DNA of 64,000 nucleotides from Methanotrichaceae archaeon (GTDB lineage: Archaea; Halobacteriota; Methanosarcinia; Methanotrichales; Methanotrichaceae): the NCBI GenBank assembly GCA_963803145.1, contig CAWDLW010000012.1:171435-235434 (forward strand), given 5' to 3'. The notes beneath the pieces are model-generated. The model was not told where the DNA came from and searched no databases. It saw only the letters and a list, made by a program, of their open reading frames with translations. Positions 1 through 64,000 of the stretch are shown piece by piece. The stretch's first letter is position 1. Each line of letters begins with the position of its first letter. Position numbers and translations under genes: made by a program.

Positions 1-140
1 TATATGTTAGATAGAGTGTTGGTTAGGTAAATAGCAATTCCAATAACAATTTACCTTATGCTTTCGATTGATCATCGACCATAGTTCAGGCCAGATAACT
101 ATTTGATATACTGATAGAGCCTAAGGGCTGAAAAGGTGGT

Positions 141-695
141 ATGATGAGATCTCATTTGATCATAGTTCTTGTAATATTGATGCTGGCAGAGATAGGTACA
201 TCTTTAGCAACCCATGAGTCTGGGAAGCTCGGACCCTATGTGGTTTCCTTCGATATGAACACGACCTCGCAGTACAAAGTCATCGTTGATCCGCCAACGA
301 GCGGTGCTACCTCTGACGGCGCGAAGTTCACCAGATACTATCTATCTGTCGATGGCGATGACGGCTATGCTTCTATTATTTTAACGGGATATCAGAAAAA
401 TATGTCGGATGGCATTGATGCAAACAAGGATATCGTTACATCAGCTCTCACAGCGCTAGGTGGTACGGACTCTAAGATCTATCCATCAACGGTGGGAGTT
501 GACGGCCAGCAGGCGGTCCTTGGAAGCTGCAAATATCCTACAGGCGAGACTATATTCATCGCGAGCTATTCCCCTGATGCAGCTCCGATGAATGGAACTT
601 ACATCGGAAAAACTGATTGCAGATTTGTATCCACCTATTCATGGGATGTGACCAGAAATCTGCTGGGCACACTCCATGTAGAAGTGCCTAAATAA
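141..695 (+). CDS. Secreted hypothetical protein
   Basis: 184-aa ORF with an N-terminal signal-peptide-like segment (MRSHLIIVLVILMLAEIG); upstream AGGTGG SD-like motif. Confidence 0.8.
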   Translation: MMRSHLIIVLVILMLAEIGTSLATHESGKLGPYVVSFDMNTTSQYKVIVDPPTSGATSDGAKFTRYYLSVDGDDGYASIILTGYQKNMSDGIDANKDIVTSALTALGGTDSKIYPSTVGVDGQQAVLGSCKYPTGETIFIASYSPDAAPMNGTYIGKTDCRFVSTYSWDVTRNLLGTLHVEVPK

Positions 696-1008
696 TCGAA
701 TAATGGTATAATAACATCTTCATGCAGTCTCGCGTGAGATCGATGACTCGCGTAATGCCCGGATAAACGAATACAATGCATATCCTCATTCATACCACCT
801 AAAGAGACTGAGGAGAAAAATGACCCGCAGTCATATCTATATTATACTTATCATAAAACTAGGCGCTATCTGAATATCTTGTGCATTTAGAACCAGCTTT
901 TCCATACCTGCAACCTCGTGGAGGATTCATGTAGGTATTAGATGATACCTACATAAAAACCAGCTTTTAATATTACGGCCACGATAGGTAGTATTTGGAG
1001 GAATTGAA

Positions 1009-1560
1009 ATTAGCAAAGTCAAGTTGATATTATCCATAATGGCGCTAGGAATGCTGATGGCAATTGGCGCTGCGAATGGAGAGGACCATCCATACGATGG
1101 GCCTGGAGCAGATTACCAGAATAACGCACCGATGTATGATCAATATGCACAAAACCAGTATGGGCCGGACCAATATGGGCAAGGACAATATGGGCAGGGC
1201 CAATACGGCCAGTCTGGATATAATTCCCAATACGGCTCAAGCTCTTCGAGCCAGGTGCTCACGCCGCCGACCAGCACATACAATAACTACAACTACTACG
1301 ATTGGCTCTCCCCAGGAACTGCGTACTGGCCGTATTCGTATCCTGCATATTACAACTATAACTATGATAACTACTGGTGGTATAGCCATAATCCAAAGTA
1401 CTATTACACAACACCGATCAAGCACTACTACACCTGGTATCCGGCAACGTATAACTGGGATCCATGGTATGCCGCTAATGTCTACGGCTTCGGCTCTACG
1501 ACCTATTACTACTCGAACAGATGGTCCTATCACAGCGGAGGATTCTTCTTCGACCCATAG
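1009..1560 (+). CDS. Secreted Tyr/Gln/Gly/Asn-rich low-complexity protein
   Basis: ORF track starts at TTG 1024. An in-frame ATT at 1009 lies 7 nt after GGAGG (997-1001) and gives MSKVKLILSIMALGMLMAIGAA, a complete signal peptide. QYGQG repeats, then a Tyr/Trp-rich C-terminus. Confidence 0.75.
   Translation: MSKVKLILSIMALGMLMAIGAANGEDHPYDGPGADYQNNAPMYDQYAQNQYGPDQYGQGQYGQGQYGQSGYNSQYGSSSSSQVLTPPTSTYNNYNYYDWLSPGTAYWPYSYPAYYNYNYDNYWWYSHNPKYYYTTPIKHYYTWYPATYNWDPWYAANVYGFGSTTYYYSNRWSYHSGGFFFDP
1141..1215 (+). repeat. Five 15-bp coding tandem repeats (QYAQN QYGPD QYGQG QYGQG QYGQS)
   Basis: caatatgcacaaaac/cagtatgggccggac/caatatgggcaagga/caatatgggcagggc/caatacggccagtct. Confidence 0.9.
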
Positions 1561-1805
1561 GCCAGAGGATGATAAAAAGTTATTAAGCAAGATCAAGATC
1601 CAAGAACAACCGAGATCCATAGGCTTTAATATAGCGCCTGAAGGACTGCAGCCATCAGCTTTATGGATACATAAGAGCTGGGCATAGGCTCCAGGGGGTA
1701 ACCTGTGTCCGGCAAAAGGCAGTGCCCTTTAACTATTTTATTGGCATAGCAATCTTAGAGAATTGCCTATTGATCAGCCTGAAGGCAGGATCGGTTTTTC
1801 ATCAT

Positions 1806-2192
1806 TTATTCTGCTTTGAAGAAACGCCAATCGTCAGTCTCCAAAGCTTCTCTAAGCTTCTGTTTTATCTCGTGAGGAAGCGGATAATTTCCGCTCTTGT
1901 CGCAGATCGCACTTATCAGATCTTCATGACTTACGCCCAAGAGATCATGATCTAGGGCGAATGAGGCCGTAACTTCATCGCGCTCTGCAGTTATGACCGT
2001 GATCATCAGTCTGGCTCTATCCTCCAGGCAGTTGATAAAAAAATAGGACATTCCACGAAGATCGGCTAGGTTACTACATAGTGATCTGTAGTCCTCAACG
2101 GATCTGACCTGAGTTAACCTAAATGCCTCAAGAAGTGGCAAATCGAACCTGATCTTTTTTGGATCGAAGATGACCTTTTCTCTAGGGGGCAT
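1806..2192 (-). CDS. Hypothetical protein
   Basis: 128-aa ATG-started ORF with globular composition; no recognised motif. Confidence 0.65.
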   Translation of the reverse strand: MPPREKVIFDPKKIRFDLPLLEAFRLTQVRSVEDYRSLCSNLADLRGMSYFFINCLEDRARLMITVITAERDEVTASFALDHDLLGVSHEDLISAICDKSGNYPLPHEIKQKLREALETDDWRFFKAE

Positions 2193-2383
2193 AAGATAAA
2201 TATCGTTCTCTAGCCGTATAAAAGTGCTAGTAAGCCTATGAGGATTATAATTTTGGCGTAGAGATAGACTATCTCGAAAAATTTATCTATATTCAATGCT
2301 AAAGGAACTATTATATTTCCGATCGAATTGCTTTCGTGTCATGAATTGAATATCGTTAAAGTTCAAACTCAGGGAGATGAATT

Positions 2384-3208
2384 ATGCTGCATGCCAGAGA
2401 CCTGAATGATGAGGGGGTTTCCCATTATAAACAGGGTGAATATGAGACGGCTATAGAATTCTTCGATAAGGCTCTGAAACTGGACCCAATGCTCGCGCCT
2501 GCTTGGAGCAATCGGGGATTGGCTTTATCAGAGCTCGGCAGGTATGAGGATGGGATAGAATCATTCGAAAAGGCCCTTAAAATCAAACCCGACTATATTC
2601 TGGCATTACAGGCAAAGGGAGTTGCACTCTGCAGAGCGGGCATGGATGTAGAAGCTATAAAGGCTTATGAAAGAGCATTGGAGATCGATCCTCAGTTCAC
2701 AGCCGCCTGGATAGGCAAGGGTGTTGCACTTTATCATCTGCGTAAGGACAATGAGGCTATCGAGTGTCTTGACAAGGCTACACAGCTTGACCCCCTTGAT
2801 ACAATTGCCTGGGTAAATCGGGGAAGGGTCCAACATGACCTGCATAGGTTTAATGAGGCCCTCAAATCCTATGAGAGAGCAATCGCGCTTGATCCCGATT
2901 ATGCGAAGGCATGGGAGAGCAAAGGTCTTTTGCTATACGACCAGGGGGACTACGATGGAGCACTTGAAGCATACGACAAGGCACTGGAGCTCGATCCATT
3001 ATTCAAAACAGCCTGGGAAGGAAAAGGGGTTGCGCTCTATGAGCTCGGAAGGTATGAAGAGGCATTAAAATGCTATGAGAGGGCTGGCGAGCTCAATCCA
3101 ACAGATCCTGCCATCTGGATAAAGAAGAGCCTTACGCTGCAAGCACTGGGTAGGAATGCAGAGGCTAATGATGCAATGGAGATGGCTAGGGGGATGGGAG
3201 CCGGATAA
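2384..3208 (+). CDS. Tetratricopeptide repeat protein
   Basis: Consecutive 34-aa repeats (AWxNRGxALxxLGRYEEAxxxFDKAxxLDP). Confidence 0.93.
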   Translation: MLHARDLNDEGVSHYKQGEYETAIEFFDKALKLDPMLAPAWSNRGLALSELGRYEDGIESFEKALKIKPDYILALQAKGVALCRAGMDVEAIKAYERALEIDPQFTAAWIGKGVALYHLRKDNEAIECLDKATQLDPLDTIAWVNRGRVQHDLHRFNEALKSYERAIALDPDYAKAWESKGLLLYDQGDYDGALEAYDKALELDPLFKTAWEGKGVALYELGRYEEALKCYERAGELNPTDPAIWIKKSLTLQALGRNAEANDAMEMARGMGAG

Positions 3209-3384
3209 CCTTCCTGCGAGGCTATCCAAATATATTCTTTAGAACTATCTTTTTGCTTTTGTATCTCCGTGGCTTGGTTTATCATTTTTAGTCAGGCAAA
3301 CCAAGAGCGTTTCACAAAGGCATAAATAGCATAAAATTGAGATTGGCAAAAAATATTAGTATCAAAAAATTATAACTCCTCTCT

Positions 3385-4722
3385 CTATCTCAGTTCTATC
3401 GTGCCAATCTCTTGCCTATCAGTCGTCAAGTTGGCGATCACTACTGAACTGTTTGTATTTCCGGCAGCATCCTTCGCCATTACCTTAACATTATCACCAT
3501 CTGCAATCCATGGAGCTGTGCTGTTCGCCAGGTAATCAGCGAAATCGCAATCTATGCTGAACCAGCCAGAGGAGCTTGGATCCGCGGTCTTCACAACGCC
3601 TGTTCTCTCGTTCGTTGCAGTGATAGTAACATTAGCAGGATCTGTAGCATTGACATTTCCGATTATCGGATGTAGCTTGTTTGTTGTGTATTCAGAGAAG
3701 CCCATTCGGTCAAAGCTGTAGCTTACGCCGTTCCTGGGCTTTAGAGATCCGTTGAACTGGGATACCTGCTCGAAGACAATATAGCTCGGCATAGGCGCTG
3801 GAAAATTCACTGGCAGAGGCACATTCTTGAGCACATTTATCATCAGCTCGAGCTTGTATTCGCCATTGTCGGCCTCGACTTTGTAGGCAGTGGGATACAT
3901 CCTCGACGTGATCTGATCTAGCGAGAAGTCTGCGTAGTTCAGCTTAACCTGAGAGCTTGAGAACTTGATTGTCTCTCCAGCGTGCTGTATTCCCAGAATG
4001 GTGTTTCTATCCTCGCCTAACACATCCCCTAGCGTCAGGCTGAAGCCATCTTTAGGATTCGATACCTGTGCCCAGTTCCACTTAGCATCATTGAATGCCC
4101 ACCTGCCCCAATTGTGATCATGATAGCCGACGGCGTCTATGCTTCTCGTCTGGTTGCCCAGGATTATGGTTCCTTTGACGGTTGCAGATGGCATATAGAC
4201 CAGCCATTTCATCCAGTCGCCCTTGAGGTGGCCTACATGCATCTGAACTGGTGTAGGGAACCAGGAGCTGACTGCGATAGTATATGTAAGATCCCATGCA
4301 ATAGGCGTATCTGACAGAGTATCTCTTGCAGAGCCGAATATCCTGTAGGCTGATGTATTCAGAGCACTGAAGCCGTTTTGATCGATATCGATTGTTGGAT
4401 TGCTGCGATCTCCTCCGAAGCCACGGCTGCTATGTATGCCCAAAAGAGGCGGCATGCCGTCTACAAGCACAAGTGCAATCGCCTGTATCCTCCGCTGACC
4501 GGTTAAATTATCAGGATCGCTCAGGAAGTAGTTAAAGAAGAACTGCGTATCGTTTGAAACTCCATTGAAGTACCACCATTCGTTATAGAGCTTATCATCA
4601 ATGTTGTTGGCCATGTAATGATAGGCATCATCCTTTAAGGTTGGTTCTGCAGCCAAGCCACTGCAGCACGAAAAGATGAATACTGTTAATGCTGCTAATA
4701 GATAATTTTTATAAGTTCTCAT
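3385..4722 (-). CDS. Secreted CrtC/AttH (tocopherol-cyclase/lipocalin-like) domain protein
   Basis: Signal peptide; NEWWYF and GYHDHNWG motifs typical of this beta-barrel family. Confidence 0.7.
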   Translation of the reverse strand: MRTYKNYLLAALTVFIFSCCSGLAAEPTLKDDAYHYMANNIDDKLYNEWWYFNGVSNDTQFFFNYFLSDPDNLTGQRRIQAIALVLVDGMPPLLGIHSSRGFGGDRSNPTIDIDQNGFSALNTSAYRIFGSARDTLSDTPIAWDLTYTIAVSSWFPTPVQMHVGHLKGDWMKWLVYMPSATVKGTIILGNQTRSIDAVGYHDHNWGRWAFNDAKWNWAQVSNPKDGFSLTLGDVLGEDRNTILGIQHAGETIKFSSSQVKLNYADFSLDQITSRMYPTAYKVEADNGEYKLELMINVLKNVPLPVNFPAPMPSYIVFEQVSQFNGSLKPRNGVSYSFDRMGFSEYTTNKLHPIIGNVNATDPANVTITATNERTGVVKTADPSSSGWFSIDCDFADYLANSTAPWIADGDNVKVMAKDAAGNTNSSVVIANLTTDRQEIGTIELR

Positions 4723-4814
4723 TTAAGCGCCCTCCTTCCCTGAACCCGCGCCTGAGGACTAATGGCTTTTGTATTATTTAACAATATTTCTAGGTTCTAT
4801 GCTCCTTATTATTA

Positions 4815-5243
4815 TCAATCCAAAAGTTCAACTGCTTCCTCTGCGGTCGCAGCCTTCAGCGTTCCAGGAATATCCCAGCTACCAAGGCTTATCACGCGTT
4901 TTCCCATCTTCAGGGCGAGGGCAATTTCCGAGAGAGTTCCATACTCTCCAGGCAAAGCGATAATTGCATCAGCGCTTTTTACTATTATCACATTTCTAGC
5001 ATGGCCCATGCCTGTGGATATGGCTATCCCGACGCATTTATTTGCATCCCATTTTTCGCCCGGAAGTATGCCAACGGCTATGCCTCCTGCATCCTTAGCA
5101 CCGCAGCAGACCGCCTCCATCACACCAGTCAGGCCGCCGCAGATCGGCGTATGGCCGTTTTCTGCAAGCAGCCGACCTAGGGTATATGCGGTCCTTTTAA
5201 CCTCAGAGCTGCACTCAGCCCCACCAATTACAGCTATCTGCAT
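4815..5243 (-). CDS. TIGR00725 / LOG-family protein
   Basis: IAVIGG, CGGLTGVMEA, GMGHARN, PGEYGTLSEIALA motifs. Confidence 0.9.
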   Translation of the reverse strand: MQIAVIGGAECSSEVKRTAYTLGRLLAENGHTPICGGLTGVMEAVCCGAKDAGGIAVGILPGEKWDANKCVGIAISTGMGHARNVIIVKSADAIIALPGEYGTLSEIALALKMGKRVISLGSWDIPGTLKAATAEEAVELLD

Positions 5244-5348
5244 TCAGCGTTCAGCCTCCTCAATTATACGGCCATTACCGTAAATATCTATCGTCTTGCA
5301 CCGTCTTTTAGCGCAAAGTATTCATATACCTCCCAAGAGTTATTTTTT

Positions 5349-8144
5349 GTGAACACATTCAGTCGGCTCTATCCCTCAATTGGAAAGATGCTAGCGGAGC
5401 AATCGATCACAGAGCCGACGCTGCCGCAAAAGCTGGCGATTCCTGAGATCTTGGATGGCAGAAACATTCTTCTGATAGCTCCTACGGGCACCGGCAAGAC
5501 TGAAGCTGCAGCTCTTCCAGTTCTCCATAAAATCCTAGCGGAGGAGCGTTCTGGAACACAGGCTATCTATATCACGCCTCTGCGCGCCCTGAACAGGGAT
5601 ATGCTCAGACGTTTCGAAGAGTGGGGTGAGCGGCTGAACATATCAATCGCAGTTCGCCATGGAGATACAAGCAAAAGCGATAGAAGAAGACAGTCATTGA
5701 GTCCGCCTGATCTTTTGATCACTACCCCAGAAACTCTGCAGGTGATGCTCACTGGAAAGCGGCTGCGCAAAAATCTATCGAGCGTGAAGACAGTAATAGT
5801 CGATGAGATCCATGAGCTTGCATCATCAAAGAGAGGATCGCAGCTCTTTGTCCTTCTCGAGCGGCTGGTCGAGATCGCCGGCGAGTTCCAAAGGATCGGC
5901 CTGTCTGCTACTGTCGGATCGCCTGAGCAGGTTGCAAGGCTTCTTGCAGGCTCGCAAAGGCCATATAAAATCATCAGGGCAGATATCCAGAGGGCTAGCG
6001 ATTTTAAGATTGTCAGCCCTAACCCTACGCGAGCAGATTATGCTCTCGCAAGCCAGCTGGAATGCGATCCTAGGTTAGCTGCACAGATTGGTTGGATCAG
6101 GGAGCAGGTCAAACTAAAGAAGTGTCTTATTTTCGTCAACACAAGACAGGCGGCTGAAGTTCTGGGCTCCAGGTTCAGGCTGCTTGGAGAGCCGATAGGA
6201 GTTCATCACGGGAGCCTCTCAGCCGAGACCAGGGTCGAGGCGGAGGAGGCGTTCAAAGGAGGCGCTCTTCGCGGCCTTATCTGCACATCATCAATGGAGC
6301 TTGGAATCGACATCGGTGATGTCGATCATGTCATCCAGTACAGCTCTCCTCGTGAGGTCTCAAGGCTGCTACAGCGAGTAGGTCGTTCAGGCCATAAGAT
6401 AGGCCGAACGGCAGAAGGCACAATAATTGCCACATGCCCGGATGATATCGCCGAAGCATGTGCAATTGCAAGACGAGCTGGAGAGGCAATGCTCGAAGAG
6501 ATTCAGATTCACGAGAAGCCGATGGATGCTCTCGCAAATCAGATTGTAGGATTAGAGCTGGACTTCGGCGACATAAGCCTCCAGCAAGCTCATAGAATCA
6601 TAACCAGGGCTTATCCCTTCCGTGACCTAACGCTTGATGAGCTGAGGAAAGTAGCAGAGCAGATAGCCGAAAGCAGACTTACACGAATTCAGGGTGATAT
6701 CCTCCAGAGGACACGTAAGGCCCGCGAGTACTACTACGAGAACCTCTCGATGATTCCCGATGAGAAGAGATACAATGTCTACGACATCATCGGCCGCAAA
6801 TCGATAGGAACATTGGATGAGGCATTTGTAGTCAGCTATGCCCAGCCTGGTGCAACTTTTGTAACAAAGGGCGAGATCTGGGAGATCTCGGAGATCGACG
6901 AGGACGAGATCAAGGTCATGCCTATTCAGCGCAGCGGCGAAATTCCATCCTGGAGCGGTGAAGAAATACCTGTTCCATTCGATGTGGCACAGGAGGTAGG
7001 CAGGATAAGGGAAAGTGTCCGACTATATCTGGAATCCGATGGCAAGGATGCTGCTGTAAACTGGCTGACCGAAAGCTATCCTGTTGATCGTGAGGCTGCA
7101 GCAGAGTTTATCGATCTGATAGAGATGCAGATAAGGAAAAATCTGCCGGTCCCCGATGACAAACATATCGTTATTGAGGGAGGCGGCACCGAAGTTATCA
7201 TAAACTCATGCTTCGGCCACAAGACAAACGATACCCTGGGAAGGGCAATAACGGCTATGCTCTCTGCAAAGTTCGGATCAAGCGTTGCTTCAGAGATAGA
7301 TCCTTACAGGATAGAGCTGACATTGCCGCGTTCCGTGATCGCTGAGGAGATCGCAAAAACGATCATGGAGCTGAAACCCGAGCATCTGGAGCCGATCCTT
7401 GAGATGACCCTCAAGAATACCACTCTGCTCAAGTGGAAGATGGTTCATATCGCCAGGAAGTTCGGAGCTCTATCTAGGGATGTGGACTTCCAGAGAATTA
7501 GCATAAACAGGCTGCTCTCAGTATTCGAGGGAACGCCAATGTACCGTGAAGCAATACGGGAAATATACCAGGATCGGTTAGATCTCCCCCGTGCCAGGCA
7601 AATACTCGAAGAGATTCACAAAGGCAACATCGTTATTACCACCAGCAGCCCGAGTCCAATAGGTGCCAGCGGCAGGGGAGGCGGCAGAGATGTGACGTCG
7701 CCGGAGCATGCAGATGGCGCAGTAATAGAGCTTCTGAAATCAAGGATCATGAACGATTCCGTGATATTATTCTGCGTCAACTGCAAGAAGTGGAAGTCGC
7801 TCCGTGCAGTGGGCCGCGTTCCGGAGCAGCCTGAATGTCCCATCTGCGGCTCCAAGATGGTCGCAGCCCTCAAGCCCTGGGAAGAAGAGGAGATAAAGGT
7901 AGTCAAGAAGCCCGAAAAGAAGAAGACGCCAGAAGATCGTCGAAGGACAAAGCGGGTCTTCAGGAATGCCAATCTTGTCTTGAGCTATGGCAAAACTGCG
8001 GCAATTGCGCTTGCGAGCCGCGGACTTGGGCCCGAGACCGCGGCAAGAGTAATCGGCAAGCTTCGAACAGATGAGCTTGAGTTCTATCGGGATATCCTGA
8101 AGGCGGAGAGGGAGTATGCGAGGACGAAGAGGTTCTGGAGTTAA
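5349..8144 (+). CDS. lhr: Lhr-like SF2 DEAD/DEAH-box helicase with C-terminal Cys-rich (Zn-finger-like) motif
   Basis: APTGTGKT, TTPETL, VDEIHE, GLSAT, HHGSLS, SSMELGIDIG, QRVGRSGH motifs; CVNC...CPICG near the C-terminus. Confidence 0.92.
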   Translation: MNTFSRLYPSIGKMLAEQSITEPTLPQKLAIPEILDGRNILLIAPTGTGKTEAAALPVLHKILAEERSGTQAIYITPLRALNRDMLRRFEEWGERLNISIAVRHGDTSKSDRRRQSLSPPDLLITTPETLQVMLTGKRLRKNLSSVKTVIVDEIHELASSKRGSQLFVLLERLVEIAGEFQRIGLSATVGSPEQVARLLAGSQRPYKIIRADIQRASDFKIVSPNPTRADYALASQLECDPRLAAQIGWIREQVKLKKCLIFVNTRQAAEVLGSRFRLLGEPIGVHHGSLSAETRVEAEEAFKGGALRGLICTSSMELGIDIGDVDHVIQYSSPREVSRLLQRVGRSGHKIGRTAEGTIIATCPDDIAEACAIARRAGEAMLEEIQIHEKPMDALANQIVGLELDFGDISLQQAHRIITRAYPFRDLTLDELRKVAEQIAESRLTRIQGDILQRTRKAREYYYENLSMIPDEKRYNVYDIIGRKSIGTLDEAFVVSYAQPGATFVTKGEIWEISEIDEDEIKVMPIQRSGEIPSWSGEEIPVPFDVAQEVGRIRESVRLYLESDGKDAAVNWLTESYPVDREAAAEFIDLIEMQIRKNLPVPDDKHIVIEGGGTEVIINSCFGHKTNDTLGRAITAMLSAKFGSSVASEIDPYRIELTLPRSVIAEEIAKTIMELKPEHLEPILEMTLKNTTLLKWKMVHIARKFGALSRDVDFQRISINRLLSVFEGTPMYREAIREIYQDRLDLPRARQILEEIHKGNIVITTSSPSPIGASGRGGGRDVTSPEHADGAVIELLKSRIMNDSVILFCVNCKKWKSLRAVGRVPEQPECPICGSKMVAALKPWEEEEIKVVKKPEKKKTPEDRRRTKRVFRNANLVLSYGKTAAIALASRGLGPETAARVIGKLRTDELEFYRDILKAEREYARTKRFWS

Positions 8145-8492
8145 GATCGATTGCTCCTCTGATCTTGAAATCTTCAGATCCGCAGGAGAGCATATCGCTA
8201 TGATCACTTTAGATTATCTCAATCGTCTATATGTTCCAATAATTCTTCACCATTAGTTTTGTGGCCCAGAGGTATGTTTTAAATCTCCCTCCTTTACTTA
8301 CCGCTGGGTCATCTCTTCTCTGATCATCTAACATAGCAAGATCAATGAAGTTTGTGACTCAAGGCCGATGAAACTGATGCGCTCATATCCACGATAAAGC
8401 CCTAGGGCCATAGGCTACAGCTATATGGATATGCTTGCCTTCCAATAAGCCATTAAACCATCAAGATAATCAGCACCCACAAGGTGCAAAAC

Positions 8493-8620
8493 ATGGTCGA
8501 AGTTGGAGATGCCGCTCCAGAGTTCTGTCTGCCGGCAGGCGACGAGCAAGAGGATGCCTTAGCTCATACCGTGGCAGATGGGTTGCGCTTTATTTTTAAA
8601 CGTAATACCCCACAGCTTGT
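8493..8620 (+). pseudogene. bcp: Degraded peroxiredoxin (BCP/PrxQ) 5' fragment
   Basis: MVEVGDAAPEFCLPAGDEQE, then in a shifted frame CLSSYRGRWVALYF followed by TAA (8597-8599); matches the BCP N-terminus up to the YFYPKD motif. Confidence 0.65.
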
Positions 8621-9257
8621 TGTGGATGGGATAAAGGGCATCCGTATACAACTTAGGGATGGATCAGCTAGCCAATTGTGATTTAATGCGGCGACGCCTC
8701 GCATGCCTCACTGTTTGCAGCGTGAGATAAAATACCGGTAAGAACCTTTTTCATCGAACTTGGAAGGATCACCTATAATTATATTATCCTTGCCATTCTG
8801 TTAGCTGTCGCTTTACATTTTCAAAGGTTGGGTCTTTGATCCTTTCGAAAATTTTAAGCGCAGACTGAGCATAGTCAACAGCCTTAGATTGTTCCCCTAT
8901 CTTATATAATACGAGGCTTATATTCCATAAGGCATTGCCCTCTCCAGCAGGGACTCCAATCTTACGGAAGATTTCTAATGATTGCTCATAGGATTCGATG
9001 GCCTGGCGAGATTCGCCTAGTCTCTCATAGGCCACACCAAGGTTGCCTAAAACGTTTGCCTTTCCTTTAAGATCTCCAATATTATTAGCAATTTCTAATC
9101 TCTTTTCATAATATTCAATTGCCTGGATAGGTTCGCCTAACGCACAGTATGCAATGCCTAAATTATTTAAATCTGCACATTCTCCTTTCAGATCTCTTAA
9201 TTCTCTGTCAATTATCAGAGCTTTCTTATAAAATTCAATAGCATATTGAAGCTTACC

Positions 9258-10395
9258 GAGGATTCCTATTTACTTGTATCCTAAGGGCGGTTTTTTTAAA
9301 TCGACTCTAGATTTGCCTTACGATGTTCGCTATTCTTGGTCTAACCTGTTTTTTTTCAGTTAATTCTCGATAGCATCCGCTATCCCTAAATGACATTTGC
9401 CTTTTTAAGAGTACAAAGCTGATACAAGTTAAAAGCGAAAGCGGTAACTATCATTTTCACATGCACTCTTCTGACTGATGTAACAAGCACTCTTCCAGCC
9501 TCGAAAACCCTCTTGATTACAGCATGGGGCCTTTCGCCAGGCGATCTGAGGATACTGATCAACTGATTGCGTTCTTTATCAAGATCAGAAAGAGGTTTAT
9601 CAGTAGTCCTGCGCTTCATTGTAAAATCAATACCTTTGGCCTTCACACCGAAATATCCTCTATCTCTGAAAACTGGCACGCCAGGGATAGAGAGATCAAC
9701 CTGACTGTCATGCAGTGATGCAGTCGAGGTCTCTATATCACGTATTAGGCTGTAATCGATATCAGTTATTTGATGTAACTTATATCCGAAGTGAGTTTCA
9801 TTGCCTTTCTTAGCCCATGTGCCATCCTTGCTGCGACGTGTCTTAGCCTCATCGCCACGTGGTTTCTTTGACTCCGATGATCCTGGATCTGCTTCTATAA
9901 AGGTAGCATCCTGAACAATTCCGCGTCTGATCTTCAATCCTTTTGCATCCAACTGTCTTTGAAGTTCAGCCCAAACAAGCCTATCTGTTCCTGTCTCCGC
10001 CATTCGTTCTTTGAATGACCATATAGTTCTGGAATCAGGGAACTGATCAGGAAAACCAAGAAATGCCATAAATGATATGCGATCAGCCATTTGCCGTTCA
10101 ACAGCCAGATCGCTCAGGCCATACCACTGCTGGAGAATCAGGATCCTGAACATTAGAATAACATCACAGTTGGGCCTTCCTCCCTTCTCGGTCTTATTAG
10201 TATACATCCCTTCCAGAAGAGGACGAAAGGGAACCCAATTGATCAATCCAGATACTTGAGCTAATTTAGACTCCTCTTGCTTTGCATTTAGACCTTTCAA
10301 TACCCAAGTAGTAAAAGAATCCATAACAATAAATACTATTTGCTGTATTTAACACTTTCGATGCTAAAGCAGGGGGTAGGTTTATAGGAATCCTC
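9258..10395 (-). mobile_element. IS5-family insertion sequence, 1138 bp
   Basis: 16-bp TIRs GAGGATTCCTATTTAC (9258-9273) and GTTTATAGGAATCCTC (10380-10395), 14/16 match; 4-bp TSD TACC at 9254-9257 and 10396-10399. Confidence 0.95.
9386..10324 (-). CDS. IS5-family DDE transposase
   Basis: GRP, LQQWYGLSD, QDATFI, FGYKLH, DRGY, RSPGERPH motifs. Confidence 0.95.
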   Translation of the reverse strand: MDSFTTWVLKGLNAKQEESKLAQVSGLINWVPFRPLLEGMYTNKTEKGGRPNCDVILMFRILILQQWYGLSDLAVERQMADRISFMAFLGFPDQFPDSRTIWSFKERMAETGTDRLVWAELQRQLDAKGLKIRRGIVQDATFIEADPGSSESKKPRGDEAKTRRSKDGTWAKKGNETHFGYKLHQITDIDYSLIRDIETSTASLHDSQVDLSIPGVPVFRDRGYFGVKAKGIDFTMKRRTTDKPLSDLDKERNQLISILRSPGERPHAVIKRVFEAGRVLVTSVRRVHVKMIVTAFAFNLYQLCTLKKANVI

Positions 10396-12416
10396 TACCT
10401 ATTGATAGATAAATAGTCCCTATATTCCCTAGAACTGTTTCTTCTCCGACAAGATCTTTAATTTCTTGGGAGATCTTAAGGCTTTTATTATAGAAATCTA
10501 ATGCAATATGAGGCTTACCTAGTTTTAAATATATATTACCTAGATCACATAATGCTGTATATTCTCCCTTGATATCCCTTAAATAACATGAAATTTCCAA
10601 TCGCTTTTCATGCATCTGAATACCCTGTTGAAATTTCCCAGTTTGCGAATAGATTCTGCCTAAAGAACTCAAAGCTTTGCTTGCCCCTCTTAAATCCCCT
10701 CTCCCTAAATGGATTTCTAAAGCCTTCCGATACGATTCATCAGCTTTTTTTAACTTCCCCAGATGCTGATAAACCCTACCGAGATTGCCACAGGCGTTGC
10801 CTTCGCCATACTTATCTCCAATTTTATGGGCTATATGAAGAAATCTCTTAAAAAGTTTAAGGGCATTATGGTAATCTCCAAAATGAATATTGGCGTTACC
10901 CATATTGCCTAGTACATAACACTCTAATTGGCGATTTCTAATCTTATGGGCGACAGCAAGTGCCTGATTATAATAATCAATAGCAAGATGCATATCTCCT
11001 AGATCAGCACAAGCTAAGCCTAACAGATTAAGGAAAGCTCCCTCGTTGTTGTAATCTCCAATAGCAAGCGCAGCCTGTAAGCCTGCTTTGGCTACCTTAA
11101 CTCTTTCTGTTGAATAGCCTTGTAAATCTAAGTAATTATCGAACATTAAGGTTATTTTACAGACAGCATCCCATTCACTAGCATCAAGGCAAGCAGATTG
11201 TAGCGCTAAAATATGAGCGCGATTAGTATCAATGATGATCTTACCTGGTAGACCCGGACCCCCTTGCTCCTTTAATAAGTTACAGTAATATTGAGCAAGG
11301 CGTAATAACATATCATGCTCCGTTACTAGATCTTTTCGTGCGTATGTATATGCTAATGTATGCGCTACGTGATAGAACGTATCAGGTCTTATTATCAAAC
11401 CGTAATCTACTAGCTCCCCCAAATGGCGATCAGCTTCATGTCTAGGTATATTTAAGGCTGTAGCGATGAGTTCTGGACCAAAAGGGCTCATTGCTAATAT
11501 GCCAGCCACCCTAAATGAGGCGCGTGATAACTCACTTAGCTGATCTAAGCTACGCTTCATTAATACAGGTATACTTTGATGCTGCCGCTCTCCTAGGTCT
11601 AGGGCTGCCAGAGGTGTGGCCTCAAGCCATGCAAGATAATCCTCGGCTTGTTGATGGCATTGAGACATATATTTTCCTGCTAGAACGATCGCAAGGGGTA
11701 AGCCCCCCAGGAATTCACAAATCCTATTAGCTGATACTTCATCGGCTGCATAATTATGCCCCCATGCACGTAATAGCTGGATAGCTTGGTCTTGTGGTAA
11801 AGGTGATAAATCACTCCAATCGGCAGGAGCATCTCTATGACGTCGACTAGTAATGATAATACCACAACTCACAGCAACCTCTAAGATTACATCCAAATTA
11901 TCGGCAGATTCAGCACCATCTAATATAAGAAGGGCTTTGCGACCTGCCAATGCACGGCGAGCAGTATCGATTGGGCTGGGTCGTGGATCTTCTCCAAATG
12001 CACGGGCTAATGCCTCTAAGGCAAGACTGGCCTGGGGTTGATGGTAAAATGTATGAAAAATCACTCCATCTGGAAATTGACTGGGGGGACTATTATCAGG
12101 GGCAAGGCGCCAAAGTATCTCAGATACAAGAGCAGTCTTGCCGATACCTCCTGGACCACATAATGTAACTGCATAACCAGGCTTTAATGAATCTAATAAG
12201 GTTGCAAGTTCCTTTTCACGGCCAACAAAATGGTGGGTTCGGGGCGGCTTCTGCAGAGGGATATGTAGTGAAAGAGACGGCGCGTTAATAATGACTGGCC
12301 CATGAAACTTTCCAGAAAGCACTGGGCCATCTGCATTTCCCCTTATGTTAGTCTGGGAACCATCTCCAGCTTTATCCTGTTGGCTCATGGTGGATTCCCT
12401 TTATTATCCGATATTT

Positions 12417-12854
12417 TCATTTGGATTCTCTTGCGTTAACTGAACCGTGGAAATTGCCTGAAAGCACAGGGCCATTTACATTACCAGCGATGTTTGTCTG
12501 TGAGCCATGGATTATTTGTCCACGCTGATCGAAAACACTGCTGGCTGTACCTTTCTCTTCAATTGCTTCAATTAACTTGCCTACTTCTTCAGCGAACTTC
12601 GTGTCCTTTTCCATTTTTTCAGCTAAGACATCCTTAAGTGCTGCCTGCCTATCTTCTGACTCAGGTTTCTCTTTTGCGCGAGCTAGCGTTTGCTCGGCGA
12701 ATGTGTCTCCTTTGAATTTATTCTCGACTGCCTGGCATAATTCCACAAACTTTTTGCCGAGTCCCTCGCCAGCAGTTTTGATAAATGAATCTCCTCCCTT
12801 GGCAAGATAGGGGGCTGCTGCAGCTGCGATTAATCCAACATCGACAGGTAACAT
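12417..12854 (-). CDS. Bell-like helical effector domain with C-terminal putative amyloid signalling motif
   Basis: ~100-aa helical domain with a hydrophobic N-terminal helix (AAAAAPYLAKGG...P.SEDRQAALKDVL...D.KFAEEV), then GSQTNIAGNVNGPVLSGNFHGSV, 18/23 identical to the N-terminus of the adjacent NLR. Confidence 0.8.
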   Translation of the reverse strand: MLPVDVGLIAAAAAPYLAKGGDSFIKTAGEGLGKKFVELCQAVENKFKGDTFAEQTLARAKEKPESEDRQAALKDVLAEKMEKDTKFAEEVGKLIEAIEEKGTASSVFDQRGQIIHGSQTNIAGNVNGPVLSGNFHGSVNARESK

Positions 12855-13007
12855 ATTGCCCGAACCTCGGATGCTTTCTTAGGGGTATGGAGTGATAAAT
12901 TTTATCCTATCGCTTATTGTAAAACCTACTGAACATAATGGGCTGTTAATATGATTAATATGGCGGTATCTTAAGCCTGAATGCCTTTAACAATTCACTA
13001 AAGGAGA

Positions 13008-14326
13008 CTATTTATCACGCTTTTGTTTTTCAATAGGGCTGTCGAGCGTAACTTCATGAATGAAAGTTCCTGAAAGTACGTGTCCATGCACATCGCCGTA
13101 AATATTCGTTATGGCTTTTGCTCCTATGAACAAAGAGGTTAATAAGACCAGCTTTAAAGTTTCAAATCTCTGTTCTAATGTTGCTGTATCTTGAGATTCT
13201 AATAGAGCAAGGGTTTCAAGATACTCTTGTGCCTCCTTGGGAAATTTTTTGCAGTGAAGCTTCAGAAGTGGAACAATCTCCAGCAAATAACGATCTGCAG
13301 CTATTGGTGAGCTGATATCTTTCAACCCCTTAGTTGCATCGTAAGTAAGCTTTCCGAAATCTTCAAGAGCAGTTCCCTTAGAGCTTTTACAGAGCTTCCG
13401 TGCTGCATCCTCTACATCCTTAAATATAGTCTTGATTTTATCATCGATGATCGGGATTCCCCTTTCAACCATAGCAGCATCTACTACCTTGGAAGCAAAA
13501 GGTGCTCTGCCCCTTACCCTCTCCAAGCAATCCACTGCCTGGAAGCAATATCTAGTGTAGGCTTTGAGATCCTGTTTCCGAGATATCATATCTTCCACGG
13601 TATATGTCTTGACCTCCCAGAGAGCCTTAGATAGGTTATCCACAGCTTCAAGGAGGATCTCCTCCATACTCTCAGAGACTTTTACTGCCTCCTTAGCCTC
13701 TTAGCCTCAGCTAGATATCTCTGGATCTCCTCTGCCTTAGATACATCTCTAAACAAAAGACTGTGTAGTGATTTATAAAAGGGCAGACAAAAAACAGCAT
13801 GGTTCTCATTTCTCCAATTCCCCGGGCTATCCGAGGATTTTTGGAAGAATTCGATCGCTTCTTCTAGGTGAGCTTTGAGATCCCTATCATCGGCCTCAGT
13901 TGCCTTGAAGATGCATGCCCGACCTAAGGAATGATAGGAGATAGACCTGATGGCTTCATCCTTCTCCTTAGAGAGCCTATCTAATTCTCTCCAAACTAGA
14001 GACTTGTAAGGCAAGCTAGGGAATAACGATCCAAGCACGCAGCCTACTTCCCATCGTACATAGCGATTCCGGTCATTAGCTAATCTGTGAAGATCCTGCC
14101 ATACAAGATGATCGCTAGGCAAGTTAGGGAACGCCAACTCAATCGCGGCAACTGCATATTTTCGCACAAGAAAATGGTGATCCTGGGTTAGCCTATGTAG
14201 GTCTTGCCAGGCAGCTTCTTTGTCATCCAGATGGTCAAACTCGTTTCCGAGCAGTGTTGCAGCATGTTGCCTATGTTCTGTACTCTCAGAAATTGACATC
14301 TCATGGATCTCTGCGTAGGATACCAA
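13008..14326 (-). pseudogene. HEAT-repeat protein with C-terminal copy of the amyloid-like motif, split by an 8-bp duplication
   Basis: WQDLHRL..D...VR HEAT-like repeats in ORF 13682-14326. TTAGCCTC is duplicated at 13693-13708; removing one copy fuses it with ORF 13008-13667 (RYLAEAKEAVKVSESMEEILLEAVDNL, 436 aa). Ends ...TNIYGDVHGHVLSGTFIHEV... Confidence 0.85.
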
Positions 14327-14456
14327 GGACTAGCACCAGCGAGTACATACTTAAAAGAGCTTATAAGTTTATGCCTTTCCATGGCCGCCGCTAATCTACA
14401 TCTTTTAGATACTAACGAGATATAACTATCATGGATCAAAACCACTAATATTCCTC

Positions 14457-14681
14457 TTAGCCTTTATTCTCCTTTCTCATCACCTCCACCCGCACCGAAA
14501 ACACTGCCGACTCTAATGGCTCATCCAGCGTATAGAATGCCTCTCTTGAATGCTTCTTGGCCATTTCGGCGATCATCTGACCGTAAATCTGGTCTTCCTT
14601 CTTCAGCGCCTTCGAAGCCTTCAGCCACCTTGTCGAGACTTCCTTCACGGCCATTCTCACGATCTCAATACTTCGGCCCAC
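14457..14681 (-). CDS. Small hypothetical protein
   Basis: 74-aa helical ORF (MGRS...KALKKEDQ...MAKKH...PLESAVFS), GTG start after an AGGT SD-like motif. Confidence 0.6.
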   Translation of the reverse strand: MGRSIEIVRMAVKEVSTRWLKASKALKKEDQIYGQMIAEMAKKHSREAFYTLDEPLESAVFSVRVEVMRKENKG

Positions 14682-14724
14682 GCTATCTACCTATAGGAGA
14701 GGGATAACTTTAGCGATTAAAGGA

Positions 14725-14967
14725 CAACTCGTAACATAGGGTCCTTATAATTATATTTGGCATCCCTCTTATACCGGCGGCCTGCTAATTTTTGTAAGGG
14801 TATCCTTGGCGATTGGGACTTGGCTTGGGGCGATCTTTGCTCTTGCTGCAAACTTGATAGCTTACCGTTACCGCATTCGAGTTGAAGAAGAGGCGTTGCA
14901 AGAGGCTTTTGGCTCCGATTACGAAGTGTATAGAAGAAGAACTTGGAAATTATTTCCAGGCTTTTAA
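14725..14967 (+). pseudogene. Isoprenylcysteine carboxyl methyltransferase (ICMT) family 3' fragment
   Basis: Not in the ORF track: QLVT*GPYNYIWHPSYTG...RIRVEEEALQEAFGSDYEVYRRRTWKLFPGF*, with in-frame TAG at 14737 and no 5' half. Confidence 0.75.
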
Positions 14968-15245
14968 AAGAAGGCACGAAGAAAGCATGGCCAAAGTTAG
15001 AATCCCTTGTGGCTGCGAGTATCAACCTTAAGGAGAAAACAGCATGCTGCAGCTCAAAAATCGATATTTGCGAGTATCAGCGAGTATCAAAATGACCCCA
15101 ATATGGGTAATCACTGATATACTCATTGCCTGCAAAAGCAAGAGCCAATAATCATTCGCGGCGACAGCTATGATTAGGTGCAAGGAGTTAGAAGAAAAAG
15201 ATATGGTGTATAAAGTAGAGTATAGAAAAAACATGGATGGCATGG

Positions 15246-15458
15246 ATGGTAACGCATTATCACTCAGACCATGCTGGGTTGGCCCAGGAGGTTAAACTGA
15301 AGGGCGTCCGGCTTGTCGTCCTAGAAAATCGGATGCCATTTATCCCAAAGCTGCGAACATAGATGAAGCCAAGCAGTCCTTACATTGAGATTGCTCTTGA
15401 TGATAACCTCAGTCTCAGCTTCAAAGACAGCCGAGCTTTCTTGCAGCGTTTTGCATAA
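15246..15458 (+). pseudogene. MBL-fold metallo-hydrolase internal fragment
   Basis: VTHYHSDHAGLAQEVK (HxHxDH motif)...RT*MKP...; internal TAG, truncated at both ends. Confidence 0.65.
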
Positions 15459-15614
15459 TGGGCCTGTCAGGCGTCTGAAGAGCCCGACGATTAATAGGAC
15501 GAATGATAGTAGCTATTAGGATAATCTTTAATAATTTCCCATTAAATTATGGCTAAGATACATGATAAACTTAGAATTGTTATGCGTAACTATCTCAAGG
15601 TGGAGGTTAATAGA

Positions 15615-16271
15615 ATGAGGCTGACAAGCGTCTTGTTATTGGCCATATTGCTTTTATGTTTATCTGTTCATGCTGCTGATGATGATTATTACCTAGGCGC
15701 TGCCGCAGTGCCAAGCATTCCAGCGCCGAATATGGATGTGCCAAGTCCTGTCGTCTCAGCCCCGAATATGGGCATGACGGATACAAAACCTGCGCCTTTA
15801 GTTAAGCCAAACAACATTAATCCGAGCAATAATCTTAATCCAACCTCCAATCAAACCTCGAATAAAGTCGGCAATGTGAGCGCCGATCAGACTCAAGTGG
15901 CACAAATACAACAAACAGCCAAGACAATGGATGTAAGCGGCAAATGGTTGATAATGTTCGACGATGGATCTGACAGGTCGCTTGATCTGACACTATGGCA
16001 ATCTGCCGGAGCTGCAGGAATCATGGGTTTCGGCACTTTGACTGAAGAGGGCACAAAGAATTCTGTGACTGCCAGCGGATCTGTAACAGCTGAGGAGCTC
16101 AAATTAACCGCTAAGCTAGCCACGCCCGAACAGGCCAATCTGAAGTACGACGAGTGTGATCTCGACCTGCATAATGTGAATGATACCCTATCAGGAACTT
16201 ATGTCCTGAGATCCGCCGGTCAGTTTTTAGTGAAGGGGAATGCAACAGCAGAGACGGCTCCCGCTTCATAG
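15615..16271 (+). CDS. Secreted protein with C-terminal beta-barrel-like domain (paralog family)
   Basis: ATG 15615 follows GGAGGT; signal peptide MRLTSVLLLAILLLCLSVHA; DVSGKW...LSGTY...GNATA domain shared with 54705, 55915 and 63033. Confidence 0.8.
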   Translation: MRLTSVLLLAILLLCLSVHAADDDYYLGAAAVPSIPAPNMDVPSPVVSAPNMGMTDTKPAPLVKPNNINPSNNLNPTSNQTSNKVGNVSADQTQVAQIQQTAKTMDVSGKWLIMFDDGSDRSLDLTLWQSAGAAGIMGFGTLTEEGTKNSVTASGSVTAEELKLTAKLATPEQANLKYDECDLDLHNVNDTLSGTYVLRSAGQFLVKGNATAETAPAS

Positions 16272-16533
16272 ACATTTAAGAATTCAAAATCTAGAGGGAT
16301 CTGCCTCCTTCATAGGCATTAGCTTTTTGAATTTTTTTATAAAGGCTTATGCTAATGCACTGTCATTATTGGCTATCTTAGCTGTTATTTGGTTAATGGA
16401 GTAATCCCCAGTTTGCCAACGGAAACATTAATTAGCATTAACTTCCATTAATAAAAACTAAATAAAGGATAATGATCCTTGCCTATTAGACATAGTTCAC
16501 AGCGAAATTAAGGCGCAACGGCGGAGTTACTTC

Positions 16534-18987
16534 ATGGATGACAGCATAATAATGAAAAAGTTGCTACATGAAGCTTTTAACAATAAAAAACAGTTAATCT
16601 CTTTCCGAAGCGCCCTAATACTTGGGGCCTGCATTATTCTTGGTAACATAGTGATAGTTGTCTCGCTAAGAGATAACCTAGCGCTTATCAGGACAGTTGG
16701 CGATTTTGTAGCTCCTCTAATAGAGCTTTTTTCGGTATTCTGTATGGCCTATGCAGCTAGCAATTTCAAAAAATCAGGAGAGCAGGTATGGCTCGCCTGG
16801 GTTATTCTCGCTGCTGCCCAGTTCTCTTATGCGATTGGAGATGTTGTATGGTCCATAATCGAATTAGGACAACATCGATTACCCTTCCCATCGCGAGCGG
16901 ATGGATTTTATCTGATGTTTTACCCTCTATTTGCTGCAGGTATTCTTCTTTTGCCCAAAAGACCCATGGCCTCAGGTGACAGGATTAAGGTACTATTGGA
17001 CACTGGCATCGTGATGATTGCCTCCATTTTGCTGTTTTGGGCATTCTTGATCGCTCCGGCCGTTAAGTCCTTTTCGGGGACAGATGCCTTTACTGTGATT
17101 CTTGCTGTGGGCTATCCCATAATGGATCTGCTGCTAATCTTTACGCTGATAGAGCTATTGCTCAGAAGGCTAAGTTACACAGAAATCAGCCCGTTGGCTC
17201 TATTAACAGCTAGCATAGTGATAATGATCATCACTGATATAATTTTCATGAACCAATCATTACAGAGGAAGTACATCTCAGGTGGCTTGTTGGACACGGG
17301 GTGGTATGCAAGCTTTTTATTGATGGGGCTTGCCGGCATACTTCAGGCAAATTCACAGCGATTCAATCTACCATCCCTATCTTTAGTACCTGAACCCAAG
17401 CCTAGATACGTCCAGTTTACGTGGCCTCTTTATTTTCCTTATATATTGGCGGGAGTTGCCTACATTCTTCTTATCTACAATTACAATCACCCGTTTCCCA
17501 TAGCATTTTCCACTATGGCTCTAAGTGTGGGCTGCATCGTTGGCCTTGTAATCATCCGTCAGATTGTTGCCTTAAAAGAAAACTCCAGGCTGTATGGGAT
17601 GACCCTAAAGGAGATTGCTGAACGCAATAAAAAAGAAGAAGAGATCAAGAGGCTCAACGAAGAGCTGGAAGTTCGGGTTATCGAGCGCACTGCAGAGCTC
17701 GACGATACAAACAAAAGGCTGCGAAATGAGATCCTTGAACGTGAAAAGACTGAAGAGGATCTGCATAAGGCCAAAGAAGCAGCGGAAGCTGCAATGACAG
17801 CTAAATCTGAGTTCCTCGCCATTATGAGCCATGAGATAAGGACCCCAATGAATGCAGTCATTGGAATGACCGGTTTCCTCCTGGATTCTAATCTCGATAA
17901 AGAGCAGCGTGAACACGTTGAGATTATAAGAAATAGCGGCAATGCTCTTCTCTCTGTAATAAATGATATTCTTGACTTCTCTAAAATCGAGAACGGTAAG
18001 ATGGTGCTGGAGAGCCAAGCATTTGATCTTAGAAGTTTTATTAAAGCCAGCATGGATTTGGTAGCTAACAATGCCGCCGAGAAAGGCCTGAAGCTGGTAT
18101 GTATAATAGAAGATTCTGTGCCTAGTGCAATCATAAGCGATCCGACTAGGCTACGTCAGATCTTGGTCAATCTGCTCAGCAACGCCGTCAAGTTTACTGA
18201 TAAAGGCGAGGTCGAGATATCCGTCACCTCCCAGACGATTAAGGATGGCAGATGCGAGCTTCACTTTGCTATCAGGGATACTGGGATTGGGATACCAAAG
18301 GATAGAATGGACAGGCTCTTCCAATCATTCAGCCAGATCGATATGACCACCACTCGGAAGTATGGTGGAACAGGTTTAGGACTGGCCATAAGCAAGCGCC
18401 TTGTCGAAATCATGGGCGGCAAGATCTGGGCGGAAAGCGAGTCGGGGATAGGATCTACATTTCACTTTATGCTTTCGGTTGATACGTCATTGGATCATTT
18501 CCCCAAGCCTGAAGAGGCTCCTTATCGATCAAAGGGCAATGTTCATGCTAACGCTAATGCTAATTTGCGCATCCTCCTTGTAGAGGATAATGTGATCAAT
18601 CGGAAGGTCATGTTGCATATGCTCAAGAAGCTGGGCTATAGAGCAGAGGTAGCTGCAGATGGCATGGAGGCTCTCAGGATTCTAAATCTCGAGCATTATG
18701 ACATTGTGCTTATGGATATACAGATGCCGGGGATGGATGGCATTGAGGCCACAAAGGAGATACGCAAACGTTGGCCCAATGGGCCGGTGGTCGTTGCTCT
18801 CACTGCCTATGCATTGGATGGTGACCGAGAGCGATGCATGGAGGCAGGCATGGATGGATACATTAGCAAGCCTGTGAAGATAGAGGAGCTGGAAGCTGTG
18901 CTGCTGAATTGCGAGGATAAAATAGCAGAACGATCGGGTTCCTACAAAAAGGAGAGCGAGATAACTGGGCTTGTCAATAACACCTAG
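16534..18987 (+). CDS. Membrane-bound hybrid sensor histidine kinase/response regulator
   Basis: Multi-TM N-terminus; [10 protein letters not shown]-box, [22 protein letters not shown]; C-terminal receiver (LLVEDN, LMDIQMP, YISKP). Confidence 0.95.
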
Positions 18988-19077
18988 GCTGAGATATGAG
19001 CACTAGCTCCGTTTTACAGTGGTCTCTCCTCCTAGAAAACGCCATCGATGTTCGGCGAATCTGTTGGCACGGGCTGG

Positions 19078-19755
19078 TTATAGTCCCACATTTCCACAAT
19101 CCTGTTGCTTGTTTATGATGTTGGGTGCTGTCTTCCATGATGATTCTCCCTTGTGACTCCGGATCGACTGAATCTCCTCGGCCGACCAATCTGGAATATG
19201 CAGATTCAATTGTTTCACTTTAACGACTAGCGTGGGCCAATCTCCAGGGTTTGGAGCTATCTGGGTGTATTCCTCCTGCCAAGGTGTCCCTGCCAGGTTT
19301 TCAGGCTTTAAATTCTCCATTCCTGCAACGAGCCCTGGTTGGAATCCGCTATTGTTGTAGGTAACTGAGGCGACCACAAGCTTGCGCACCAGATCAGGCT
19401 GATGGATGGCAATCTGAAGGGCTATGCCAGCACCCATGCTGTAGCCGAAGACATCAGCTTCCTTTATCCCGATGTGCCTCAGCAGGGCGGCCGTATCCTC
19501 CGCCATCCGATTGATAGTCAGCGGGCGATCGATGTCAGCCGTGTGTCCATGTGCCTGCTGCTCGATTGCGATGACCTGACGGGTCCTGGCAAGGGACGGC
19601 AGGAGCTTTCCGAAAGATGTGCCGATTGCCGATAATGCACCGTGAAGCAGGACCAGCGGCCTGCCAGTGCCGTGGATCTCGTAATACATATTGAGACCAT
19701 TCACAGATGCATAGCCCCTCTCAGAGACAGTTGTTATCTTGTTCTTTGTCATCAT
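19078..19755 (-). pseudogene. Alpha/beta hydrolase, 3'-truncated
   Basis: LLHG and GYSMG nucleophile elbow present; similarity to paralog 24173-24997 stops at IQSIRS (~19158), before the catalytic Asp/His region. Confidence 0.75.
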
Positions 19756-19765
19756 GATTTTCCTT

Positions 19766-20338
19766 TCATCTTTTATAGTGAAGCAAAACGTTTCCGGACT
19801 TGAAGGTCTTTGTTTCTAAAAGCTCAAGGTCAAGCTTTTTAACTCCGGCAAACAGCGTTTTTCCTGCTCCCAAAATAACAGGAGTTACCGCAATCAAGTA
19901 CTCATCAAGTAATCCAGCCGCTGTAAGTTGCTGCACAATTGTGCCGCTGCCAAATATTAGGATATCAGATCCTTTTTCCTGTTTCAACTTGTCTACCTCT
20001 TCTGCTACATCGCCCTTAACCAGTTTGGTATTCTCCCAAGAAACTTCTTTCAAGGTCTTTGAGAAAACTACTTTGGTCATCTGATTTAGCTCGTTTGCAG
20101 TAGTCCGTGCATCTTTGGGAGCTTTTGGATCAGCAGCGATCTTTGGCCAGACACTTTCAAATAGCTGAAAAGTCACTCGCCCGAGCAAAACAGTACCGGG
20201 CGAAACCATGCCTGGTCGGCTCATTTCGTGTAGCGCTTTATCAAGTTCGGGGTCCCTTATAAACCAATCAATTTCTCCGTTTGGCCCAGCAAAAAAGCCG
20301 TCAACGGAAACTCTATTAAACATTATAACTTTTCTCAT
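19766..20338 (-). CDS. Dihydrofolate reductase-like / RibD C-terminal domain protein
   Basis: SVDGFFAGPNG, LLGRVTF, IFGSGTIVQQL, LLDEY, PVILGAG motifs; likely start MRKVIMF. Confidence 0.9.
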   Translation of the reverse strand: MRKVIMFNRVSVDGFFAGPNGEIDWFIRDPELDKALHEMSRPGMVSPGTVLLGRVTFQLFESVWPKIAADPKAPKDARTTANELNQMTKVVFSKTLKEVSWENTKLVKGDVAEEVDKLKQEKGSDILIFGSGTIVQQLTAAGLLDEYLIAVTPVILGAGKTLFAGVKKLDLELLETKTFKSGNVLLHYKR

Positions 20339-20479
20339 GATACTCACTCCATTCTTTTTAATAGCTCTCTTAGGTTTCAACCAGCTGATGATCTATTTAA
20401 TCCGGGTCCCGACAAAGTCGTAGGCCACTGTACTCTGATGCTATTTATTGCTTTTTTGATTGATGAATGAAACCGACGC

Positions 20480-21265
20480 TTAAGCCTTAAAGAACGTTAT
20501 GAGTATCGGGGCCAGTATTTTTGGCGAGATTTCGTGCGCCTGGCCCTCAAGGGTTTTCCGCTCTGCGTGCGGCATAGCTTTGGCCAGAGCGTCGGCGGCT
20601 TCATGCATGAAGGCTGGACGTTCACCGCCGCCAAGAACCAAGGTCGGCATAGTTGCAGCTTTGGCGGCCTCGACCGGCAGTGAGCCGTCACCCATAATTG
20701 CGTTGTCATATGCCAAGGTAGGTGCCAAAGCCTCCATGATCTGCCATTCAGGCGATTGCCGTATACCCTCTACCATCTCCGCCGGCAAGCCAAGAGTGGT
20801 CATGAACAAAGCAACTGCATCCCCGCGTTTGTCATCCGCAAGCAGTTCAGTCAAATGCCTGGTATATAGGGCTGAAGCTTTCTTGGCCTCATCACCAAAG
20901 GTGAGCGGTGCTTCGTAGAGTGCCAGCTTTGCAACCTTGGCGCTAAGCTTACTGGCAGCCTTCAGCGCCAAAACAGCGCCAGAAGAAATTCCGTACAAAT
21001 ATACCGAGCCACCCGCCTCCTCGATAAGTGCCTCGATATCCTCAATCTCCCTTTCAACGGAATAGGGCTTTATATCGGTACTCTCACCGCGGCCACGGCG
21101 GTCATATGTATAGACGGTGAAGTGCTTTGAAAGCTCAGTGGAGAGTGACCGCATTGGACCGAAGGCACGGTAGCCCATGGCGCCATCTACCAGGAGGACA
21201 GCGGGCCCTTTGCCAATCGTATCATAGACGATTGAGGTGCCGTCTTTTGATACTGCTTGTGACAT
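20480..21265 (-). CDS. Alpha/beta fold hydrolase
   Basis: SKDGTSI, YDRRGRGES, GISSGA, GQAH. Confidence 0.9.
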   Translation of the reverse strand: MSQAVSKDGTSIVYDTIGKGPAVLLVDGAMGYRAFGPMRSLSTELSKHFTVYTYDRRGRGESTDIKPYSVEREIEDIEALIEEAGGSVYLYGISSGAVLALKAASKLSAKVAKLALYEAPLTFGDEAKKASALYTRHLTELLADDKRGDAVALFMTTLGLPAEMVEGIRQSPEWQIMEALAPTLAYDNAIMGDGSLPVEAAKAATMPTLVLGGGERPAFMHEAADALAKAMPHAERKTLEGQAHEISPKILAPILITFFKA

Positions 21266-21277
21266 TGTTCTCCCACT

Positions 21278-21757
21278 TCACATCCTTTTCAATATCTCAT
21301 CGAGACGATCATACGAATCATTGACCCCCACCTCCATGCCGGACTGGAGCATGCCGTCACGATCAGCAACCGATTGGAAGACGGATTGAGATGTCATCTT
21401 TGTCCTGTTGCCCGGCAACGCAACAAATCTCGCCGTTTGGAGAATGACATGCCCTTTTTCGGGAAGCCCTTCAAACTCAAATGTGCCGATAATTCTCTCA
21501 GGGGCTGTGACCTCATGATTCACGCCATGAAATGCGAACTCGTTGCCGTTTTGATCTTTTTGGACATATCGCCATGATCCGCCGCTTCTCGGTTCAAATG
21601 TCTCAAGAGTCGTTGTGATTCCTCGTGGTCCAAGCCATTGTGAATAAAGCTTCGGATCTGTGAATGCCCTGAATACGAGCTCACGGGATGCATCAAACTC
21701 CCGGGTGATTACAATCTCCTGTTTTCCAGGTTCTGCAACAATATTAGTTTTTGTCAT
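21278..21757 (-). CDS. SRPBCC/AHSA1 family protein
   Basis: [19 protein letters not shown]...W.GP, GG.WRY, GMEVG. Confidence 0.9.
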
Positions 21758-21835
21758 TTATGTTCATATCCCCTGTACACCGTTCTTATTTGTGCATTCT
21801 GTTATGCTTTGACGGCAATCATCTGCCATCGGCAA

Positions 21836-22984
21836 TTATTTGGACGGCTGGCGATAAGCATGGAAAAATTTACGCATGTCCTCAGCCAACAGCTCAGGCT
21901 CTTCCATTGCAGCGAAATGGCCACCTCGGGGCATATCAGTCCACTGCTGTAAGTTCAGCCTGCGTTCGACCCATTCACGTGGCGGTGGATTCAGATCTTT
22001 TGGAAATGCCGCAAACGCAGCGGGAACTGCAGGGAGCGGCTCCAGTTTTTGAGGTGGGTTATCACGGTAGCTTCGAATTGAAGAGCCAATGGTCCCAGTT
22101 ACCCAGTATATCATGATATTAGTCAGCAGTTCATCCTCGGTTATCCGCCGTTCTGTGGCAGAGCCGGGATCCTTCCAGGAATGGAACTTCTCTGAAATCC
22201 AGGCCGCCAGACCTGCTGGTGAGTCATTCAGACCATATGAGAGAGTTTGCGGTTTAGTGCCCTGGATCATGTAATAACCGCCTTCACTCATGCTCCATTG
22301 CTGGAGAGCGCCGAGATAGCGCTTTTCGGCTTCGGACAGCTCGGATGGATCGGGGATTGATGCATAATGGCCTATGTACGTCAAGTGGATGCCAATGAGC
22401 AGCTCTGGATGGTCAGCTGCCAGATACTGTGTGACGATTGAGCCAAAGTCTCCGCCGGCAGCTGCAAAGCGCTTGTAGCCAAGCACATCGGTCATCAGCT
22501 TCACCCATAACTCGGCTGCCCAGCGGCTTGACATCATGCCCCGTTCCCGCGGACGATCGGAAAAGCCGTAGCCCGGTAACGATGGCACGATCACGTCAAA
22601 AGAGTCAGACTGGTCACCGCCGTATCTGGCGGGATCGGTCAGCAGAGGAATGAGCTTGCATATTTCGAAAAATGAGCCTGGCCAGCCGTGAGTGATAATT
22701 ATCGGCGTTGGATTCGGTCCTTTGCCGTTTGAGTGAATGAAGTGGATGTTCAAGCCATCGATCTCGGCTTTGAATTGCGCAAACTTATTCAGTTCTGCTT
22801 CTTGTTTCCGCCAGTCGTACTTGTGTTGCCAGTAATCAACCAGCTCCTTCATATAGCCCAAGTTGGTGCCATAATCCCAGCCTGCGCCTTCTACCTCATC
22901 GGTCCAGCGTGTATTTGCCAACCGCTCCTGTAGGTCATCCAATATTGGCTGTGGAATATTGATCTGAAAAGGTTGAACCCTCAT
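21836..22984 (-). CDS. Epoxide hydrolase (EHN domain)
   Basis: PFQI...DLQERL..TRW, YDWR..E..LN, HGWPGSF, GGDFG, GGHFAAMEEP. Confidence 0.93.
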   Translation of the reverse strand: MRVQPFQINIPQPILDDLQERLANTRWTDEVEGAGWDYGTNLGYMKELVDYWQHKYDWRKQEAELNKFAQFKAEIDGLNIHFIHSNGKGPNPTPIIITHGWPGSFFEICKLIPLLTDPARYGGDQSDSFDVIVPSLPGYGFSDRPRERGMMSSRWAAELWVKLMTDVLGYKRFAAAGGDFGSIVTQYLAADHPELLIGIHLTYIGHYASIPDPSELSEAEKRYLGALQQWSMSEGGYYMIQGTKPQTLSYGLNDSPAGLAAWISEKFHSWKDPGSATERRITEDELLTNIMIYWVTGTIGSSIRSYRDNPPQKLEPLPAVPAAFAAFPKDLNPPPREWVERRLNLQQWTDMPRGGHFAAMEEPELLAEDMRKFFHAYRQPSK

Positions 22985-23180
22985 TTCATCCTCATGCGAA
23001 ATGCGAATAAGTTGCTTGAATCGGCCAATAATATTTCATACAGTAATAATTGTCTGGAATGCATTTAAAATCTTCTGCTTGTTATTGTGATGTAGAGTTC
23101 CAAAAGCTTATATAAAGTTCTTTTTACGCTGAACTGCATGAAGGAGCATTCAAATATCGAGTACCTATAATAAAAGGAGG

Positions 23181-24041
23181 TTAGTCTCCGGCCTTGTTCA
23201 CCCTTGCCGACACAATATCAACTCCTTTGCTAATCACGCGCCCAGCATTTGGGCCAGTGAAATAGAGCCGTTTTAGCTCGTCGGCATCCACATTGTGAAC
23301 ATCGCTGAAGCCCCGCTGGATCAGGAACGGCTCAATCTGATCTTCATCAATCCCGAAAATAATCTCCTCGCCAATCACTCGCATTAGCCGCCGTATCTTC
23401 TTCACCTCAGGACCATGCAGGGCCTCGTTTGTGAAATAGTCAAAGATCACAGCGCTGCCCTGCCTGGAATGATGGGCAATAAACGCCAGCGTGCTGTCAA
23501 CCGCTTCCGGAGTAATATACCCGGTCACGCCCTGCCAGATAAACAGCGTTTTGCCATGCTTGTCATAGCCACTGGCAGGCAGGCGCTCATCAAGCGTCTG
23601 GGTATTGAAATCTATCGAAACGAAGGTGACATAATCAGGCAGGGGATCGATGACCTTCTTCAACCGTTTTTGCTTAGCTTCCTGCGTGGCCGGATAATCG
23701 ACCTCGAATACCCTCGTCTCCTCGATTCCCTCGATGCGGTAGGCACGCGTATCGAATCCGGCGCCCAGGATGACTACCTGATCGAGCCCTTCCCTCAGGC
23801 ACGCCTTGAGGAAATCATCGATGTAGCGTTCACGAGCGGTGATGAACTCGATTGCCCCCGGGAAGAATCGTCCGTATAGGCCGGAATCAATCGTCAGCTT
23901 GCTGAGGGTAAACTTGTAACCGGGCACCATTGAGCGTGCGATAGGGTCGTAGCAAATCCGTTTGCCTTCGGGTCTTGACGCCTCGATGGCTCGCACCAGG
24001 GCCATGCCCTCGGCGGTAGTACTAGATTGTTTTTGTTTCAT
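23181..24041 (-). CDS. SAM-dependent methyltransferase, LCM/TIGR00027 type
   Basis: QVVILGAGFDTRAYR, FEVD.P, FIWQGVTGY. Confidence 0.9.
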   Translation of the reverse strand: MKQKQSSTTAEGMALVRAIEASRPEGKRICYDPIARSMVPGYKFTLSKLTIDSGLYGRFFPGAIEFITARERYIDDFLKACLREGLDQVVILGAGFDTRAYRIEGIEETRVFEVDYPATQEAKQKRLKKVIDPLPDYVTFVSIDFNTQTLDERLPASGYDKHGKTLFIWQGVTGYITPEAVDSTLAFIAHHSRQGSAVIFDYFTNEALHGPEVKKIRRLMRVIGEEIIFGIDEDQIEPFLIQRGFSDVHNVDADELKRLYFTGPNAGRVISKGVDIVSARVNKAGD

Positions 24042-24172
24042 GCCCGATCATTACGGAATGATTTTAGCTGATACGGCTATTTAAGCATCTATCCTATTTC
24101 TATAAATCTGCAGTATATGGGGTGAGGATACTGGTATCGGCTGTTGTAATTCGTGAAGCCGATAAGTCACGC

Positions 24173-24997
24173 TCACTTGGCTTCGGGAATGGGCACGTTG
24201 AGAAATCTCGTAACAAGGTCGCCCAGCTCTAGGAAGGTTAGGACATCATAGTGTGTCATGCCCGGAAGGATGGCAAGCTGTGCCGCTGGCCTCAAAGAGC
24301 CGTCTAAGCCAGCGTCCCTCTGGCCGCCGCCAAGCAGCGCAAAGAACTCCATTATATGTGCTGTTTGGATGGCATCCGCATCAGCAAAGACTATCATCAC
24401 AGGCGACTTGATAGAAGCTGCGTCCTTCGACCAGTCGTAGTCCTGTCTCAGCAGGTCGCCAAGTTTTGTGAAGAGCACTGCCCAATTAACGTCGGGATAG
24501 AGCTGGTAGAGCGGAGACTGCTTCATGAATTTTGCAGCCTCTGGACCCATCTGCGCCATGCTCTCCAAGACCTCAGGGTACCATCCATTCCGCTCGACAG
24601 GAGTCGAGATTAGCACGAGCTTACGGACAATGTCTGGATGACGGATGGCTGTCTGCAAAGCAACGCCGCCACCGAGCGAGTAGCCCATGAAATCAGCCTT
24701 CTCGATGCTTAGATGCTCCATCAGCGCCGCAATGTCTTCCGCCATCAATTCGAACCTAAGCGGCCTATCGATGTCGGCTGTCCGGCCGTGGGCCTGCAAA
24801 TGGACTGCAACAACCTGCCTATCTTCGGCGAGCGTTGGCAGGACGTTGCCGAACATTTCGCTCGCATCGACGCCGCCGTGAAGCAGAATCAGCGGCCTGC
24901 CAGTGCCGTGGATCTCGTAATACATATTGAGGCCGTTCACTAATGCATAGTTACTTTTGGCGTCCCTGTTTTTTTCATCGGTATTACCTTGGATCAT
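24173..24997 (-). CDS. Alpha/beta fold hydrolase
   Basis: LLHGG, QAHGRT, GYSLGG, ADAD, PGMTHY. Confidence 0.9.
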   Translation of the reverse strand: MIQGNTDEKNRDAKSNYALVNGLNMYYEIHGTGRPLILLHGGVDASEMFGNVLPTLAEDRQVVAVHLQAHGRTADIDRPLRFELMAEDIAALMEHLSIEKADFMGYSLGGGVALQTAIRHPDIVRKLVLISTPVERNGWYPEVLESMAQMGPEAAKFMKQSPLYQLYPDVNWAVLFTKLGDLLRQDYDWSKDAASIKSPVMIVFADADAIQTAHIMEFFALLGGGQRDAGLDGSLRPAAQLAILPGMTHYDVLTFLELGDLVTRFLNVPIPEAK

Positions 24998-25457
24998 GAT
25001 GAAGTCTCCAATTGGTGTAAATTGTTATATGTTTTTGGTTCTTTGAAAATTAATTGTTGACATTATAAAAAAAACTTGCGGACCACCTCATAGTACACTT
25101 GAGATCATTTAAACCTTGATGTATTGGATAGGACAGTATAGTTTTTATCCTCTGGCAAGAAAAAAATTTTCTAAATCATCTTATTCTATGGTTCAAGCGG
25201 CTTTCTGAACAAGGCGCTAATATTTGCGAAAATATCTAAAATTATTACATATTCAGCAATTAGGGTCAAGAAGATATAATGCTGAAGTGGATAGACCTCT
25301 TTTATTGTCTTAACATCATCTTCGATGAGGACCGAAAGCGAATCATATTAGCATCTGAGTACTGTACATCCAGGGTTTTTCTGTCAAGGTTAATATACAT
25401 GCTCCTACCGGCATATTAGGGATTAAGGTTCTCTTTCCTAGGCTTCTGTTGAAAGCG

Positions 25458-26870
25458 TTAAAACAGATCGATATAGGGATCAAGGTTAGCCAATAGATCC
25501 ATTTTTTTCGCTTTTTCAAAAGCGGCGTTTGCTTCATTGACGCGATTAAGTGCACTTAGAACATTGCCTTTGTTGCGTCTGACTGTTGCATTAAATGGGT
25601 CCAGCTTGATAGCTTCATCATAAGCCTCATTAGCTTTATCATTTTCATTTAGTTTAAAATATGCATTTCCTTTATTAACCCAAGCTTCGAAGAAATTAGG
25701 GGTTACTCTAATAGCCTTGTTATATGCTTCTATAGCATCCTGATATCTTTTCAGGTTATAGAGTGCATCGCCTTTTTTAAATGAGATTGTAGCGTTTTCT
25801 GGGTCTAGCCTGAAAGCTTTATCATAAGCCTTAGCGGCCTTATCATACATATATATATTATTAAAGGCATCGCCAGTATTTAACCAAGCTAAAGCATCCC
25901 GTGGGTCAATATCGATAGCCATATTGTAGGACTTGATTGCTTGATTGTAATAGCCTTGTTGAAATAGGACTCTGCCTTTCATATACCAGGCATTGAAAAA
26001 AAGTGGATCAAATTCAACGGCTTTATCATAAGCATGAACTGCTTCATCATACTTTTCTTGAGCCTTGAGTACATTGCCTTTATTATACCAGAAAGATGCA
26101 TTATTTGGTTGTATCTCGATAGCTTTATCATATGCATCAATTGCCTCATCGAATTCGCTTTTATCGTTGAGTAAATTGCCAATCGTAGACCAAGCCCCAG
26201 CACATTTTGGATCAAGCCTAACTGCTCTTTCTAACGCCTCCATAGACTTGTCGAAATCGAAATTTCTGCGGTGAACCTCACCTTTATTAGCTAAAATACT
26301 GGCAAGTTTCCAATCTTTTGCAAACCCCTTATCTAAGAGTTCAATTGATCGAATAGCCTTATCAAAGGCTTTAATTGCCTCATCGAGTTTGCCTTTATCC
26401 CTTAGGATTATGCCCTTAGTATTCAAAGAGTTAGCATTTTTTGAATCTAGATCAATAGCCGTTTCTATAGCATTAAGTGCATCTTTGTGCTTACATTGTT
26501 CAGATAAAGCAGTAGCTATATTAATCCAAATTTTACTAGACCGTTTATTTATTTTGATAGCCTTTTCATAGCCCTGAATGGCCTCGTTGTAATTCTTTTG
26601 CTTCCTGAAATCAATGCTTCTTGTATTCCAATAATCTACTTGAATATCTTTTAATTGATTTGTAGTGCCTTCTAAGCCAAAAATTGCAACGATTATGCTA
26701 AAGAATCCGATGATCAATCCTACGAAGGAATCCTTTGAACTCATAGTATAGTATAAATAGCGTGAAATAATCAAGAATAGCAAAGAACTAGAAAGAGTAA
26801 TACGATAATCTATAAGAGGGTTAATTATGGCGATTTTTACTCTTTTCCAACTATTCTCGTGCCGCATCAT
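25458..26870 (-). CDS. Membrane-anchored TPR protein
   Basis: Two N-terminal hydrophobic segments followed by roughly ten TPRs; AT-rich. Confidence 0.88.
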   Translation of the reverse strand: MMRHENSWKRVKIAIINPLIDYRITLSSSLLFLIISRYLYYTMSSKDSFVGLIIGFFSIIVAIFGLEGTTNQLKDIQVDYWNTRSIDFRKQKNYNEAIQGYEKAIKINKRSSKIWINIATALSEQCKHKDALNAIETAIDLDSKNANSLNTKGIILRDKGKLDEAIKAFDKAIRSIELLDKGFAKDWKLASILANKGEVHRRNFDFDKSMEALERAVRLDPKCAGAWSTIGNLLNDKSEFDEAIDAYDKAIEIQPNNASFWYNKGNVLKAQEKYDEAVHAYDKAVEFDPLFFNAWYMKGRVLFQQGYYNQAIKSYNMAIDIDPRDALAWLNTGDAFNNIYMYDKAAKAYDKAFRLDPENATISFKKGDALYNLKRYQDAIEAYNKAIRVTPNFFEAWVNKGNAYFKLNENDKANEAYDEAIKLDPFNATVRRNKGNVLSALNRVNEANAAFEKAKKMDLLANLDPYIDLF

Positions 26871-26889
26871 CAGCTATTGTTCACAATTA

Positions 26890-27972
26890 TAGTTAATCTC
26901 CTAGCTTTTTGCACTAAGAAATCGCTCCACCCAGGACTTTGAATATCCATCCTTTTTGGAATAAAATATTTCTAAAGCGCAATCTTGGCTAGCTATAATA
27001 GCTTCATCGAAATCAGTGTATTTGGCGATCTCTCTTTTGAAATCCTTCCAACCGAATTCTATAGGATTCAAATCTGGTGAATAGGGGATATTATAAATTA
27101 AGTGAATATCGATTTCCTCAGCTAGTTTTCTAAATTTCTTGGCCAAATGAATTCTAGCATTATCTAAAAGTATACAAATTGGCCTCATAATATTATTATT
27201 TCTTATATTTTGAGCAAATGCCATCAACGCTTCCTTCTTAGAGGAGTTGGAAACCATAACCTCATCATTGCCATTTAATGCTATAAATCCAAAAATAGTT
27301 CTTGATCTAACCTTTCCAGGTTTATAATTTATTAAATGAGTGTTTAAGACTCTACGTGTATTAGGGCGCTGTTGTAAAGAGCTTTCATCAAGAAATCCTA
27401 TAACAGGATCAGTAACAGTGGTCAGCACTGATTTTATCCTTTTTTAAAAAACTTTCTGCATCTGCAGGCCTCTTTTCATTTCTGATGTATGGTTTCCCAT
27501 ACTTAACTTTTTTCACTACTCTTAAAATTCGCCAGCCATATTTATATGAAAAATCTATACCTCTTGTATCCCTTACATATTTTAATACGTCTTTTATCGT
27601 CATTCCTTTGTCTTCAATTTCTTTAATAACTCTATCCCATTCATCAAGAGACATCTTTGGCTTTTTGCCATTTCTATTCTTTGGTGTCAATCCATTATAG
27701 CCTTGATTATTCCATCTGCTTAACCAATATTTTATTGTCCTCTCGCCCCTTTTTAAAATATCAGCTACCTCATATACGTTTTTCCCTTCATATAAATGTA
27801 TTATTGCCAATAACCGTTCCTTAATCCTTAGATCAGTCTCTTTTTTATATAATTTATCAAGGTCTATCTTTGATATATGCCTAATTATTATAGGTTTTCT
27901 ACCCATGCCTATGTATTTTCACGCATTAATTATTAAATGTATCTATAGGGCAATAAGCTCAATGATTAACTA
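26890..27972 (-). mobile_element. IS630-family insertion sequence, 1083 bp
   Basis: TIRs TAGTTAATCTCCTAGCT (26890-26906) and AGCTCAATGATTAACTA (27956-27972), 13/17 match; flanked by TA at 26888-26889 and 27973-27974. Confidence 0.88.
26901..27906 (-). CDS. IS630 transposase in two overlapping ORFs (HTH 27409-27906; DDE 26901-~27445)
   Basis: ORF A is HTH-like. ORF B has FLDES, LLDNARIH and PYSPDLNPIE. The junction is at a T6A6 tract (27440-27451). Confidence 0.88.
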
Positions 27973-28417
27973 TAGTTTATGGATTTGTCGGGACAACAAG
28001 TTTTATAATCGAACTTATATGAAATTCTGTCTTCAAATCCCCTCACTTAGATATCACGTTATAAGTGAATGACTGCTTTCGTTACTGCCAATTGGCCAAA
28101 AAGCCTCTTCATTTCTTCTCCAATTAGAAAGTGGCTAATAAACCGCCTACAAATGTCATAGACAAATTGCAGAGTATCACTACATTTCATTTGATATTGT
28201 TGCAGAAGTCTAGCAATTGATAGACATGCGCACTATTAGGACAATCCTTGATTCTAAACTATCTCATGGCAGCTAGGCTATGATAATCTTGCTTCAAGCC
28301 TTTTGGACTAAGGCCGGTAGTCCAGAAAGTAGAGTAGTCACTCAAGATTCTATCTCTACAAACCTTCTGAACTAGCTTCCTGACATTATCCAGGTTTAAA
28401 GCTATTAGTTCTGATTC

Positions 28418-28601
28418 CTTAAAGAACACATGCCCCCAGTTAGAACCCACCTCAAACGATAGGCTTCTTTTCTCAACTCGCGGCTGCCATCTACCGCCTC
28501 CGTTATACCCGCTGAGCAGATCCGTCCATACCCCCAATCACAGGGAAAGGAATAACCACCTGCTGATTGGTGTTGGAAAAGTTGAGAACGACAATGAAGT
28601 T
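28418..28601 (-). pseudogene. Possible remnant of a GH13 alpha-amylase/branching-enzyme C-terminal beta domain
   Basis: NFIVVLNFSNTNQQVVIPFP..G/VWTDLL...VGSNWGHVFFK with a frameshift in a G5 run (28531-28535). Confidence 0.4.
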
Positions 28602-28696
28602 ATGCATCTTCCCACCAGCGCCAAAATCGGCGATTGCCAGTTCTGGCATGGAGGGCAGCATTCTGCTGCCCCGTTGACCACATGGCTGCTATTGCC

Positions 28697-28960
28697 TTAC
28701 ATCTTTTCCATCATTTTTAGCGAATCTTCCAATGGCAAAGCGGGATTTATATGAGGGACTCCCAATTCCCTGAATGGGTAGGTTATCTTCAGGATTGCCT
28801 CTTCGCTCGGCGCATCAAATATTGCCATAGAGATATGCCTGCCTATCAGCAGATATCTCCCTATCACTTTGACTTCTTTGGGGAATTTAAAGTCTTTCCA
28901 AAGATTTTCAACTTTTTTTGTATTCTCTGGCTCCCACTTAAACCATAGTACAAATAGCAT
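28697..28960 (-). CDS. DUF3303-like small protein
   Basis: ATG 28960 after GGAGGTGA; MLFVLWFKWEPE...VKVIGRY...IFDA.SEEAI...PAL. Confidence 0.75.
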   Translation of the reverse strand: MLFVLWFKWEPENTKKVENLWKDFKFPKEVKVIGRYLLIGRHISMAIFDAPSEEAILKITYPFRELGVPHINPALPLEDSLKMMEKM

Positions 28961-29321
28961 ATATTCACCTCCGTTTACACTTATATAATGAATATATAGG
29001 TTAGATTGATATTTAAGGACTTTGACTAATGATTGCACTCGCTGGGCTAGATATCTTGATTTACAGCTTTCCTATCGCTCGCTAAATTATAGCAAGCATA
29101 TTTATAAAAAATTTTAAATACCATAACGTACAATGCCCCTATTTGGAAGAACTTGCCATGGCTTCAGGTCCTCCCACCTCCTATTATCCAAAAGCCAGCG
29201 AAGGGATAAAGCCACGTAACACTCTTCTATCCCTTTGCACCTTATTTTATGCTATTCTTATATAGGTCTCAAGTTTGCCTGCCGTGAAGAATGGCATCTG
29301 GTAGTTTGGATAATTTTAATC

Positions 29322-29597
29322 TTATCTCTTAGACCGTTCCAGCTTTATTGTTACCTGGTTCTGGGGATCTGGGCAGCGCAGCTGTATGGTGTCACCCTGC
29401 CACCATGGCATGCTGCCGCCAAATTGAAAGGTCTCAAGATTGGGAAAGATGTTGTGATAGAAAAATCCACAGAGCCCTGCTGAATTGTGGCAGCTTATCT
29501 CAAAGCTTTCACCTACTGTATGGCCTGCACTGCATCTTCCCTTAACCTCTGTTACTGTTGCCACTAATCTGTATCCTACTCCGGGATCATTTGCTAT
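29322..29597 (-). CDS. TIGR04076-family protein
   Basis: VKGRCSAGH.VGE.F, GLC, CPDPQNQV motifs. ORF track starts at GTG 29564; an in-frame ATA at 29597 lies 7 nt after AGGAGG. Confidence 0.8.
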   Translation of the reverse strand: MANDPGVGYRLVATVTEVKGRCSAGHTVGESFEISCHNSAGLCGFFYHNIFPNLETFQFGGSMPWWQGDTIQLRCPDPQNQVTIKLERSKR

Positions 29598-29718
29598 TCT
29601 CTTGCCTCCTAAATTCGCCTCTTCTTTATTGAAGTCGTTCCTTACAACAATCTTTCTTCATTCAATAGGTTTGTCTCGTATTTCCCTTCAATACTTTGCT
29701 CAAACCTCATGCTCGAAC

Positions 29719-30279
29719 TTATGCCGATTGAAATAGCATGCTCCGGCTGAAGAATACCTTTGGCTCTGAGATGGGCTTAAAGCCAACCGTTTGGGCGGTC
29801 TCTAATGTCCCTTTAAAGGCAGATGCCGAAACATGGAATTTGGGCTCGACAATTAGCAGCTTGCCTTTAGGTTTTAGTATAGAGGCTATTTCCTTCAGCA
29901 GTGCTTCGGCATTGGGTACTTCATGTACCATATAGAATGCTAAAGCAAAATCTACCTTTTCTGTGATGCCGATCCTATTTGGATCACTCTTGTGTGTGAT
30001 TATTCTTGATTGCAGTCCTTTCTTAGCAGCTTTTTCTCTTAGGATCTGGAGCATCTCCTCTTGAACATCTACTGCTATGACTTTTCCCATCTCGCCAACC
30101 ATTTCAGCCATAGCGATGGAGAAGAAACCAGGGCCGCACCCTATATCAAGAACCGTTTGCCCTTTTTCTACAATTCCGTCAAGGATCTTTTTGGGGTTAT
30201 GTATAACCCTTCGAATTGGATTGTCCAGGGCAGGCGCACGCCTCCACGAACAGATACGTGATGATTCGGTCATTATCAT
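29719..30279 (-). CDS. Class I SAM-dependent methyltransferase
   Basis: VLDIGCGPG, AVDVQEEML, LKPKGKLLIVEP. Confidence 0.9.
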   Translation of the reverse strand: MIMTESSRICSWRRAPALDNPIRRVIHNPKKILDGIVEKGQTVLDIGCGPGFFSIAMAEMVGEMGKVIAVDVQEEMLQILREKAAKKGLQSRIITHKSDPNRIGITEKVDFALAFYMVHEVPNAEALLKEIASILKPKGKLLIVEPKFHVSASAFKGTLETAQTVGFKPISEPKVFFSRSMLFQSA

Positions 30280-30680
30280 GATCTCCTGATCTAACTCAGA
30301 TTATATAATGGTCTATCCTTCTTGCTCCGATATAACAATCTGTCCTTGCCGATTTGATGTGGACTTTGAATATTGATACCAATAAGGCCCATAAAGCTCT
30401 CCGCCAGGCTTGGCACAATGGCACGATGGCTTGCCGCATTTCACCTTTTGGAGAATATATGCGCCTACTTTTCTTTCTCTTGCAGGTTCTCAGTATTCAT
30501 AGAGTCTTATATGTATTATCCATATATCGATTTGGCTATGGCATATAAGGCGCTATATCCATCTTTTTTTTGATGGTAAATAGACTACCATGAACTTAGC
30601 GCTTAATATGCCGTGCTTCCAAAACTATTTGTAGTATAATAGGATATACATTCGGAATACAGAATTTCGGGGGTGTAGCA

Positions 30681-31058
30681 ATGATGGAAAACGGCGTAAG
30701 GGTATTTGGAGAAAGGGATAAGCTACTTATAGATATCTTATGTGGCTTAGGTGTCCGAAGACAGGAAGCCACTCTGATCGTCTGGATGAACGGTGCAGGA
30801 GAAGTATCTTCTAAGGATATTGAGAATGGAACAGGTATTCGACAGTCAGAGGTAAGCAAGGTTTTGAAGGCAATGCGGGAACTTGGCTGGGTAGATAATC
30901 TGGGGACTAATAATTCAGCGAAAGGCAGGCCCAGGAAAGTCTACTCACTTGGTGCCTCATTGAATGATATCGTGACGTATTATGAGCTGCAAAAGCTTAG
31001 GGAAACTACACTGGCCAAGGATTCTATACAGAAGCTGAAAGAGCTGGCACCAGCATAA
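30681..31058 (+). CDS. Winged-HTH transcriptional regulator (methanogen type)
   Basis: SSKDIENGTGIRQSEVS, KGRPRKVYSL. Confidence 0.85.
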   Translation: MMENGVRVFGERDKLLIDILCGLGVRRQEATLIVWMNGAGEVSSKDIENGTGIRQSEVSKVLKAMRELGWVDNLGTNNSAKGRPRKVYSLGASLNDIVTYYELQKLRETTLAKDSIQKLKELAPA

Positions 31059-31176
31059 GTCAGAAGGATACAGCGTAACCCCTGTTCATTTTTGGGGGAT
31101 TTTTAATCTTTAGCTTTCGGTGTTCATTGTATCTTATATGCAATTTTGGGATATTGAATTCTGAAATATTGAATTG

Positions 31177-31941
31177 TTATTTGCGGAGGCTGAACGCGTA
31201 TGTCCCTACAATAACCATGACAACATCGAAGGTCAGCAGGAATAGCACATCGATATAGAACGGAATGGGCGAGATATATGCGCTGCCGAGTATGATAGTT
31301 CTCAGCGCGTCCACACCATATGTAAGTGGGTTGATGTAGACGACCCAATGTAGCCATGACGGTAGGCTATTCACAGGGAAAAGAGCGCCGCTGAGAAGGA
31401 ACATTGGCAGGTTCACAAACGTCATTATAGTGCCATAGCTCTCTAGACTAGTCATGAAGCTAGCCAGCGTCAGTCCAATACATACAGTGCCAAGTGTGAT
31501 AAGCAGCATCAACGGTAGGATCTCGATGACAATAGCCAGTGTAATTTTAACCCCTATTAAAAACCCGAGCATTAGAACGATCGTGCCCTGGATCATGGAG
31601 TCAGTGCTTACCCCCAGCATCTTGCCGGTAAAGATAGAGACCCGGGAGACGGGCGCCACCAATATCTCTTTTAGAAAACCGAATTGGCGGTCCCATATCA
31701 CCGATATGCCCATGAACATAGACGTGAATAACAGCGTTTGACCAATAATGCCTGGAAATATGAACTCCTGGTAGCTGAATCCGGATCCAATGCTGCCCCT
31801 TATAGATGACCCGAGGCCTGCGCCGAAGATGATCAGCCACAGCATCGGCTGGACGAAAGAGCTGATAAAACGAGTTCTCTCACGAACAAACCGCTTAACC
31901 TCCCTTTTCCAGAGAGTCTTAATTCCCCGCAGCTCGCTCAT
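31177..31941 (-). CDS. ABC-2 type (DrrB-like) permease
   Basis: DRQFGFLKEILVAPVSR, FLLSGALFP, NPLTYGVDALR. Confidence 0.93.
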   Translation of the reverse strand: MSELRGIKTLWKREVKRFVRERTRFISSFVQPMLWLIIFGAGLGSSIRGSIGSGFSYQEFIFPGIIGQTLLFTSMFMGISVIWDRQFGFLKEILVAPVSRVSIFTGKMLGVSTDSMIQGTIVLMLGFLIGVKITLAIVIEILPLMLLITLGTVCIGLTLASFMTSLESYGTIMTFVNLPMFLLSGALFPVNSLPSWLHWVVYINPLTYGVDALRTIILGSAYISPIPFYIDVLFLLTFDVVMVIVGTYAFSLRK

Positions 31942-32924
31942 TTTATCTGCCTCCTCTTAATGGCACCCATGCCGCTCAGCTCCTTGCCGCCGCCTTCACG
32001 TAAGTCTCTGCCAGTATAGTACAGGAACACATCATCTAACTGAGGCTCTTGGAGGGAGATAGATCCAATAATTACTCCATTTCTGGAAGCAACATCCACA
32101 ATATGAGATAGCACCGTATGGGCATTATCAACGGTTATCTTAACCTCATCACCAGCGATAACTACGCTTTTTGCAATGCCCGCTTCTTTAATCTTCTCCA
32201 GATACAGGGGATTATTCTGGGTCTTGACAGTGATAGTCTCGCCCCCGAGCTTTTCCTTCAAGCTCTCGGGCGTATCCAGTGCAACGACATTGCCGTGATC
32301 GACTATAGCTATCCGATCACACAGCTTATCCGCCTCTTCCATGTAATGCGTGGTCAGGATAATGGTGAGATCTTCCGTCTGTAGTAGCTCCTGAATATAT
32401 GACCATATATGATTACGGCTTTGGGGATCAAGGCCGATGGTCGGCTCATCCAAAAATAGCATCTTTGGAGTATGTACCAGGCTTCGAGCTATCTCCAACC
32501 TCCGGCGCATACCGCTAGAGTAGTTTCGCACAAAATCGTTGCCGCGGTCTGATAGCTCTACCAGCTCAAGCACCTTATCGATCTGTTGCTTCATTTCTGG
32601 TTCGGGAACACCATAGAGATCGGCATGCATCTCCAGGTTTTCCCTTCCTGTAAGACGGTCATCTACGCTTGGGTCCTGGAATACAATTCCAATGGACTTT
32701 CTAACCTGAGAAGGCTGTTTAACGATATCATAACCATTGACCAGAGCTGTGCCTGATGTTGGCTTCAGGATCGTACACAGCATGGAGATTATAGTGCTTT
32801 TCCCGGCTCCGTTGGGGCCCAATAGTCCGAAGGTCTCGCCCTGCTCCACATTTATGTTCACTTTATCAACGGCCGTCAAGCCATCGAACTTTTTAGTCAG
32901 ATCCTTTGTCTCTATTGCGCTCAT
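31938..32924 (-). CDS. ABC transporter ATP-binding protein (DrrA-like)
   Basis: GPNGAGKS, YSSGMRRRL, FLDEPT, LTTHYMEEA; overlaps the permease start. Confidence 0.95.
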   Translation of the reverse strand: MSAIETKDLTKKFDGLTAVDKVNINVEQGETFGLLGPNGAGKSTIISMLCTILKPTSGTALVNGYDIVKQPSQVRKSIGIVFQDPSVDDRLTGRENLEMHADLYGVPEPEMKQQIDKVLELVELSDRGNDFVRNYSSGMRRRLEIARSLVHTPKMLFLDEPTIGLDPQSRNHIWSYIQELLQTEDLTIILTTHYMEEADKLCDRIAIVDHGNVVALDTPESLKEKLGGETITVKTQNNPLYLEKIKEAGIAKSVVIAGDEVKITVDNAHTVLSHIVDVASRNGVIIGSISLQEPQLDDVFLYYTGRDLREGGGKELSGMGAIKRRQIK

Positions 32925-32946
32925 TGTGCGCCTCTTTCACAGTAGA

Positions 32947-33036
32947 TCATTTCTCAAACATCCCTGCATTGGCAAAGGCAGCATCTGCCTCTATGCCTTT
33001 GCCCAAAGCCATGAGAGCAAGCCCTTTGCTATTCCA
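32947..33036 (-). pseudogene. TPR gene 3' remnant
   Basis: WNSKGLALMALGKGIEADAAFANAGMFEK*, resembling the C-terminal capping TPR of 2384-3208 and 25458-26870. Confidence 0.5.
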
Positions 33037-33403
33037 TGTTTACTGCATGTTTATCTGGCTTTTGATCTAATTCCGGTTCTATTTTATTGGCCTTCACCAG
33101 CATAAGCCCTTAGAGCCGATTCATCTCTTCTAAAAGTGCCTCGCGAACTATTTTGAATGGATTCTGCATTTAGCTCGGTCTTTGTTATGGTAGAAACCAT
33201 ATATTGTTCTTTCATTTGCATATTAGGCCTTTCAAATTTATGCCAATGGAAAATAAGAATTTGCTTTGGAAAATATCATAGAGCTGCTTTAAGAGAATTA
33301 TAAATCTGTATTATCAATACGTATTTATAATACTAACTTAGATTTAGATCGTTACCAGGCGGAACGCTTTTAATAGAGATATTTCAAGTACTTAACTGAG
33401 ATT

Positions 33404-33643
33404 ATGAGAAGAACTAAGGAGGAGATTATAATCAGGGTCCTGGAGACCTGTCTAACTGATGCCAACAAGACGGTTATTGTTTATAAAAGCAATCTGAACT
33501 TTGCAACAGTAGTTCCCTACCTTGATTCCTTAATAAAGAACGGATTCATATCATTGACAGAAGGACCTACCAGGAAGTATAAAACCACAGATAAAGGAAA
33601 GGAGCTTTTGAGCGGGCTCAAGGAGATCCATAAATTGCTATAG
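33404..33643 (+). CDS. Small winged-HTH protein (COG3432/HTH_45-like)
   Basis: MRRTKEEII..VLE...ANKT.IVYKSNLNF....YL..L...G....YKTTDKG. Confidence 0.88.
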   Translation: MRRTKEEIIIRVLETCLTDANKTVIVYKSNLNFATVVPYLDSLIKNGFISLTEGPTRKYKTTDKGKELLSGLKEIHKLL

Positions 33644-33814
33644 CCTTCGTATAGTGATCACAGCTTTCGTATTTGGGCATTCGGCCTGGCCACCTCAGTA
33701 TTCACAATCATTCAACCGAATGAAAGGGCATTTTGCCAGTTATTTCTCTTCGTTATAATATTGTTAAGTTATGAAAATAACTAGAAAAAAGGTGCAGGGT
33801 ATATGAAATGATTA

Positions 33815-34690
33815 TTAGGAAGATCCCTGCTGGTTTGAAGATCCTAGAGTACATGCAGTCCACGCCCAGTTATCTGCACCATCTGGTATCCTAGCATAGC
33901 ATAGGCCGTTATGAGATCCGGCTCCTGTATACATTACAAAATCCCTTCGATTGTCTCCGGAATCAAAGAGAGTGACATCTTGGTAATCTCCTGTAAGCCC
34001 GGTCACATCAACTACTAAGAACCCAAATGGGGCAATCACTTGATCATTTATCGTTCCTATAACATCTCCACTTATGTTTCTCAAGTACCATAGATTTACA
34101 TTTACTGGGGTATTCCCAGGGTTATACAGCTCCACCATCCCATTTCCACTCTTTGCAGATGCCCCTATGCCGGGATGGATCTCATTTATTACTACTGGTC
34201 CAGTTGAATTGCCAGATGCCTGCCCTGGCGCTACAACGTCAGATCCGCCTGATACTACGCTAGATCCTCCGCCGGAATTGCTCTGAGGAACCTCCCCAGA
34301 ACCGCCACTGCTGCCTCCGTTGTTGCTGCCCCCAGAACCTCCATTTCCGTCAGAGCCGCCATTTCCACCTGAACCACCATTTGATCCGCCTCCGTTTCCT
34401 TCATCAGAGCCGCCTCCGGAATTGCCCCCAGAACCACCGTTATCTCCACCGCCGTTATTATTGCCACCTGACCCCCCTCCAGAGTTATCTCCGGAAGTTG
34501 GTGTTCCAGATTCAATTACAGATACTTGAGTGATATCGCCGCCAACAATGCAATTATCCTCTGCGACAAGCTGTGAGCTTGCGACATAAACATTGTTATC
34601 TTGGCTTTCAGCTGTTTGACTAATGTAAAATAAAACCGGGAAAACAAACAGCATAAAGGCTACCATTGCAGAAATTATCGCTTTTAACAT
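33815..34690 (-). CDS. Secreted Gly/Ser/Asn-rich protein with C-terminal lamin-tail (LTD)-like domain
   Basis: Hydrophobic N-terminus, long GGSGGN linker (~34240-34500), VVINEI...VELYNPG motif. Confidence 0.8.
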   Translation of the reverse strand: MLKAIISAMVAFMLFVFPVLFYISQTAESQDNNVYVASSQLVAEDNCIVGGDITQVSVIESGTPTSGDNSGGGSGGNNNGGGDNGGSGGNSGGGSDEGNGGGSNGGSGGNGGSDGNGGSGGSNNGGSSGGSGEVPQSNSGGGSSVVSGGSDVVAPGQASGNSTGPVVINEIHPGIGASAKSGNGMVELYNPGNTPVNVNLWYLRNISGDVIGTINDQVIAPFGFLVVDVTGLTGDYQDVTLFDSGDNRRDFVMYTGAGSHNGLCYARIPDGADNWAWTACTLGSSNQQGSS

Positions 34691-35505
34691 ATCCCACACT
34701 CCACCCGTATTTATTCTACGTACGGTCCTTCCACTCTATTAACTAGTCTTTAAATTTATAAGAGTATACGAACTTTGATTAATTATTCTATGGTTCTAAA
34801 TCGTATCCATGTCCAACAATCTTTTCTTAATTTTGTTGATTCATACAAAAGTTTGACATTTATCTACCGATGTGTATATTCTTTTTAGATGCCATGATAT
34901 TTCGCAACTACATCAAATGTACTTGTTAGAGTAATTAAATATATCATTTAGTGATGATTGCATTTTTCCTTTTAGAATACTCCTAAAATATCATCCTATA
35001 CTAATATACTATCCCGACGATGTTACGGTAATTTTTATCTAGCGGACATATTTAACAGCTAGCTTTGTTAAAGAGAATGCAAGCAGAAAGCCTATAACAG
35101 CGATTATAACCGATAGTGAATGCATCTCCTAAAAAAAGGCTGTGGTGTATGGTGGCTATACTCATGACGGAAGCATCTAATATATTGGAAAATAGCGGTA
35201 AAACCATATGCGAAAGAATATGATTTTCAGAGGGAATAGGAAAATTTATATACTGTATTAGTACTACTATTATTATCATCTATGAAGGGCCGCAGTCTCA
35301 TGCCATCCCTCCCTAGAAACTTTTGCCAAAGAGGCATTTTAGACTGCGGTCCAGTAAACTATCATTTCTCAATCGGATCGCTCGAAACAATCGAGATTCG
35401 CTCAATCACTTCCTTGTGATTATCGATTAAAGCAGTAGCAATTATACTTAGGCAGTATCATCCACTAAAAAAAAGGACTTACCAGGATATAATATCCCGG
35501 TAGAA

Positions 35506-36240
35506 TCATAATTTCTTGTGGCAGAACCACCAATCGTAGCAGATTATCTCTCCGCCGGTAACACGTGTCTTAGCAGTCTTTTCGTCTGCAGGCGGCGGTA
35601 TGATCACATCCTCGCCGATAAGCTCATTTTTCGGCCAGTTGGCAGGCGCAGACACCTTATACTTATCTGTGGTTTGAAGTGCATTAACGGCCCTCAGGAT
35701 TTCATCCATGTTTCTGCCGACCTCCTGGGGATAGAAGAGTATCAGTCTAACAGTTCCCTCTGGATCGACGATAAATACTGCCCTGACTGTATTCGTCCCT
35801 TTTCCCGGATGGATCATCCCCATCTTTGCGGCAATCTTTCCTTGATCGTCTGCGATGATTGGGAACTTGATCTCTACGCCCAAATTCTCCTTGATCCACT
35901 GCGTCCACTTCATATGGGAGAATACCTGATCGATGGAGAGGCCAATAAGCCCGCAGTTCAGCTTTTCAAACTCAGGCCTTCTTTTCTCGAACCCCACGAA
36001 CTCCGTGGTACATACTGGCGTGAAGTCCGCCGGATGGCTGAAGAGCACAAACCATTTGCCTGCAAAGTGATCAGGTAGCTTAAGAGTTCCTTGGGTAGTC
36101 TTTACCTCCATCTGTGGGAACTTATCTCCGATCAAGGGAAAAGCGGATGCCTCTCCGCCCATCATATGATGCATCATGCCCATATGTTCCATATGTCCCA
36201 TTCCTTCTTTCATGCCCATAGGCCCATCAGTTCTGCACAT
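35506..36240 (-). CDS. Peroxiredoxin (Prx6/archaeal type) with Met/His-rich N-terminal extension
   Basis: [35 protein letters not shown]. Confidence 0.95.
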
Positions 36241-36491
36241 ATCATATGCCTCTTTTTTCTAGATTATTTTACGATTACTAATTAAAGGTTACTATTGCTA
36301 TGTGAGTAATAATGCTTGAGGGTTTACTCCTTGGCTAGCTTTGAGGCTATGGTTGCCATATGCTTGCCCTGGAATATCTGGAACATCGCAGTATCTCTAT
36401 TTTCAATCAGAAAGTTAGTATGCCTGAGTAATGTATAAGGGACTTTCAGAACCTCCATAATGCCTCTACTTATTTTAGGACTTTTAGGAGA

Positions 36492-37753
36492 GTGAACGCT
36501 CCCCGCCCTAAAGGGCGGAGCTTCTATCGCTTTTGCGAAGAGATTGCATCCCCAATCTCAGAATGTTGATCGCTGCATTCAGATCTCTATCCATGGACAA
36601 GCCACATTCCGAGCAGCTATGGATTCTTTCAGAGAGATCTTTTTTGACTATTAGACCACACCTGGAACACATCTGAGATGTTAGTCCTGGATCTACCAGT
36701 ACAACCTTTGAACCAGCGTATACTGCTTTGCTCTCAGTTGCCTTCACCAGCATATTCCAAGCCACATCCGAGATAGATTTAGCTAGGCAATGGTTTTTGA
36801 GCATATTTCGGATATCAAGGTCTTCAAAGACTATTACGCCAAATCGATCCACCAACTCACGGCTAACCTGGTTGGCAAAATCGTTTCGCCTGTTAGCGAT
36901 CCTCTCATGGACTCGTTCGACGACCTTTAAGGCAGCTCTCCTCTCAGGTGAACCTTTCGGAGCTTTTGAGAGCTTCCTTTGAACCTTAGCAAGCTCTTTT
37001 TCCTCATCCCTGAAGAATCTAGGATTAGCAATCGTCTCACCATTGGAGAGAGTCGCGAAACTCTCCAAGCCTACATCAATCCCTACGACTGAACCATCTT
37101 TCCAGGGAGGCAGGGGTATGTCTTCCAACTCAACTGAGAGGCAAGCAAACCATTTGCCAGTGGGCATTTTCCTAACTACGCAGGTCTTGATCTTGCCATT
37201 AATAGGTCTATGGAGCTTGACCTTGATATCACCGATCTTGGAGAGATGGAGTTTGCCAGAATCCAATCCGAACCCGGATTGAGGATATGTAATACTGTCA
37301 TACCGGCCTTTTCCTTTGAATCTAGGATATCCGGGATTCTCGCCAGCTTTAACTCTTCGAAAGAATGCTTTGAAGGCAAGTTCTACCCTCAGAACAACGT
37401 TTTGAAGCGTGAGAGAATGGACTTCTTTGAACTCAGGATGATTTACTTTCAATTGAGGTAATCTATCCTGAGTCTCAAAACGCTTGACTTGTCGTTGCTC
37501 TTTCTCCCACGCGTTCTTTCGATATGCCAAGGTATCATTATAGACTTGCCTGCAAAGCTCAAGCTGCCTTTCTAGGATACGGACTTGAGATTTTGTCGGG
37601 AATAGTCTAGAGCAATACGATTTAAGCATTGATGATAAGTTGCTTAATAAGGTTAAATAGTTATTGATTACGCGAGAAGACGGGAGGACTCCACTCTCAT
37701 CCCACGGCCTGAAGGCCGGGGACTTCTCGTTCCGTCCTCTCCGCCCCTGCGAA
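36492..37753 (-). mobile_element. IS200/IS605-family element carrying only tnpB (IS1341-like)
   Basis: Right-end hairpin CCGCCCTTTAGGGCGG followed by TTCAC ending at 36492; left-end hairpin CGGCCTTCAGGCCG near 37705-37718; left boundary approximate. Confidence 0.8.
36508..37629 (-). CDS. tnpB: RNA-guided endonuclease TnpB
   Basis: GYPRFK, GIDVG (RuvC-I), VFEDL (RuvC-II), CSRC/CSEC Zn finger, DRDLNAAINI (RuvC-III). Confidence 0.95.
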   Translation of the reverse strand: MLKSYCSRLFPTKSQVRILERQLELCRQVYNDTLAYRKNAWEKEQRQVKRFETQDRLPQLKVNHPEFKEVHSLTLQNVVLRVELAFKAFFRRVKAGENPGYPRFKGKGRYDSITYPQSGFGLDSGKLHLSKIGDIKVKLHRPINGKIKTCVVRKMPTGKWFACLSVELEDIPLPPWKDGSVVGIDVGLESFATLSNGETIANPRFFRDEEKELAKVQRKLSKAPKGSPERRAALKVVERVHERIANRRNDFANQVSRELVDRFGVIVFEDLDIRNMLKNHCLAKSISDVAWNMLVKATESKAVYAGSKVVLVDPGLTSQMCSRCGLIVKKDLSERIHSCSECGLSMDRDLNAAINILRLGMQSLRKSDRSSAL

Positions 37754-37924
37754 TTAAACTTGCTGCTCAGCGGTTCTATTCAGCATCAGAGCCGTTATGA
37801 TAATTTATCTATGCTGGTGCAATAACGGATGAGCTTTGGCAAGGTTTAAGACGAGAGCCGAATGTGATAGTGCTGGATGCCGAAATACGATAATATCAGA
37901 AGCCTAAGATGGTGAAGTAAGCAT

Positions 37925-38929
37925 ATGGATATCTTCTCCCATGCATTGCTTCCTTACCTCGTAGGTAGCCTTGTGAAGCTGAACAAGAGAGATCTTACAG
38001 CTTTAGTCGTGGGTGGGATTATCCCTGATCTGGATTTCCTTATCCTGTGGATTAACTACCTCTATCCGAGCGATCTTTTGCTTACTCACAGAGGAATTAC
38101 TCATACGCTGATATTCGGTCTTCTATTATCGCTTATAATGCTATACATACTATCACGCGGCAAAGTTAAAAGTGCGATCAATAGGTTAGCGGACTTCGAT
38201 ATTTCCCTAACAGGAAGGGCCCTTATATTTGTCTATGTAGGCGTATTGAGCCATCTTCTCCTGGATTATCTGACCACATGGGGAGTTCCTCTGTTTTATC
38301 CGCTTGATGCATCAAGGGTGTCTGCCGATATATTCTCCCCTATTGAGATCGTGCTTGCAATAACAAGCCTGGCAATCATCGCCGTGCTGCTGAGAAACGG
38401 CCTGAGAAACAGCCAAAGCAGATCGACAAAGGTGAGGCTATTAGCTGTCTTTTTAATAGTAATAATAGCAGTGGGGCTTATCAGGATAGATGGAAAGGAG
38501 ATGTCAGAGAGTTTTCTAGGAGATGCAAATGCTAAGAGCTATCCTGACACAGATCTGTTTAAATGGAGTGTTCTTGAGGACAACGGAAGCTGGTTTGATG
38601 TATATGAGTATGACCTTCTTTCTGGGGATATGCAGCATATGGCGGCCTTTCCATATCTGGAAATATCGTCGGATAGAAACAATTCAAATGAGGATATCGG
38701 AGCTGCATTGGCGGCAGCAAACAGGCTGCCACAGGTAGTGCTCTTTCGCTGGAGGGCATATGCTGTTGCAATCAATGCTTCGTTTAAAGACGACATATGG
38801 CATCTCGAATATTATGATCCTGTAGCCAGAGCCAGGCAGATGAAATCGCCACCTATGCTCAAAATGGCAACAGGCGGCTACTCGTCGATTAGGGTAAAAG
38901 TCGATGACGGCAAGGCTTTCGTTGTATGA
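37925..38929 (+). CDS. Membrane-bound metal-dependent hydrolase (YdjM-like)
   Basis: MDIFSH, PDLD, HRGITHT, SHLLLDYLT.WG. Confidence 0.88.
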   Translation: MDIFSHALLPYLVGSLVKLNKRDLTALVVGGIIPDLDFLILWINYLYPSDLLLTHRGITHTLIFGLLLSLIMLYILSRGKVKSAINRLADFDISLTGRALIFVYVGVLSHLLLDYLTTWGVPLFYPLDASRVSADIFSPIEIVLAITSLAIIAVLLRNGLRNSQSRSTKVRLLAVFLIVIIAVGLIRIDGKEMSESFLGDANAKSYPDTDLFKWSVLEDNGSWFDVYEYDLLSGDMQHMAAFPYLEISSDRNNSNEDIGAALAAANRLPQVVLFRWRAYAVAINASFKDDIWHLEYYDPVARARQMKSPPMLKMATGGYSSIRVKVDDGKAFVV

Positions 38930-39068
38930 AAATTTGTTTTGAATACTAATTGAGTATTTGCCTGCGAGAGATATAATACATTAAGTTGATTAAGGAATTA
39001 TAAATCTATGAACCTTCAAGCGGAAAAATGTATATACGTCGGAACAATAGTTATTTAAGGAGATATAA

Positions 39069-39485
39069 ATGGCCACTAATTATGCTGTAAAGGCTGCAAT
39101 AGACGAACTTTATGAATCTTTGTCGGTAGATAGCATAATTGGCGAGCCTATAGCGATAGGGGACAAGATAATTCTGCCTGTTACCAAGATGGGCATTGTT
39201 TTCGGCACTGGACTTCATTGCGGAGCTCAGGATAGTTGTGCTGACGGCAACGCAGGTGGAGGCGGCGGCATATTCCCTGTAGCCGTGGTTGTCATTTCCA
39301 AAAGCATCCAAGGGCCTGAGGGGATCAGGGTTATTCCCCTGACCAAGCCATCCACTCAAGTTGAGCTTGCAGAATCCCTGAATCACATAGCCTCAGCAGT
39401 GGTCTCAAGACTGAAGGCTAGTAGTACGGCCAGTGAAAATAAGCCATCGCATATTCCTAATACAGCCAGGGTGGAGATAAAGTAG
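39069..39485 (+). CDS. GerW/YtfJ-family protein
   Basis: IIGEPI.IGDKIILPVTK...FG.G...GGGGGI.PVAVVVI. Confidence 0.85.
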   Translation: MATNYAVKAAIDELYESLSVDSIIGEPIAIGDKIILPVTKMGIVFGTGLHCGAQDSCADGNAGGGGGIFPVAVVVISKSIQGPEGIRVIPLTKPSTQVELAESLNHIASAVVSRLKASSTASENKPSHIPNTARVEIK

Positions 39486-39495
39486 GTATCAGAAG

Positions 39496-40176
39496 ATGAA
39501 TACATTAGCAATTGCAATAATTCTAATCTTAATAGTCCTTTTGATGGTCTTTCTGCTAGGTCCCTTCCGTCTTTACTTTAGCCTCGGAAAGGAAGATATA
39601 TCTTTGCAGAGTTTTTATAAACTCAGCTTTTTAGGCTTTACGCTAAAGAAAGGTGAGATTCCTTCGATACAAGCTAGTCCTACTGAGGGGATCGTGGAAA
39701 ATCAAGAGCATCAGGAAGCTATCGCCTCGAAGACGGTCGATGCCTCTGAAAAGGAGTATGATGAGAAAACTTATGAGGATGCAAATATAGGCGCTGATCA
39801 AAAGCCAATCAAGATACCGCCTCAGACGCAAGTAAGGCTCATTATCGATGCCTTTCCCCAGATCGCCCAGATACTCATCGATCTCATAAAATCCATAAAT
39901 ATAAAGAGATTTTTTTGCGAAATATCCTTTGGACTAGATGATCCTGTAGATACAGCCGTGGTGAACGGCTATCTCTGGTCAATAGCCTCTGCAACTGGCC
40001 TTTATAGAACGGATATTTCTATAGAGCCTCGATTTGATGGAGCCCAACTTGAGGGATCTATATTAGCTGTGATTGAGGCAAGAATGCTATGGTTTGTAGT
40101 AGCTGCCGCAAAAGCATTAGAAGAGGAGAAGACGAGGAAGCTGATATTTGAACTTGTGAAGGGTGGTGTCTCTTGA
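39496..40176 (+). CDS. DUF2953 (YtfI-like) protein
   Basis: N-terminal TM; FGLDDPVDTA...G and I.I.P.F motifs. Confidence 0.8.
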   Translation: MNTLAIAIILILIVLLMVFLLGPFRLYFSLGKEDISLQSFYKLSFLGFTLKKGEIPSIQASPTEGIVENQEHQEAIASKTVDASEKEYDEKTYEDANIGADQKPIKIPPQTQVRLIIDAFPQIAQILIDLIKSINIKRFFCEISFGLDDPVDTAVVNGYLWSIASATGLYRTDISIEPRFDGAQLEGSILAVIEARMLWFVVAAAKALEEEKTRKLIFELVKGGVS

Positions 40177-40475
40177 AGATCGACACCGGAAAAATCCCCA
40201 GAATTGAGACCGATATAAAGATAGGTGAGGCTCTGAGAATAGACAATAGGACACTCTATTTTTTAGCCAGAGTCACTATCATGAAGACCGATGACGGAAA
40301 AATCCTTGGAGGATGGGCTAATCCACTGGCTATAGTAGTCAGTGAGCAAAATGAAGAGTATGTGCTCTCTTTTACAGACAAGGATTACACCATCGATCAG
40401 CTTATTGAAATGGCACCTTCTCTGGGGGATGTTTTGAATAAAGATAAGGGGATACATAAGGTCAAGATAGAATGA
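40173..40475 (+). CDS. Hypothetical protein, possibly a divergent YtfJ-like fold
   Basis: Overlaps the upstream stop; IGEALRIDNRTL...PLAIVV resembles the GerW pattern. Confidence 0.65.
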   Translation: MKIDTGKIPRIETDIKIGEALRIDNRTLYFLARVTIMKTDDGKILGGWANPLAIVVSEQNEEYVLSFTDKDYTIDQLIEMAPSLGDVLNKDKGIHKVKIE

Positions 40476-40565
40476 AGGAATATCGATCGGTAAGGTCAGT
40501 AAGATCGGTATGTTCGGCATGTCATCGATACTGTTGAAATAAAAGTATAAAATAGTTTAGAGGTC

Positions 40566-41024
40566 TCAGGCTTTGATTACGACAGTCTTCGCTGCCCTAT
40601 CCCCGAGCCTCTGCTTTTTGTGTGATGTCCAGATAAGTATTGCTCCAATTAGATAAAAGATGAGGCCATCGATTACTCTGAGTATGTTTCTTACGAATGC
40701 TGTGCCCATATCTATGGGGCTTCCATCTTCCTTAACCACTTTTATTTTCATGGCCATCTTACCTATCGTTTGTCCCCTGGTTCCCTCAAGGTAAGTATAA
40801 TAGGCGATGTATATTACGAACGTAACTATACCCCACCCGGATAACGCTCCCTGGGGGTTCATATAGAAGCCTGTAGTATAGACGCCAAACAGAATGCCTA
40901 AAAACCAGCCTACTATTCCCAAAATTATGCTATCTATCAGCAATGCCACAAATCTTGTTCCTACGCCCTGATACGCCATTGGCTCATGATGCGCAGCCGG
41001 TACCGTCTCAACTGTGTCTGCCAT
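40566..41024 (-). CDS. RDD family membrane protein
   Basis: RFVALLID, GQTIGK, QRLGDRAAKTVV. Confidence 0.92.
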   Translation of the reverse strand: MADTVETVPAAHHEPMAYQGVGTRFVALLIDSIILGIVGWFLGILFGVYTTGFYMNPQGALSGWGIVTFVIYIAYYTYLEGTRGQTIGKMAMKIKVVKEDGSPIDMGTAFVRNILRVIDGLIFYLIGAILIWTSHKKQRLGDRAAKTVVIKA

Positions 41025-41360
41025 AAACCCATCCCCAAAGCTATCAATACATTGTAAACTAAATTATATATAAATCATCTAATATTGAATATATCATCCT
41101 CTTTATCTCTATCGATGTGCTTGGGTCCTGCTCTAACTATGGAAGTTAATTTTAACTATTAGGATAATTACTATTTAAATATCCCGAATCCTTCGGCTTT
41201 GCATATAAAGTCACTTTGACAGAAGCTCAGTTCAAATTAGACCCACGATATTGTGGGGGATATAGTATCATCAGTTTTATATTTTTGCAAATCCAACAGT
41301 TATAATAGCGACCGAATATGTGACGGTGGCAGGGTTAATGCGTAAAATAGAGGTTAAAAC

Positions 41361-42179
41361 ACGAATAAGCTATACGGTACAATAATAGGTGGAGCAGTAG
41401 GCTTAATTATAGGCATAATTGGTTTATTACTCTTAAGGATAGAGTATGGTCCGACACATGCAGCCCATACGCCGTTAATGATAATAATAACTATAGTCCT
41501 GCTCATTATTGGCGCTATTATCGGATACTTCAGCTCTGGAAAAAAGGAGACCATAAAAACGCCCACAAACGCAGTGCCACCCAAAATGACCAAAATGAAA
41601 ATCATCGCTGTGATAGCGCTGGGAATTATCGTGGGGGCGGTGCTGGCATTCCTCACAGGAGGCATTCTCATTTACTATGAGGCACACACCATGGAAACGA
41701 ATGTCAATGGCTGGAGCACCACCTTGAATTACGGTGAATGGGGCAACAACATTCTCTTACGGGCAGCATTCGCCCAGGTCCTTACCGCCGCTAACGTGCC
41801 AGCGGAGGCAGTGTACTGGACGACAACCGTGGACAGCACGGGTAGCAAGCTGAACGGAACACATGACTATATAATGCACTTCCCCGCCGGAGGGCTCCCT
41901 CCAAACAATGCCTTCTGGTCGTTGACAATGGAAGACTCAAATTATTACATGGTGAACAATTCGATAAATCGTTATAACGTCGGTTCATTGTCGAACCTTA
42001 CGCCGAACGCGGATGGGTCCGTTGATATTTACATACAGAACGCACCTCCATCCGGCAATGATTCCAACTGGCTGCCGGCGCCCTCCGGCGACTTCATGCT
42101 GTGGCTGCGTGCCTACCTGCCTGGCCCGGCGATCCTGAACGGTTCGTACCAGGTGCCGCCCGTCGTGGAGGTGAGCTGA
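41361..42179 (+). CDS. Membrane-anchored DUF1214 domain protein
   Basis: EAVY, PPNNAFWSLTM, NADGSVDIYIQ, NWLPAP, LRAYLP. ORF track starts at 41478, but the frame is open back to ACG 41361 (6 nt after GAGGT), which adds a TM helix. Confidence 0.85.
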   Translation, partial: TNKLYGTIIGGAVGLIIGIIGLLLLRIEYGPTHAAHTPLMIIITIVLLIIGAIIGYFSSGKKETIKTPTNAVPPKMTKMKIIAVIALGIIVGAVLAFLTGGILIYYEAHTMETNVNGWSTTLNYGEWGNNILLRAAFAQVLTAANVPAEAVYWTTTVDSTGSKLNGTHDYIMHFPAGGLPPNNAFWSLTMEDSNYYMVNNSINRYNVGSLSNLTPNADGSVDIYIQNAPPSGNDSNWLPAPSGDFMLWLRAYLPGPAILNGSYQVPPVVEVS

Positions 42180-42755
42180 TGCCGAATATCAAACACAAGC
42201 AACTGCTCTTGTTCGCCTTAGTAGTGCTCGTAGTGTGGGGGGTAGGCACCGTCGCCTACGTCTACTATTATCCGCATCTAATTTACAACGCGTGGGATAA
42301 TGCGATAATCAATAACGGCGACGGAGCAACGCCAAATTCCACGGGCATTCCCGCCAATACGCTCTACACGCTGCCCACCCTCGCTTCCCCGTCCACACAC
42401 AACAATGTGGCAGGCGGAAACCACGACACGCTCTACACGATAGGCGTGCTTGACCTGAGCAAAGGGCCGCAGGTTTTGCACGTGCCGAACATGGATAATA
42501 CGATACTACTGTATCGAGTTCGTCGACCCCTGGGGTGACACCTCCTATGTCGGCCAGCGCACCACCGGTACTCAGGCGGGTGACTATCTAATGAGTGGAC
42601 CAGGCTGGAAGGGGAATCTACCATCGGGAATGACGCAGATAGCCTTTTCGGACAATTCCGTGCTGGTCATCGGAAGGGTGCTCGTGTATAACGATACCGA
42701 CCTGACGACCGCCTATAACCTATCGAAACAGATACAGCTCACGCCACTGACGTAA
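42179..42755 (+). pseudogene. DUF1254 domain protein with single-base frameshift
   Basis: NHDTLY...LDLSKGPQVLHVPNMDN, one extra base at ~42500, then RYYCIEFVDPWG...VGQRTTGTQAGDYL..GPGW...QIQLTPLT* (191 aa if repaired). Confidence 0.82.
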
Positions 42756-43104
42756 AGGTTACCGGGTGCTTATCAAGGCGTATACAATCCTTCGTAGAAT
42801 GGGCCGAACCTTTCAACATCCGACATTATTGCAACTACTTTACAGGGCGATGAGAAAGGGAAAGCCCAGATATTTTCAATGAGAAAAGAAAGCGTGGTTC
42901 GGCTTTACACCTAAAGTCAATTCTGCACCTAAAGTACTTATTTTTCAAGACTTTAGGTGCAAAGCCGAATCCTTGGCTAAAGATAAATAAGATCCTTTGA
43001 GCATTCAAAAATAAGATTAGGAGATTATTCTTAGCCTGAATATGTTGATGGCTAAGCAGCTTTAGCTCTTGCTTTTGCAAAATAAGCCAAAAAATCTCAG
43101 AAAT

Positions 43105-43935
43105 CTATCCTGGCTTTGTTGCACTAACTTTTATGCTTGATATAGAATCTGATACATCTCTAAGCTGCTCCTGCGATAGCTTTGGCATATCTTGGATGGG
43201 AGATCCTGCAGATTCAGAGACCAGAGACTCAATTGGGAAGGCAGTCTCATCCATAACCATGATGTTCGTAAAGCCCTCGGATTTGATGATATTCAGGTAA
43301 TCTTCCTTCATGATTGCACCTGCCAGGCAGCCGATGTATGCATCAGTAGATCTTTTTACAAACTCGGGCAGATCTCTCAGAAGGACTATATCAGAAACTG
43401 CGAGCCTTCCTCCAGGCTTCAAAACCCGAAATGCCTCCTTGAATGCCATATCTTTGCTCGGAACTAAATTTATGACGCAATTGGATATTACTACATCTAC
43501 GTAATTATCGGCGACCGGCATATTCTCAAGGTCGCCCTGCCGGAAGTCTATATTGGTGTAGCCTCCCTTCCTTGCGTTTGCCCTGGCTTTCTCCACCATC
43601 TCTGAAGTCATATCAACTCCTATGACCTTGCCGCTCTGGCCCACCTGGTTGGATGCGAGGAAACAGTCGAAGCCTGCTCCAGAACCCATATCTAGGACGA
43701 TTTCGCCTTCTTTTATCGATGCCAAAGCCACTGGATTGCCGCAGCCAAGCCCAAGGTTGGACCCTGGAGGAGCCGCCTGAATCTCCTCATCTGTATAGCC
43801 TAATCTTTTGCTGATCTCCTCAGGAAGATCTGTGCATCCGCAACAGCTTTTAGATGCATAATTGGATGTAGCTCTCTTTGCTATACGGGCATATCCCTCT
43901 CTCACCGCTCTCTTGATCTCACGTTCTTTCATCAT
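43105..43935 (-). CDS. arsM: Arsenite methyltransferase
   Basis: SCC, GLGCGNP, LDMGSGAGFD, ISNCVINL, GCLAGA. Confidence 0.93.
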   Translation of the reverse strand: MMKEREIKRAVREGYARIAKRATSNYASKSCCGCTDLPEEISKRLGYTDEEIQAAPPGSNLGLGCGNPVALASIKEGEIVLDMGSGAGFDCFLASNQVGQSGKVIGVDMTSEMVEKARANARKGGYTNIDFRQGDLENMPVADNYVDVVISNCVINLVPSKDMAFKEAFRVLKPGGRLAVSDIVLLRDLPEFVKRSTDAYIGCLAGAIMKEDYLNIIKSEGFTNIMVMDETAFPIESLVSESAGSPIQDMPKLSQEQLRDVSDSISSIKVSATKPG

Positions 43936-44136
43936 AATAATACCTTTATTTATTGTGACTTATTTTTTGAACTTTAATTATCCTCGAGTCGTATCTTTTA
44001 ATGTTGGTTCTAGGCTTTAATTAATTTTTCTTCGCAATAGAAGATTGCAGCCTTAAAGGTAGTTCATCAATCAGTGACTGAAGCTAAAAGATATCATGAA
44101 GTAGTTTACCGATGCCGTTAATTTTTGGGAGTCGGA

Positions 44137-44679
44137 TTAGACCTGCCTGAGGAGAGGCTCATATTCGCCAATCTTCTTTATCAGATCCTGATGCCTAATC
44201 CAGAGTCCAATAATGGCTGCCAAAGAGAATGTAAGCCACGCGGCGAACCCCAGCTTCAAATATCCTATAAGTGCAGGCTGCTGTGTGTGAACGAACATCG
44301 CTGCTGCCAGGGTTACTATTATGGAGAAGAAGATGTTGGCCGAAGGTGCGATGCTATCCCGGTATTCTGTACAAAAATGCTCCCACTCTCGCTCAGCCGT
44401 TCCTGCGCGAGATGCAGGGTGTTTGCCGAGGAAGATGCCGATCCTTTTGATCCTGGAATCTGCAGACATAATATATAGATCATAGCTGATAGCAACTAAT
44501 GGTATAAAATAAAGAAGCCAATATATATCTGCAATCTTGATCCCGAGGTTTACCGAGCTTATGCCGAAAAGCACTGTGACAAAGGCTAGCTTTCTTGTGA
44601 CATAATCTGCTCGCTCATTCTGCGTCCTAATTTTCTCCTCATGGAGCGCCCGGAGAAACTCGCGATCGCTCTCTTCCAT
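44137..44679 (-). CDS. Hypothetical multi-pass membrane protein
   Basis: 180-aa ORF with about four hydrophobic segments. Confidence 0.7.
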   Translation of the reverse strand: MEESDREFLRALHEEKIRTQNERADYVTRKLAFVTVLFGISSVNLGIKIADIYWLLYFIPLVAISYDLYIMSADSRIKRIGIFLGKHPASRAGTAEREWEHFCTEYRDSIAPSANIFFSIIVTLAAAMFVHTQQPALIGYLKLGFAAWLTFSLAAIIGLWIRHQDLIKKIGEYEPLLRQV

Positions 44680-44814
44680 TGCTACCCCAATACAGGAAAG
44701 GATCTAATGTATTAATAACTTTTGCATGTGATGTATTACGATGCGAACGAAAAGAGAAAGGCTTAAAGATACTCAGAAAAATGATATGGCGAGCGTATCC
44801 AGATAGCTGGACCC

Positions 44815-46119
44815 TCAGGATATCTCGCAGCTTGCTACAGCATGAATCGCTGATTTAATCTCCTTAATCTCTTGCCTTCCTGCCGACCCTTTCGACCCTT
44901 TGATACTATGACCCTTCATTTCAGACAGGGCCAAGAGAAGCAGTAGATAATCTTTGATATGCCTGGTTATAAGGAAATTATTCCTGACATGCTCTTTGCC
45001 GTTTATTCCGAGAATCTTCGCATACTCCGGCTCCATCAGGAGTTTCTTCAGATAGAATACTGTTTCATCAGATGAACTTGTGAGGATGCCTGAGGTGCCA
45101 TGATTTATCTGCAGTGGAATTCCTCCTACTGCAGATGCTATTACAGGCTTTGCCTTCCACAGCGCCTCTGTAACCGTCAGCCCGAATCCCTCTCGGAGCG
45201 AGTTTTGAAGCACCACGGTGGATGCCCTCTGTAGCGCATTGATCTCCAGATGGCTCGTTGGCGGAAGATCAAGGACATGAATATCCGTATCCTCCTTTGC
45301 AGCGCATAGAACCTTCTCAAGAACTGCAGGCCCCTCCGGATCGTCAGTGGCACTACCGCCTGCAAGGACAAGCTGGCAATCGATATCTTCTTTGACCTTC
45401 TTATACGCCTCAATGACCCCTATCGGGTTCTTCAGTTTATCAAAGCGAGAGACCTGTGTTACTATTGGGCGCTCCTGGTCGATTCCAAAGCGGTTAAGGG
45501 TTGAGGAGATGAAACCATCGGATAGCTCCTTATTTTTATCGCTCAATGGATCAATTGACGGCGGGATGATTATCTGCTCAGCGCCCAGACTTCTCTGTGC
45601 ATATTTCTGTGCTGAGATTATCGCATAATCATATCTCTTAATATAATTGTTCAAGAAATTCAATGGTCCCATCTGGGGCTCCGATAGATCGATATGGCAT
45701 CTCCAGAGCCATGTCCGTCCATCGTCTTCTCTTTTATCGATCAGAGTAATAGGCTGGGGGTCATGAACGAGTACAATATCTCCATAGATATCAGTCGCCT
45801 CGGCATTCATCCTGCCGATCTCCATGAAATATGCAAGATCATCATTTGTTATATCGGTATTAAATCCCTGCAATGAATTGTGGAACTTCTTGGTGATGCC
45901 GAAGAATCTATCATCGCCTTTTATGACATCCCATCTGATATCGACTCCAAGCTGCTTGAATAAAGGCAGCATCCTTGAGAGTATCTCGGCTACGCCTCCT
46001 CCGACATAGGTCGAGTTTATATTTTGTAGTATTTTTCCCTGGGACCCTTCAGCTAGCGAATATAGTTCATTTATGGTGTCCTGTCCAACAATGGCTGCGT
46101 AATCGTCAATCTTAGGCAT
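44815..46119 (-). CDS. treT: GT4 glycosyltransferase, trehalose synthase (TreT)-like
   Basis: NSTYVGGGVAEIL, HDPQP, WRCHID, PSIDPLS.KN, SRFD..K, EGFGLTVTEA. Confidence 0.85.
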   Translation of the reverse strand: MPKIDDYAAIVGQDTINELYSLAEGSQGKILQNINSTYVGGGVAEILSRMLPLFKQLGVDIRWDVIKGDDRFFGITKKFHNSLQGFNTDITNDDLAYFMEIGRMNAEATDIYGDIVLVHDPQPITLIDKREDDGRTWLWRCHIDLSEPQMGPLNFLNNYIKRYDYAIISAQKYAQRSLGAEQIIIPPSIDPLSDKNKELSDGFISSTLNRFGIDQERPIVTQVSRFDKLKNPIGVIEAYKKVKEDIDCQLVLAGGSATDDPEGPAVLEKVLCAAKEDTDIHVLDLPPTSHLEINALQRASTVVLQNSLREGFGLTVTEALWKAKPVIASAVGGIPLQINHGTSGILTSSSDETVFYLKKLLMEPEYAKILGINGKEHVRNNFLITRHIKDYLLLLLALSEMKGHSIKGSKGSAGRQEIKEIKSAIHAVASCEIS

Positions 46120-46537
46120 ATCCCAACCTCACAGCTTACGTTCCAGCCAATTTTATAAAAGCATTTTTTATAGATGGAACTCATGTAGAGGCCAGCTAGC
46201 TCATCTTTCGGATAACAAGGGTCTTTTCTCTGGAAAATCGTTTTAGCAAATGCAACATGCACAAGGTTAGGTCAAATGACTTACATGAGAGTAAGTTGGT
46301 GCAATTTGGCATGTTCTAGCTCTATAACCTCTATAAATACACTCAGTCACTTGGTGGATTTGATAGCCGGATGTGGGCACTCATTGGGCTTTCATCGAGA
46401 CTCATTCTTTTCCCAAAATATCATGAAAGGCAATTACTATTCTATTCGGTATTCACGAGGCCGTCAGTGATTCATAAACAAAACATTATGATTCTTTCTT
46501 AGGTAGGGATTGAATTGCGCCCAAAGAACGAAAATAG

Positions 46538-46655
46538 TCATTAGCTTTACACTTATTCTGGGGCTAGAGCTAACGGCTACAACTAGCGCCCTCAATCGCC
46601 GGGCGGGCTTCCCCTAACCCCTCTCTGGGGGAAGGCTTTAGAAAACGATAGGCTA
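46538..46655 (+). repeat. ~117-bp structured repeat, copy 1
   Basis: About 80% identical (hand alignment) to the reverse complement of 47259-47374. Confidence 0.88.
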
Positions 46656-46718
46656 TATGGTTGATTAGAATAAGATGAACGAGCCCTTATTGTGTTTAAG
46701 ATGAATACTATGGTTCTT

Positions 46719-46943
46719 TCAGTATTCCAGATCCCTTATTAGATCCTTCACTGTTCCTCGTCTAACTTCTCCACGTTCGAATGCGTCTTGGGCTTCCTTT
46801 ACTTCGATTACAAGCTTTGCTCGGCGCTTCTCAATGATACGCTTATTGATGATCTCGATCAACATAGACTGATCATCGAGGAGCAGAGACTCGACTGCAT
46901 CGATCAAATCTTGAAAGCTTAAAGACTCTGCTGCACCATTCAT
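46719..46943 (-). CDS. Small antitoxin-like protein (type usually found upstream of RelE/YafQ toxins)
   Basis: SFQDLIDAVESL..DDQ.MLIEII.KR...RR......G.VRRGTVKDL pattern; no intact toxin downstream. Confidence 0.6.
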   Translation of the reverse strand: MNGAAESLSFQDLIDAVESLLLDDQSMLIEIINKRIIEKRRAKLVIEVKEAQDAFERGEVRRGTVKDLIRDLEY

Positions 46944-47092
46944 CTAAACCTACCTTCATGGCTTTATATCTACAGGGGATTAAATGGATAATAAATTGTT
47001 GTTTATCACATGTTAATGAAATCATCCTGTGCAAGAGGATCGCTTACCATCTACAATATCCTACCAAGGATAATTCATCATTTTGCTGGCGG

Positions 47093-47236
47093 CTAAATGG
47101 ACTCAGGCTCTACGATCTTTGGCACTGCTTTTCTGATCCTCTTTACATCCAGCTCAACTGAATGCTTTCTCTTTGGAGGAATATGAACTATAATATCATG
47201 CGTAGGCTCTGAATCTAAGCGCTGATCAAGACTCAA
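47093..47236 (-). CDS. Possible 47-aa small protein or 3' gene remnant
   Basis: Not in the ORF track: TTG after AGGGGA; MSLDQRLDSEPTHDIIVHIPPKRKHSVELDVKRIRKAVPKIVEPESI. Confidence 0.35.
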   Translation of the reverse strand: MSLDQRLDSEPTHDIIVHIPPKRKHSVELDVKRIRKAVPKIVEPESI

Positions 47237-47258
47237 TAATCTATCCCCTTTAGCTGTT

Positions 47259-47374
47259 TAGCCTATCGTTATCATAAGCCTTCCCCCGTAGAGGGGCCAG
47301 GGGTAGCCCGCGCGGCGACTGAGCGCGCTAGGACAGCCATTAGTTTTAGCCCCAAAGTAAGTGTAGGCTAATGA
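47259..47374 (-). repeat. ~117-bp structured repeat, copy 2 (inverted)
   Basis: See copy 1; shared blocks include TACACTTA, TGGGGCTA, TCGCCG, GGGGGAAGGCTT, AACGATAGGCTA. Confidence 0.88.
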
Positions 47375-47597
47375 AAACTCATACAGTCCCAAATGCGAAT
47401 ATTGTTATTAGAGCCTTTTTCGATATCTGTGGCTTGCCAGACGTGCGGCAGAAATAGCCATAGAATATAGTCTCAGGGGCGCTGATGCTATCTATGTAGC
47501 TGTTGCCGAGGAATTTGATTCTGCTCCGATATCCTGGAATGCTGAAATGCTACAGAGATGCCCTGAGTTCGCGCTTACTATGAGCCCAGAAGGGTGA
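47375..47597 (+). pseudogene. vapC: VapC/PIN toxin 3' fragment
   Basis: LARRAAEIAIEYSLRGADAIYVAVAEEF...ISWNAEMLQR; the 5' half is missing at the repeat copy 2 boundary. Confidence 0.7.
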
Positions 47598-47785
47598 CTG
47601 GAAGGATCTGCGGGTACTAAAGTGTAGTATATATCCATATTTTAGCAGTATGGAATGGTACGTGAAGGATATTAGTAGTAACACCATTTATTCTTGAAGC
47701 CAGGGTATCTGAATAGGTATCTTCAGACTTTTTATATTATGCTACAAATCAACTTAATAGCATTGCATATTTAGCTAGCGTTTAA

Positions 47786-49256
47786 TTATGCATTCAATAA
47801 CGTTTTTAGATTCAAATAAACATCAGGAACTGCATTCTCCATAAACCAAGCTGGCAATAATCTCAATGCAGTTTCTTTTTTAAATTTTTGACTTTGCCCG
47901 AATAAGCCTTCGAGGTTAGGAGATTGATATAATACATTTCCATCGCCTATTAGGGACCTTATTTCGGTTATCCTTAGTAGAGTGCTTGGCTCTCCTGGAT
48001 CTTCATCTACAAGAGCAAAGATATTTATATTAAATTTCTTGAGTATCTCTGCCACTGGTTTAATACCAGTGTTTCCGCCGCAATCTACAATTGATATATT
48101 GTGCTTATTTATCTCAACATTTAATCGCTCTAACGCAATTGTACACGCAATCTTATCGTCTGGCCCCTCGACTAAAACCACTTTCTCTGCAAAGAAAACT
48201 TCATTTAACTCTTCATCAAATTTAGAAGCTGCCTTTATTATATTTATATCTGAGATATTACCCCTACCAAAATAGACTTTGGTCTCTTTGTTTTCCTTTT
48301 TAACTACGTACACTGATTCAAAGTCAGCAATATTTATAAAACATCGCTCATGCGTTGTGTACATTATCTGAACGCCATGAGTAGATAGATCCTTTAAAAT
48401 GTTATAAAAATGTCTACAACCATGGGGGTGAAGATATAATTCGGGCTCTTCTATAGTTAATATTAAGGGTTGGCTCACTATTTCGGCATACGTTCTAGCA
48501 ATAGCTATGGCTACAGCACTTTGAACTCCTGCCCCTTCATCACCCACATCAACATTAACGTCTGAATATGCACTTGATATAAAAGGTCGAAGATCCCTTA
48601 AGATCATAGTAGGATCAATAATAGACAGACTTAATTCGAGTTCCAATCCAATCTGTTCTTTAACAAATTCATTCAACTTAATTTCAGCATCTCTTATATA
48701 GGGGGTATAAATTAACTCCATATGATCTATCTAAATCTGTTTTAAATTCCTCTTTGTCATCATTCCCAATCTGATCTGATACATATTTGATCAATTTACC
48801 ATAAACAGTCCATCGAGATGGTTTAATTTGCTGATACGCCTGGCGATCCAGAGGTAAATACATCATATTAATGTTATCTTTCATTTGACTGTTTACTCTT
48901 ATATCTTTTCCACTTGTAAAGTAAGTTAAATTTTGTCCATCGTTATCTATAGCCACATAATCAGTATCACGACCGTTGCATGTCAACCGGAATCCATAAA
49001 CATCATTTGAGAAATATTTTATTGGATTTGAAAATCTTATCTCGATAACGATGTCATTCGATTTATTATAGCAGTAGAAGTCTGTCTCATCGAACGATCT
49101 GATAGTTGGCCAAGTATTTCCAATAATTAAATTTAGAGCTTTAAGTATATTCGATTTACCTGCACTATTGGGACCAATAAAAGCATTTAGGTTCTCAAGT
49201 TCGATATCTAAATTTTTTATAGACCTAAAATTTTTTATTATTAATCTATTTATCAT
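47786..49256 (-). pseudogene. OLD-family ATP-dependent nuclease (ABC ATPase + TOPRIM), frameshifted
   Basis: IKNFRSI, GPNSAGKS; EGAGVQ, IEEPELYLHP, YTTH; LVEGPDD, DCGG, VDED. Deleting one base from G5 (48701-48705) fuses the two ORFs (NLYPYIRDAE, 489 aa). Confidence 0.85.
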
Positions 49257-49322
49257 TAAATATCCATCCAAATCAAGTTTTGATCCCAATAAGATATAAC
49301 TTAAAATTAGTATACAGCTCCC

Positions 49323-49352
49323 GAAGCGCGGCGTTTGTCCCCGCCGCGCTTC
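49323..49352. other. Perfect 11-bp GC-rich inverted repeat
   Basis: GAAGCGCGGCG-TTTGTCCC-CGCCGCGCTTC. Confidence 0.8.
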
Positions 49353-49502
49353 TGGAACCGCTCCTCCCTCCTTGTGATGTAGTTTTGTTTGTTGAGTTAT
49401 AATTGTTTATCACTGGCCATATTATAGCATGGCCTATATCGAGCGCCTTATTTGGCACTCGTCAAGACCATGCTACAACGTCCCATGATATATACTTTAC
49501 TT

Positions 49503-50495
49503 CTATCTCTGTAGCCACGGCATCATTGAGCGCAGCTCGGCGCCGACCTTCTCTATCGGGTGCTCCGATTCCTCCTTCTCCAGAGATTTCTTTACCGGCA
49601 GCCCTGCCTGCGACTCTAAAATCCATTCGCGTGCAAACTCTCCAGACTGGATCTCGGCCAGGATCTCCTCCATTTCAGCCCGTGATTCCTCGTTGATGAT
49701 TCTGGCTCCGCGGGTCATGCCGCCGTACTCTGCTGTGTTTGAGACGTTGTTCCACATCCTCATGAACCCGCCCTCGTAGATCAGATCAACGATCAGCTTC
49801 AGCTCATGGCACGCCTCGAAGTAGGCGATCTCAGGCTGGTAGCCCGCATCCACAAGCGTCTCGAAGGCCGCCTTTATCATCTCTGTAACCCCGCCGCAGA
49901 GGTCGACCTGCTCGCCAAATAGGTCGGTCTCTGTCTCTTCCTGGAATGTAGTCTCGATAACGCCGGCGCGTGTTCCTCCAATGCCCTTTGCATACGCAAG
50001 CGCCCTTTGTAGCGCCTTTCCGGATGCATCCTGCTCGATTGCAACGAGGCATGGAACGCCTTTTCCCTCCTGGAACTGGCGCCTCACCAGATCTCCAGGA
50101 CCCTTGGGAGCGATCATAACGACATCAACGTTCTTCGGCGGCACTATCTGGAAGTAGCGTATATTGAAGCCGTGCGAGAACCCGAGCACCTTGCCCTCTG
50201 TCATATGTGGTGCTATCTGCTCCCTGTAGATCCTGGCCTGCAGCTCATCAGGCAGAAGCATTTGGATATAATCTGCTGCCTTGGAAGCCTCTGAGACGCT
50301 CATGACCTTGACGCCGTCCTGCTCTGCGCGCCTCCATGCCGGGGTTCCTTGAAGGTCAGCTGCAATCACATTAATGCCTGAATCCTTGAGGTTTGCACCC
50401 TGGGCATGCCCCTGATTGCCGTATCCTATTATGGCGACGGTCTTGCCCTTCAATGCATGAAGATCTGCGTCTCCATCACGGTATATTGTTGCCAA
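49503..50495 (-). CDS. ilvC: Ketol-acid reductoisomerase
   Basis: [34 protein letters not shown]. Confidence 0.97.
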
Positions 50496-50624
50496 ATTTA
50501 TGCCTCCTTTATTTGCTTTTACTCATGTTACTTAATCTATCATAGTCTAGTGGCAATAAAAATATTGATGCTTTTGGCGATTATCAAGCCCTGTTTTTGT
50601 GGATGAGTACCTATTTGCTCAAAC

Positions 50625-50672
50625 TAAGCCTTAGTCATCTTAAGCCTTAGTCATCTTAAGCCTTAATCACCT
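50625..50672 (-). repeat. Three 16-bp tandem units at the ilvN stop codon
   Basis: taagccttagtcatct x2 plus taagccttaatcacct. Confidence 0.85.
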
Positions 50673-51147
50673 TCGTGCCCCTCACCATTGAGACCTTGCC
50701 AGTTCTTGCAAGCTCCTTGATGCCGTATTGCCTGAGCATATGCACTATGGCATCTACCTTTTCCGAATCCCCTGTTACCTCGATTATCATAGACCTTGCA
50801 GATACATCGATTATATTTGCCCTGAAGATATCGACCATCTGCATTATCTCACTGCGGCTATCTTTGTCGGCGCTCACCTTTATCACAGCCAGCTCGCGCT
50901 CGACAGACTCCTTAGGTTCAAGCTCGCTTACTCTAATCACATTTATGAGCTTGCTGAGCTGCTTTGTAACCTGCTCCAATACGTCATCATCCCCTTCGAC
51001 AGTCAAAGTCATGCGTGAGTATTCGGTGTGATCTGTAGCTCCGACTGAGAGGCTTTCTATATTGAACGACCTGCGGCTGAACAGCCCGGCGATCCTTGTC
51101 AGTACGCCGGACTTGTTCTCCATTATCACGGCAATGGTGTGCTTCAT
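50656..51147 (-). CDS. ilvN: Acetolactate synthase small subunit
   Basis: [26 protein letters not shown] domain; ELARTG. Confidence 0.96.
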
Positions 51148-52943
51148 GTGAACCCCTCACTGCCCAATATCTCCTTTCTGGACTCGGCATACATCCTTTC
51201 CAGGTGGCCAGCGTGCGACTCCTCGCACCATTCCAGTTCAAGGATCTCGCTGATTGCAGCCCCTGCCGGTACCATCGGCGATACATTCTCTACAGGGTTG
51301 ACAATGAAGTCCATAATGGTCGGCCTATCCGAGGCTAAGGCAGCTCTAATCACCGGTTCAACCTCCTGAGGCTTCGTCGCCCGCAGACCGACGGCTCCAT
51401 ATGCCTCTGCCAATTTGACGAAGTCGGGACTTGTGCGTCCGAGAATTGTGGCAGAATACCTCTTCTCAAAGAACAGTTCCTGCCACTGGCGAACCATGCC
51501 GAGGCAGCCGTTGTTCAGTATTGCCACTTTGACAGGTATTTCGTTGACTACCGCAGTTGCAAGCTCCTGGCTGTTCATGAGGAAGCTGCCATCACCTGCA
51601 ACATCTATGACCTCGCATTCAGGCCTCCCAACTTTCGCGCCGATTGCGGCCGGGAACCCATAGCCCATTGTACCTAGCCCGCCGGATGATATGAACTTGC
51701 GCGGGTCCTTATGTACAAAGAACTGCGCTGCCCACATCTGGTTCTGGCCGACCTCAGTGGTAATAATTGCGTCCGGGGCCAGCTCACAGAGCTTTTCTAT
51801 GACGAACTGCGGTTTTATAACATTCATATCCGGTATATACTTCAGAGGATGATCCTGCTTCCACTGGACGACCTTCTCGTCCCAAGCGGACCAGGGCTTG
51901 GGTGTTACCTCCTTCAGCAGAGCAACCAGTGCGTTCTTGGCATCCCCGACAACTGGAATATCCACACGCACATTCTTTCCAACTTCGGCCGGGTCTACAT
52001 CTATGTGGACTATTTTGGCATAAGGCGCGAAGCTGGCAATCTTACCTGTAACTCGATCATCGAATCTCGCTCCCACTGCCAGGAGCAGGTCGGATTCCTG
52101 GATCGCGTAGTTGGCATACTTTGTTCCATGCATTCCAAGCATGCCAAGGGATAGGGGATGATCCTCAGGGAAGCAGCCTATACCCATGAGAGTAGTAGTA
52201 ACAGGCGCATTGATCTTTGTTGCCAAATCAAACAGTTCCTTATGTGCATCGGCGTACTTCACACCTCCGCCGACGTAAATGACAGGCTTTTCAGCATCCA
52301 TCAATGCTTTGGCTGCCTTTTTGATCTGCATTTCGTGAACTTTGATTGATGGATGATAGCCCGGCAGGTTTACCTCGGGCCACGTGAACTCTACCTCTTC
52401 TACAGTAACGTCGCGAGGCAGATCAATCAGCACTGGACCTGGCCTACCGCTTCTGGCTATATAAAAAGCCTCGCGGAAGACGCGCGTTATGTCCTTGGCG
52501 CTTCTGAGAAGGTAGTTATGCTTGGTAATTGGCAGGGTTATGCCGGTTATGTCGGCCTCCTGAAATGCATCTTTTCCAATAAGGAATGTATTTACCTGGC
52601 CAGTTATAGCGACCATCGGCACAGAGTCCATGTAGGCATTGGCGATTCCCGTAACAAGGTTGGTTGCTCCTGGCCCGGAAGTAGCAATGCAGACGCCTAC
52701 TTTTCCTGTCGCCCGAGCATAGCCATCGGCCATGTGCGCCGCCCCTTGCTCATGCCTGACCAGGATATGCCGTATATCGGAATTGTAAATGGCATCATAT
52801 AGTGGCAGAAGCACTCCGCCTGGCAGGCCAAACATTACATCTACGCCCTCTCTTTTAAGGGACTCAAGAACTGCTTGAGCCCCAGTCATCTTAGGCTTAT
52901 CTTGAATCTCATCGGGGAGTTCACCAAGTTTAGTCAGCGACAT
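51144..52943 (-). CDS. ilvB: Acetolactate synthase large subunit
   Basis: [28 protein letters not shown]...NN ThDP motif; likely start ATG 52943 after GAGGAGG. Confidence 0.96.
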
Positions 52944-54447
52944 TTGGTTTATCCTCCTCAAGCTGCATCAGCCTGTTGATCCCCTCAAGCACGGCTTCTA
53001 CAGAGGCCATGATTATATCAGCTCCTGCGCCTCTTGCAGTTATCTTCCTATCAGCTAAAGCCATCGTCACCCAAACCTCAACCAATGCGTTTGTGCCGCC
53101 AGTTATGGCATCTACATGGTACTCATCAAGGCGCACATCTGCTACACCGCAGAGCGCACGCCGAACGGCATTCACGGCAGCATCCACAGGTCCTACGCCT
53201 GTCCCTGCCTCAAGCTTCTCTGAGCCATTAAGACGCAGCTTCACCGAGGCAGTTGGAGTGACTGTATTTCCTGCGACTACAGTCAGCTCCTCCAGCCTGA
53301 CCTTCGGTTCTTTCTGAATGGAGAGAACAAACTCCGCTATAGTTTGGAGGTCTGCGTCTGAAACTCGCTTGCCTTTATCGCCTAGCTCCTTGACGCGAGC
53401 AACAATCTGGGCAAGCTGGTCCTCAGTCGTTCCGATCCTGAACTCTTTGAGTGCCAGCTCAACTGAGGCTCGGCCTGCATGTTTCCCGAGGACTATACGC
53501 CTCTTTCTGCCTACACGCTCGGGGCTAATTGGCTCGTAGGTTGCAGTATCTGCCAGGAGGCCGTGAACATGTATCCCTGCCTCATGCGTAAAGGCGTTTT
53601 CACCCACTATTGATTTATTGGGAGCGACTGGTATGCCGGTCATATGCGATACCATCCTTGAGATCTGATAGAGATCCTCGCACCTAAGACCAGTCTTTAT
53701 TTTATACAGGGATTCAAGGGACATGACCACCTCTTCGAGGCTCGCATTTCCAGCGCGCTCGCCAATCCCATTCACTGTCACATGGGCCTGTGATGCCCCT
53801 CCCCGTAGGGCAGCGATCGTGTTGGCAGTGGCCATTCCAAAATCGTTATGGCAGTGTATGCTGATAGGCGCGCCCAAGTTCGATATACGGCAGAAGATAT
53901 CATAGGCTACCTCAGGAGTAAGAACTCCAACTGTGTCGCAGAAGCAGAGCCGATCCGCGCCTGCCTCGATGCCGCTAGTGTAAACGGAGATGAGAAAGTC
54001 CAGCTCAGCTCTGCTCGCGTCCTCGCCTGAAAGCTCAACGATTAGGCCGTGATCCTTGGCATACTCAGTTACCTCGACCGCCTTACGCAATACCGATCCT
54101 CTATCAGACTTGAGCTTACGCTCTATATGGAGGTCTGATACAGGTACGACAAGGTGTACTGAGTCGACATCGCAACGCAAAGCAACATCAATATCCTGTG
54201 GAAGTGCACGGACGTAGCTGCAGATTTCTGCGCTTAAATCACAAGCTGCTATGGCCTTTATGGATTTGCGTTCGCCTTCAGATGTCATCGCAGAGCCTGC
54301 CTCTATGACTTGAACGCCTAAAATATCCAAAGCCCTGGCAATAGCAACCTTCTCTTCGAGGTCCAGTGAAACTCCTGGAGTCTGTTCGCCGTCGCGTAAA
54401 GTAGTATCGAGAAATCTGATACTACCTGATAAAGCGATCCCACGCAT
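52930..54447 (-). CDS. cimA: (R)-citramalate synthase (LeuA-family)
   Basis: [40 protein letters not shown]; signature segments resemble archaeal CimA rather than LeuA; heads the ilvBNC operon. Confidence 0.8.
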
Positions 54448-54704
54448 TCATATCATTTCACCTTTTGGCCAGAAAGCCGATTCAGGATTCTTGAACTCTA
54501 ATGATTGATAAAGCTAACGATGTTGCAAGCTGTACACATTTATCTGCCGTTAGGACCGACTTGGAGGTATATTCTTGAAAGTCATCATCACGAAAGGGAA
54601 ATATATGGATTTGCAGGAAAATATTACGACGGATGTCGTCTAACGAGGGTAACCTTTAAAACCCTTAGTCGTTAAATGGGGAAATGGTGGAGGTTTAGAG
54701 TATA

Positions 54705-55859
54705 ATGAAGCTCAAGATAATACTGCTCCTAGCAATCCTGCTTATATGTCTCCCACATCCAGCGCTCTGTGGACAAGGATGTGGAACCAACTGGCTAGGC
54801 AGCGATACCAATGATCAGGATTTTTATGTAAGCAAAAACCAAAACCTAGGGGTACCTAGCGACGCAGGTACGCCTGCAGCATCTATGGCAAATCAGCCAT
54901 CTATCAAACTCGGTCAATTGGCCAAGGCCGATTCTGCAGCTATTATCCGCAGCCTGACCTCGGATGTGCCAAGCCCACAAGGGGCAGGTACAACCATAAC
55001 CTGGACTGCTGCGGTCGACCAGAACGGTTTGCTTTTTAAATTCTTCCAAAAGGGGCCAGCGACAAACGATCAGTTCGTCGAGAAGACCAACTGGACAACC
55101 AATAACGTTTGGACATGGAATACAACCGCATCAGATATAGGCGATAGCCAGATTGAGGTCAGAGTAAGAGATGGAAAGCATGCAGGCCCCGATAGCTTTG
55201 ATGATTCAAAAGATGCCAGCTTCACAATAAATGCGCCGAACTCCGATGTTTCAACCTCCTCTTTGAATGATGCAAATCCGCATCCAACTGCACATACCGT
55301 CAGCACCGATAGCTTCATGACGAAAACAAAACCTAGAGTTGCACCGGATGAGCGGCACTTAACACCCCTTAGCTCTGGAGATCCAAATGGACCCAATATG
55401 AGCATGCCAGATTCGAGTCCAAAACCGCTTAAATCTACAACTTCGGCAGATGAGGTTGCTTCTGATACCAGCTCTGGTTCAAGTGAATCATCTGTTTCTT
55501 CTGAGCCTGTTTCTTCAGAACCAGCGCCTGCCGATGTGGGCGGCAAGTGGCTTGTCCAGCTTGATAAAAGTGGAGAGTCCATGGATCTGATATTGATTCA
55601 GACGGGCGCAAGCATCATGGGATCAGGCAACTTGGACGGTGAGACAAAGATCCCGTTGATTGCAAGCGGATCCATTAATAATGGTAACCTGAAGCTTAAT
55701 GTGAAGACCGTTGTAGGAAAGTATGTGAATCAAATAGACAAGCATTATAATATGGACCTGAAGCTCGCCGATGGGTCTCTTTCCGGCAGCTATCAGGCAT
55801 ACTCAGGCGAGACCTCAATCGGCAATGGCCGCGTTGCAGCAACCAGGCCTGGAGCATAG
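54705..55859 (+). CDS. Secreted protein: Ig-like repeat, Ser/Pro linker, C-terminal beta-barrel-like domain
   Basis: Signal peptide; SPQ.AGTTITWTA...WTW...IEVRVRDG module; DVGGKW...LSGSY domain. Confidence 0.82.
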   Translation: MKLKIILLLAILLICLPHPALCGQGCGTNWLGSDTNDQDFYVSKNQNLGVPSDAGTPAASMANQPSIKLGQLAKADSAAIIRSLTSDVPSPQGAGTTITWTAAVDQNGLLFKFFQKGPATNDQFVEKTNWTTNNVWTWNTTASDIGDSQIEVRVRDGKHAGPDSFDDSKDASFTINAPNSDVSTSSLNDANPHPTAHTVSTDSFMTKTKPRVAPDERHLTPLSSGDPNGPNMSMPDSSPKPLKSTTSADEVASDTSSGSSESSVSSEPVSSEPAPADVGGKWLVQLDKSGESMDLILIQTGASIMGSGNLDGETKIPLIASGSINNGNLKLNVKTVVGKYVNQIDKHYNMDLKLADGSLSGSYQAYSGETSIGNGRVAATRPGA

Positions 55860-55914
55860 TGTCCATGCTTGGTTTTTGATAAATTTTTATAATTATTTCA
55901 TTAAGGAGCCCAAA

Positions 55915-56505
55915 ATGACCAGAATGAGGCCAATGATAATAGTAATGATGGCATGTATGTTAGCGCTGCTTACTTTTAACGCATCTGCAGGATGTGGACG
56001 ATGGGTAGTTCGTGACAATACCGATTATCTAGAGGATCCTGTCTTTGATGCACTGGCCTCTCCTGGCCAGGATGGAAATGCTTCCGGAAGCAGTTCCCAG
56101 GCTGCCGACAATTCTCAGACAAAAGCAAAGGATAACAGCGCTTCTGTTAAAAATGCTCCGAATAATAACGCGAAAGTGCTCGATATCTCAGGAAAATGGC
56201 TTGTAGAGTTTGGAGATAACTCTACTCCTCTGAACCTTATTCTGATCCAATCGGGAAGTAGAGTTCAGGGATATGGAAGCTTGAAGGAAAATAGCACAGA
56301 GATACCAGTGACTGCAATCGGCTCAGTATCCGGAAATGCCATCAGCCTTGATGTCAAGCTTGTAAAAGATGGCTCTATCAACAAGATAGATAAAAGGCAT
56401 AAGCTTGAACTTGAAGCCTCAAATGGAACCCTTTCAGGTACTTACGAAATTTATCTAGCAGATAAGCCAGCAGGGAAAGGCAATGCTGTAGCTACCAGAT
56501 TATAG
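55915..56505 (+). CDS. Secreted protein with the same C-terminal beta-barrel-like domain
   Basis: ATG 55915 after AAGGAG; signal peptide; DISGKW...LSGTY...GNAVATR. Confidence 0.82.
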   Translation: MTRMRPMIIVMMACMLALLTFNASAGCGRWVVRDNTDYLEDPVFDALASPGQDGNASGSSSQAADNSQTKAKDNSASVKNAPNNNAKVLDISGKWLVEFGDNSTPLNLILIQSGSRVQGYGSLKENSTEIPVTAIGSVSGNAISLDVKLVKDGSINKIDKRHKLELEASNGTLSGTYEIYLADKPAGKGNAVATRL

Positions 56506-56598
56506 ACATAGGATATACATGCGATATACATACGCGATCGCTATTTATGTCGTTTCATCAGGTGCCTCCCCTTTACCACATTTAACCTTTAATAGTTT

Positions 56599-57081
56599 TT
56601 ATTTATGATAAGGCTCATGATGAATTATTCTGAAGCTCCGATAAATCTGTTCAAGCAGCATTAAGCGCGCCATCTGATGGGGAAAGGTCAGCGTAGAGAA
56701 TGATAAGACCAAATCTGCTCGAGATATCACTTGTTCTGCAAGGCCCAAGGGGCCCCCAATAATCCATGCGATCTCCTTTTGGCCGTCCAGCATTTGCTTT
56801 TCCAGCCAACCGGCAAGCTCCAATGAATCTGGAGTTTTGCCATGCCTGTCGAGAGCAACAACAATTCCCGTATGCCTTCTGAGCCTCTCAAGGATTACAT
56901 CGCCCTCTTTGGCTACAACCTTTGCCTCATCAGCAGGCGATGCATTTTCAGGTACTCGGACGTCTGGGATTTCGATGATCTCCACCCTGGCGTAAGGTTG
57001 AAGTCGCCTGGCGTAATCTGCAACTCCGCCATGCCAGTAAGTCTCCCTAAGCTTGCCTACAGCTATTATTCTTATTATCAT
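56599..57081 (-). CDS. rlmH: 23S rRNA pseudouridine-1915 N3-methyltransferase
   Basis: IIAVGKL, IIGGPLGL, LTFPHQMARLMLLEQIYR, PYHK. Confidence 0.95.
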   Translation of the reverse strand: MIIRIIAVGKLRETYWHGGVADYARRLQPYARVEIIEIPDVRVPENASPADEAKVVAKEGDVILERLRRHTGIVVALDRHGKTPDSLELAGWLEKQMLDGQKEIAWIIGGPLGLAEQVISRADLVLSFSTLTFPHQMARLMLLEQIYRSFRIIHHEPYHK

Positions 57082-57154
57082 TATATCAAAACGCTTTAGC
57101 TTACATTGTAATAAGAATATAAAGTAAAGCTATAGGTATTTAAAAAATCGCCGA

Positions 57155-57176
57155 ACGGAGAAGCGATCTTCTCCGT
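57155..57176. terminator. Hairpin just downstream of the encapsulin gene
   Basis: ACGGAGAAG-CGAT-CTTCTCCGT, followed on the minus strand by a T-run. Confidence 0.5.
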
Positions 57177-57187
57177 CTGTTATAGTT

Positions 57188-57973
57188 CTATCTCAGTGCG
57201 CAAATTGCCTTCGGCTCACGGATCATCAGAGCCAAGCTTTCCGATATTGAGAACTCCAGATTCTCGCCCACAGGCCCTATGAACCCTACGGCCATATCCT
57301 GGCCGAGCATAATCGAAACAAATTGGACGCCTGAAGCGAGCAGTACTCCGCCGTGCTCCAGTATCGGAGCTTTGTAGATGCCGTCGGTGACAATGGTCTG
57401 GAGGTGCTCTAGTTCAGTGCCGCCTTGTGGGAAGCGTCTGAAGAGAAGGTTATAACGGCTAGGTGCAAGTGCCATTGTATACGGTCCGTGGAATCCTGCT
57501 CTATCAAGTAGGGTGACTGCCCCAATAATCTCATCGGCAGCTTTTCCAAGGGCATCCCAGGAGGACAGCTTATATTCCTTTGAGCCGCTTGCATTCATTA
57601 AACCCGATGCACCAGGTGCTCCATTGAAGATCAGAGAGTCTTCTAGGAGTGCCACCTCTATTGCGGCATTAGCTACTACTGATGTATTTATCGGCAGACT
57701 CTCTCTCTCTGTGGCAGCGATATCCCTTTTGCTTAAGCGGAACATCTTCTGGATCATATTGACGGGCACAAAGGAGCTGGTGATCAGTCCTCCATCTGAT
57801 TTGGTGTCCGGCATCGGTATCGCCTTCAGACCAAGGCCGAAAGGTCCCTCTGTATGCAATATTCTGCGCCCTGTAAGCACGCTCTTGGCAGCATCTACCA
57901 TTGTCTTATCCAGGACATCCCAAACCTCTGGTCCTATGGGCGCATCTTCTCGCCCTAGATATTTGCTATCCAT
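57188..57973 (-). CDS. Family 1 encapsulin shell protein (Linocin M18-like)
   Basis: YLGREDAP...W, GRR....GPFG.G, ED.LIFNG, GF.GPY, GQDMAVGF, AIC.L. Confidence 0.92.
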   Translation of the reverse strand: MDSKYLGREDAPIGPEVWDVLDKTMVDAAKSVLTGRRILHTEGPFGLGLKAIPMPDTKSDGGLITSSFVPVNMIQKMFRLSKRDIAATERESLPINTSVVANAAIEVALLEDSLIFNGAPGASGLMNASGSKEYKLSSWDALGKAADEIIGAVTLLDRAGFHGPYTMALAPSRYNLLFRRFPQGGTELEHLQTIVTDGIYKAPILEHGGVLLASGVQFVSIMLGQDMAVGFIGPVGENLEFSISESLALMIREPKAICALR

Positions 57974-57991
57974 TATCAATTCCTTCCACAA

Positions 57992-58372
57992 TCATCTTTT
58001 AAGCGATCCAATAGTCGTTTCCTCAGCGGTGTTATCGCTCGTTGGCTTCTGGGTGCTCTGGGGTGTTGGCGCATTGAGCCCGGCAGCCATCTGGTCAACT
58101 TCTTGTGCACCCTGTGCCAAAAATGAGTCTTCATCTCCTGTCAGGATGCTTATGAGCCTAGCAAATTCGCCAGCATGAACGCGTTCCTCATTTGCTATAT
58201 CTATGAGCACCTTTTTCGCCAATGGATTATCTGTGGCCTCAGCATGAGCCATGTATACGTGGACCGCCTCATGCTCTGCGGCCAGGTTAAGGCGGATCGC
58301 CCTGATTAGCTCCTCTGGAGTAAGCTTACGATCAGGTACCTTGCCAATGAATGGGTTAGTGAACTCAGGCAT
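57992..58372 (-). CDS. Ferritin-like encapsulin cargo protein with targeting peptide
   Basis: AEHEAV..Y, IANEERVHAGE di-iron ligands; flexible linker ending TTIGSLKR. Confidence 0.92.
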   Translation of the reverse strand: MPEFTNPFIGKVPDRKLTPEELIRAIRLNLAAEHEAVHVYMAHAEATDNPLAKKVLIDIANEERVHAGEFARLISILTGDEDSFLAQGAQEVDQMAAGLNAPTPQSTQKPTSDNTAEETTIGSLKR

Positions 58373-58791
58373 CTTTTACCTCCTCAAATGGTATGAAGAA
58401 AGGCCCAGAAGATGACGCGAAGCGAAAACTAGCTAAGGGCTTTTATCAAGGCATGGCCTGCCATCGAGATATAGGGCAAAAATAAAACACCATGCCTTGG
58501 CATTAGACGCATGCTGGTTCGGCACAAACATCTGGCTCCTTTAATCAGATTCTCCCACAATTAATTAATTCTCTCGTAACATAGATATGTTTTTTGGTAT
58601 ATTCATCAATGACCTTTTCAATTATACCTCTTTGTCGGTGATCATTAGGTCTAACTGTTTGATCCTCCTGTTTGTCTTTGGAGTATCGTCAGATAGAACA
58701 ATACTTATAGAGACGCGCTTGAAATCATGGAGATACTCAGCTATTGCCCTATCTCACCAAGCCCTAATATGCTTGTTAAATATATGAGTTT

Positions 58792-58867
58792 TATGACACA
58801 CATTGCGAATTATAGCACAAATTGAGAAATATAACACAAATAGAGAAGTATAATATAAGTTGGGCGA
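58792..58867 (+). repeat. Four degenerate 19-bp tandem direct repeats, intergenic
   Basis: TATGACACACATTGCGAAT/TATAGCACAAATTGAGAAA/TATAACACAAATAGAGAAG/TATAATATAAGTTGGGCGA. Confidence 0.7.
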
Positions 58868-59333
58868 CGTATATTGGATTATGCTAAATATCATTTTAAT
58901 GAAACATTTAGCGTTGTTGTTAGGGAGTTTCTTAACGAAAAGAAGGCTTCCAAGGATGATTTTAATTCATTCAGTGTATATTCAGATACCTGACTCCTAT
59001 CTATAAAATGCTTCAAGGCTATTCTCTTGTGAGTTCTGTCAATAGCTCTCCATATACAGCAAAATTATCAGCGTGTCAAGCTCTTTGGATATGCTGTATA
59101 ACTCTGTTATATGCTTATATTTAAGCCTTAATTTTATTAGAATGTTTACTTTAAATGCCTTTGAAATATTACAAGTGATGCGCCAAATGGATTAACCTCC
59201 GCGATAAAATGAGTCGCATGTACATTTCTACCTTTCCAATCAAATTGATGACTGGATGCTGTGATATTTAGGAGGACTCAAAACTGCAGTAATATGAAAG
59301 ATTTATCTTAGCCTAATGATCTAAGCTTGAATT

Positions 59334-59876
59334 ATGAAGAGCCTCAAGGATATATTAAGCAGAGGATATAGCAATAATGCACCTGCGGAGGATGATCCTT
59401 CGAACCCTAAAACCTGGTATAACAAGGGGCTAGATGTGATGAGCCAGGGAGATTTTCTTCAAGCTATCAAATGCTTCGATAAAGCCATCGAACTAGACCC
59501 AAAGGATGTCAAGTCCTGGAACAATAGGGGCATCAGCCTTCTATCGATTAGCCGTTTCGATGACGCAATAAAATGTATAGATAAGACCATTGAGATCGAT
59601 CCCAAGCATGCCTTCTACTGGTATAATAGAGGGATATGTATGGATCGCCTTGGTCACCTCGATGAAGCAATACAATCCTTCGACAAGGCCATAGAGCTTT
59701 TTCCCAAATATGCCGAGGCATGGTTTAATAAAGCAGTAGCTTTGGAATCAAAAGGAGATAAACAGACTGCTATAGATGCCTGGCGGAGCTATATCCGGAT
59801 ATCTGCTAAGGATCGCAGACAAAAGGAGTGGATGCCCAAGGCACTCGAAAGGCTCGCTGAACTTGAGAAAGAATAA
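59334..59876 (+). CDS. TPR protein
   Basis: Four TPRs (WYNKG...FDKAIELDP). Confidence 0.9.
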   Translation: MKSLKDILSRGYSNNAPAEDDPSNPKTWYNKGLDVMSQGDFLQAIKCFDKAIELDPKDVKSWNNRGISLLSISRFDDAIKCIDKTIEIDPKHAFYWYNRGICMDRLGHLDEAIQSFDKAIELFPKYAEAWFNKAVALESKGDKQTAIDAWRSYIRISAKDRRQKEWMPKALERLAELEKE

Positions 59877-59994
59877 ATCTTTGATCCGTGGATTAAACTG
59901 TAGCTGTCCCAAAGGCGAAACGTATGAGTTCCATATCCGCAATGTTGATCAAAAGTTTAATCTGTTTTGTTAATCTTCAAGCTTATGGAGGGTA

Positions 59995-62121
59995 ATGATG
60001 ATATCGATACCAATATCCAGGCTAGCATTACTTTCAATACTGCTATTTGCTAGCATTACTGTTATAATGGGATTTTCCAACGAGCCAGAACAAATACAAG
60101 CTAAAGAACTGCCGTCCTCTATCAAGGCACCTGAGGATGTAGACTCTTCCGCAGTTTTGCCAGGGATTAATTCGAATGAAACTAAGCTTATACCACGAGA
60201 ATTATTCTTCGGGAATCCTGACAGATATCACATCCTAAACAGCCCAGATGGCAAGTGGCTAAGCTATATGGCGCCTTATAACGGAGTGCTCAACGTTTGG
60301 GTAGCACCATTATACAATTTATCTGCTGCAAGGCCTGTTACAAATGATACTTTCAGGGGTATTCAGCTCTATATTTGGTCGAATGATAATCGAAGTATTC
60401 TTTATACCCAAGATAGAGATGGCGATGAGAACTGGACCATCTATTCAGTTGATGTGATCACAAACGAAAGGAGAAACCTTACTCCCTTGGAAGGCGTTAA
60501 TGCCGAGCTACTCGGCGGCAGCATAAAGTTCCTGCAAGAGGTGCTGATAGGACTCAATGATCGCGATCCAAAGTATCACGACATCTACCGCTACAATATC
60601 TCCACAGGGGAAAAGAGGTTGGTTCAAAGGAATGACGGTTTCTCCTATTTCGTTCCGGATCATAACCTCAAAATACGGTTTGCAGGAAATACAACCGCTA
60701 ATGGCAGTGAAGAGATCTACAAGCGTTTAGATAATGGCAGCTGGCAGCTATTCATGAAGAAGGATGCCGATGACGACCTCACCACTCAGATCCTGGGCTT
60801 TGATACCAATGATACTTTGATGTATATGCTCGATAGCCGTGGCAGAGATACTACAGCCCTGACTGTCACAAACTTGACTTCCGGCAATGTAAAGGTTCTT
60901 GTAGACGACCTACCGGCAGATATCGATGCCTATATATCTGACCCTTCGACAGGAGACATCCAAGCTGTAGCTTATACCTATGATCGCAGGAAATGGATTA
61001 TTTTGGATCCATCTATTGAGCCTGACCTGAAGCTATTGCGAAATAAATTTCCTAATGGAGAACTTGGTATTTACTCTCGATCAGTCGATGATAAAAATTG
61101 GCTCTTCTCAATAACTCAAGATGCTGGACCGGCTCATCATTACCATTACAACCGCAGCACAGGTGAGGTGAGATTCCTATTTAGCGAGAGGGAGGATCTC
61201 GATAATCTAACTTTAGCAAAGATGTACCCTGCAGTGATAAATTCAAGCGACGGTTTGAGAATGGTCTGTTACTACAGCTTGCCAGTATGGAGCGATAAAG
61301 ACGGCAATGGCCTGCCCGAGAGTCCATTGCCGATGGTACTACTGGTACATGGGGGTCCATGGGCCAGGGATATCTGGGGATTCAATAACATCCATCAACT
61401 TCTTGCCAATCGCGGATATGCTGTATTGAGCGTCAACTATAGAGGCTCAACAGGTTTTGGGAAGAACTTCATCAATGCCGGAGATCGCCAGTGGGGGGCG
61501 AAGATGCAAGACGACCTCCTCGATGCCGTGAACTGGTCGATAAAAAAAGGAATTGCCGATCCAGATAAGATTGCCATCATGGGCGGAAGCTATGGAGGCT
61601 ATGCTGCACTGGCGGGGTTGACATTTACCCCTAAGGTCTTCGACTGTGCAGTAGATATCTGTGGAGTCTCGAATCTTAGCTCACACTTGCACTCAATTCC
61701 ATCATATTGGCTGCCAGAGATAGAAAAGGAGTTCCGGAGGATTGGCGACTACAGAACAGAAGAAGGAAGAGCTTTCCTTAAGGAGAGGTCTCCCTTGACT
61801 TATGTGGACAGGATCCAGAGACCTCTGCTGATAAGCCAAGGTGTTAACGATCCAAGGGTAAAGAAGAACGAATCCGACCAGATTGTCCAGGCCATGCAGG
61901 CCAAAGGCATTCCAGTGACGTATCTTGTTTATCCAGACGAGGGCCATGGCTTTGTTAGGCCTGAAAACAAGCTCTCATTCTACGCTGTAGCTGAGGCATT
62001 CCTGGCAAAGCATCTTGGAGGAAGGTATGAGCCAGTGGGCGATGCATTTAAGAATTCCAGTATAACAGTGCCGACAGGAGCTGAAGAGGTCCCTGGCCTG
62101 ATGGAAGCACTCCATAATTAG
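59995..62121 (+). CDS. Secreted S9-family (acylaminoacyl/dipeptidyl) peptidase
   Basis: Signal peptide; VHGGPW, NYRGSTGFG, GGSYGG, QGVNDPRV, DEGHGF catalytic motifs. Confidence 0.95.
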   Translation: MMISIPISRLALLSILLFASITVIMGFSNEPEQIQAKELPSSIKAPEDVDSSAVLPGINSNETKLIPRELFFGNPDRYHILNSPDGKWLSYMAPYNGVLNVWVAPLYNLSAARPVTNDTFRGIQLYIWSNDNRSILYTQDRDGDENWTIYSVDVITNERRNLTPLEGVNAELLGGSIKFLQEVLIGLNDRDPKYHDIYRYNISTGEKRLVQRNDGFSYFVPDHNLKIRFAGNTTANGSEEIYKRLDNGSWQLFMKKDADDDLTTQILGFDTNDTLMYMLDSRGRDTTALTVTNLTSGNVKVLVDDLPADIDAYISDPSTGDIQAVAYTYDRRKWIILDPSIEPDLKLLRNKFPNGELGIYSRSVDDKNWLFSITQDAGPAHHYHYNRSTGEVRFLFSEREDLDNLTLAKMYPAVINSSDGLRMVCYYSLPVWSDKDGNGLPESPLPMVLLVHGGPWARDIWGFNNIHQLLANRGYAVLSVNYRGSTGFGKNFINAGDRQWGAKMQDDLLDAVNWSIKKGIADPDKIAIMGGSYGGYAALAGLTFTPKVFDCAVDICGVSNLSSHLHSIPSYWLPEIEKEFRRIGDYRTEEGRAFLKERSPLTYVDRIQRPLLISQGVNDPRVKKNESDQIVQAMQAKGIPVTYLVYPDEGHGFVRPENKLSFYAVAEAFLAKHLGGRYEPVGDAFKNSSITVPTGAEEVPGLMEALHN

Positions 62122-62277
62122 AGGAACGCTACATCGTTTCTTTTTTCTTTGGCTATCTTAAAACAGCTATCACAGATATTGATTCCTCGATAATTCATAT
62201 ATATCCAGCAATATAGTAAAAGCAAGTCTAAAGCTATCAAGCTTGACCGATAATTTAAACTTACTTAAAGGTCATAG

Positions 62278-62985
62278 ATGAAAGATAGCAGAGCCAAAAG
62301 TATGGATAGCAGCGACCCCTGGACAGCCGAATATTTAGAAGAGAAGTTCTCAAACCCAGATCCCTGGAAATATTTCACGTCCAGTTATGAGAAAATTAAA
62401 TACAGACGACAAGTAGACGTGATAACGGATAGAAGGCCAAACCCACAGAAAATATTGGAGATAGGCTCTGCGGAGGGAGCCCATACGATTATGCTCGCCG
62501 AACAGTTCCCAACAGCTCAGATCACTGGAATTGATCTCACTGCTCATGCAATTGAGAGGGCGAAAGAGAATCTGCGACGCTATGGCGACCGCATAAAGCT
62601 TGTGAATGCTGATATAATAACGCACGAGCCGCTGCTCGAAGATTCTGCTTATGATGTTTGCATCTGGAGCGAATCGGTCTACTATATCGGAGCGCAAGTC
62701 TCCCTGAACAGAACCTACAGGCTGCTAAAGAGGATCATAGGTAAACTGCTACCAGGCGGTATATTGATCATGGCCAACACAGTGGATCTGCCCGAGAACA
62801 TACCTGAGTCGGCTATAACTGAAAGGCCTCTTATCGATTGCTATTATAATTTTATCTCAAGTCAGATAGAACCTGCATTGAAGGCGACATATACTGAAAA
62901 CAAGTTCGGAAGGATCTACGAATATCAGATATGGGCGTTTAAGATGAAATCGGATAACATAAGCGCAATGAGAGAAATTATATAA
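62278..62985 (+). CDS. SAM-dependent methyltransferase, NodS-like
   Basis: DPW.Y.TS.YE..KY, LEIGSAEG, SESVYY. Confidence 0.85.
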   Translation: MKDSRAKSMDSSDPWTAEYLEEKFSNPDPWKYFTSSYEKIKYRRQVDVITDRRPNPQKILEIGSAEGAHTIMLAEQFPTAQITGIDLTAHAIERAKENLRRYGDRIKLVNADIITHEPLLEDSAYDVCIWSESVYYIGAQVSLNRTYRLLKRIIGKLLPGGILIMANTVDLPENIPESAITERPLIDCYYNFISSQIEPALKATYTENKFGRIYEYQIWAFKMKSDNISAMREII

Positions 62986-63032
62986 AAAATGTAACGCAGC
63001 TTCTGGCAGCGCATTTTGTATTCAGCTAAGAC

Positions 63033-63707
63033 CTAGAGATCCGCGTGCCTCGGAAGTATATTCGGGTCTATGCTCTTCGCCAACTCCGTTACATCATTAT
63101 ATTTGCCACTGCCGCTTGTAACAGCAGGCTGAGTTGTGCTCACTTGCGACCCAAGCTGCTGCACCTGTCCGGTAGTTGTTTGTGTTTTCGTCTGTGCTGC
63201 AGGTGCCTCAGTGGCAGCCTCAACCTGCGCAGGTGTGTACCCTGTTGTATCTGCGCTGATCTTAACGGCGTTCATATCGCCTTTTGCTGCAAGCCCATTA
63301 CTATCGGATCTAACGTAACTGCCTGTGATAGAATCATCAGATATAGTTCCACTGATGTCTGTTGAAACCAGCACCTTGCCTTGAAGTGCCGCCGTTGCTA
63401 TATTAACGATCCTTCCGGAGACAGTTCCCGCAACTACGCCATTCCATGGTGTATCTCCCTCGAACTTGCATTGGCCGAAGAGGGAATCCCCAGATTGGTT
63501 TGTGGCCATGGTTATATCCGTTCCTGCTAGAGAAACCTTCCATATGCCTTGGATGTTTGCCGGGCTAGCAGGCGCATTAGCGCTCTCAGACGGAGCCGAT
63601 ATATTTGCTGTGGCATTTGCATCTGCGGCTACGTCTTGTGCCATTACGCTTAAGGGAATAAATGCGAGTAACATGAGTGCTAGCAGTCCAATTAATCCAT
63701 TTCTCAT
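63033..63707 (-). CDS. Secreted protein with a related beta-barrel-like domain
   Basis: Signal peptide; NIQGIW...ITGSY...KGDMNAVK; Thr/Gln/Ala-rich tail. Confidence 0.8.
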   Translation of the reverse strand: MRNGLIGLLALMLLAFIPLSVMAQDVAADANATANISAPSESANAPASPANIQGIWKVSLAGTDITMATNQSGDSLFGQCKFEGDTPWNGVVAGTVSGRIVNIATAALQGKVLVSTDISGTISDDSITGSYVRSDSNGLAAKGDMNAVKISADTTGYTPAQVEAATEAPAAQTKTQTTTGQVQQLGSQVSTTQPAVTSGSGKYNDVTELAKSIDPNILPRHADL

Positions 63708-64000
63708 GAATCAAATCACCTTGTTGCAGGACTATACATCTCTGCCATTTAAATAATTGCTCTATCTTTCGGAATTTGTGATATTATCTTTAATAGGTGT
63801 TTTGACTGTTAATGGTGAGATCATCCGGATACACCCCTCATAAAATCTTTTCCTTTGTATTGATGTACTTTTGCAGTTTAATACTCCTTAAGGTTACCAC
63901 AAAAACATAACGGATAATCTATCAATTATGCTACTCTTAATTTTGGGGTGGACTCGTTATTAACTTTGATTCGAGTATAAAATGGGTAAGAGCCATTTTG

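Follow-up and report, generated by a model that had tools for sequence, protein, structure and literature searches.

In the fungal HET-S/NWD2 pair (HRAM motif) and in RIPK1/RIPK3 (RHIM), a motif borne by the receptor templates a motif borne by the effector; HET-S contains two pseudo-repeats of 21 residues. For archaea, a Bell protein of Methanothrix soehngenii and two Bell/NLR pairs of Methanosarcinales are listed in the survey of Dyrka et al. (2020; bioRxiv 10.1101/2020.01.06.895854), where AEB69174.1 is termed a Bell domain. By the same account, the pairs from archaea escaped the BASS1-10 profile HMMs and came to light only through pairwise alignment (Dyrka et al., 2020), although the M. soehngenii motif is described as 'resembling BASS3' (Dyrka et al.). 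A peptide from the receptor side, AEB69175.1(5-29), is reported to aggregate in an amyloid-like manner, as judged from FTIR and Congo-red signals (Dyrka et al., 2021; PMC8086366). More recently, Bab/Agp (BASS11) was presented as an abortive-infection defence of E. coli ECOR25, with a Babybell domain in which four helices cup a hydrophobic helix 1 (Ibarlosa et al., 2024; bioRxiv 10.1101/2024.11.07.622273). Neither Bell nor BASS is mentioned outside the reference list of the Aravind-group eLife 2021 paper (PMC8195603).

The window analysed in this study, a stretch of 64,000 nucleotides from a Methanotrichaceae archaeon, contains a locus of this kind (Table 1). Three consecutive genes on the same strand, separated by 153 nt and then 28 nt, have a motif in common, located at the C-terminus of a 219-aa protein, the C-terminus of a 145-aa Bell-like protein and the N-terminus of an NB-ARC/TPR receptor. 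The initial annotation had reported the last two copies, and on re-translation its coordinates, letters, 18/23 identity and 28-nt gap were exact, while the third copy, in the last 35 or so residues of the 219-aa protein, had been overlooked. Its proposal of a methanogen host agrees with the presence of mcrA in the genome and with the named homologues of the 145-aa protein, which belong to Methanothrix or Methanotrichaceae. Of the features by which Bell/NLR pairs are recognised, the locus shows a C-terminal motif facing an N-terminal one, collinear and close genes, a receptor of the NB-ARC or NACHT type with TPR or WD repeats (here NB-ARC plus TPR), and pairing kept in homologues. The locus is probably a BASS-type Bell/NLR operon of a Methanotrichaceae methanogen with an amyloid-signalling mechanism, the receptor of which is now split by an insertion sequence (IS).

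Table 1. Features of the locus, with positions counted from the first nucleotide of the window.
Feature	Position	Strand	Basis
HEAT-repeat ORF, 214 aa	13682..14326	(-)	PF13646 HEAT_2, 30.1 bits vs cut-off 27.7
219-aa all-helical protein, no known family	13008..13667	(-)	ORF and AF2 model
145-aa Bell-like protein	12417..12854	(-)	ORF; AF2 model; homologue family
Receptor gene, 5' part (668-aa ORF)	10396..12388	(-)	PF00931 NB-ARC and TPR_12
IS5-family insertion sequence, 1,138 bp	9258..10395	(-)	NF033581; inverted repeats; GGTA duplication
Receptor gene, 3' part (remaining TPR units and stop)	8784..9257	(-)	TPR_12; in-silico IS removal
Motif copy 1, full family length, FDQRGQIIHGSQTNIAGNVNGPVLSGNFHGSVN	12435..12533	(-)	145-aa protein; motif HMM E 5.8e-19
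Motif copy 1, 23-mer, GSQTNIAGNVNGPVLSGNFHGSV	12438-12506	(-)	Residues 117-139 of 145
Motif copy 2, receptor side, GSQTNIRGNADGPVLSGKFHGPV	12293..12361	(-)	Receptor residues 10-32; motif HMM E 2.3e-8
Motif copy 3, TNIYGDVHGHVLSGTFIHEV	13050..13109	(-)	Near 219-aa C-terminus; motif HMM E 7e-5

Copies 1 and 2 are identical at 18 of 23 positions, and copy 3 matches the Bell copy at 12/20 and the receptor copy at 11/20. Across the family the conserved motif covers about 33 aa and begins with FDQRGQ..HG upstream of QTNI. When the 23-mer was compared without gaps with every stop-to-stop frame of the 4.13-Mb genome (six-frame, minimum length 25 aa), background matches reached at most 9/23 (nine cases), and all matches of 11/23 or better fell on motif sites belonging to two loci. 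An HMM made from 112 homologue tails, the window's own protein being left out, found six matches at E<1e-3 among 92,689 six-frame frames, three at this locus and three at its paralogue on contig C34; the next-best match in the genome reached only E 0.36. Since 12 of the 18 identical residues in copies 1 and 2 use different codons (nucleotide identity 50/69), the identity is kept at the protein and not the DNA level. The similarity is far beyond chance. The G/N/Q-rich character noted initially is borne out by enrichment of Q (3.4x), N (2.4x) and G (2.2x), together with V (1.9x), and by depletion of L (0.14x) and K (0.21x), a bias that largely agrees with the one published for BASS. Different pairs have different motif halves in common. 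In the window, the half that the receptor has in common with its partner is mainly the second (QTNI...PVLSGxFHGxV), the receptor's first half being degenerate, and the H of SGxFHG occurs in both window partners compared with none of the 77 homologue tails having that motif half.

The AF2 model of the 145-aa protein (pLDDT 72.7) places five helices in residues 6-103 (6-27, 30-47, 51-62, 67-83 and 85-103), the first of them hydrophobic (LIAAAAAPYLAKGG), followed by an unstructured motif-bearing tail at residues 104-145 (pLDDT <50). The helical nature proposed for the putative effector stands in this model, whereas its Bell/4HB fold was confirmed by neither Foldseek nor VIA-align. Foldseek against the PDB returned no match at E<=0.001 and the best Z in a wide VIA-align search was 5.1; the CC region of the ZAR1 resistosome (6j5t_G; Z 5.0, rmsd 3.2, 76 residues aligned) tied with unrelated helical proteins, and Bell, HeLo, MLKL or CC domains were not singled out by these fold searches. 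When the family profile was run against PDB sequences, only spurious repeats on a cytochrome c555 trimer came up (i-Evalue about 4.5 each). Pfam scans of the window proteins detected no RHIM, HET-s or Ses_B family, and PADLOC and NCBIfam assigned neither the 145-aa nor the 219-aa protein to a family. PF20701 HetE-N matched neither the 145-aa protein at E<=10 nor anything in a genome search (cut-off 25 bits); it scored below threshold in 3 of 10 distant homologues (13.9-17.4 bits), with precomputed weak matches on some homologues, and a literature search for 'HetE-N' retrieved only unrelated chemistry papers. The nearest ESM Atlas clusters (score 0.95) are proteins of about 130-156 aa from Cyanobacteriota and Chloroflexota. 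A complex prediction of two Bell tails with two receptor N-termini scored 0.10, giving no answer either way.

The receptor may have a second partner or effector in the 219-aa protein. Its AF2 model is helical (pLDDT 62.6), with no Pfam family and only two homologues; both are 55-58% identical over the first 180 or so aa, where a coiled-coil/hydrophobic tail then replaces the motif. The best hit of a fold search (Z 9.3, the helical core of adenylosuccinate lyase) lay within helical-bundle noise, and the best ESM Atlas score of 0.76 gave no lead. The 214-aa HEAT-repeat ORF lies 14 nt upstream of the 219-aa gene and may be co-transcribed with it; its membership of the Bell/NLR system is uncertain, and its match to PADLOC HEAT_CxxC_PD-DEXK is weak (E 9e-4).

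The part of the receptor gene that lies 5' of the IS codes for the motif at the N-terminus, a Pro-rich linker, the NB-ARC with Walker A GPGGIGKT (PF00931, 31.1 bits vs 23.5) and the first TPR units (TPR_12, 103.9 bits). As initially stated, the receptor has no effector domain at its N-terminus: the Pfam scan gave no other N-terminal domain besides the motif, NB-ARC and TPR. The gene is interrupted within the TPR region at 10395/10396, and its tail resumes at 9257 and ends at 8784, including an 83-aa ORF (8784-9035; TPR_12, 42.2 bits). The 668-aa ORF stops three codons inside the IS, with loss of about 155 C-terminal sensor-repeat residues. In-silico removal of the IS together with one GGTA gave a single 820-aa frame ending at 8784, whereas removal of 0, 3 or 5 bases instead of GGTA gave early stops. 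The IS encodes a 312-aa transposase (9386-10324, minus strand; NF033581 IS5 family, 201 bits vs 140; DUF772 and DDE_Tnp_1) and has 16-bp terminal inverted repeats (14/16 matching) and a 4-bp target duplication, GGTA. It is present in 13 copies in the genome, seven of which are 100% identical. In four DNA sequencing runs coverage was essentially of the IS only (9258-10395), with two additional 151-nt contigs within the locus from one run; neither a contig bridging an IS junction nor an IS-free joint was seen in the contigs of these runs.

A homologue of the 145-aa protein was found in 39 of 105 genomes of the order; 164 homologues were recovered at E<=1e-3, and a family-profile search reached 1,138 cluster representatives at the same threshold. 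Bell domains are marked by a hydrophobic N-terminal helix and by an acidic residue at position 2 or 3; the window copy begins MLPVD, with an acidic residue at position 5, compared with a family consensus of MDPxSLAAxAAPF. Conservation of the paired motif positions, on which the initial annotation had staked its proposal, was evident in other genomes: among 29 foreign loci, the Bell-like gene bears the motif in 27 and the downstream ORF bears it near the N-terminus in 18, 15 of these 18 being NB-ARC-similar by blastp. Among the 11 loci with no separate downstream motif ORF, four are fusions, and several lie at contig edges. Motif likeness was 13.8 identities of 35 for partners against 8.7 for non-partners, and none of 10,000 permutations reached the observed sum, a result that overstates the case because related genomes are not independent. 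At locus L009 the receptor residues 5-29 are identical to the published peptide AEB69175.1(5-29) as given by Dyrka et al. (2021), and the product of the gene directly upstream shares 53% identity with the 145-aa protein of the window, its sequence ending in ...QTNIAGNVNRPVLSGNFSGPVN. This ties the 145-aa protein, indirectly, to the Bell domain named for AEB69174.1. More distant homologues, of about 140 aa, join this N-domain to G/N/Q-rich tails of other kinds, among them RHIM-like ones (VQIG, YQIG; the RHIM/BASS3 core reads (I/V)-Q-(I/V)-G), and a short variant of the motif family ends in VNIG. In some relatives Bell and motif are fused to CHAT, PNP_UDP or NB-ARC domains, L024 being a single Bell-motif-NB-ARC fusion.

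Several other explanations of the locus were considered. A motif this short and with so biased a composition might recur through chance, low complexity or a recent functionless DNA duplication; this reading has been refuted, and keeps practically no probability, given a background maximum of 9/23 against 18/23 observed, six HMM matches that all fall at two loci of the same architecture, the codon differences and the pairing in 18/29 foreign loci. The motif might instead be a homotypic non-amyloid docking tag, such as a short beta-hairpin or strand-augmentation adaptor comparable to the effector-associated/Death-like adaptor domains of prokaryotic STAND systems, by which the small proteins would be recruited one-to-one with no prion-like templating. 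The motif also lies internally, between Bell and CHAT, PNP_UDP or NB-ARC in single polypeptides, and therefore suits a general oligomerisation or linker element; the sharing of different halves by different pairs fits this too. Against it, a peptide from the receptor side of this motif family showed, on aggregation, a cross-beta FTIR signature and Congo-red binding, as reported by Dyrka et al. (2021), the length and, largely, the composition agree with those given for validated BASS/FASS motifs, and the motif region is unstructured in the AF2 monomer model. A docking tag thus seems improbable, and amyloid signalling is the preferred reading.

There is about an even chance that the locus is a decaying relic in the present genome, its receptor inactivated by the IS and its small genes persisting through recency. 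The IS lies within the TPR array with its 4-bp duplication intact, and its 100% identity to six other copies marks the insertion as recent. The truncated ORF lacks its C-terminal sensor repeats and, a suicide system being costly, IS knock-outs are plausible. On the other side, the truncated 668-aa ORF, which retains motif, NB-ARC and several TPR units, could still yield a protein; none of the three motif-bearing ORFs upstream is damaged; and the genome keeps an intact paralogous system on contig C34. As the receptor is split, the system probably does not work as it stands, and in the present genome it is most likely switched off or decaying. The relic reading bears on the condition of the locus today and leaves the nature of the system untouched.

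By analogy with STAND/NLR proteins, the intact NB-ARC/TPR receptor would sense a cue via its TPR array and oligomerise. Oligomerisation may then gather the N-terminal motifs into a cross-beta nucleus, as the aggregating peptide reported for the relative suggests, and this nucleus would template the motif that the 145-aa protein bears in its C-terminal tail, and probably also that of the 219-aa protein. Templating could free the hydrophobic first helix of the bundle and lead to membrane damage, as in HET-S and Bab, with regulated cell death or abortive infection as the presumed outcome. Both amyloid templating and membrane attack are inferred for the present locus from these analogues.

A broader and distinctly more tentative reading, which we regard as possible though rather unlikely, is that the motif goes beyond a simple pair label and serves an archaeal immune-type network as a modular address tag in two parts. 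One receptor would then be wired to two candidate executioners, one Bell-like and one with a helical domain of about 180 aa; pairs would use different halves, FDQRGQ..QTNI or QTNI..PVLSGxFxGxV; pair-specific changes such as the shared S-to-H might tune effector-receptor matching; and recombination between tag copies might turn split pairs into all-in-one proteins (L024, P0168, P0172).

The locus belongs to a published class of amyloid-signalling system: the idea itself, its realisation in archaea and a test of this motif family for amyloid have all appeared in the work of Dyrka et al. Given the M. soehngenii pair and its peptide test, it joins that known class and opens no new one. The suspicion that the architecture might not be new was correct, archaeal Bell/NLR pairs having been included in Dyrka et al. 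(2020; 10.1101/2020.01.06.895854), and the suggestion of a possibly new motif family found no support, as the same family occurs in M. soehngenii, with a receptor-side peptide reported to aggregate (Dyrka et al., 2021; PMC8086366). Four details are new: another motif carrier, which has no known family; the use of the motif in two parts; the pair-specific S-to-H change; and the IS disruption. The locus supplies a well-documented archaeal case in support of the view that all three domains of life possess NLR-type receptors bearing amyloid-like signalling tags, and the tag family is widespread in Methanotrichaceae, where it is combined with the immune effector domains CHAT, PNP_UDP and NB-ARC. 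It also offers experimental handles: a tag-bearing second effector candidate, natural half-motif variants for the study of specificity, and a natural IS knock-out with an intact paralogue in one genome.

The resemblance of fungal HET-S/NWD2 and mammalian RIPK1/RIPK3 to the window locus is one of signalling logic. As described by Ibarlosa et al. (2024; 10.1101/2024.11.07.622273), Bab/Agp likewise combines a small helical protein having a hydrophobic helix 1 and a C-terminal motif with a neighbouring TPR sensor having an N-terminal motif, and the MDPxS of the family consensus resembles the 'MEPIS' region described in that study. Unlike the window receptor, Agp is given there as TPR-GreA/B-C-PIN with no NB-ARC NTPase, Babybell measures about 80 aa and the motif family is another. 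The BASS1-10 pairs, as characterised in the literature, are like the window pair in their helical Bell-type domain of about 100 aa, in a G/N/Q-rich C-terminal motif of about 25-35 aa that recurs at the start of a neighbouring, collinear NB-ARC/TPR gene, in a similar bias of composition, and in the short intergenic distance; those pairs come from Actinobacteria and Cyanobacteria, whereas the window host is an archaeon. Closest is the M. soehngenii pair AEB69174.1/AEB69175.1, to which the window pair is, as judged from sequence, orthologous in kind and motif family: on the published description the two have the same motif family and architecture, and both receptors are of NB-ARC type. The M. soehngenii receptor has the first motif half as in its partner, followed by a Pro-rich linker, and the AEB69175.1 peptide reported as tested spans mainly that half (FDQRGQ...QINVAGD), whereas the window receptor has mainly the second. 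Unlike the M. soehngenii pair, the window locus has an extra 219-aa motif carrier and an IS-disrupted receptor.

The locus comprises four successive ORFs, all read on the minus strand of the window, and the initial annotation identified it correctly: an NB-ARC/TPR receptor gene lies next to a gene for a putative Bell-like effector and shares with it a G/N/Q-rich putative amyloid signalling motif. The two genes are 28 nt apart, as annotated, and the receptor indeed has no N-terminal effector domain of its own, since by Pfam only the motif and a Pro-rich linker precede NB-ARC. A Walker A sequence, GPGGIGKT, is readable in the receptor. A PADLOC scan of six ORFs found no recognised defence gene on either side of the operon.

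Features of the window locus and of the paralogous locus L001 (numbered within L001)
Feature	Coordinates	Strand	Details
Lhr-type DEAD/H helicase (neighbour)	5349-8144	+	DEAD_assoc, WH_Lhr
IS5-family element, 1,138 bp	9258-10395		inside receptor gene; 16-bp inverted ends; 4-bp GGTA duplication
Receptor ORF, NB-ARC then TPR	start 12388	-	Pfam NB-ARC 31.1 bits (cut-off 23.5); TPR_12 103.9 bits
Bell-like protein, 145 aa	12417-12854	-	
219-aa protein, third motif carrier	13008-13667	-	
HEAT-repeat protein, 214 aa	13682-14326	-	
Hybrid histidine kinase with receiver (neighbour)	16534-18987	+	
L001 Bell-like gene, 141-aa protein	~801-1226		
L001 intermediate ORF, 139 aa	1237-1656		starts with half motif FDQRDQIIDGPQINIA
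L001 receptor, NB-ARC/TPR, 644 aa	1709-3643		motif at residues ~7-40; Pfam NB-ARC 40.9 bits

The two 23-residue stretches on which the initial annotation was based were translated exactly and are identical at 18 of 23 positions. When the 23-mer was slid ungapped along all six-frame open frames of 25 aa or more in the genome (4.13 Mb), the best background match was 9/23, and every match of 11/23 or better fell in motif sites. A profile HMM built from 112 homologue tails, with the window's own protein excluded, gave six matches at E<1e-3 in 92,689 frames, three at the window locus and three at the paralogous locus on contig C34; the next-best match had an E of 0.36. Twelve of the 18 identical residues differ in codon between the Bell and receptor copies, and nucleotide identity is 50/69, so the likeness is kept at the protein level and does not stem from a fresh DNA duplication. 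Both window partners read SGxFHG, with H at that place in none of the 77 homologue tails having that half, and the shared H stands out as a putative pair-specific signal.

The motif as conserved family-wide is longer than the annotated 23-mer, at about 33 residues (FDQRGQxVHGxQTNIAGNVxGPVLSGTFSGPVN), and it is bipartite. The G/N/Q-richness noted initially is borne out by enrichment of Q (3.4x), N (2.4x) and G (2.2x) along with T and V (1.9x), and by depletion of L (0.14x), K (0.21x) and E (0.23x), a bias close to that reported for BASS motifs. The first half alone, FDQxxQxVxGxQ[TI]N[IV]AGD, is shared by many receptors and is followed by the Pro-rich linker; for the receptor of the window it is mainly the second half that is shared. 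Among the 112 homologue tails, 53 have the long form QTNIAGNVxGPVLSGTFSGPVN, 28 the form QTNIGEANAPVFSGTFSGPVN and 30 the short form QTNIGNVxGSVNIG. Receptors adjoining short-form Bell genes have only FDQKxQSVxxQTNI in common with the Bell tail.

A third motif copy, unreported in the initial annotation, lies near the C-terminus of the 219-aa protein (...TNIYGDVHGHVLSGTFIHEV..., 13050-13109) and is identical to the Bell copy at 12 of 20 positions. This protein belongs to no Pfam, NCBIfam or PADLOC family and has just two homologues among 5.8 billion proteins, with 55-58% identity across the first ~180 residues. As both end in a long coiled-coil/hydrophobic tail in place of the motif, it seems that in the 219-aa protein the motif was added to a helical domain of another kind. 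Its AF2 model is helical (pLDDT 62.6), and a fold search with it gave no specific match.

For the 145-aa protein, the AF2 model (62 sequences; pLDDT 72.7) has five helices over residues 6-103, with a hydrophobic helix 1 (LIAAAAAPYLAKGG); in the tail (103-145) pLDDT stays under 50. The model agrees with how Bell/Babybell is described in print, as four helices that cup a hydrophobic helix 1; fold searches with the model singled out no death-fold family. The family consensus N-terminus, MDPxSLAAxAAPF, is similar to the 'MEPIS' region reported in Bab, Bell and Hell; the window's protein departs from this consensus (MLPVD). A search with the family profile among 1.84 billion cluster representatives gave 1,138 matches at E<=1e-3, with 219 of them reaching E<=1e-10; the majority are ~130-150 aa and aligned over the N-domain. 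Ten distant representatives that were inspected carry other G/N/Q/V/I-rich tails, some with a RHIM-like VQIG or YQIG core. The joining of a single N-domain to many tail motifs has been described as the hallmark of Bell/BASS.

Other relatives are Bell-motif fusions to CHAT (P0158, P0176), PNP_UDP phosphorylase (P0159), NB-ARC (P0172) and HATPase_c_4-NB-ARC-TPR (P0168). In P0158, P0159, P0188, P0245, P0264 and P0299 a second conserved stretch, ...DFRGSxGAIYKPSGxVSQHFGD..., lies behind the motif and precedes CHAT, PNP_UDP or other domains. One of these, P0299, is a STAND-type NTPase (nSTAND1/AAA_22 matches sub-threshold) whose C-terminal half holds the motif twice.

At E<=1e-3 the 145-aa protein has 164 homologues among 261 candidates, and the few that are named come from Methanothrix sp., Methanothrix soehngenii or Methanotrichaceae archaeon. 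Methanothrix is filamentous, and mcrA is present in G000, the genome that holds the window. Matches were found in 39 of the 105 genomes of the order (counting G000), in 18 of the 64 high-quality ones and in 8 of 16 genera. Among the 29 foreign loci analysed (L004-L032; L002 is an extended copy of L005), the presence of a Bell-like N-domain in all 29 is a consequence of the search design. The motif is carried in 27 and absent from L030 and L032; in L031 it sits in a shifted frame.

Conservation of paired positions in homologous loci, which the initial annotation had set as one test of its reading, was observed in 18 of the 29 loci, where the motif lies close to the N-terminus of the next downstream ORF. 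By blastp, fifteen of these 18 ORFs resemble the NB-ARC region of the window's receptor; this is a lower bound, since the C34 receptor, which Pfam assigns to NB-ARC (40.9 bits), escapes that blastp. In L024 the Bell domain, motif and NB-ARC occur in one frame (58% identical to the window's NB-ARC), and L006, L019 and L025 have the Bell-motif fused to other extensions; the other loci reach a contig edge or have nothing downstream (L011). Partners share on average 13.8 of 35 anchored positions (20 pairs), compared with 8.7 for non-partners (n=380). In 10,000 permutations the observed sum was never attained, a significance overstated by the relatedness of these non-independent genomes. For nine of the 20 receptors, the tail of their own Bell partner was unsurpassed by that of any other locus.

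L024 (G061:C223), P0168 and P0172 are all-in-one forms, with a Bell domain, one motif copy and NB-ARC in a single frame, and look as if a split pair had been fused by recombination at its two motif copies. Two NB-ARC/TPR genes come after the Bell-like gene in L002 (CAIQHB010000050.1). The first overlaps the end of the Bell gene and has no motif match; the second, 2 kb downstream and 55% identical to the window's NB-ARC, alone has the motif.

The receptor gene of the window is split by the IS5-family element, whose transposase matches NF033581 (201 bits against a cut-off of 140). In silico excision of the element together with one GGTA gave a single 820-aa frame with further TPR units and a stop at 8784, which accounts for the outer coordinate of the initial annotation; excision at other offsets gave early stops. 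Seven of the 13 copies in G000, the window copy among them, are 100% identical, so the insertion is recent and the element is evidently active in this genome. With its receptor thus split, the window system is probably off in G000. Several metagenome runs from sediment and soil contain the element but no other part of the locus.

A second, intact system is found in the same genome (L001, C34:4800-9200). The domain behind the half motif of its 139-aa ORF has no Pfam family and is also fused behind the Bell-motif in P0055 (252 aa). The G000 assembly, at 4.13 Mb, is above every relative listed (1.4-3.3 Mb), and its contamination score of 6.77% means that some contigs may stem from another organism. 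Each of the two motif loci has homologues of the Methanothrix type.

Bell domains and BASS1-10 were defined by Dyrka et al. (2020, bioRxiv 10.1101/2020.01.06.895854), whose Bell alignment includes Methanothrix soehngenii AEB69174.1. The same preprint describes archaeal Bell domains as confined to Methanosarcinales and reports two archaeal Bell/NLR pairs that pairwise alignment detected and the BASS1-10 profiles missed. A synthesised receptor-side peptide, AEB69175.1(5-29), 'resembling BASS3', is reported to show amyloid-like aggregation by FTIR and Congo-red (Dyrka et al., 2021, PMC8086366). Residues 5-29 of the L009 receptor, as translated from the locus, are identical to this peptide, and the product of the gene directly upstream is 53% identical to the window's 145-aa protein with nearly the same tail. 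On this sequence identity, the family to which the window's motif belongs has been identified before and tested in part.

An abortive-infection system of E. coli, Bab/Agp (BASS11), provides functional proof of principle, and a crystal structure exists for the Babybell domain (Ibarlosa et al., 2024, bioRxiv 10.1101/2024.11.07.622273). By analogy with such relatives it is likely that the receptor would oligomerise and template the tails into a cross-beta fold, releasing helix 1 to attack the membrane. No later work specific to archaeal pairs was found beyond these three papers; Table S2 of Dyrka et al. (2020) may list more pairs. Relative to the literature consulted, the present loci add a second, family-less motif carrier (the 219-aa protein), the usage of half motifs, the pair-specific H substitution and the wide occurrence of the family across Methanotrichaceae, CHAT and PNP_UDP fusions included.

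Follow-up and report, generated by a model that had tools for sequence, protein, structure and literature searches.

The 64,000-nucleotide stretch of archaeal DNA analysed here (the window) contains, on its minus strand, three adjacent genes sharing one BASS-like, amyloid-type motif: a gene of a HEAT-repeat family, a Bell-like gene directly downstream of it (ORF, 12854..12417), and then an NB-ARC/TPR gene (ORF, 12388..10382). The HEAT-family gene is present as two ORFs in different reading frames. The N-terminal ORF (13682..14326, minus strand; 214 aa) comprises about three HEAT repeats (PF13646 HEAT_2 in Pfam; 30.1 bits, cut-off 27.7) and the beginning of a conserved helical domain, and aligns to the N-terminal regions of the homologs P0001–P0018. 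The C-terminal ORF (13008..13667, minus strand; 219 aa) contains the family's conserved helical domain in residues 1–183, followed by the motif tail. Near the junction lies a perfect 8-bp tandem duplication (AGGCTAAG twice; 13692..13707, minus strand), which shifts the frame and leads to a stop at 13682–13684, with the downstream frame being open from just past the first 8-bp copy. The homologs are continuous over the split (YLAEAK-EA...SES...LLEAV, uninterrupted). The read contigs recovered for the region, three of 151 bases from two metagenome runs, extend over neither the duplication nor the tail. The two ORFs are one gene, broken by the duplication present in the assembly, as the initial annotation had supposed in describing the motif-bearing gene as split. 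Besides the duplication, both halves are stop-free and align with the homologs over the whole length, which argues for a recent inactivation of the HEAT gene and not for long decay.

The Bell-like gene (12417..12854, minus strand) is intact and encodes a protein of 145 aa with a hydrophobic N-terminus and a full motif at the C-terminus (about 12438–12497). No match of this protein reached the cut-off in Pfam, and none was found in NCBIfam or PADLOC; its size, its hydrophobic N-terminus, and its position beside an NLR gene fit the description of the Bell domain as a helical unit of about 120–140 aa with a hydrophobic first helix, and many genomes of the order have homologous ORFs next to NLR genes (E, 1e-41 to 3e-57). 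The NLR-like gene (10382..12388, minus strand) encodes NB-ARC (31.1 bits; cut-off 23.5) and TPR_12 (103.9 bits) domains in Pfam and carries its motif at the N-terminus (about 12296–12355). Its 3′ part is severed by an IS5-like insertion sequence (9258..10395, minus strand; transposase ORF, 10324..9386, with DUF772 and DDE_Tnp_1), which has 12-bp terminal inverted repeats and a 4-bp target duplication and is present in 13 copies in the genome (that of the window and 12 others; 98.4–100% identity). The displaced C-terminal TPR part (8784..9257, minus strand; 157 codons) is in frame with the upstream part after removal of the element and one target copy, and its end resembles the C-terminus of an intact NLR on contig C34. 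The lesions in the HEAT and NLR genes both look recent. With the former frameshifted and the latter broken, the circuit in this genome would consist at best of the Bell gene and the 219-aa fragment; the three-component circuit envisaged in the initial annotation is thus borne out as to three adjacent motif carriers, but not as an intact set in this genome. At the second locus, on contig C34, an orphan ORF has the other motif half alone. In a same-genus genome, only the Bell and NLR genes match the window; the flanks do not.

The 219-aa ORF terminates in TNIYGDVHGHVLSGTFIHEV (13050..13109, minus strand) plus 13 further residues, and this segment corresponds to the middle and second portions of the family motif. 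Against the Bell motif it has 12/20 identical residues when counted by hand and 12/21 in a second comparison, so that both the coordinates and the identity noted initially hold. The upstream part, FDQRGQ-x-V-x-G, is missing from the HEAT tail, which therefore lacks the full-length motif; that part is present in the C34 NLR and the Bell copies, and the NLR of the window has no more than a degenerate form of it. Among the copies, the HEAT tail is the most diverged. The core pattern G-x-[VI]-[LIVM]-S-G-x-F occurs four times in the whole genome (8.27 million six-frame residues), three times within about 800 bp at the window locus and once in the second Bell gene on contig C34. An independent motif profile was built from 21 instances from other genomes, including no HEAT tail and no sequence from the genome of the window. 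Against this profile the HEAT tail scored 24.6 bits (E, 5e-5), ranking fifth among the 72,419 six-frame ORFs of the whole genome, below four canonical motifs (44–61 bits) and above a next match with an E of 0.38; the Bell and NLR motifs of the window scored 57.2 and 44.0 bits, respectively. A chance similarity is ruled out by the pattern count and the profile E-value, and the HEAT-tail motif is, by these sequence measures, real beyond chance, which upholds the proposal of a third carrier at this locus.

The motifs of the HEAT tail, Bell, NLR, P0025, and P0033 (the last two being relatives described below) share the invariant columns T-N-I, G, L-S-G, and F. Since the HEAT motif of the window shows only 54–65% DNA identity to the other motifs and yet retains all eight invariant residues, it does not appear to be a recent copy. 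The arrangement of the motifs (residues 12–31 of the NLR, the C-terminus of Bell, and the C-terminus of the HEAT protein) follows the BASS-type layout. A complex prediction with three Bell tails and the HEAT tail gave a score of 0.18 against a mark of 0.32, a value that speaks neither for binding nor against it.

A family search with the 219-aa ORF yielded 241 representatives at E ≤ 1e-3, and members are found in Methanotrichaceae, Methanosarcina, Methanoperedens, and ANME-2. They constitute an archaeal α-solenoid family in which a variable number of HEAT repeats is followed by the conserved helical domain, then by a coiled coil, and finally by a hydrophobic helix at the C-terminus; the central domain, marked by the blocks FCLPFY..., LLEAVxNLS..., and Y.RYC..., is continuous with the HEAT repeats. 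The 18 longer homologs P0001–P0018 are 47–62% identical to the 219-aa ORF and cover only 79–83% of it (residues 1–183), and no match in the 104 other genomes of the order extends past residue 183. All of the 16 homologs that were fetched from these 18 run on for about 160 more residues, 15 of them finishing in the hydrophobic helix and one (P0009) having a different end. The window gene is devoid of the usual coiled coil and hydrophobic C-terminal helix, with the motif tail in their place. None of the other reading frames of the tail DNA encodes the usual continuation of the family, and a frameshifted form of that continuation is thereby ruled out. Judged from these alignments, the motif substitutes for the last module of the window gene and is not appended to it.

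Members of the family vary in repeat content: the near-identical P0010, P0011, and P0012 are 672, 780, and 708 aa long, the difference between P0010 and P0011 being made up of whole repeats, and P0002 contains near-identical tandem repeats. Paralogs also occur in tandem arrays (four copies at locus L112 and two each at L118, L120, and L121). The structure model of P0025 consists of solenoid only, with a likeness to PP2A-A, armadillo, and importin folds (Foldseek E against PP2A-A and armadillo solenoids, 4e-5 to 7e-4); its score against HEAT_2 is 23.1 bits, below the 27.7 cut-off. Residues 473–496 of the monomer model have pLDDT values below 50, indicating a disordered tail, as would be expected of such motifs in a monomer. 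A structure search with P0003 returned generic helical matches only (the highest Z was 10.1, against an expected value of roughly 13 for helical proteins). In NCBIfam, only HEAT-type matches were obtained for the family, all sub-threshold; the best Atlas score was 0.76, with nothing usable, PADLOC gave no match that would assign the family to defence, and neither a PIN nor a GreA/B-C domain was found in the HEAT protein with Pfam. Altogether, the Pfam, NCBIfam, PADLOC, and fold searches on the HEAT carrier revealed helical repeats only and no recognisable effector domain; an unrecognised one may still be present.

The same tail at the same domain boundary was found in only two other proteins, P0025 and P0033, both of metagenomic origin and encoded on JGI/IMG contigs of 7,343 and 1,146 bp, respectively. 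The former is an intact ORF of 496 aa with HEAT repeats, the helical domain, and the motif tail, and the latter is a fragment with the motif tail; their tails match the independent profile with E-values of 2.9e-5 and 3.8e-4, respectively. Between these two proteins the tail is about 67% and the neighbouring domain 70% identical (by-eye count), with 69% in the overall alignment, suggesting that the tail is conserved about as well as the adjoining domain. This bears on the concern, raised initially, that the tail might be a chance recombination scar, and speaks against it. Both proteins end in a V-N-x-S-K-N-like stretch, reminiscent of Bell ends. The tail is rare. Sequence collections of 1.84 and 5.8 billion entries yielded no more than three tailed proteins, and protein searches with the tail alone and with a tail profile returned P0025, the ORF of the window, and P0001 (partial coverage) only. 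Genome scans gave no confirmed match with the tail alignment, and 25 loci, none of them tailed, with a narrower family alignment; a metagenome scan for the surroundings of P0025 and P0033 added 12 other loci at 32–46% identity, again none tailed and none of them the contig of P0025. Most family members thus lack the tail, whereas P0025 and P0033 possess it at the same boundary. In a quick tree, the three tailed proteins do not form one clade and three changes are needed, but a single origin of the tail is not rejected in the AU test (p, 0.19).

At 37 loci with untailed family genes, there were no motif matches (E ≤ 1) and no Bell or NLR neighbours. Adjacency to Bell and NLR genes accordingly appears specific to the tailed gene, with the window locus alone making up the tailed side of the comparison. 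From the recurrence in two relatives and the lack of motif, Bell, and NLR at the 37 untailed loci, the HEAT–motif fusion is, as far as the sequences tell, real and probably selected, but rare.

Amyloid templating from an NLR to a membrane-targeting effector is established in fungi and bacteria, and in archaea it is inferred from sequence only. To our knowledge, such motifs are carried by NLRs, by executioner or enzyme domains, and by one TPR/PIN sensor. Like BASS Bell/NLR pairs, the window has adjacent, collinear Bell and NB-ARC/TPR genes with a motif of about 20–30 residues that is C-terminal in the effector and N-terminal in the NLR, and the host likewise belongs to a filamentous methanogen lineage. 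Unlike those pairs, it has an extra carrier, a HEAT solenoid without an effector-type domain and with a partial motif, which there takes the place of the C-terminal module in a family that is otherwise unrelated. Portions of Dyrka 2020 (bioRxiv 10.1101/2020.01.06.895854) describe a single repeat on the NLR versus two or three on Bell, and list a Methanothrix Bell protein and archaeal pairs missed by the BASS1–10 profiles. Passages of PMC8086366 likewise report a Methanothrix motif that 'resembles BASS3' and was missed by those profiles, and a Methanothrix soehngenii NLR peptide with the first half of the motif family that formed amyloid-like aggregates (FTIR, Congo red). No paper describing a HEAT-repeat motif carrier was found in the literature search, with 'HEAT' having no occurrence in the Dyrka 2020 text, and the novelty claimed for such a carrier at the outset therefore holds within that search.

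The premise that amyloid-signalling loci are two-component does not stand. The fungal clusters HELLP/SBP/PNT1 (PP motif) and SESA/SESB/HET-eN (sigma motif), as described in part of PMC5485727, comprise, like the window, three adjacent genes with one amyloid motif, and clusters with three or more motif genes, as well as non-Bell carriers, are common in this archaeal order. According to the same part of that source, one NLR can serve two partners and one effector several NLRs. The fungal clusters differ in that their motif families are different, the organism of the window is an archaeon, and their third partner is a predicted lipase (effector), whereas that of the window is a repeat solenoid and more sensor-like. 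A further likeness is offered by the Escherichia coli antiphage system Bab/Agp, in which, as set out in sections of bioRxiv 10.1101/2024.11.07.622273, Agp carries the motif together with TPR, GreA/B-C, and PIN but no NTPase, and activates Bab. Here an NTPase-free, α-helical-repeat (TPR) partner activates a small Bell-related executioner through a shared motif; the likeness to the HEAT protein extends to the proposed working only, there being no sequence relationship between Agp and the HEAT protein. The Agp motif is N-terminal and accompanied by GreA/B-C and PIN, whereas that of the HEAT protein is C-terminal, without such domains, and beside a canonical NLR. Three-gene clusters and NTPase-free motif sensors are therefore already known, and the HEAT-solenoid carrier is a new sort of partner. 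HEAT repeats are, in the relevant passages of PMC12258605, a major sensor domain of fungal NLRs.

In the reading that we favour, with a rough probability of 0.45, the tail is a functional docking motif and the HEAT protein an NTPase-free input triggering the Bell effector alongside the NLR. The repeat solenoid would bind a cue and cluster, the clustered tails would take on a cross-β fold and template the Bell motif, and the templated Bell protein would then act on the membrane, so that the HEAT protein would be a second trigger, free of an NTPase and parallel to the NLR. The NLR motif occupies the place of the effector domain of all-in-one proteins, and the HEAT motif the C-terminal place of what would be the output module of its family. 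The solenoid-only structure, the varying repeat number, the near-identical repeats, and the tandem paralogs fit a recognition module. Sensor-side motifs are typically shorter or partial (many NLR-side matches in the order span only the first 18–28 model positions), and the HEAT tail is partial too. The second, NTPase-independent sensor, one of the roles suggested in the initial annotation, is thus preferred here, but is not new as a kind, since Agp is known. Counting against this role are the score of the tail, far below those of the canonical motifs (24.6 versus 44–61 bits), and the missing half at the start of the motif, the one that the published amyloid-forming peptide contains. No part of the HEAT protein is an obvious driver of oligomerisation, the tailed proteins number only three, and the HEAT and NLR genes of the window are broken. 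Moreover, the normal C-terminal module of the family is an effector only by supposition, with no defence family matched and generic fold matches.

The C-terminal placing of the motif and the location of the gene upstream of Bell also count against an input role, being the effector pattern in the order, where all separate effectors observed (Bell, and Peptidase_C14 at locus L079) bear the motif C-terminally. They point instead to an arrangement in which the activated NLR would start the fold and the fibril would take in Bell as well as the HEAT protein, whose gene is on the effector side, with the solenoid bringing a client or being switched itself as a second output; one NLR with two effectors is documented for fungi in part of PMC5485727. 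We consider this possible but doubtful, because nothing catalytic or membrane-active is left once the coiled coil and hydrophobic tail are lost, a partial motif is what sensor-side partners show, and a replaced C-terminal module fits an outsourced output better than an acquired input. The divergence and incompleteness of the tail, with a bulky solenoid adjoining it, could alternatively suit a regulator that docks on the end of the Bell/NLR fibril without propagating, thus damping the cell-death switch or setting its threshold, and the C34 orphan ORF with the other motif half suggests that half-motif proteins exist in this genome. Such a cap seems highly improbable: the partial motifs on NLRs of the order are presumably activating and not inhibitory, and no precedent was found in literature searches, which did not target capping proteins. 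It would also be costly for a cell to lose the inhibitor of its suicide switch, and yet the HEAT gene is broken, an argument weakened by the NLR being broken as well.

It is also conceivable that the tail has no function and is a rearrangement leftover, in which a truncated HEAT gene and the 3′ end of what had been a Bell-type gene were joined at a decaying, IS-ridden locus; the tails of P0025 and P0033 would then have arisen by accident in parallel or go back to that one neutral event. The two broken genes, the 13 copies of the insertion sequence, the very rare architecture, and the weak motif score are in line with this, as are the stop soon after the motif, like the Bell C-terminus, and the Bell-like ends of the two relatives. 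We nevertheless regard it as quite unlikely, since the tail has either been kept across about 50% divergence of the adjoining domain or originated repeatedly, matches that domain in its degree of conservation between P0025 and P0033, and retains 8/8 invariant residues in the window at the low DNA identity given above. P0025 is in addition an intact ORF, and the halves of the window gene, stop-free apart from the 8-bp duplication, indicate recent inactivation.

If the HEAT protein does serve as an input, the motif would be a portable plug that lets non-STAND proteins tap into a cell-death switch, and the fusion would provide the first functional handle for a large, unannotated archaeal HEAT family; this value is limited by the rarity of the architecture (three proteins), by adjacency known at one tailed locus, and by the broken copy in the window. 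A wider proposition, which we think unlikely, is that the HEAT family represents an unrecognised class of NTPase-free, repeat-based archaeal sensors with their own coiled-coil/tail-anchor output, rarely outsourced to Bell through the amyloid motif. If true, this would be an all-in-one versus two-component split as in NLRs, on a non-STAND scaffold and with the opposite polarity (C-terminal motif). The order-wide survey also placed the motif on CHAT and caspase domains, at positions between fused domains, and in clusters that include several NLRs; together, these settings make a compact natural collection in which the wiring of such circuits could be studied.

The split HEAT-repeat gene (13008–14326), the small Bell-like effector gene (Bell), and the NB-ARC/TPR sensor gene (NLR) form four collinear reading frames on the minus strand. 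The N-terminal HEAT ORF (14326..13682, 214 aa) matches HEAT_2 above the Pfam threshold, and the C-terminal HEAT ORF (13667..13008, 219 aa) has no Pfam match. The Bell-like ORF (12854..12417, 145 aa) gives no Pfam match above the cut-off, and the NLR ORF (12388..10382, 668 aa) matches NB-ARC and many TPR models of Pfam. The Bell/NLR pair is an ordinary archaeal pair of the bacterial amyloid signalling sequence (BASS) type; such pairs have been noted before for Methanothrix (bioRxiv 10.1101/2020.01.06.895854; PMC8086366). The division of the HEAT gene into two ORFs, described in the initial annotation, was confirmed. The two ORFs lie in different frames, and the assembly contains a perfect 8-bp tandem duplication at 13707..13692; past the first copy, no stop interrupts the frame of the downstream ORF. 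Because of this duplication, and because all fetched homologs are single polypeptides through the split point, the ORFs represent one gene with a +8 frameshift. The lesion looks recent, since both halves are, apart from the duplication, stop-free and align full length with the homologs. The identical 219-aa product is recorded from three sources, which argues weakly against an error of a single assembly as the cause of the split. The NLR gene is interrupted by an IS5-like element (9258..10395, 1,138 bp; DUF772 and DDE_Tnp_1 transposase) with 12-bp inverted ends and a 4-bp target duplication, and removal of the element and one target copy brings the displaced TPR end (9257..8784, 157 codons) back in frame. 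The genome carries 13 copies of the element (that in the window and 12 others) with 98.4–100% identity, which looks like a recent burst. Bell is intact, and two of the three motif genes (HEAT and NLR) have fresh lesions.

A word-indexed search for longer proteins yielded 18 homologs of the 219-aa ORF (406–883 aa, 47–62% identical), each covering only 79–83% of it, and a scan of 1.84 billion representatives with the HEAT ORF gave 241 matches (E ≤ 1e-3). The 16 longer homologs that were fetched share a conserved helical domain and vary in their number of HEAT repeats. Beyond a common boundary (...L-V-Q-G-E-N-D-D...) all 16 run on for ~160 residues, and 15 of them end in a hydrophobic helix, the ending of P0009 being different; in the model of the homolog P0003, this C-terminal module is composed of long helices and the terminal helix. 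In the window HEAT gene, homology ends at the common boundary and the motif tail follows. A frameshifted form of the usual continuation was ruled out, as translating the tail DNA in its other two frames does not give it. On these grounds, and with only 153 bp between the HEAT-gene stop and the Bell start, the usual module has been replaced by the tail, not merely cut short.

The model of P0025, a metagenomic tailed relative, is all-helical (mean pLDDT, 82.8; last 24 residues, <50) and retrieved PP2A-A, designed armadillo, and importin-alpha solenoids with Foldseek; the central domain and C-terminal module of P0003 gave generic helical matches only in the structure search. None of the defence and curated families of PADLOC and NCBIfam fits the HEAT family. 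Record titles place it in Methanotrichaceae, Methanosarcina, Methanoperedens, and ANME-2, and it is present in 23 of the 105 genomes of the order, which all belong to one taxonomic family. The near-identical P0010, P0011, and P0012 are unequal in length (672, 708, and 780 aa among them), with P0010 and P0011 differing by whole HEAT repeats; near-identical tandem repeats occur inside one family protein, and tandem arrays of two to four family paralogs are frequent (L112, L118, L120, and L121). Judged by this variation in repeat number, the tandem repeats, and the paralog arrays, the family has traits of a fast-evolving recognition module. Five members lacking the motif (P0047, P0105, P0136, P0051, and P0055) contain other G/N/Q-rich stretches with alternating hydrophobics at the end or inside (for example, ...V-Q-I-G-N-G-N...), which could be amyloid-type motifs of another kind. 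At locus L095 (G040:C10, 3709–6316), the closest untailed homolog outside the source genome is likewise present as two neighbouring ORFs: one of 431 aa consists of HEAT repeats, and one of 419 aa has repeats and the central domain. They may be separate genes or the halves of a split one.

The C-terminus of the 219-aa ORF consists of TNIYGDVHGHVLSGTFIHEV and 13 further residues. Its motif (13050–13109) agrees at 12 of 20 positions with the one that ends the Bell-like protein (145 aa), in line with the position and identity reported initially, and is also similar to the NLR N-terminus. A six-frame scan of the whole assembly (4.13 Mb; 8.27 million residues) for the core pattern G-x-[VI]-[LIVM]-S-G-x-F gave four matches, three in the window locus and one in another Bell gene, on contig C34. 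An independent profile, based on 21 instances of the motif taken from other genomes in the order, with the HEAT tails and this genome excluded, was run with filters off on all 72,419 six-frame ORFs of at least 30 aa; the four canonical motifs scored 44–61 bits, and the HEAT tail ranked fifth (24.6 bits; E, 5e-5), ahead of the next match at E 0.38. Chance similarity is excluded by the rarity of the core pattern together with the profile result. Judged by its score relative to those of the canonical motifs, the tail is a statistically significant member of the motif family, though clearly diverged. It covers the central T-N-I plus G-x-V-L-S-G-x-F-x-x-x-V part and is devoid of the upstream F-D-Q-R-G-Q-x-V-x-G part, which is present in Bell copies and, as a variant, in NLRs. 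At the nucleotide level, the window HEAT motif is only 54–65% identical to the remaining motifs of this genome; all 8 of the 8 invariant residues are nevertheless kept.

Among 167 family proteins (the 18 longer homologs and 149 new proteins among the 150 best of the 241 representatives), three carry the motif: the window ORF, P0025 (one intact ORF of 496 aa with HEAT repeats, helical domain, and tail; E in the independent profile, 2.9e-5), and P0033 (a 152-aa fragment from a 1.1-kb contig; E, 3.8e-4). In both relatives the motif lies directly behind the boundary found in the window, and the linker exceeds that of the window by four to five residues. Their tails are identical in 26 of 39 columns and the preceding domains in 40 of 57 (by-eye count on the alignment; 69% overall), and the tail is thus conserved about as well as the domain before it. 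Two further searches aimed at the tail found no additional carriers, and among the 29 family matches listed for the genomes of the order, that of the source genome excepted, none extends past residue 183 of the 219-aa ORF. A quick tree was built from 34 rows, namely four distant ones and those of P0001–P0033 that had 100 or more aligned residues, after merging of identical rows. On it, the tailed proteins require three changes; a single clade of the three is not rejected by the AU test (p, 0.19). Whether of single or repeated origin, the tail has persisted across ~50% divergence. The tail is not a one-off scar, as it recurs at the same boundary in two other proteins. None of 37 loci with untailed genes (25 in the genome collection, 12 metagenomic; several are short) contains a motif match at E ≤ 1 or a Bell or NLR neighbour, and eight larger untailed regions agree. 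The proposed specificity of the motif for copies beside Bell/NLR genes agrees with these untailed loci, and its positive side consists of one locus, the window HEAT gene, which is the sole tailed copy with visible context and abuts Bell/NLR. The fusion of a HEAT solenoid to the motif of its locus, in place of its own C-terminal module and beside Bell/NLR, is real and recurrent; the architecture is rare, and broken in this genome.

The motif profile matches 33 of the 105 genomes. In 20 fetched regions, the motif is located at the C-terminus of Bell proteins and the N-terminus of NLRs; it is also C-terminal in a Peptidase_C14 protein (L079) and internal to Peptidase_C14 proteins with a helical extension (L075 and L076). 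Single proteins join Peptidase_C14, motif, and NB-ARC/TPR (L085, 3603–6761; L092, 2736–5252), Bell, motif, and NLR (L077, 4154–6463), or Bell, motif, and a CHAT domain (L074, 8440–9693; L083, 7348–8478). The amyloid-type motif is retained as the internal linker of these all-in-one proteins, though inter-protein templating would seem unnecessary there. Clusters with at least three motif or NLR genes were found at L074, L079, and L085. L074 (G040:C61, 1833–9693) and L079 (G057:C30, 4534–9548) show one motif-bearing effector with two or three successive NLR genes, and also a caspase that has its motif at the C-terminus and NLR genes on both sides; circuits with several sensors seem to be common in this order. 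Since such clusters occur and many NLR-side copies cover the first motif part only, multi-partner wiring and partial motifs are normal here, and the HEAT carrier is the unusual element. The earlier view that amyloid loci are two-component only does not hold, given these clusters and the fungal three-gene clusters (PMC5485727). Bacterial motif carriers other than Bell are known (bioRxiv 10.1101/2020.01.06.895854). No report of a HEAT-repeat carrier was found in the literature searched, in line with the initial annotation, and HEAT occurs 0 times in the text of Dyrka 2020, supplements aside.

The tail would dock the HEAT protein onto the Bell/NLR amyloid, and we tentatively favour a place on the input side of the circuit (probability, about 0.45). 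The motif stands where the output module of the family was, as NLR motifs are read, nothing able to execute a response remains in the protein, and partial motifs typify sensor-side partners (bioRxiv 10.1101/2020.01.06.895854). By analogy, a non-NLR, NTPase-free, repeat-based sensor fires a Bell-type protein in E. coli (bioRxiv 10.1101/2024.11.07.622273), and fungal NLRs use HEAT repeats as sensor domains (PMC12258605). Against this assignment, a C-terminal motif and a gene placed upstream of Bell are effector traits in this order, and no oligomerisation engine is visible in the HEAT protein. A receiver or scaffold is a rather doubtful reading.

The weak motif score also speaks against the input side, as does the missing first motif half, which is the part present in the sole related peptide shown to aggregate (PMC8086366). 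A non-propagating cap, in which a motif of this partial kind would end a fibril, is very improbable, partial copies on the NLRs of this order being presumably activating. A functionless rearrangement relic is improbable; the gene is frameshifted here, and the tail is kept at the same boundary in the intact P0025. The initial interpretation of the HEAT protein as a third partner is partly supported: it is a genuine motif carrier, in a genome where its own gene is frameshifted and the NLR interrupted.

A second, intact Bell/NLR motif locus is present in the same genome (L043, contig C34, ~5600–8439), in the order Bell with full motif, an ORF of 140–149 aa, and NLR with motif. The middle ORF has only the first motif half at its N-terminus (FDQRDQIIDGPQINI...), followed by a domain without a Pfam, NCBIfam, or PADLOC match, and occurs in 1 of the 105 genomes of the order, the source genome itself.
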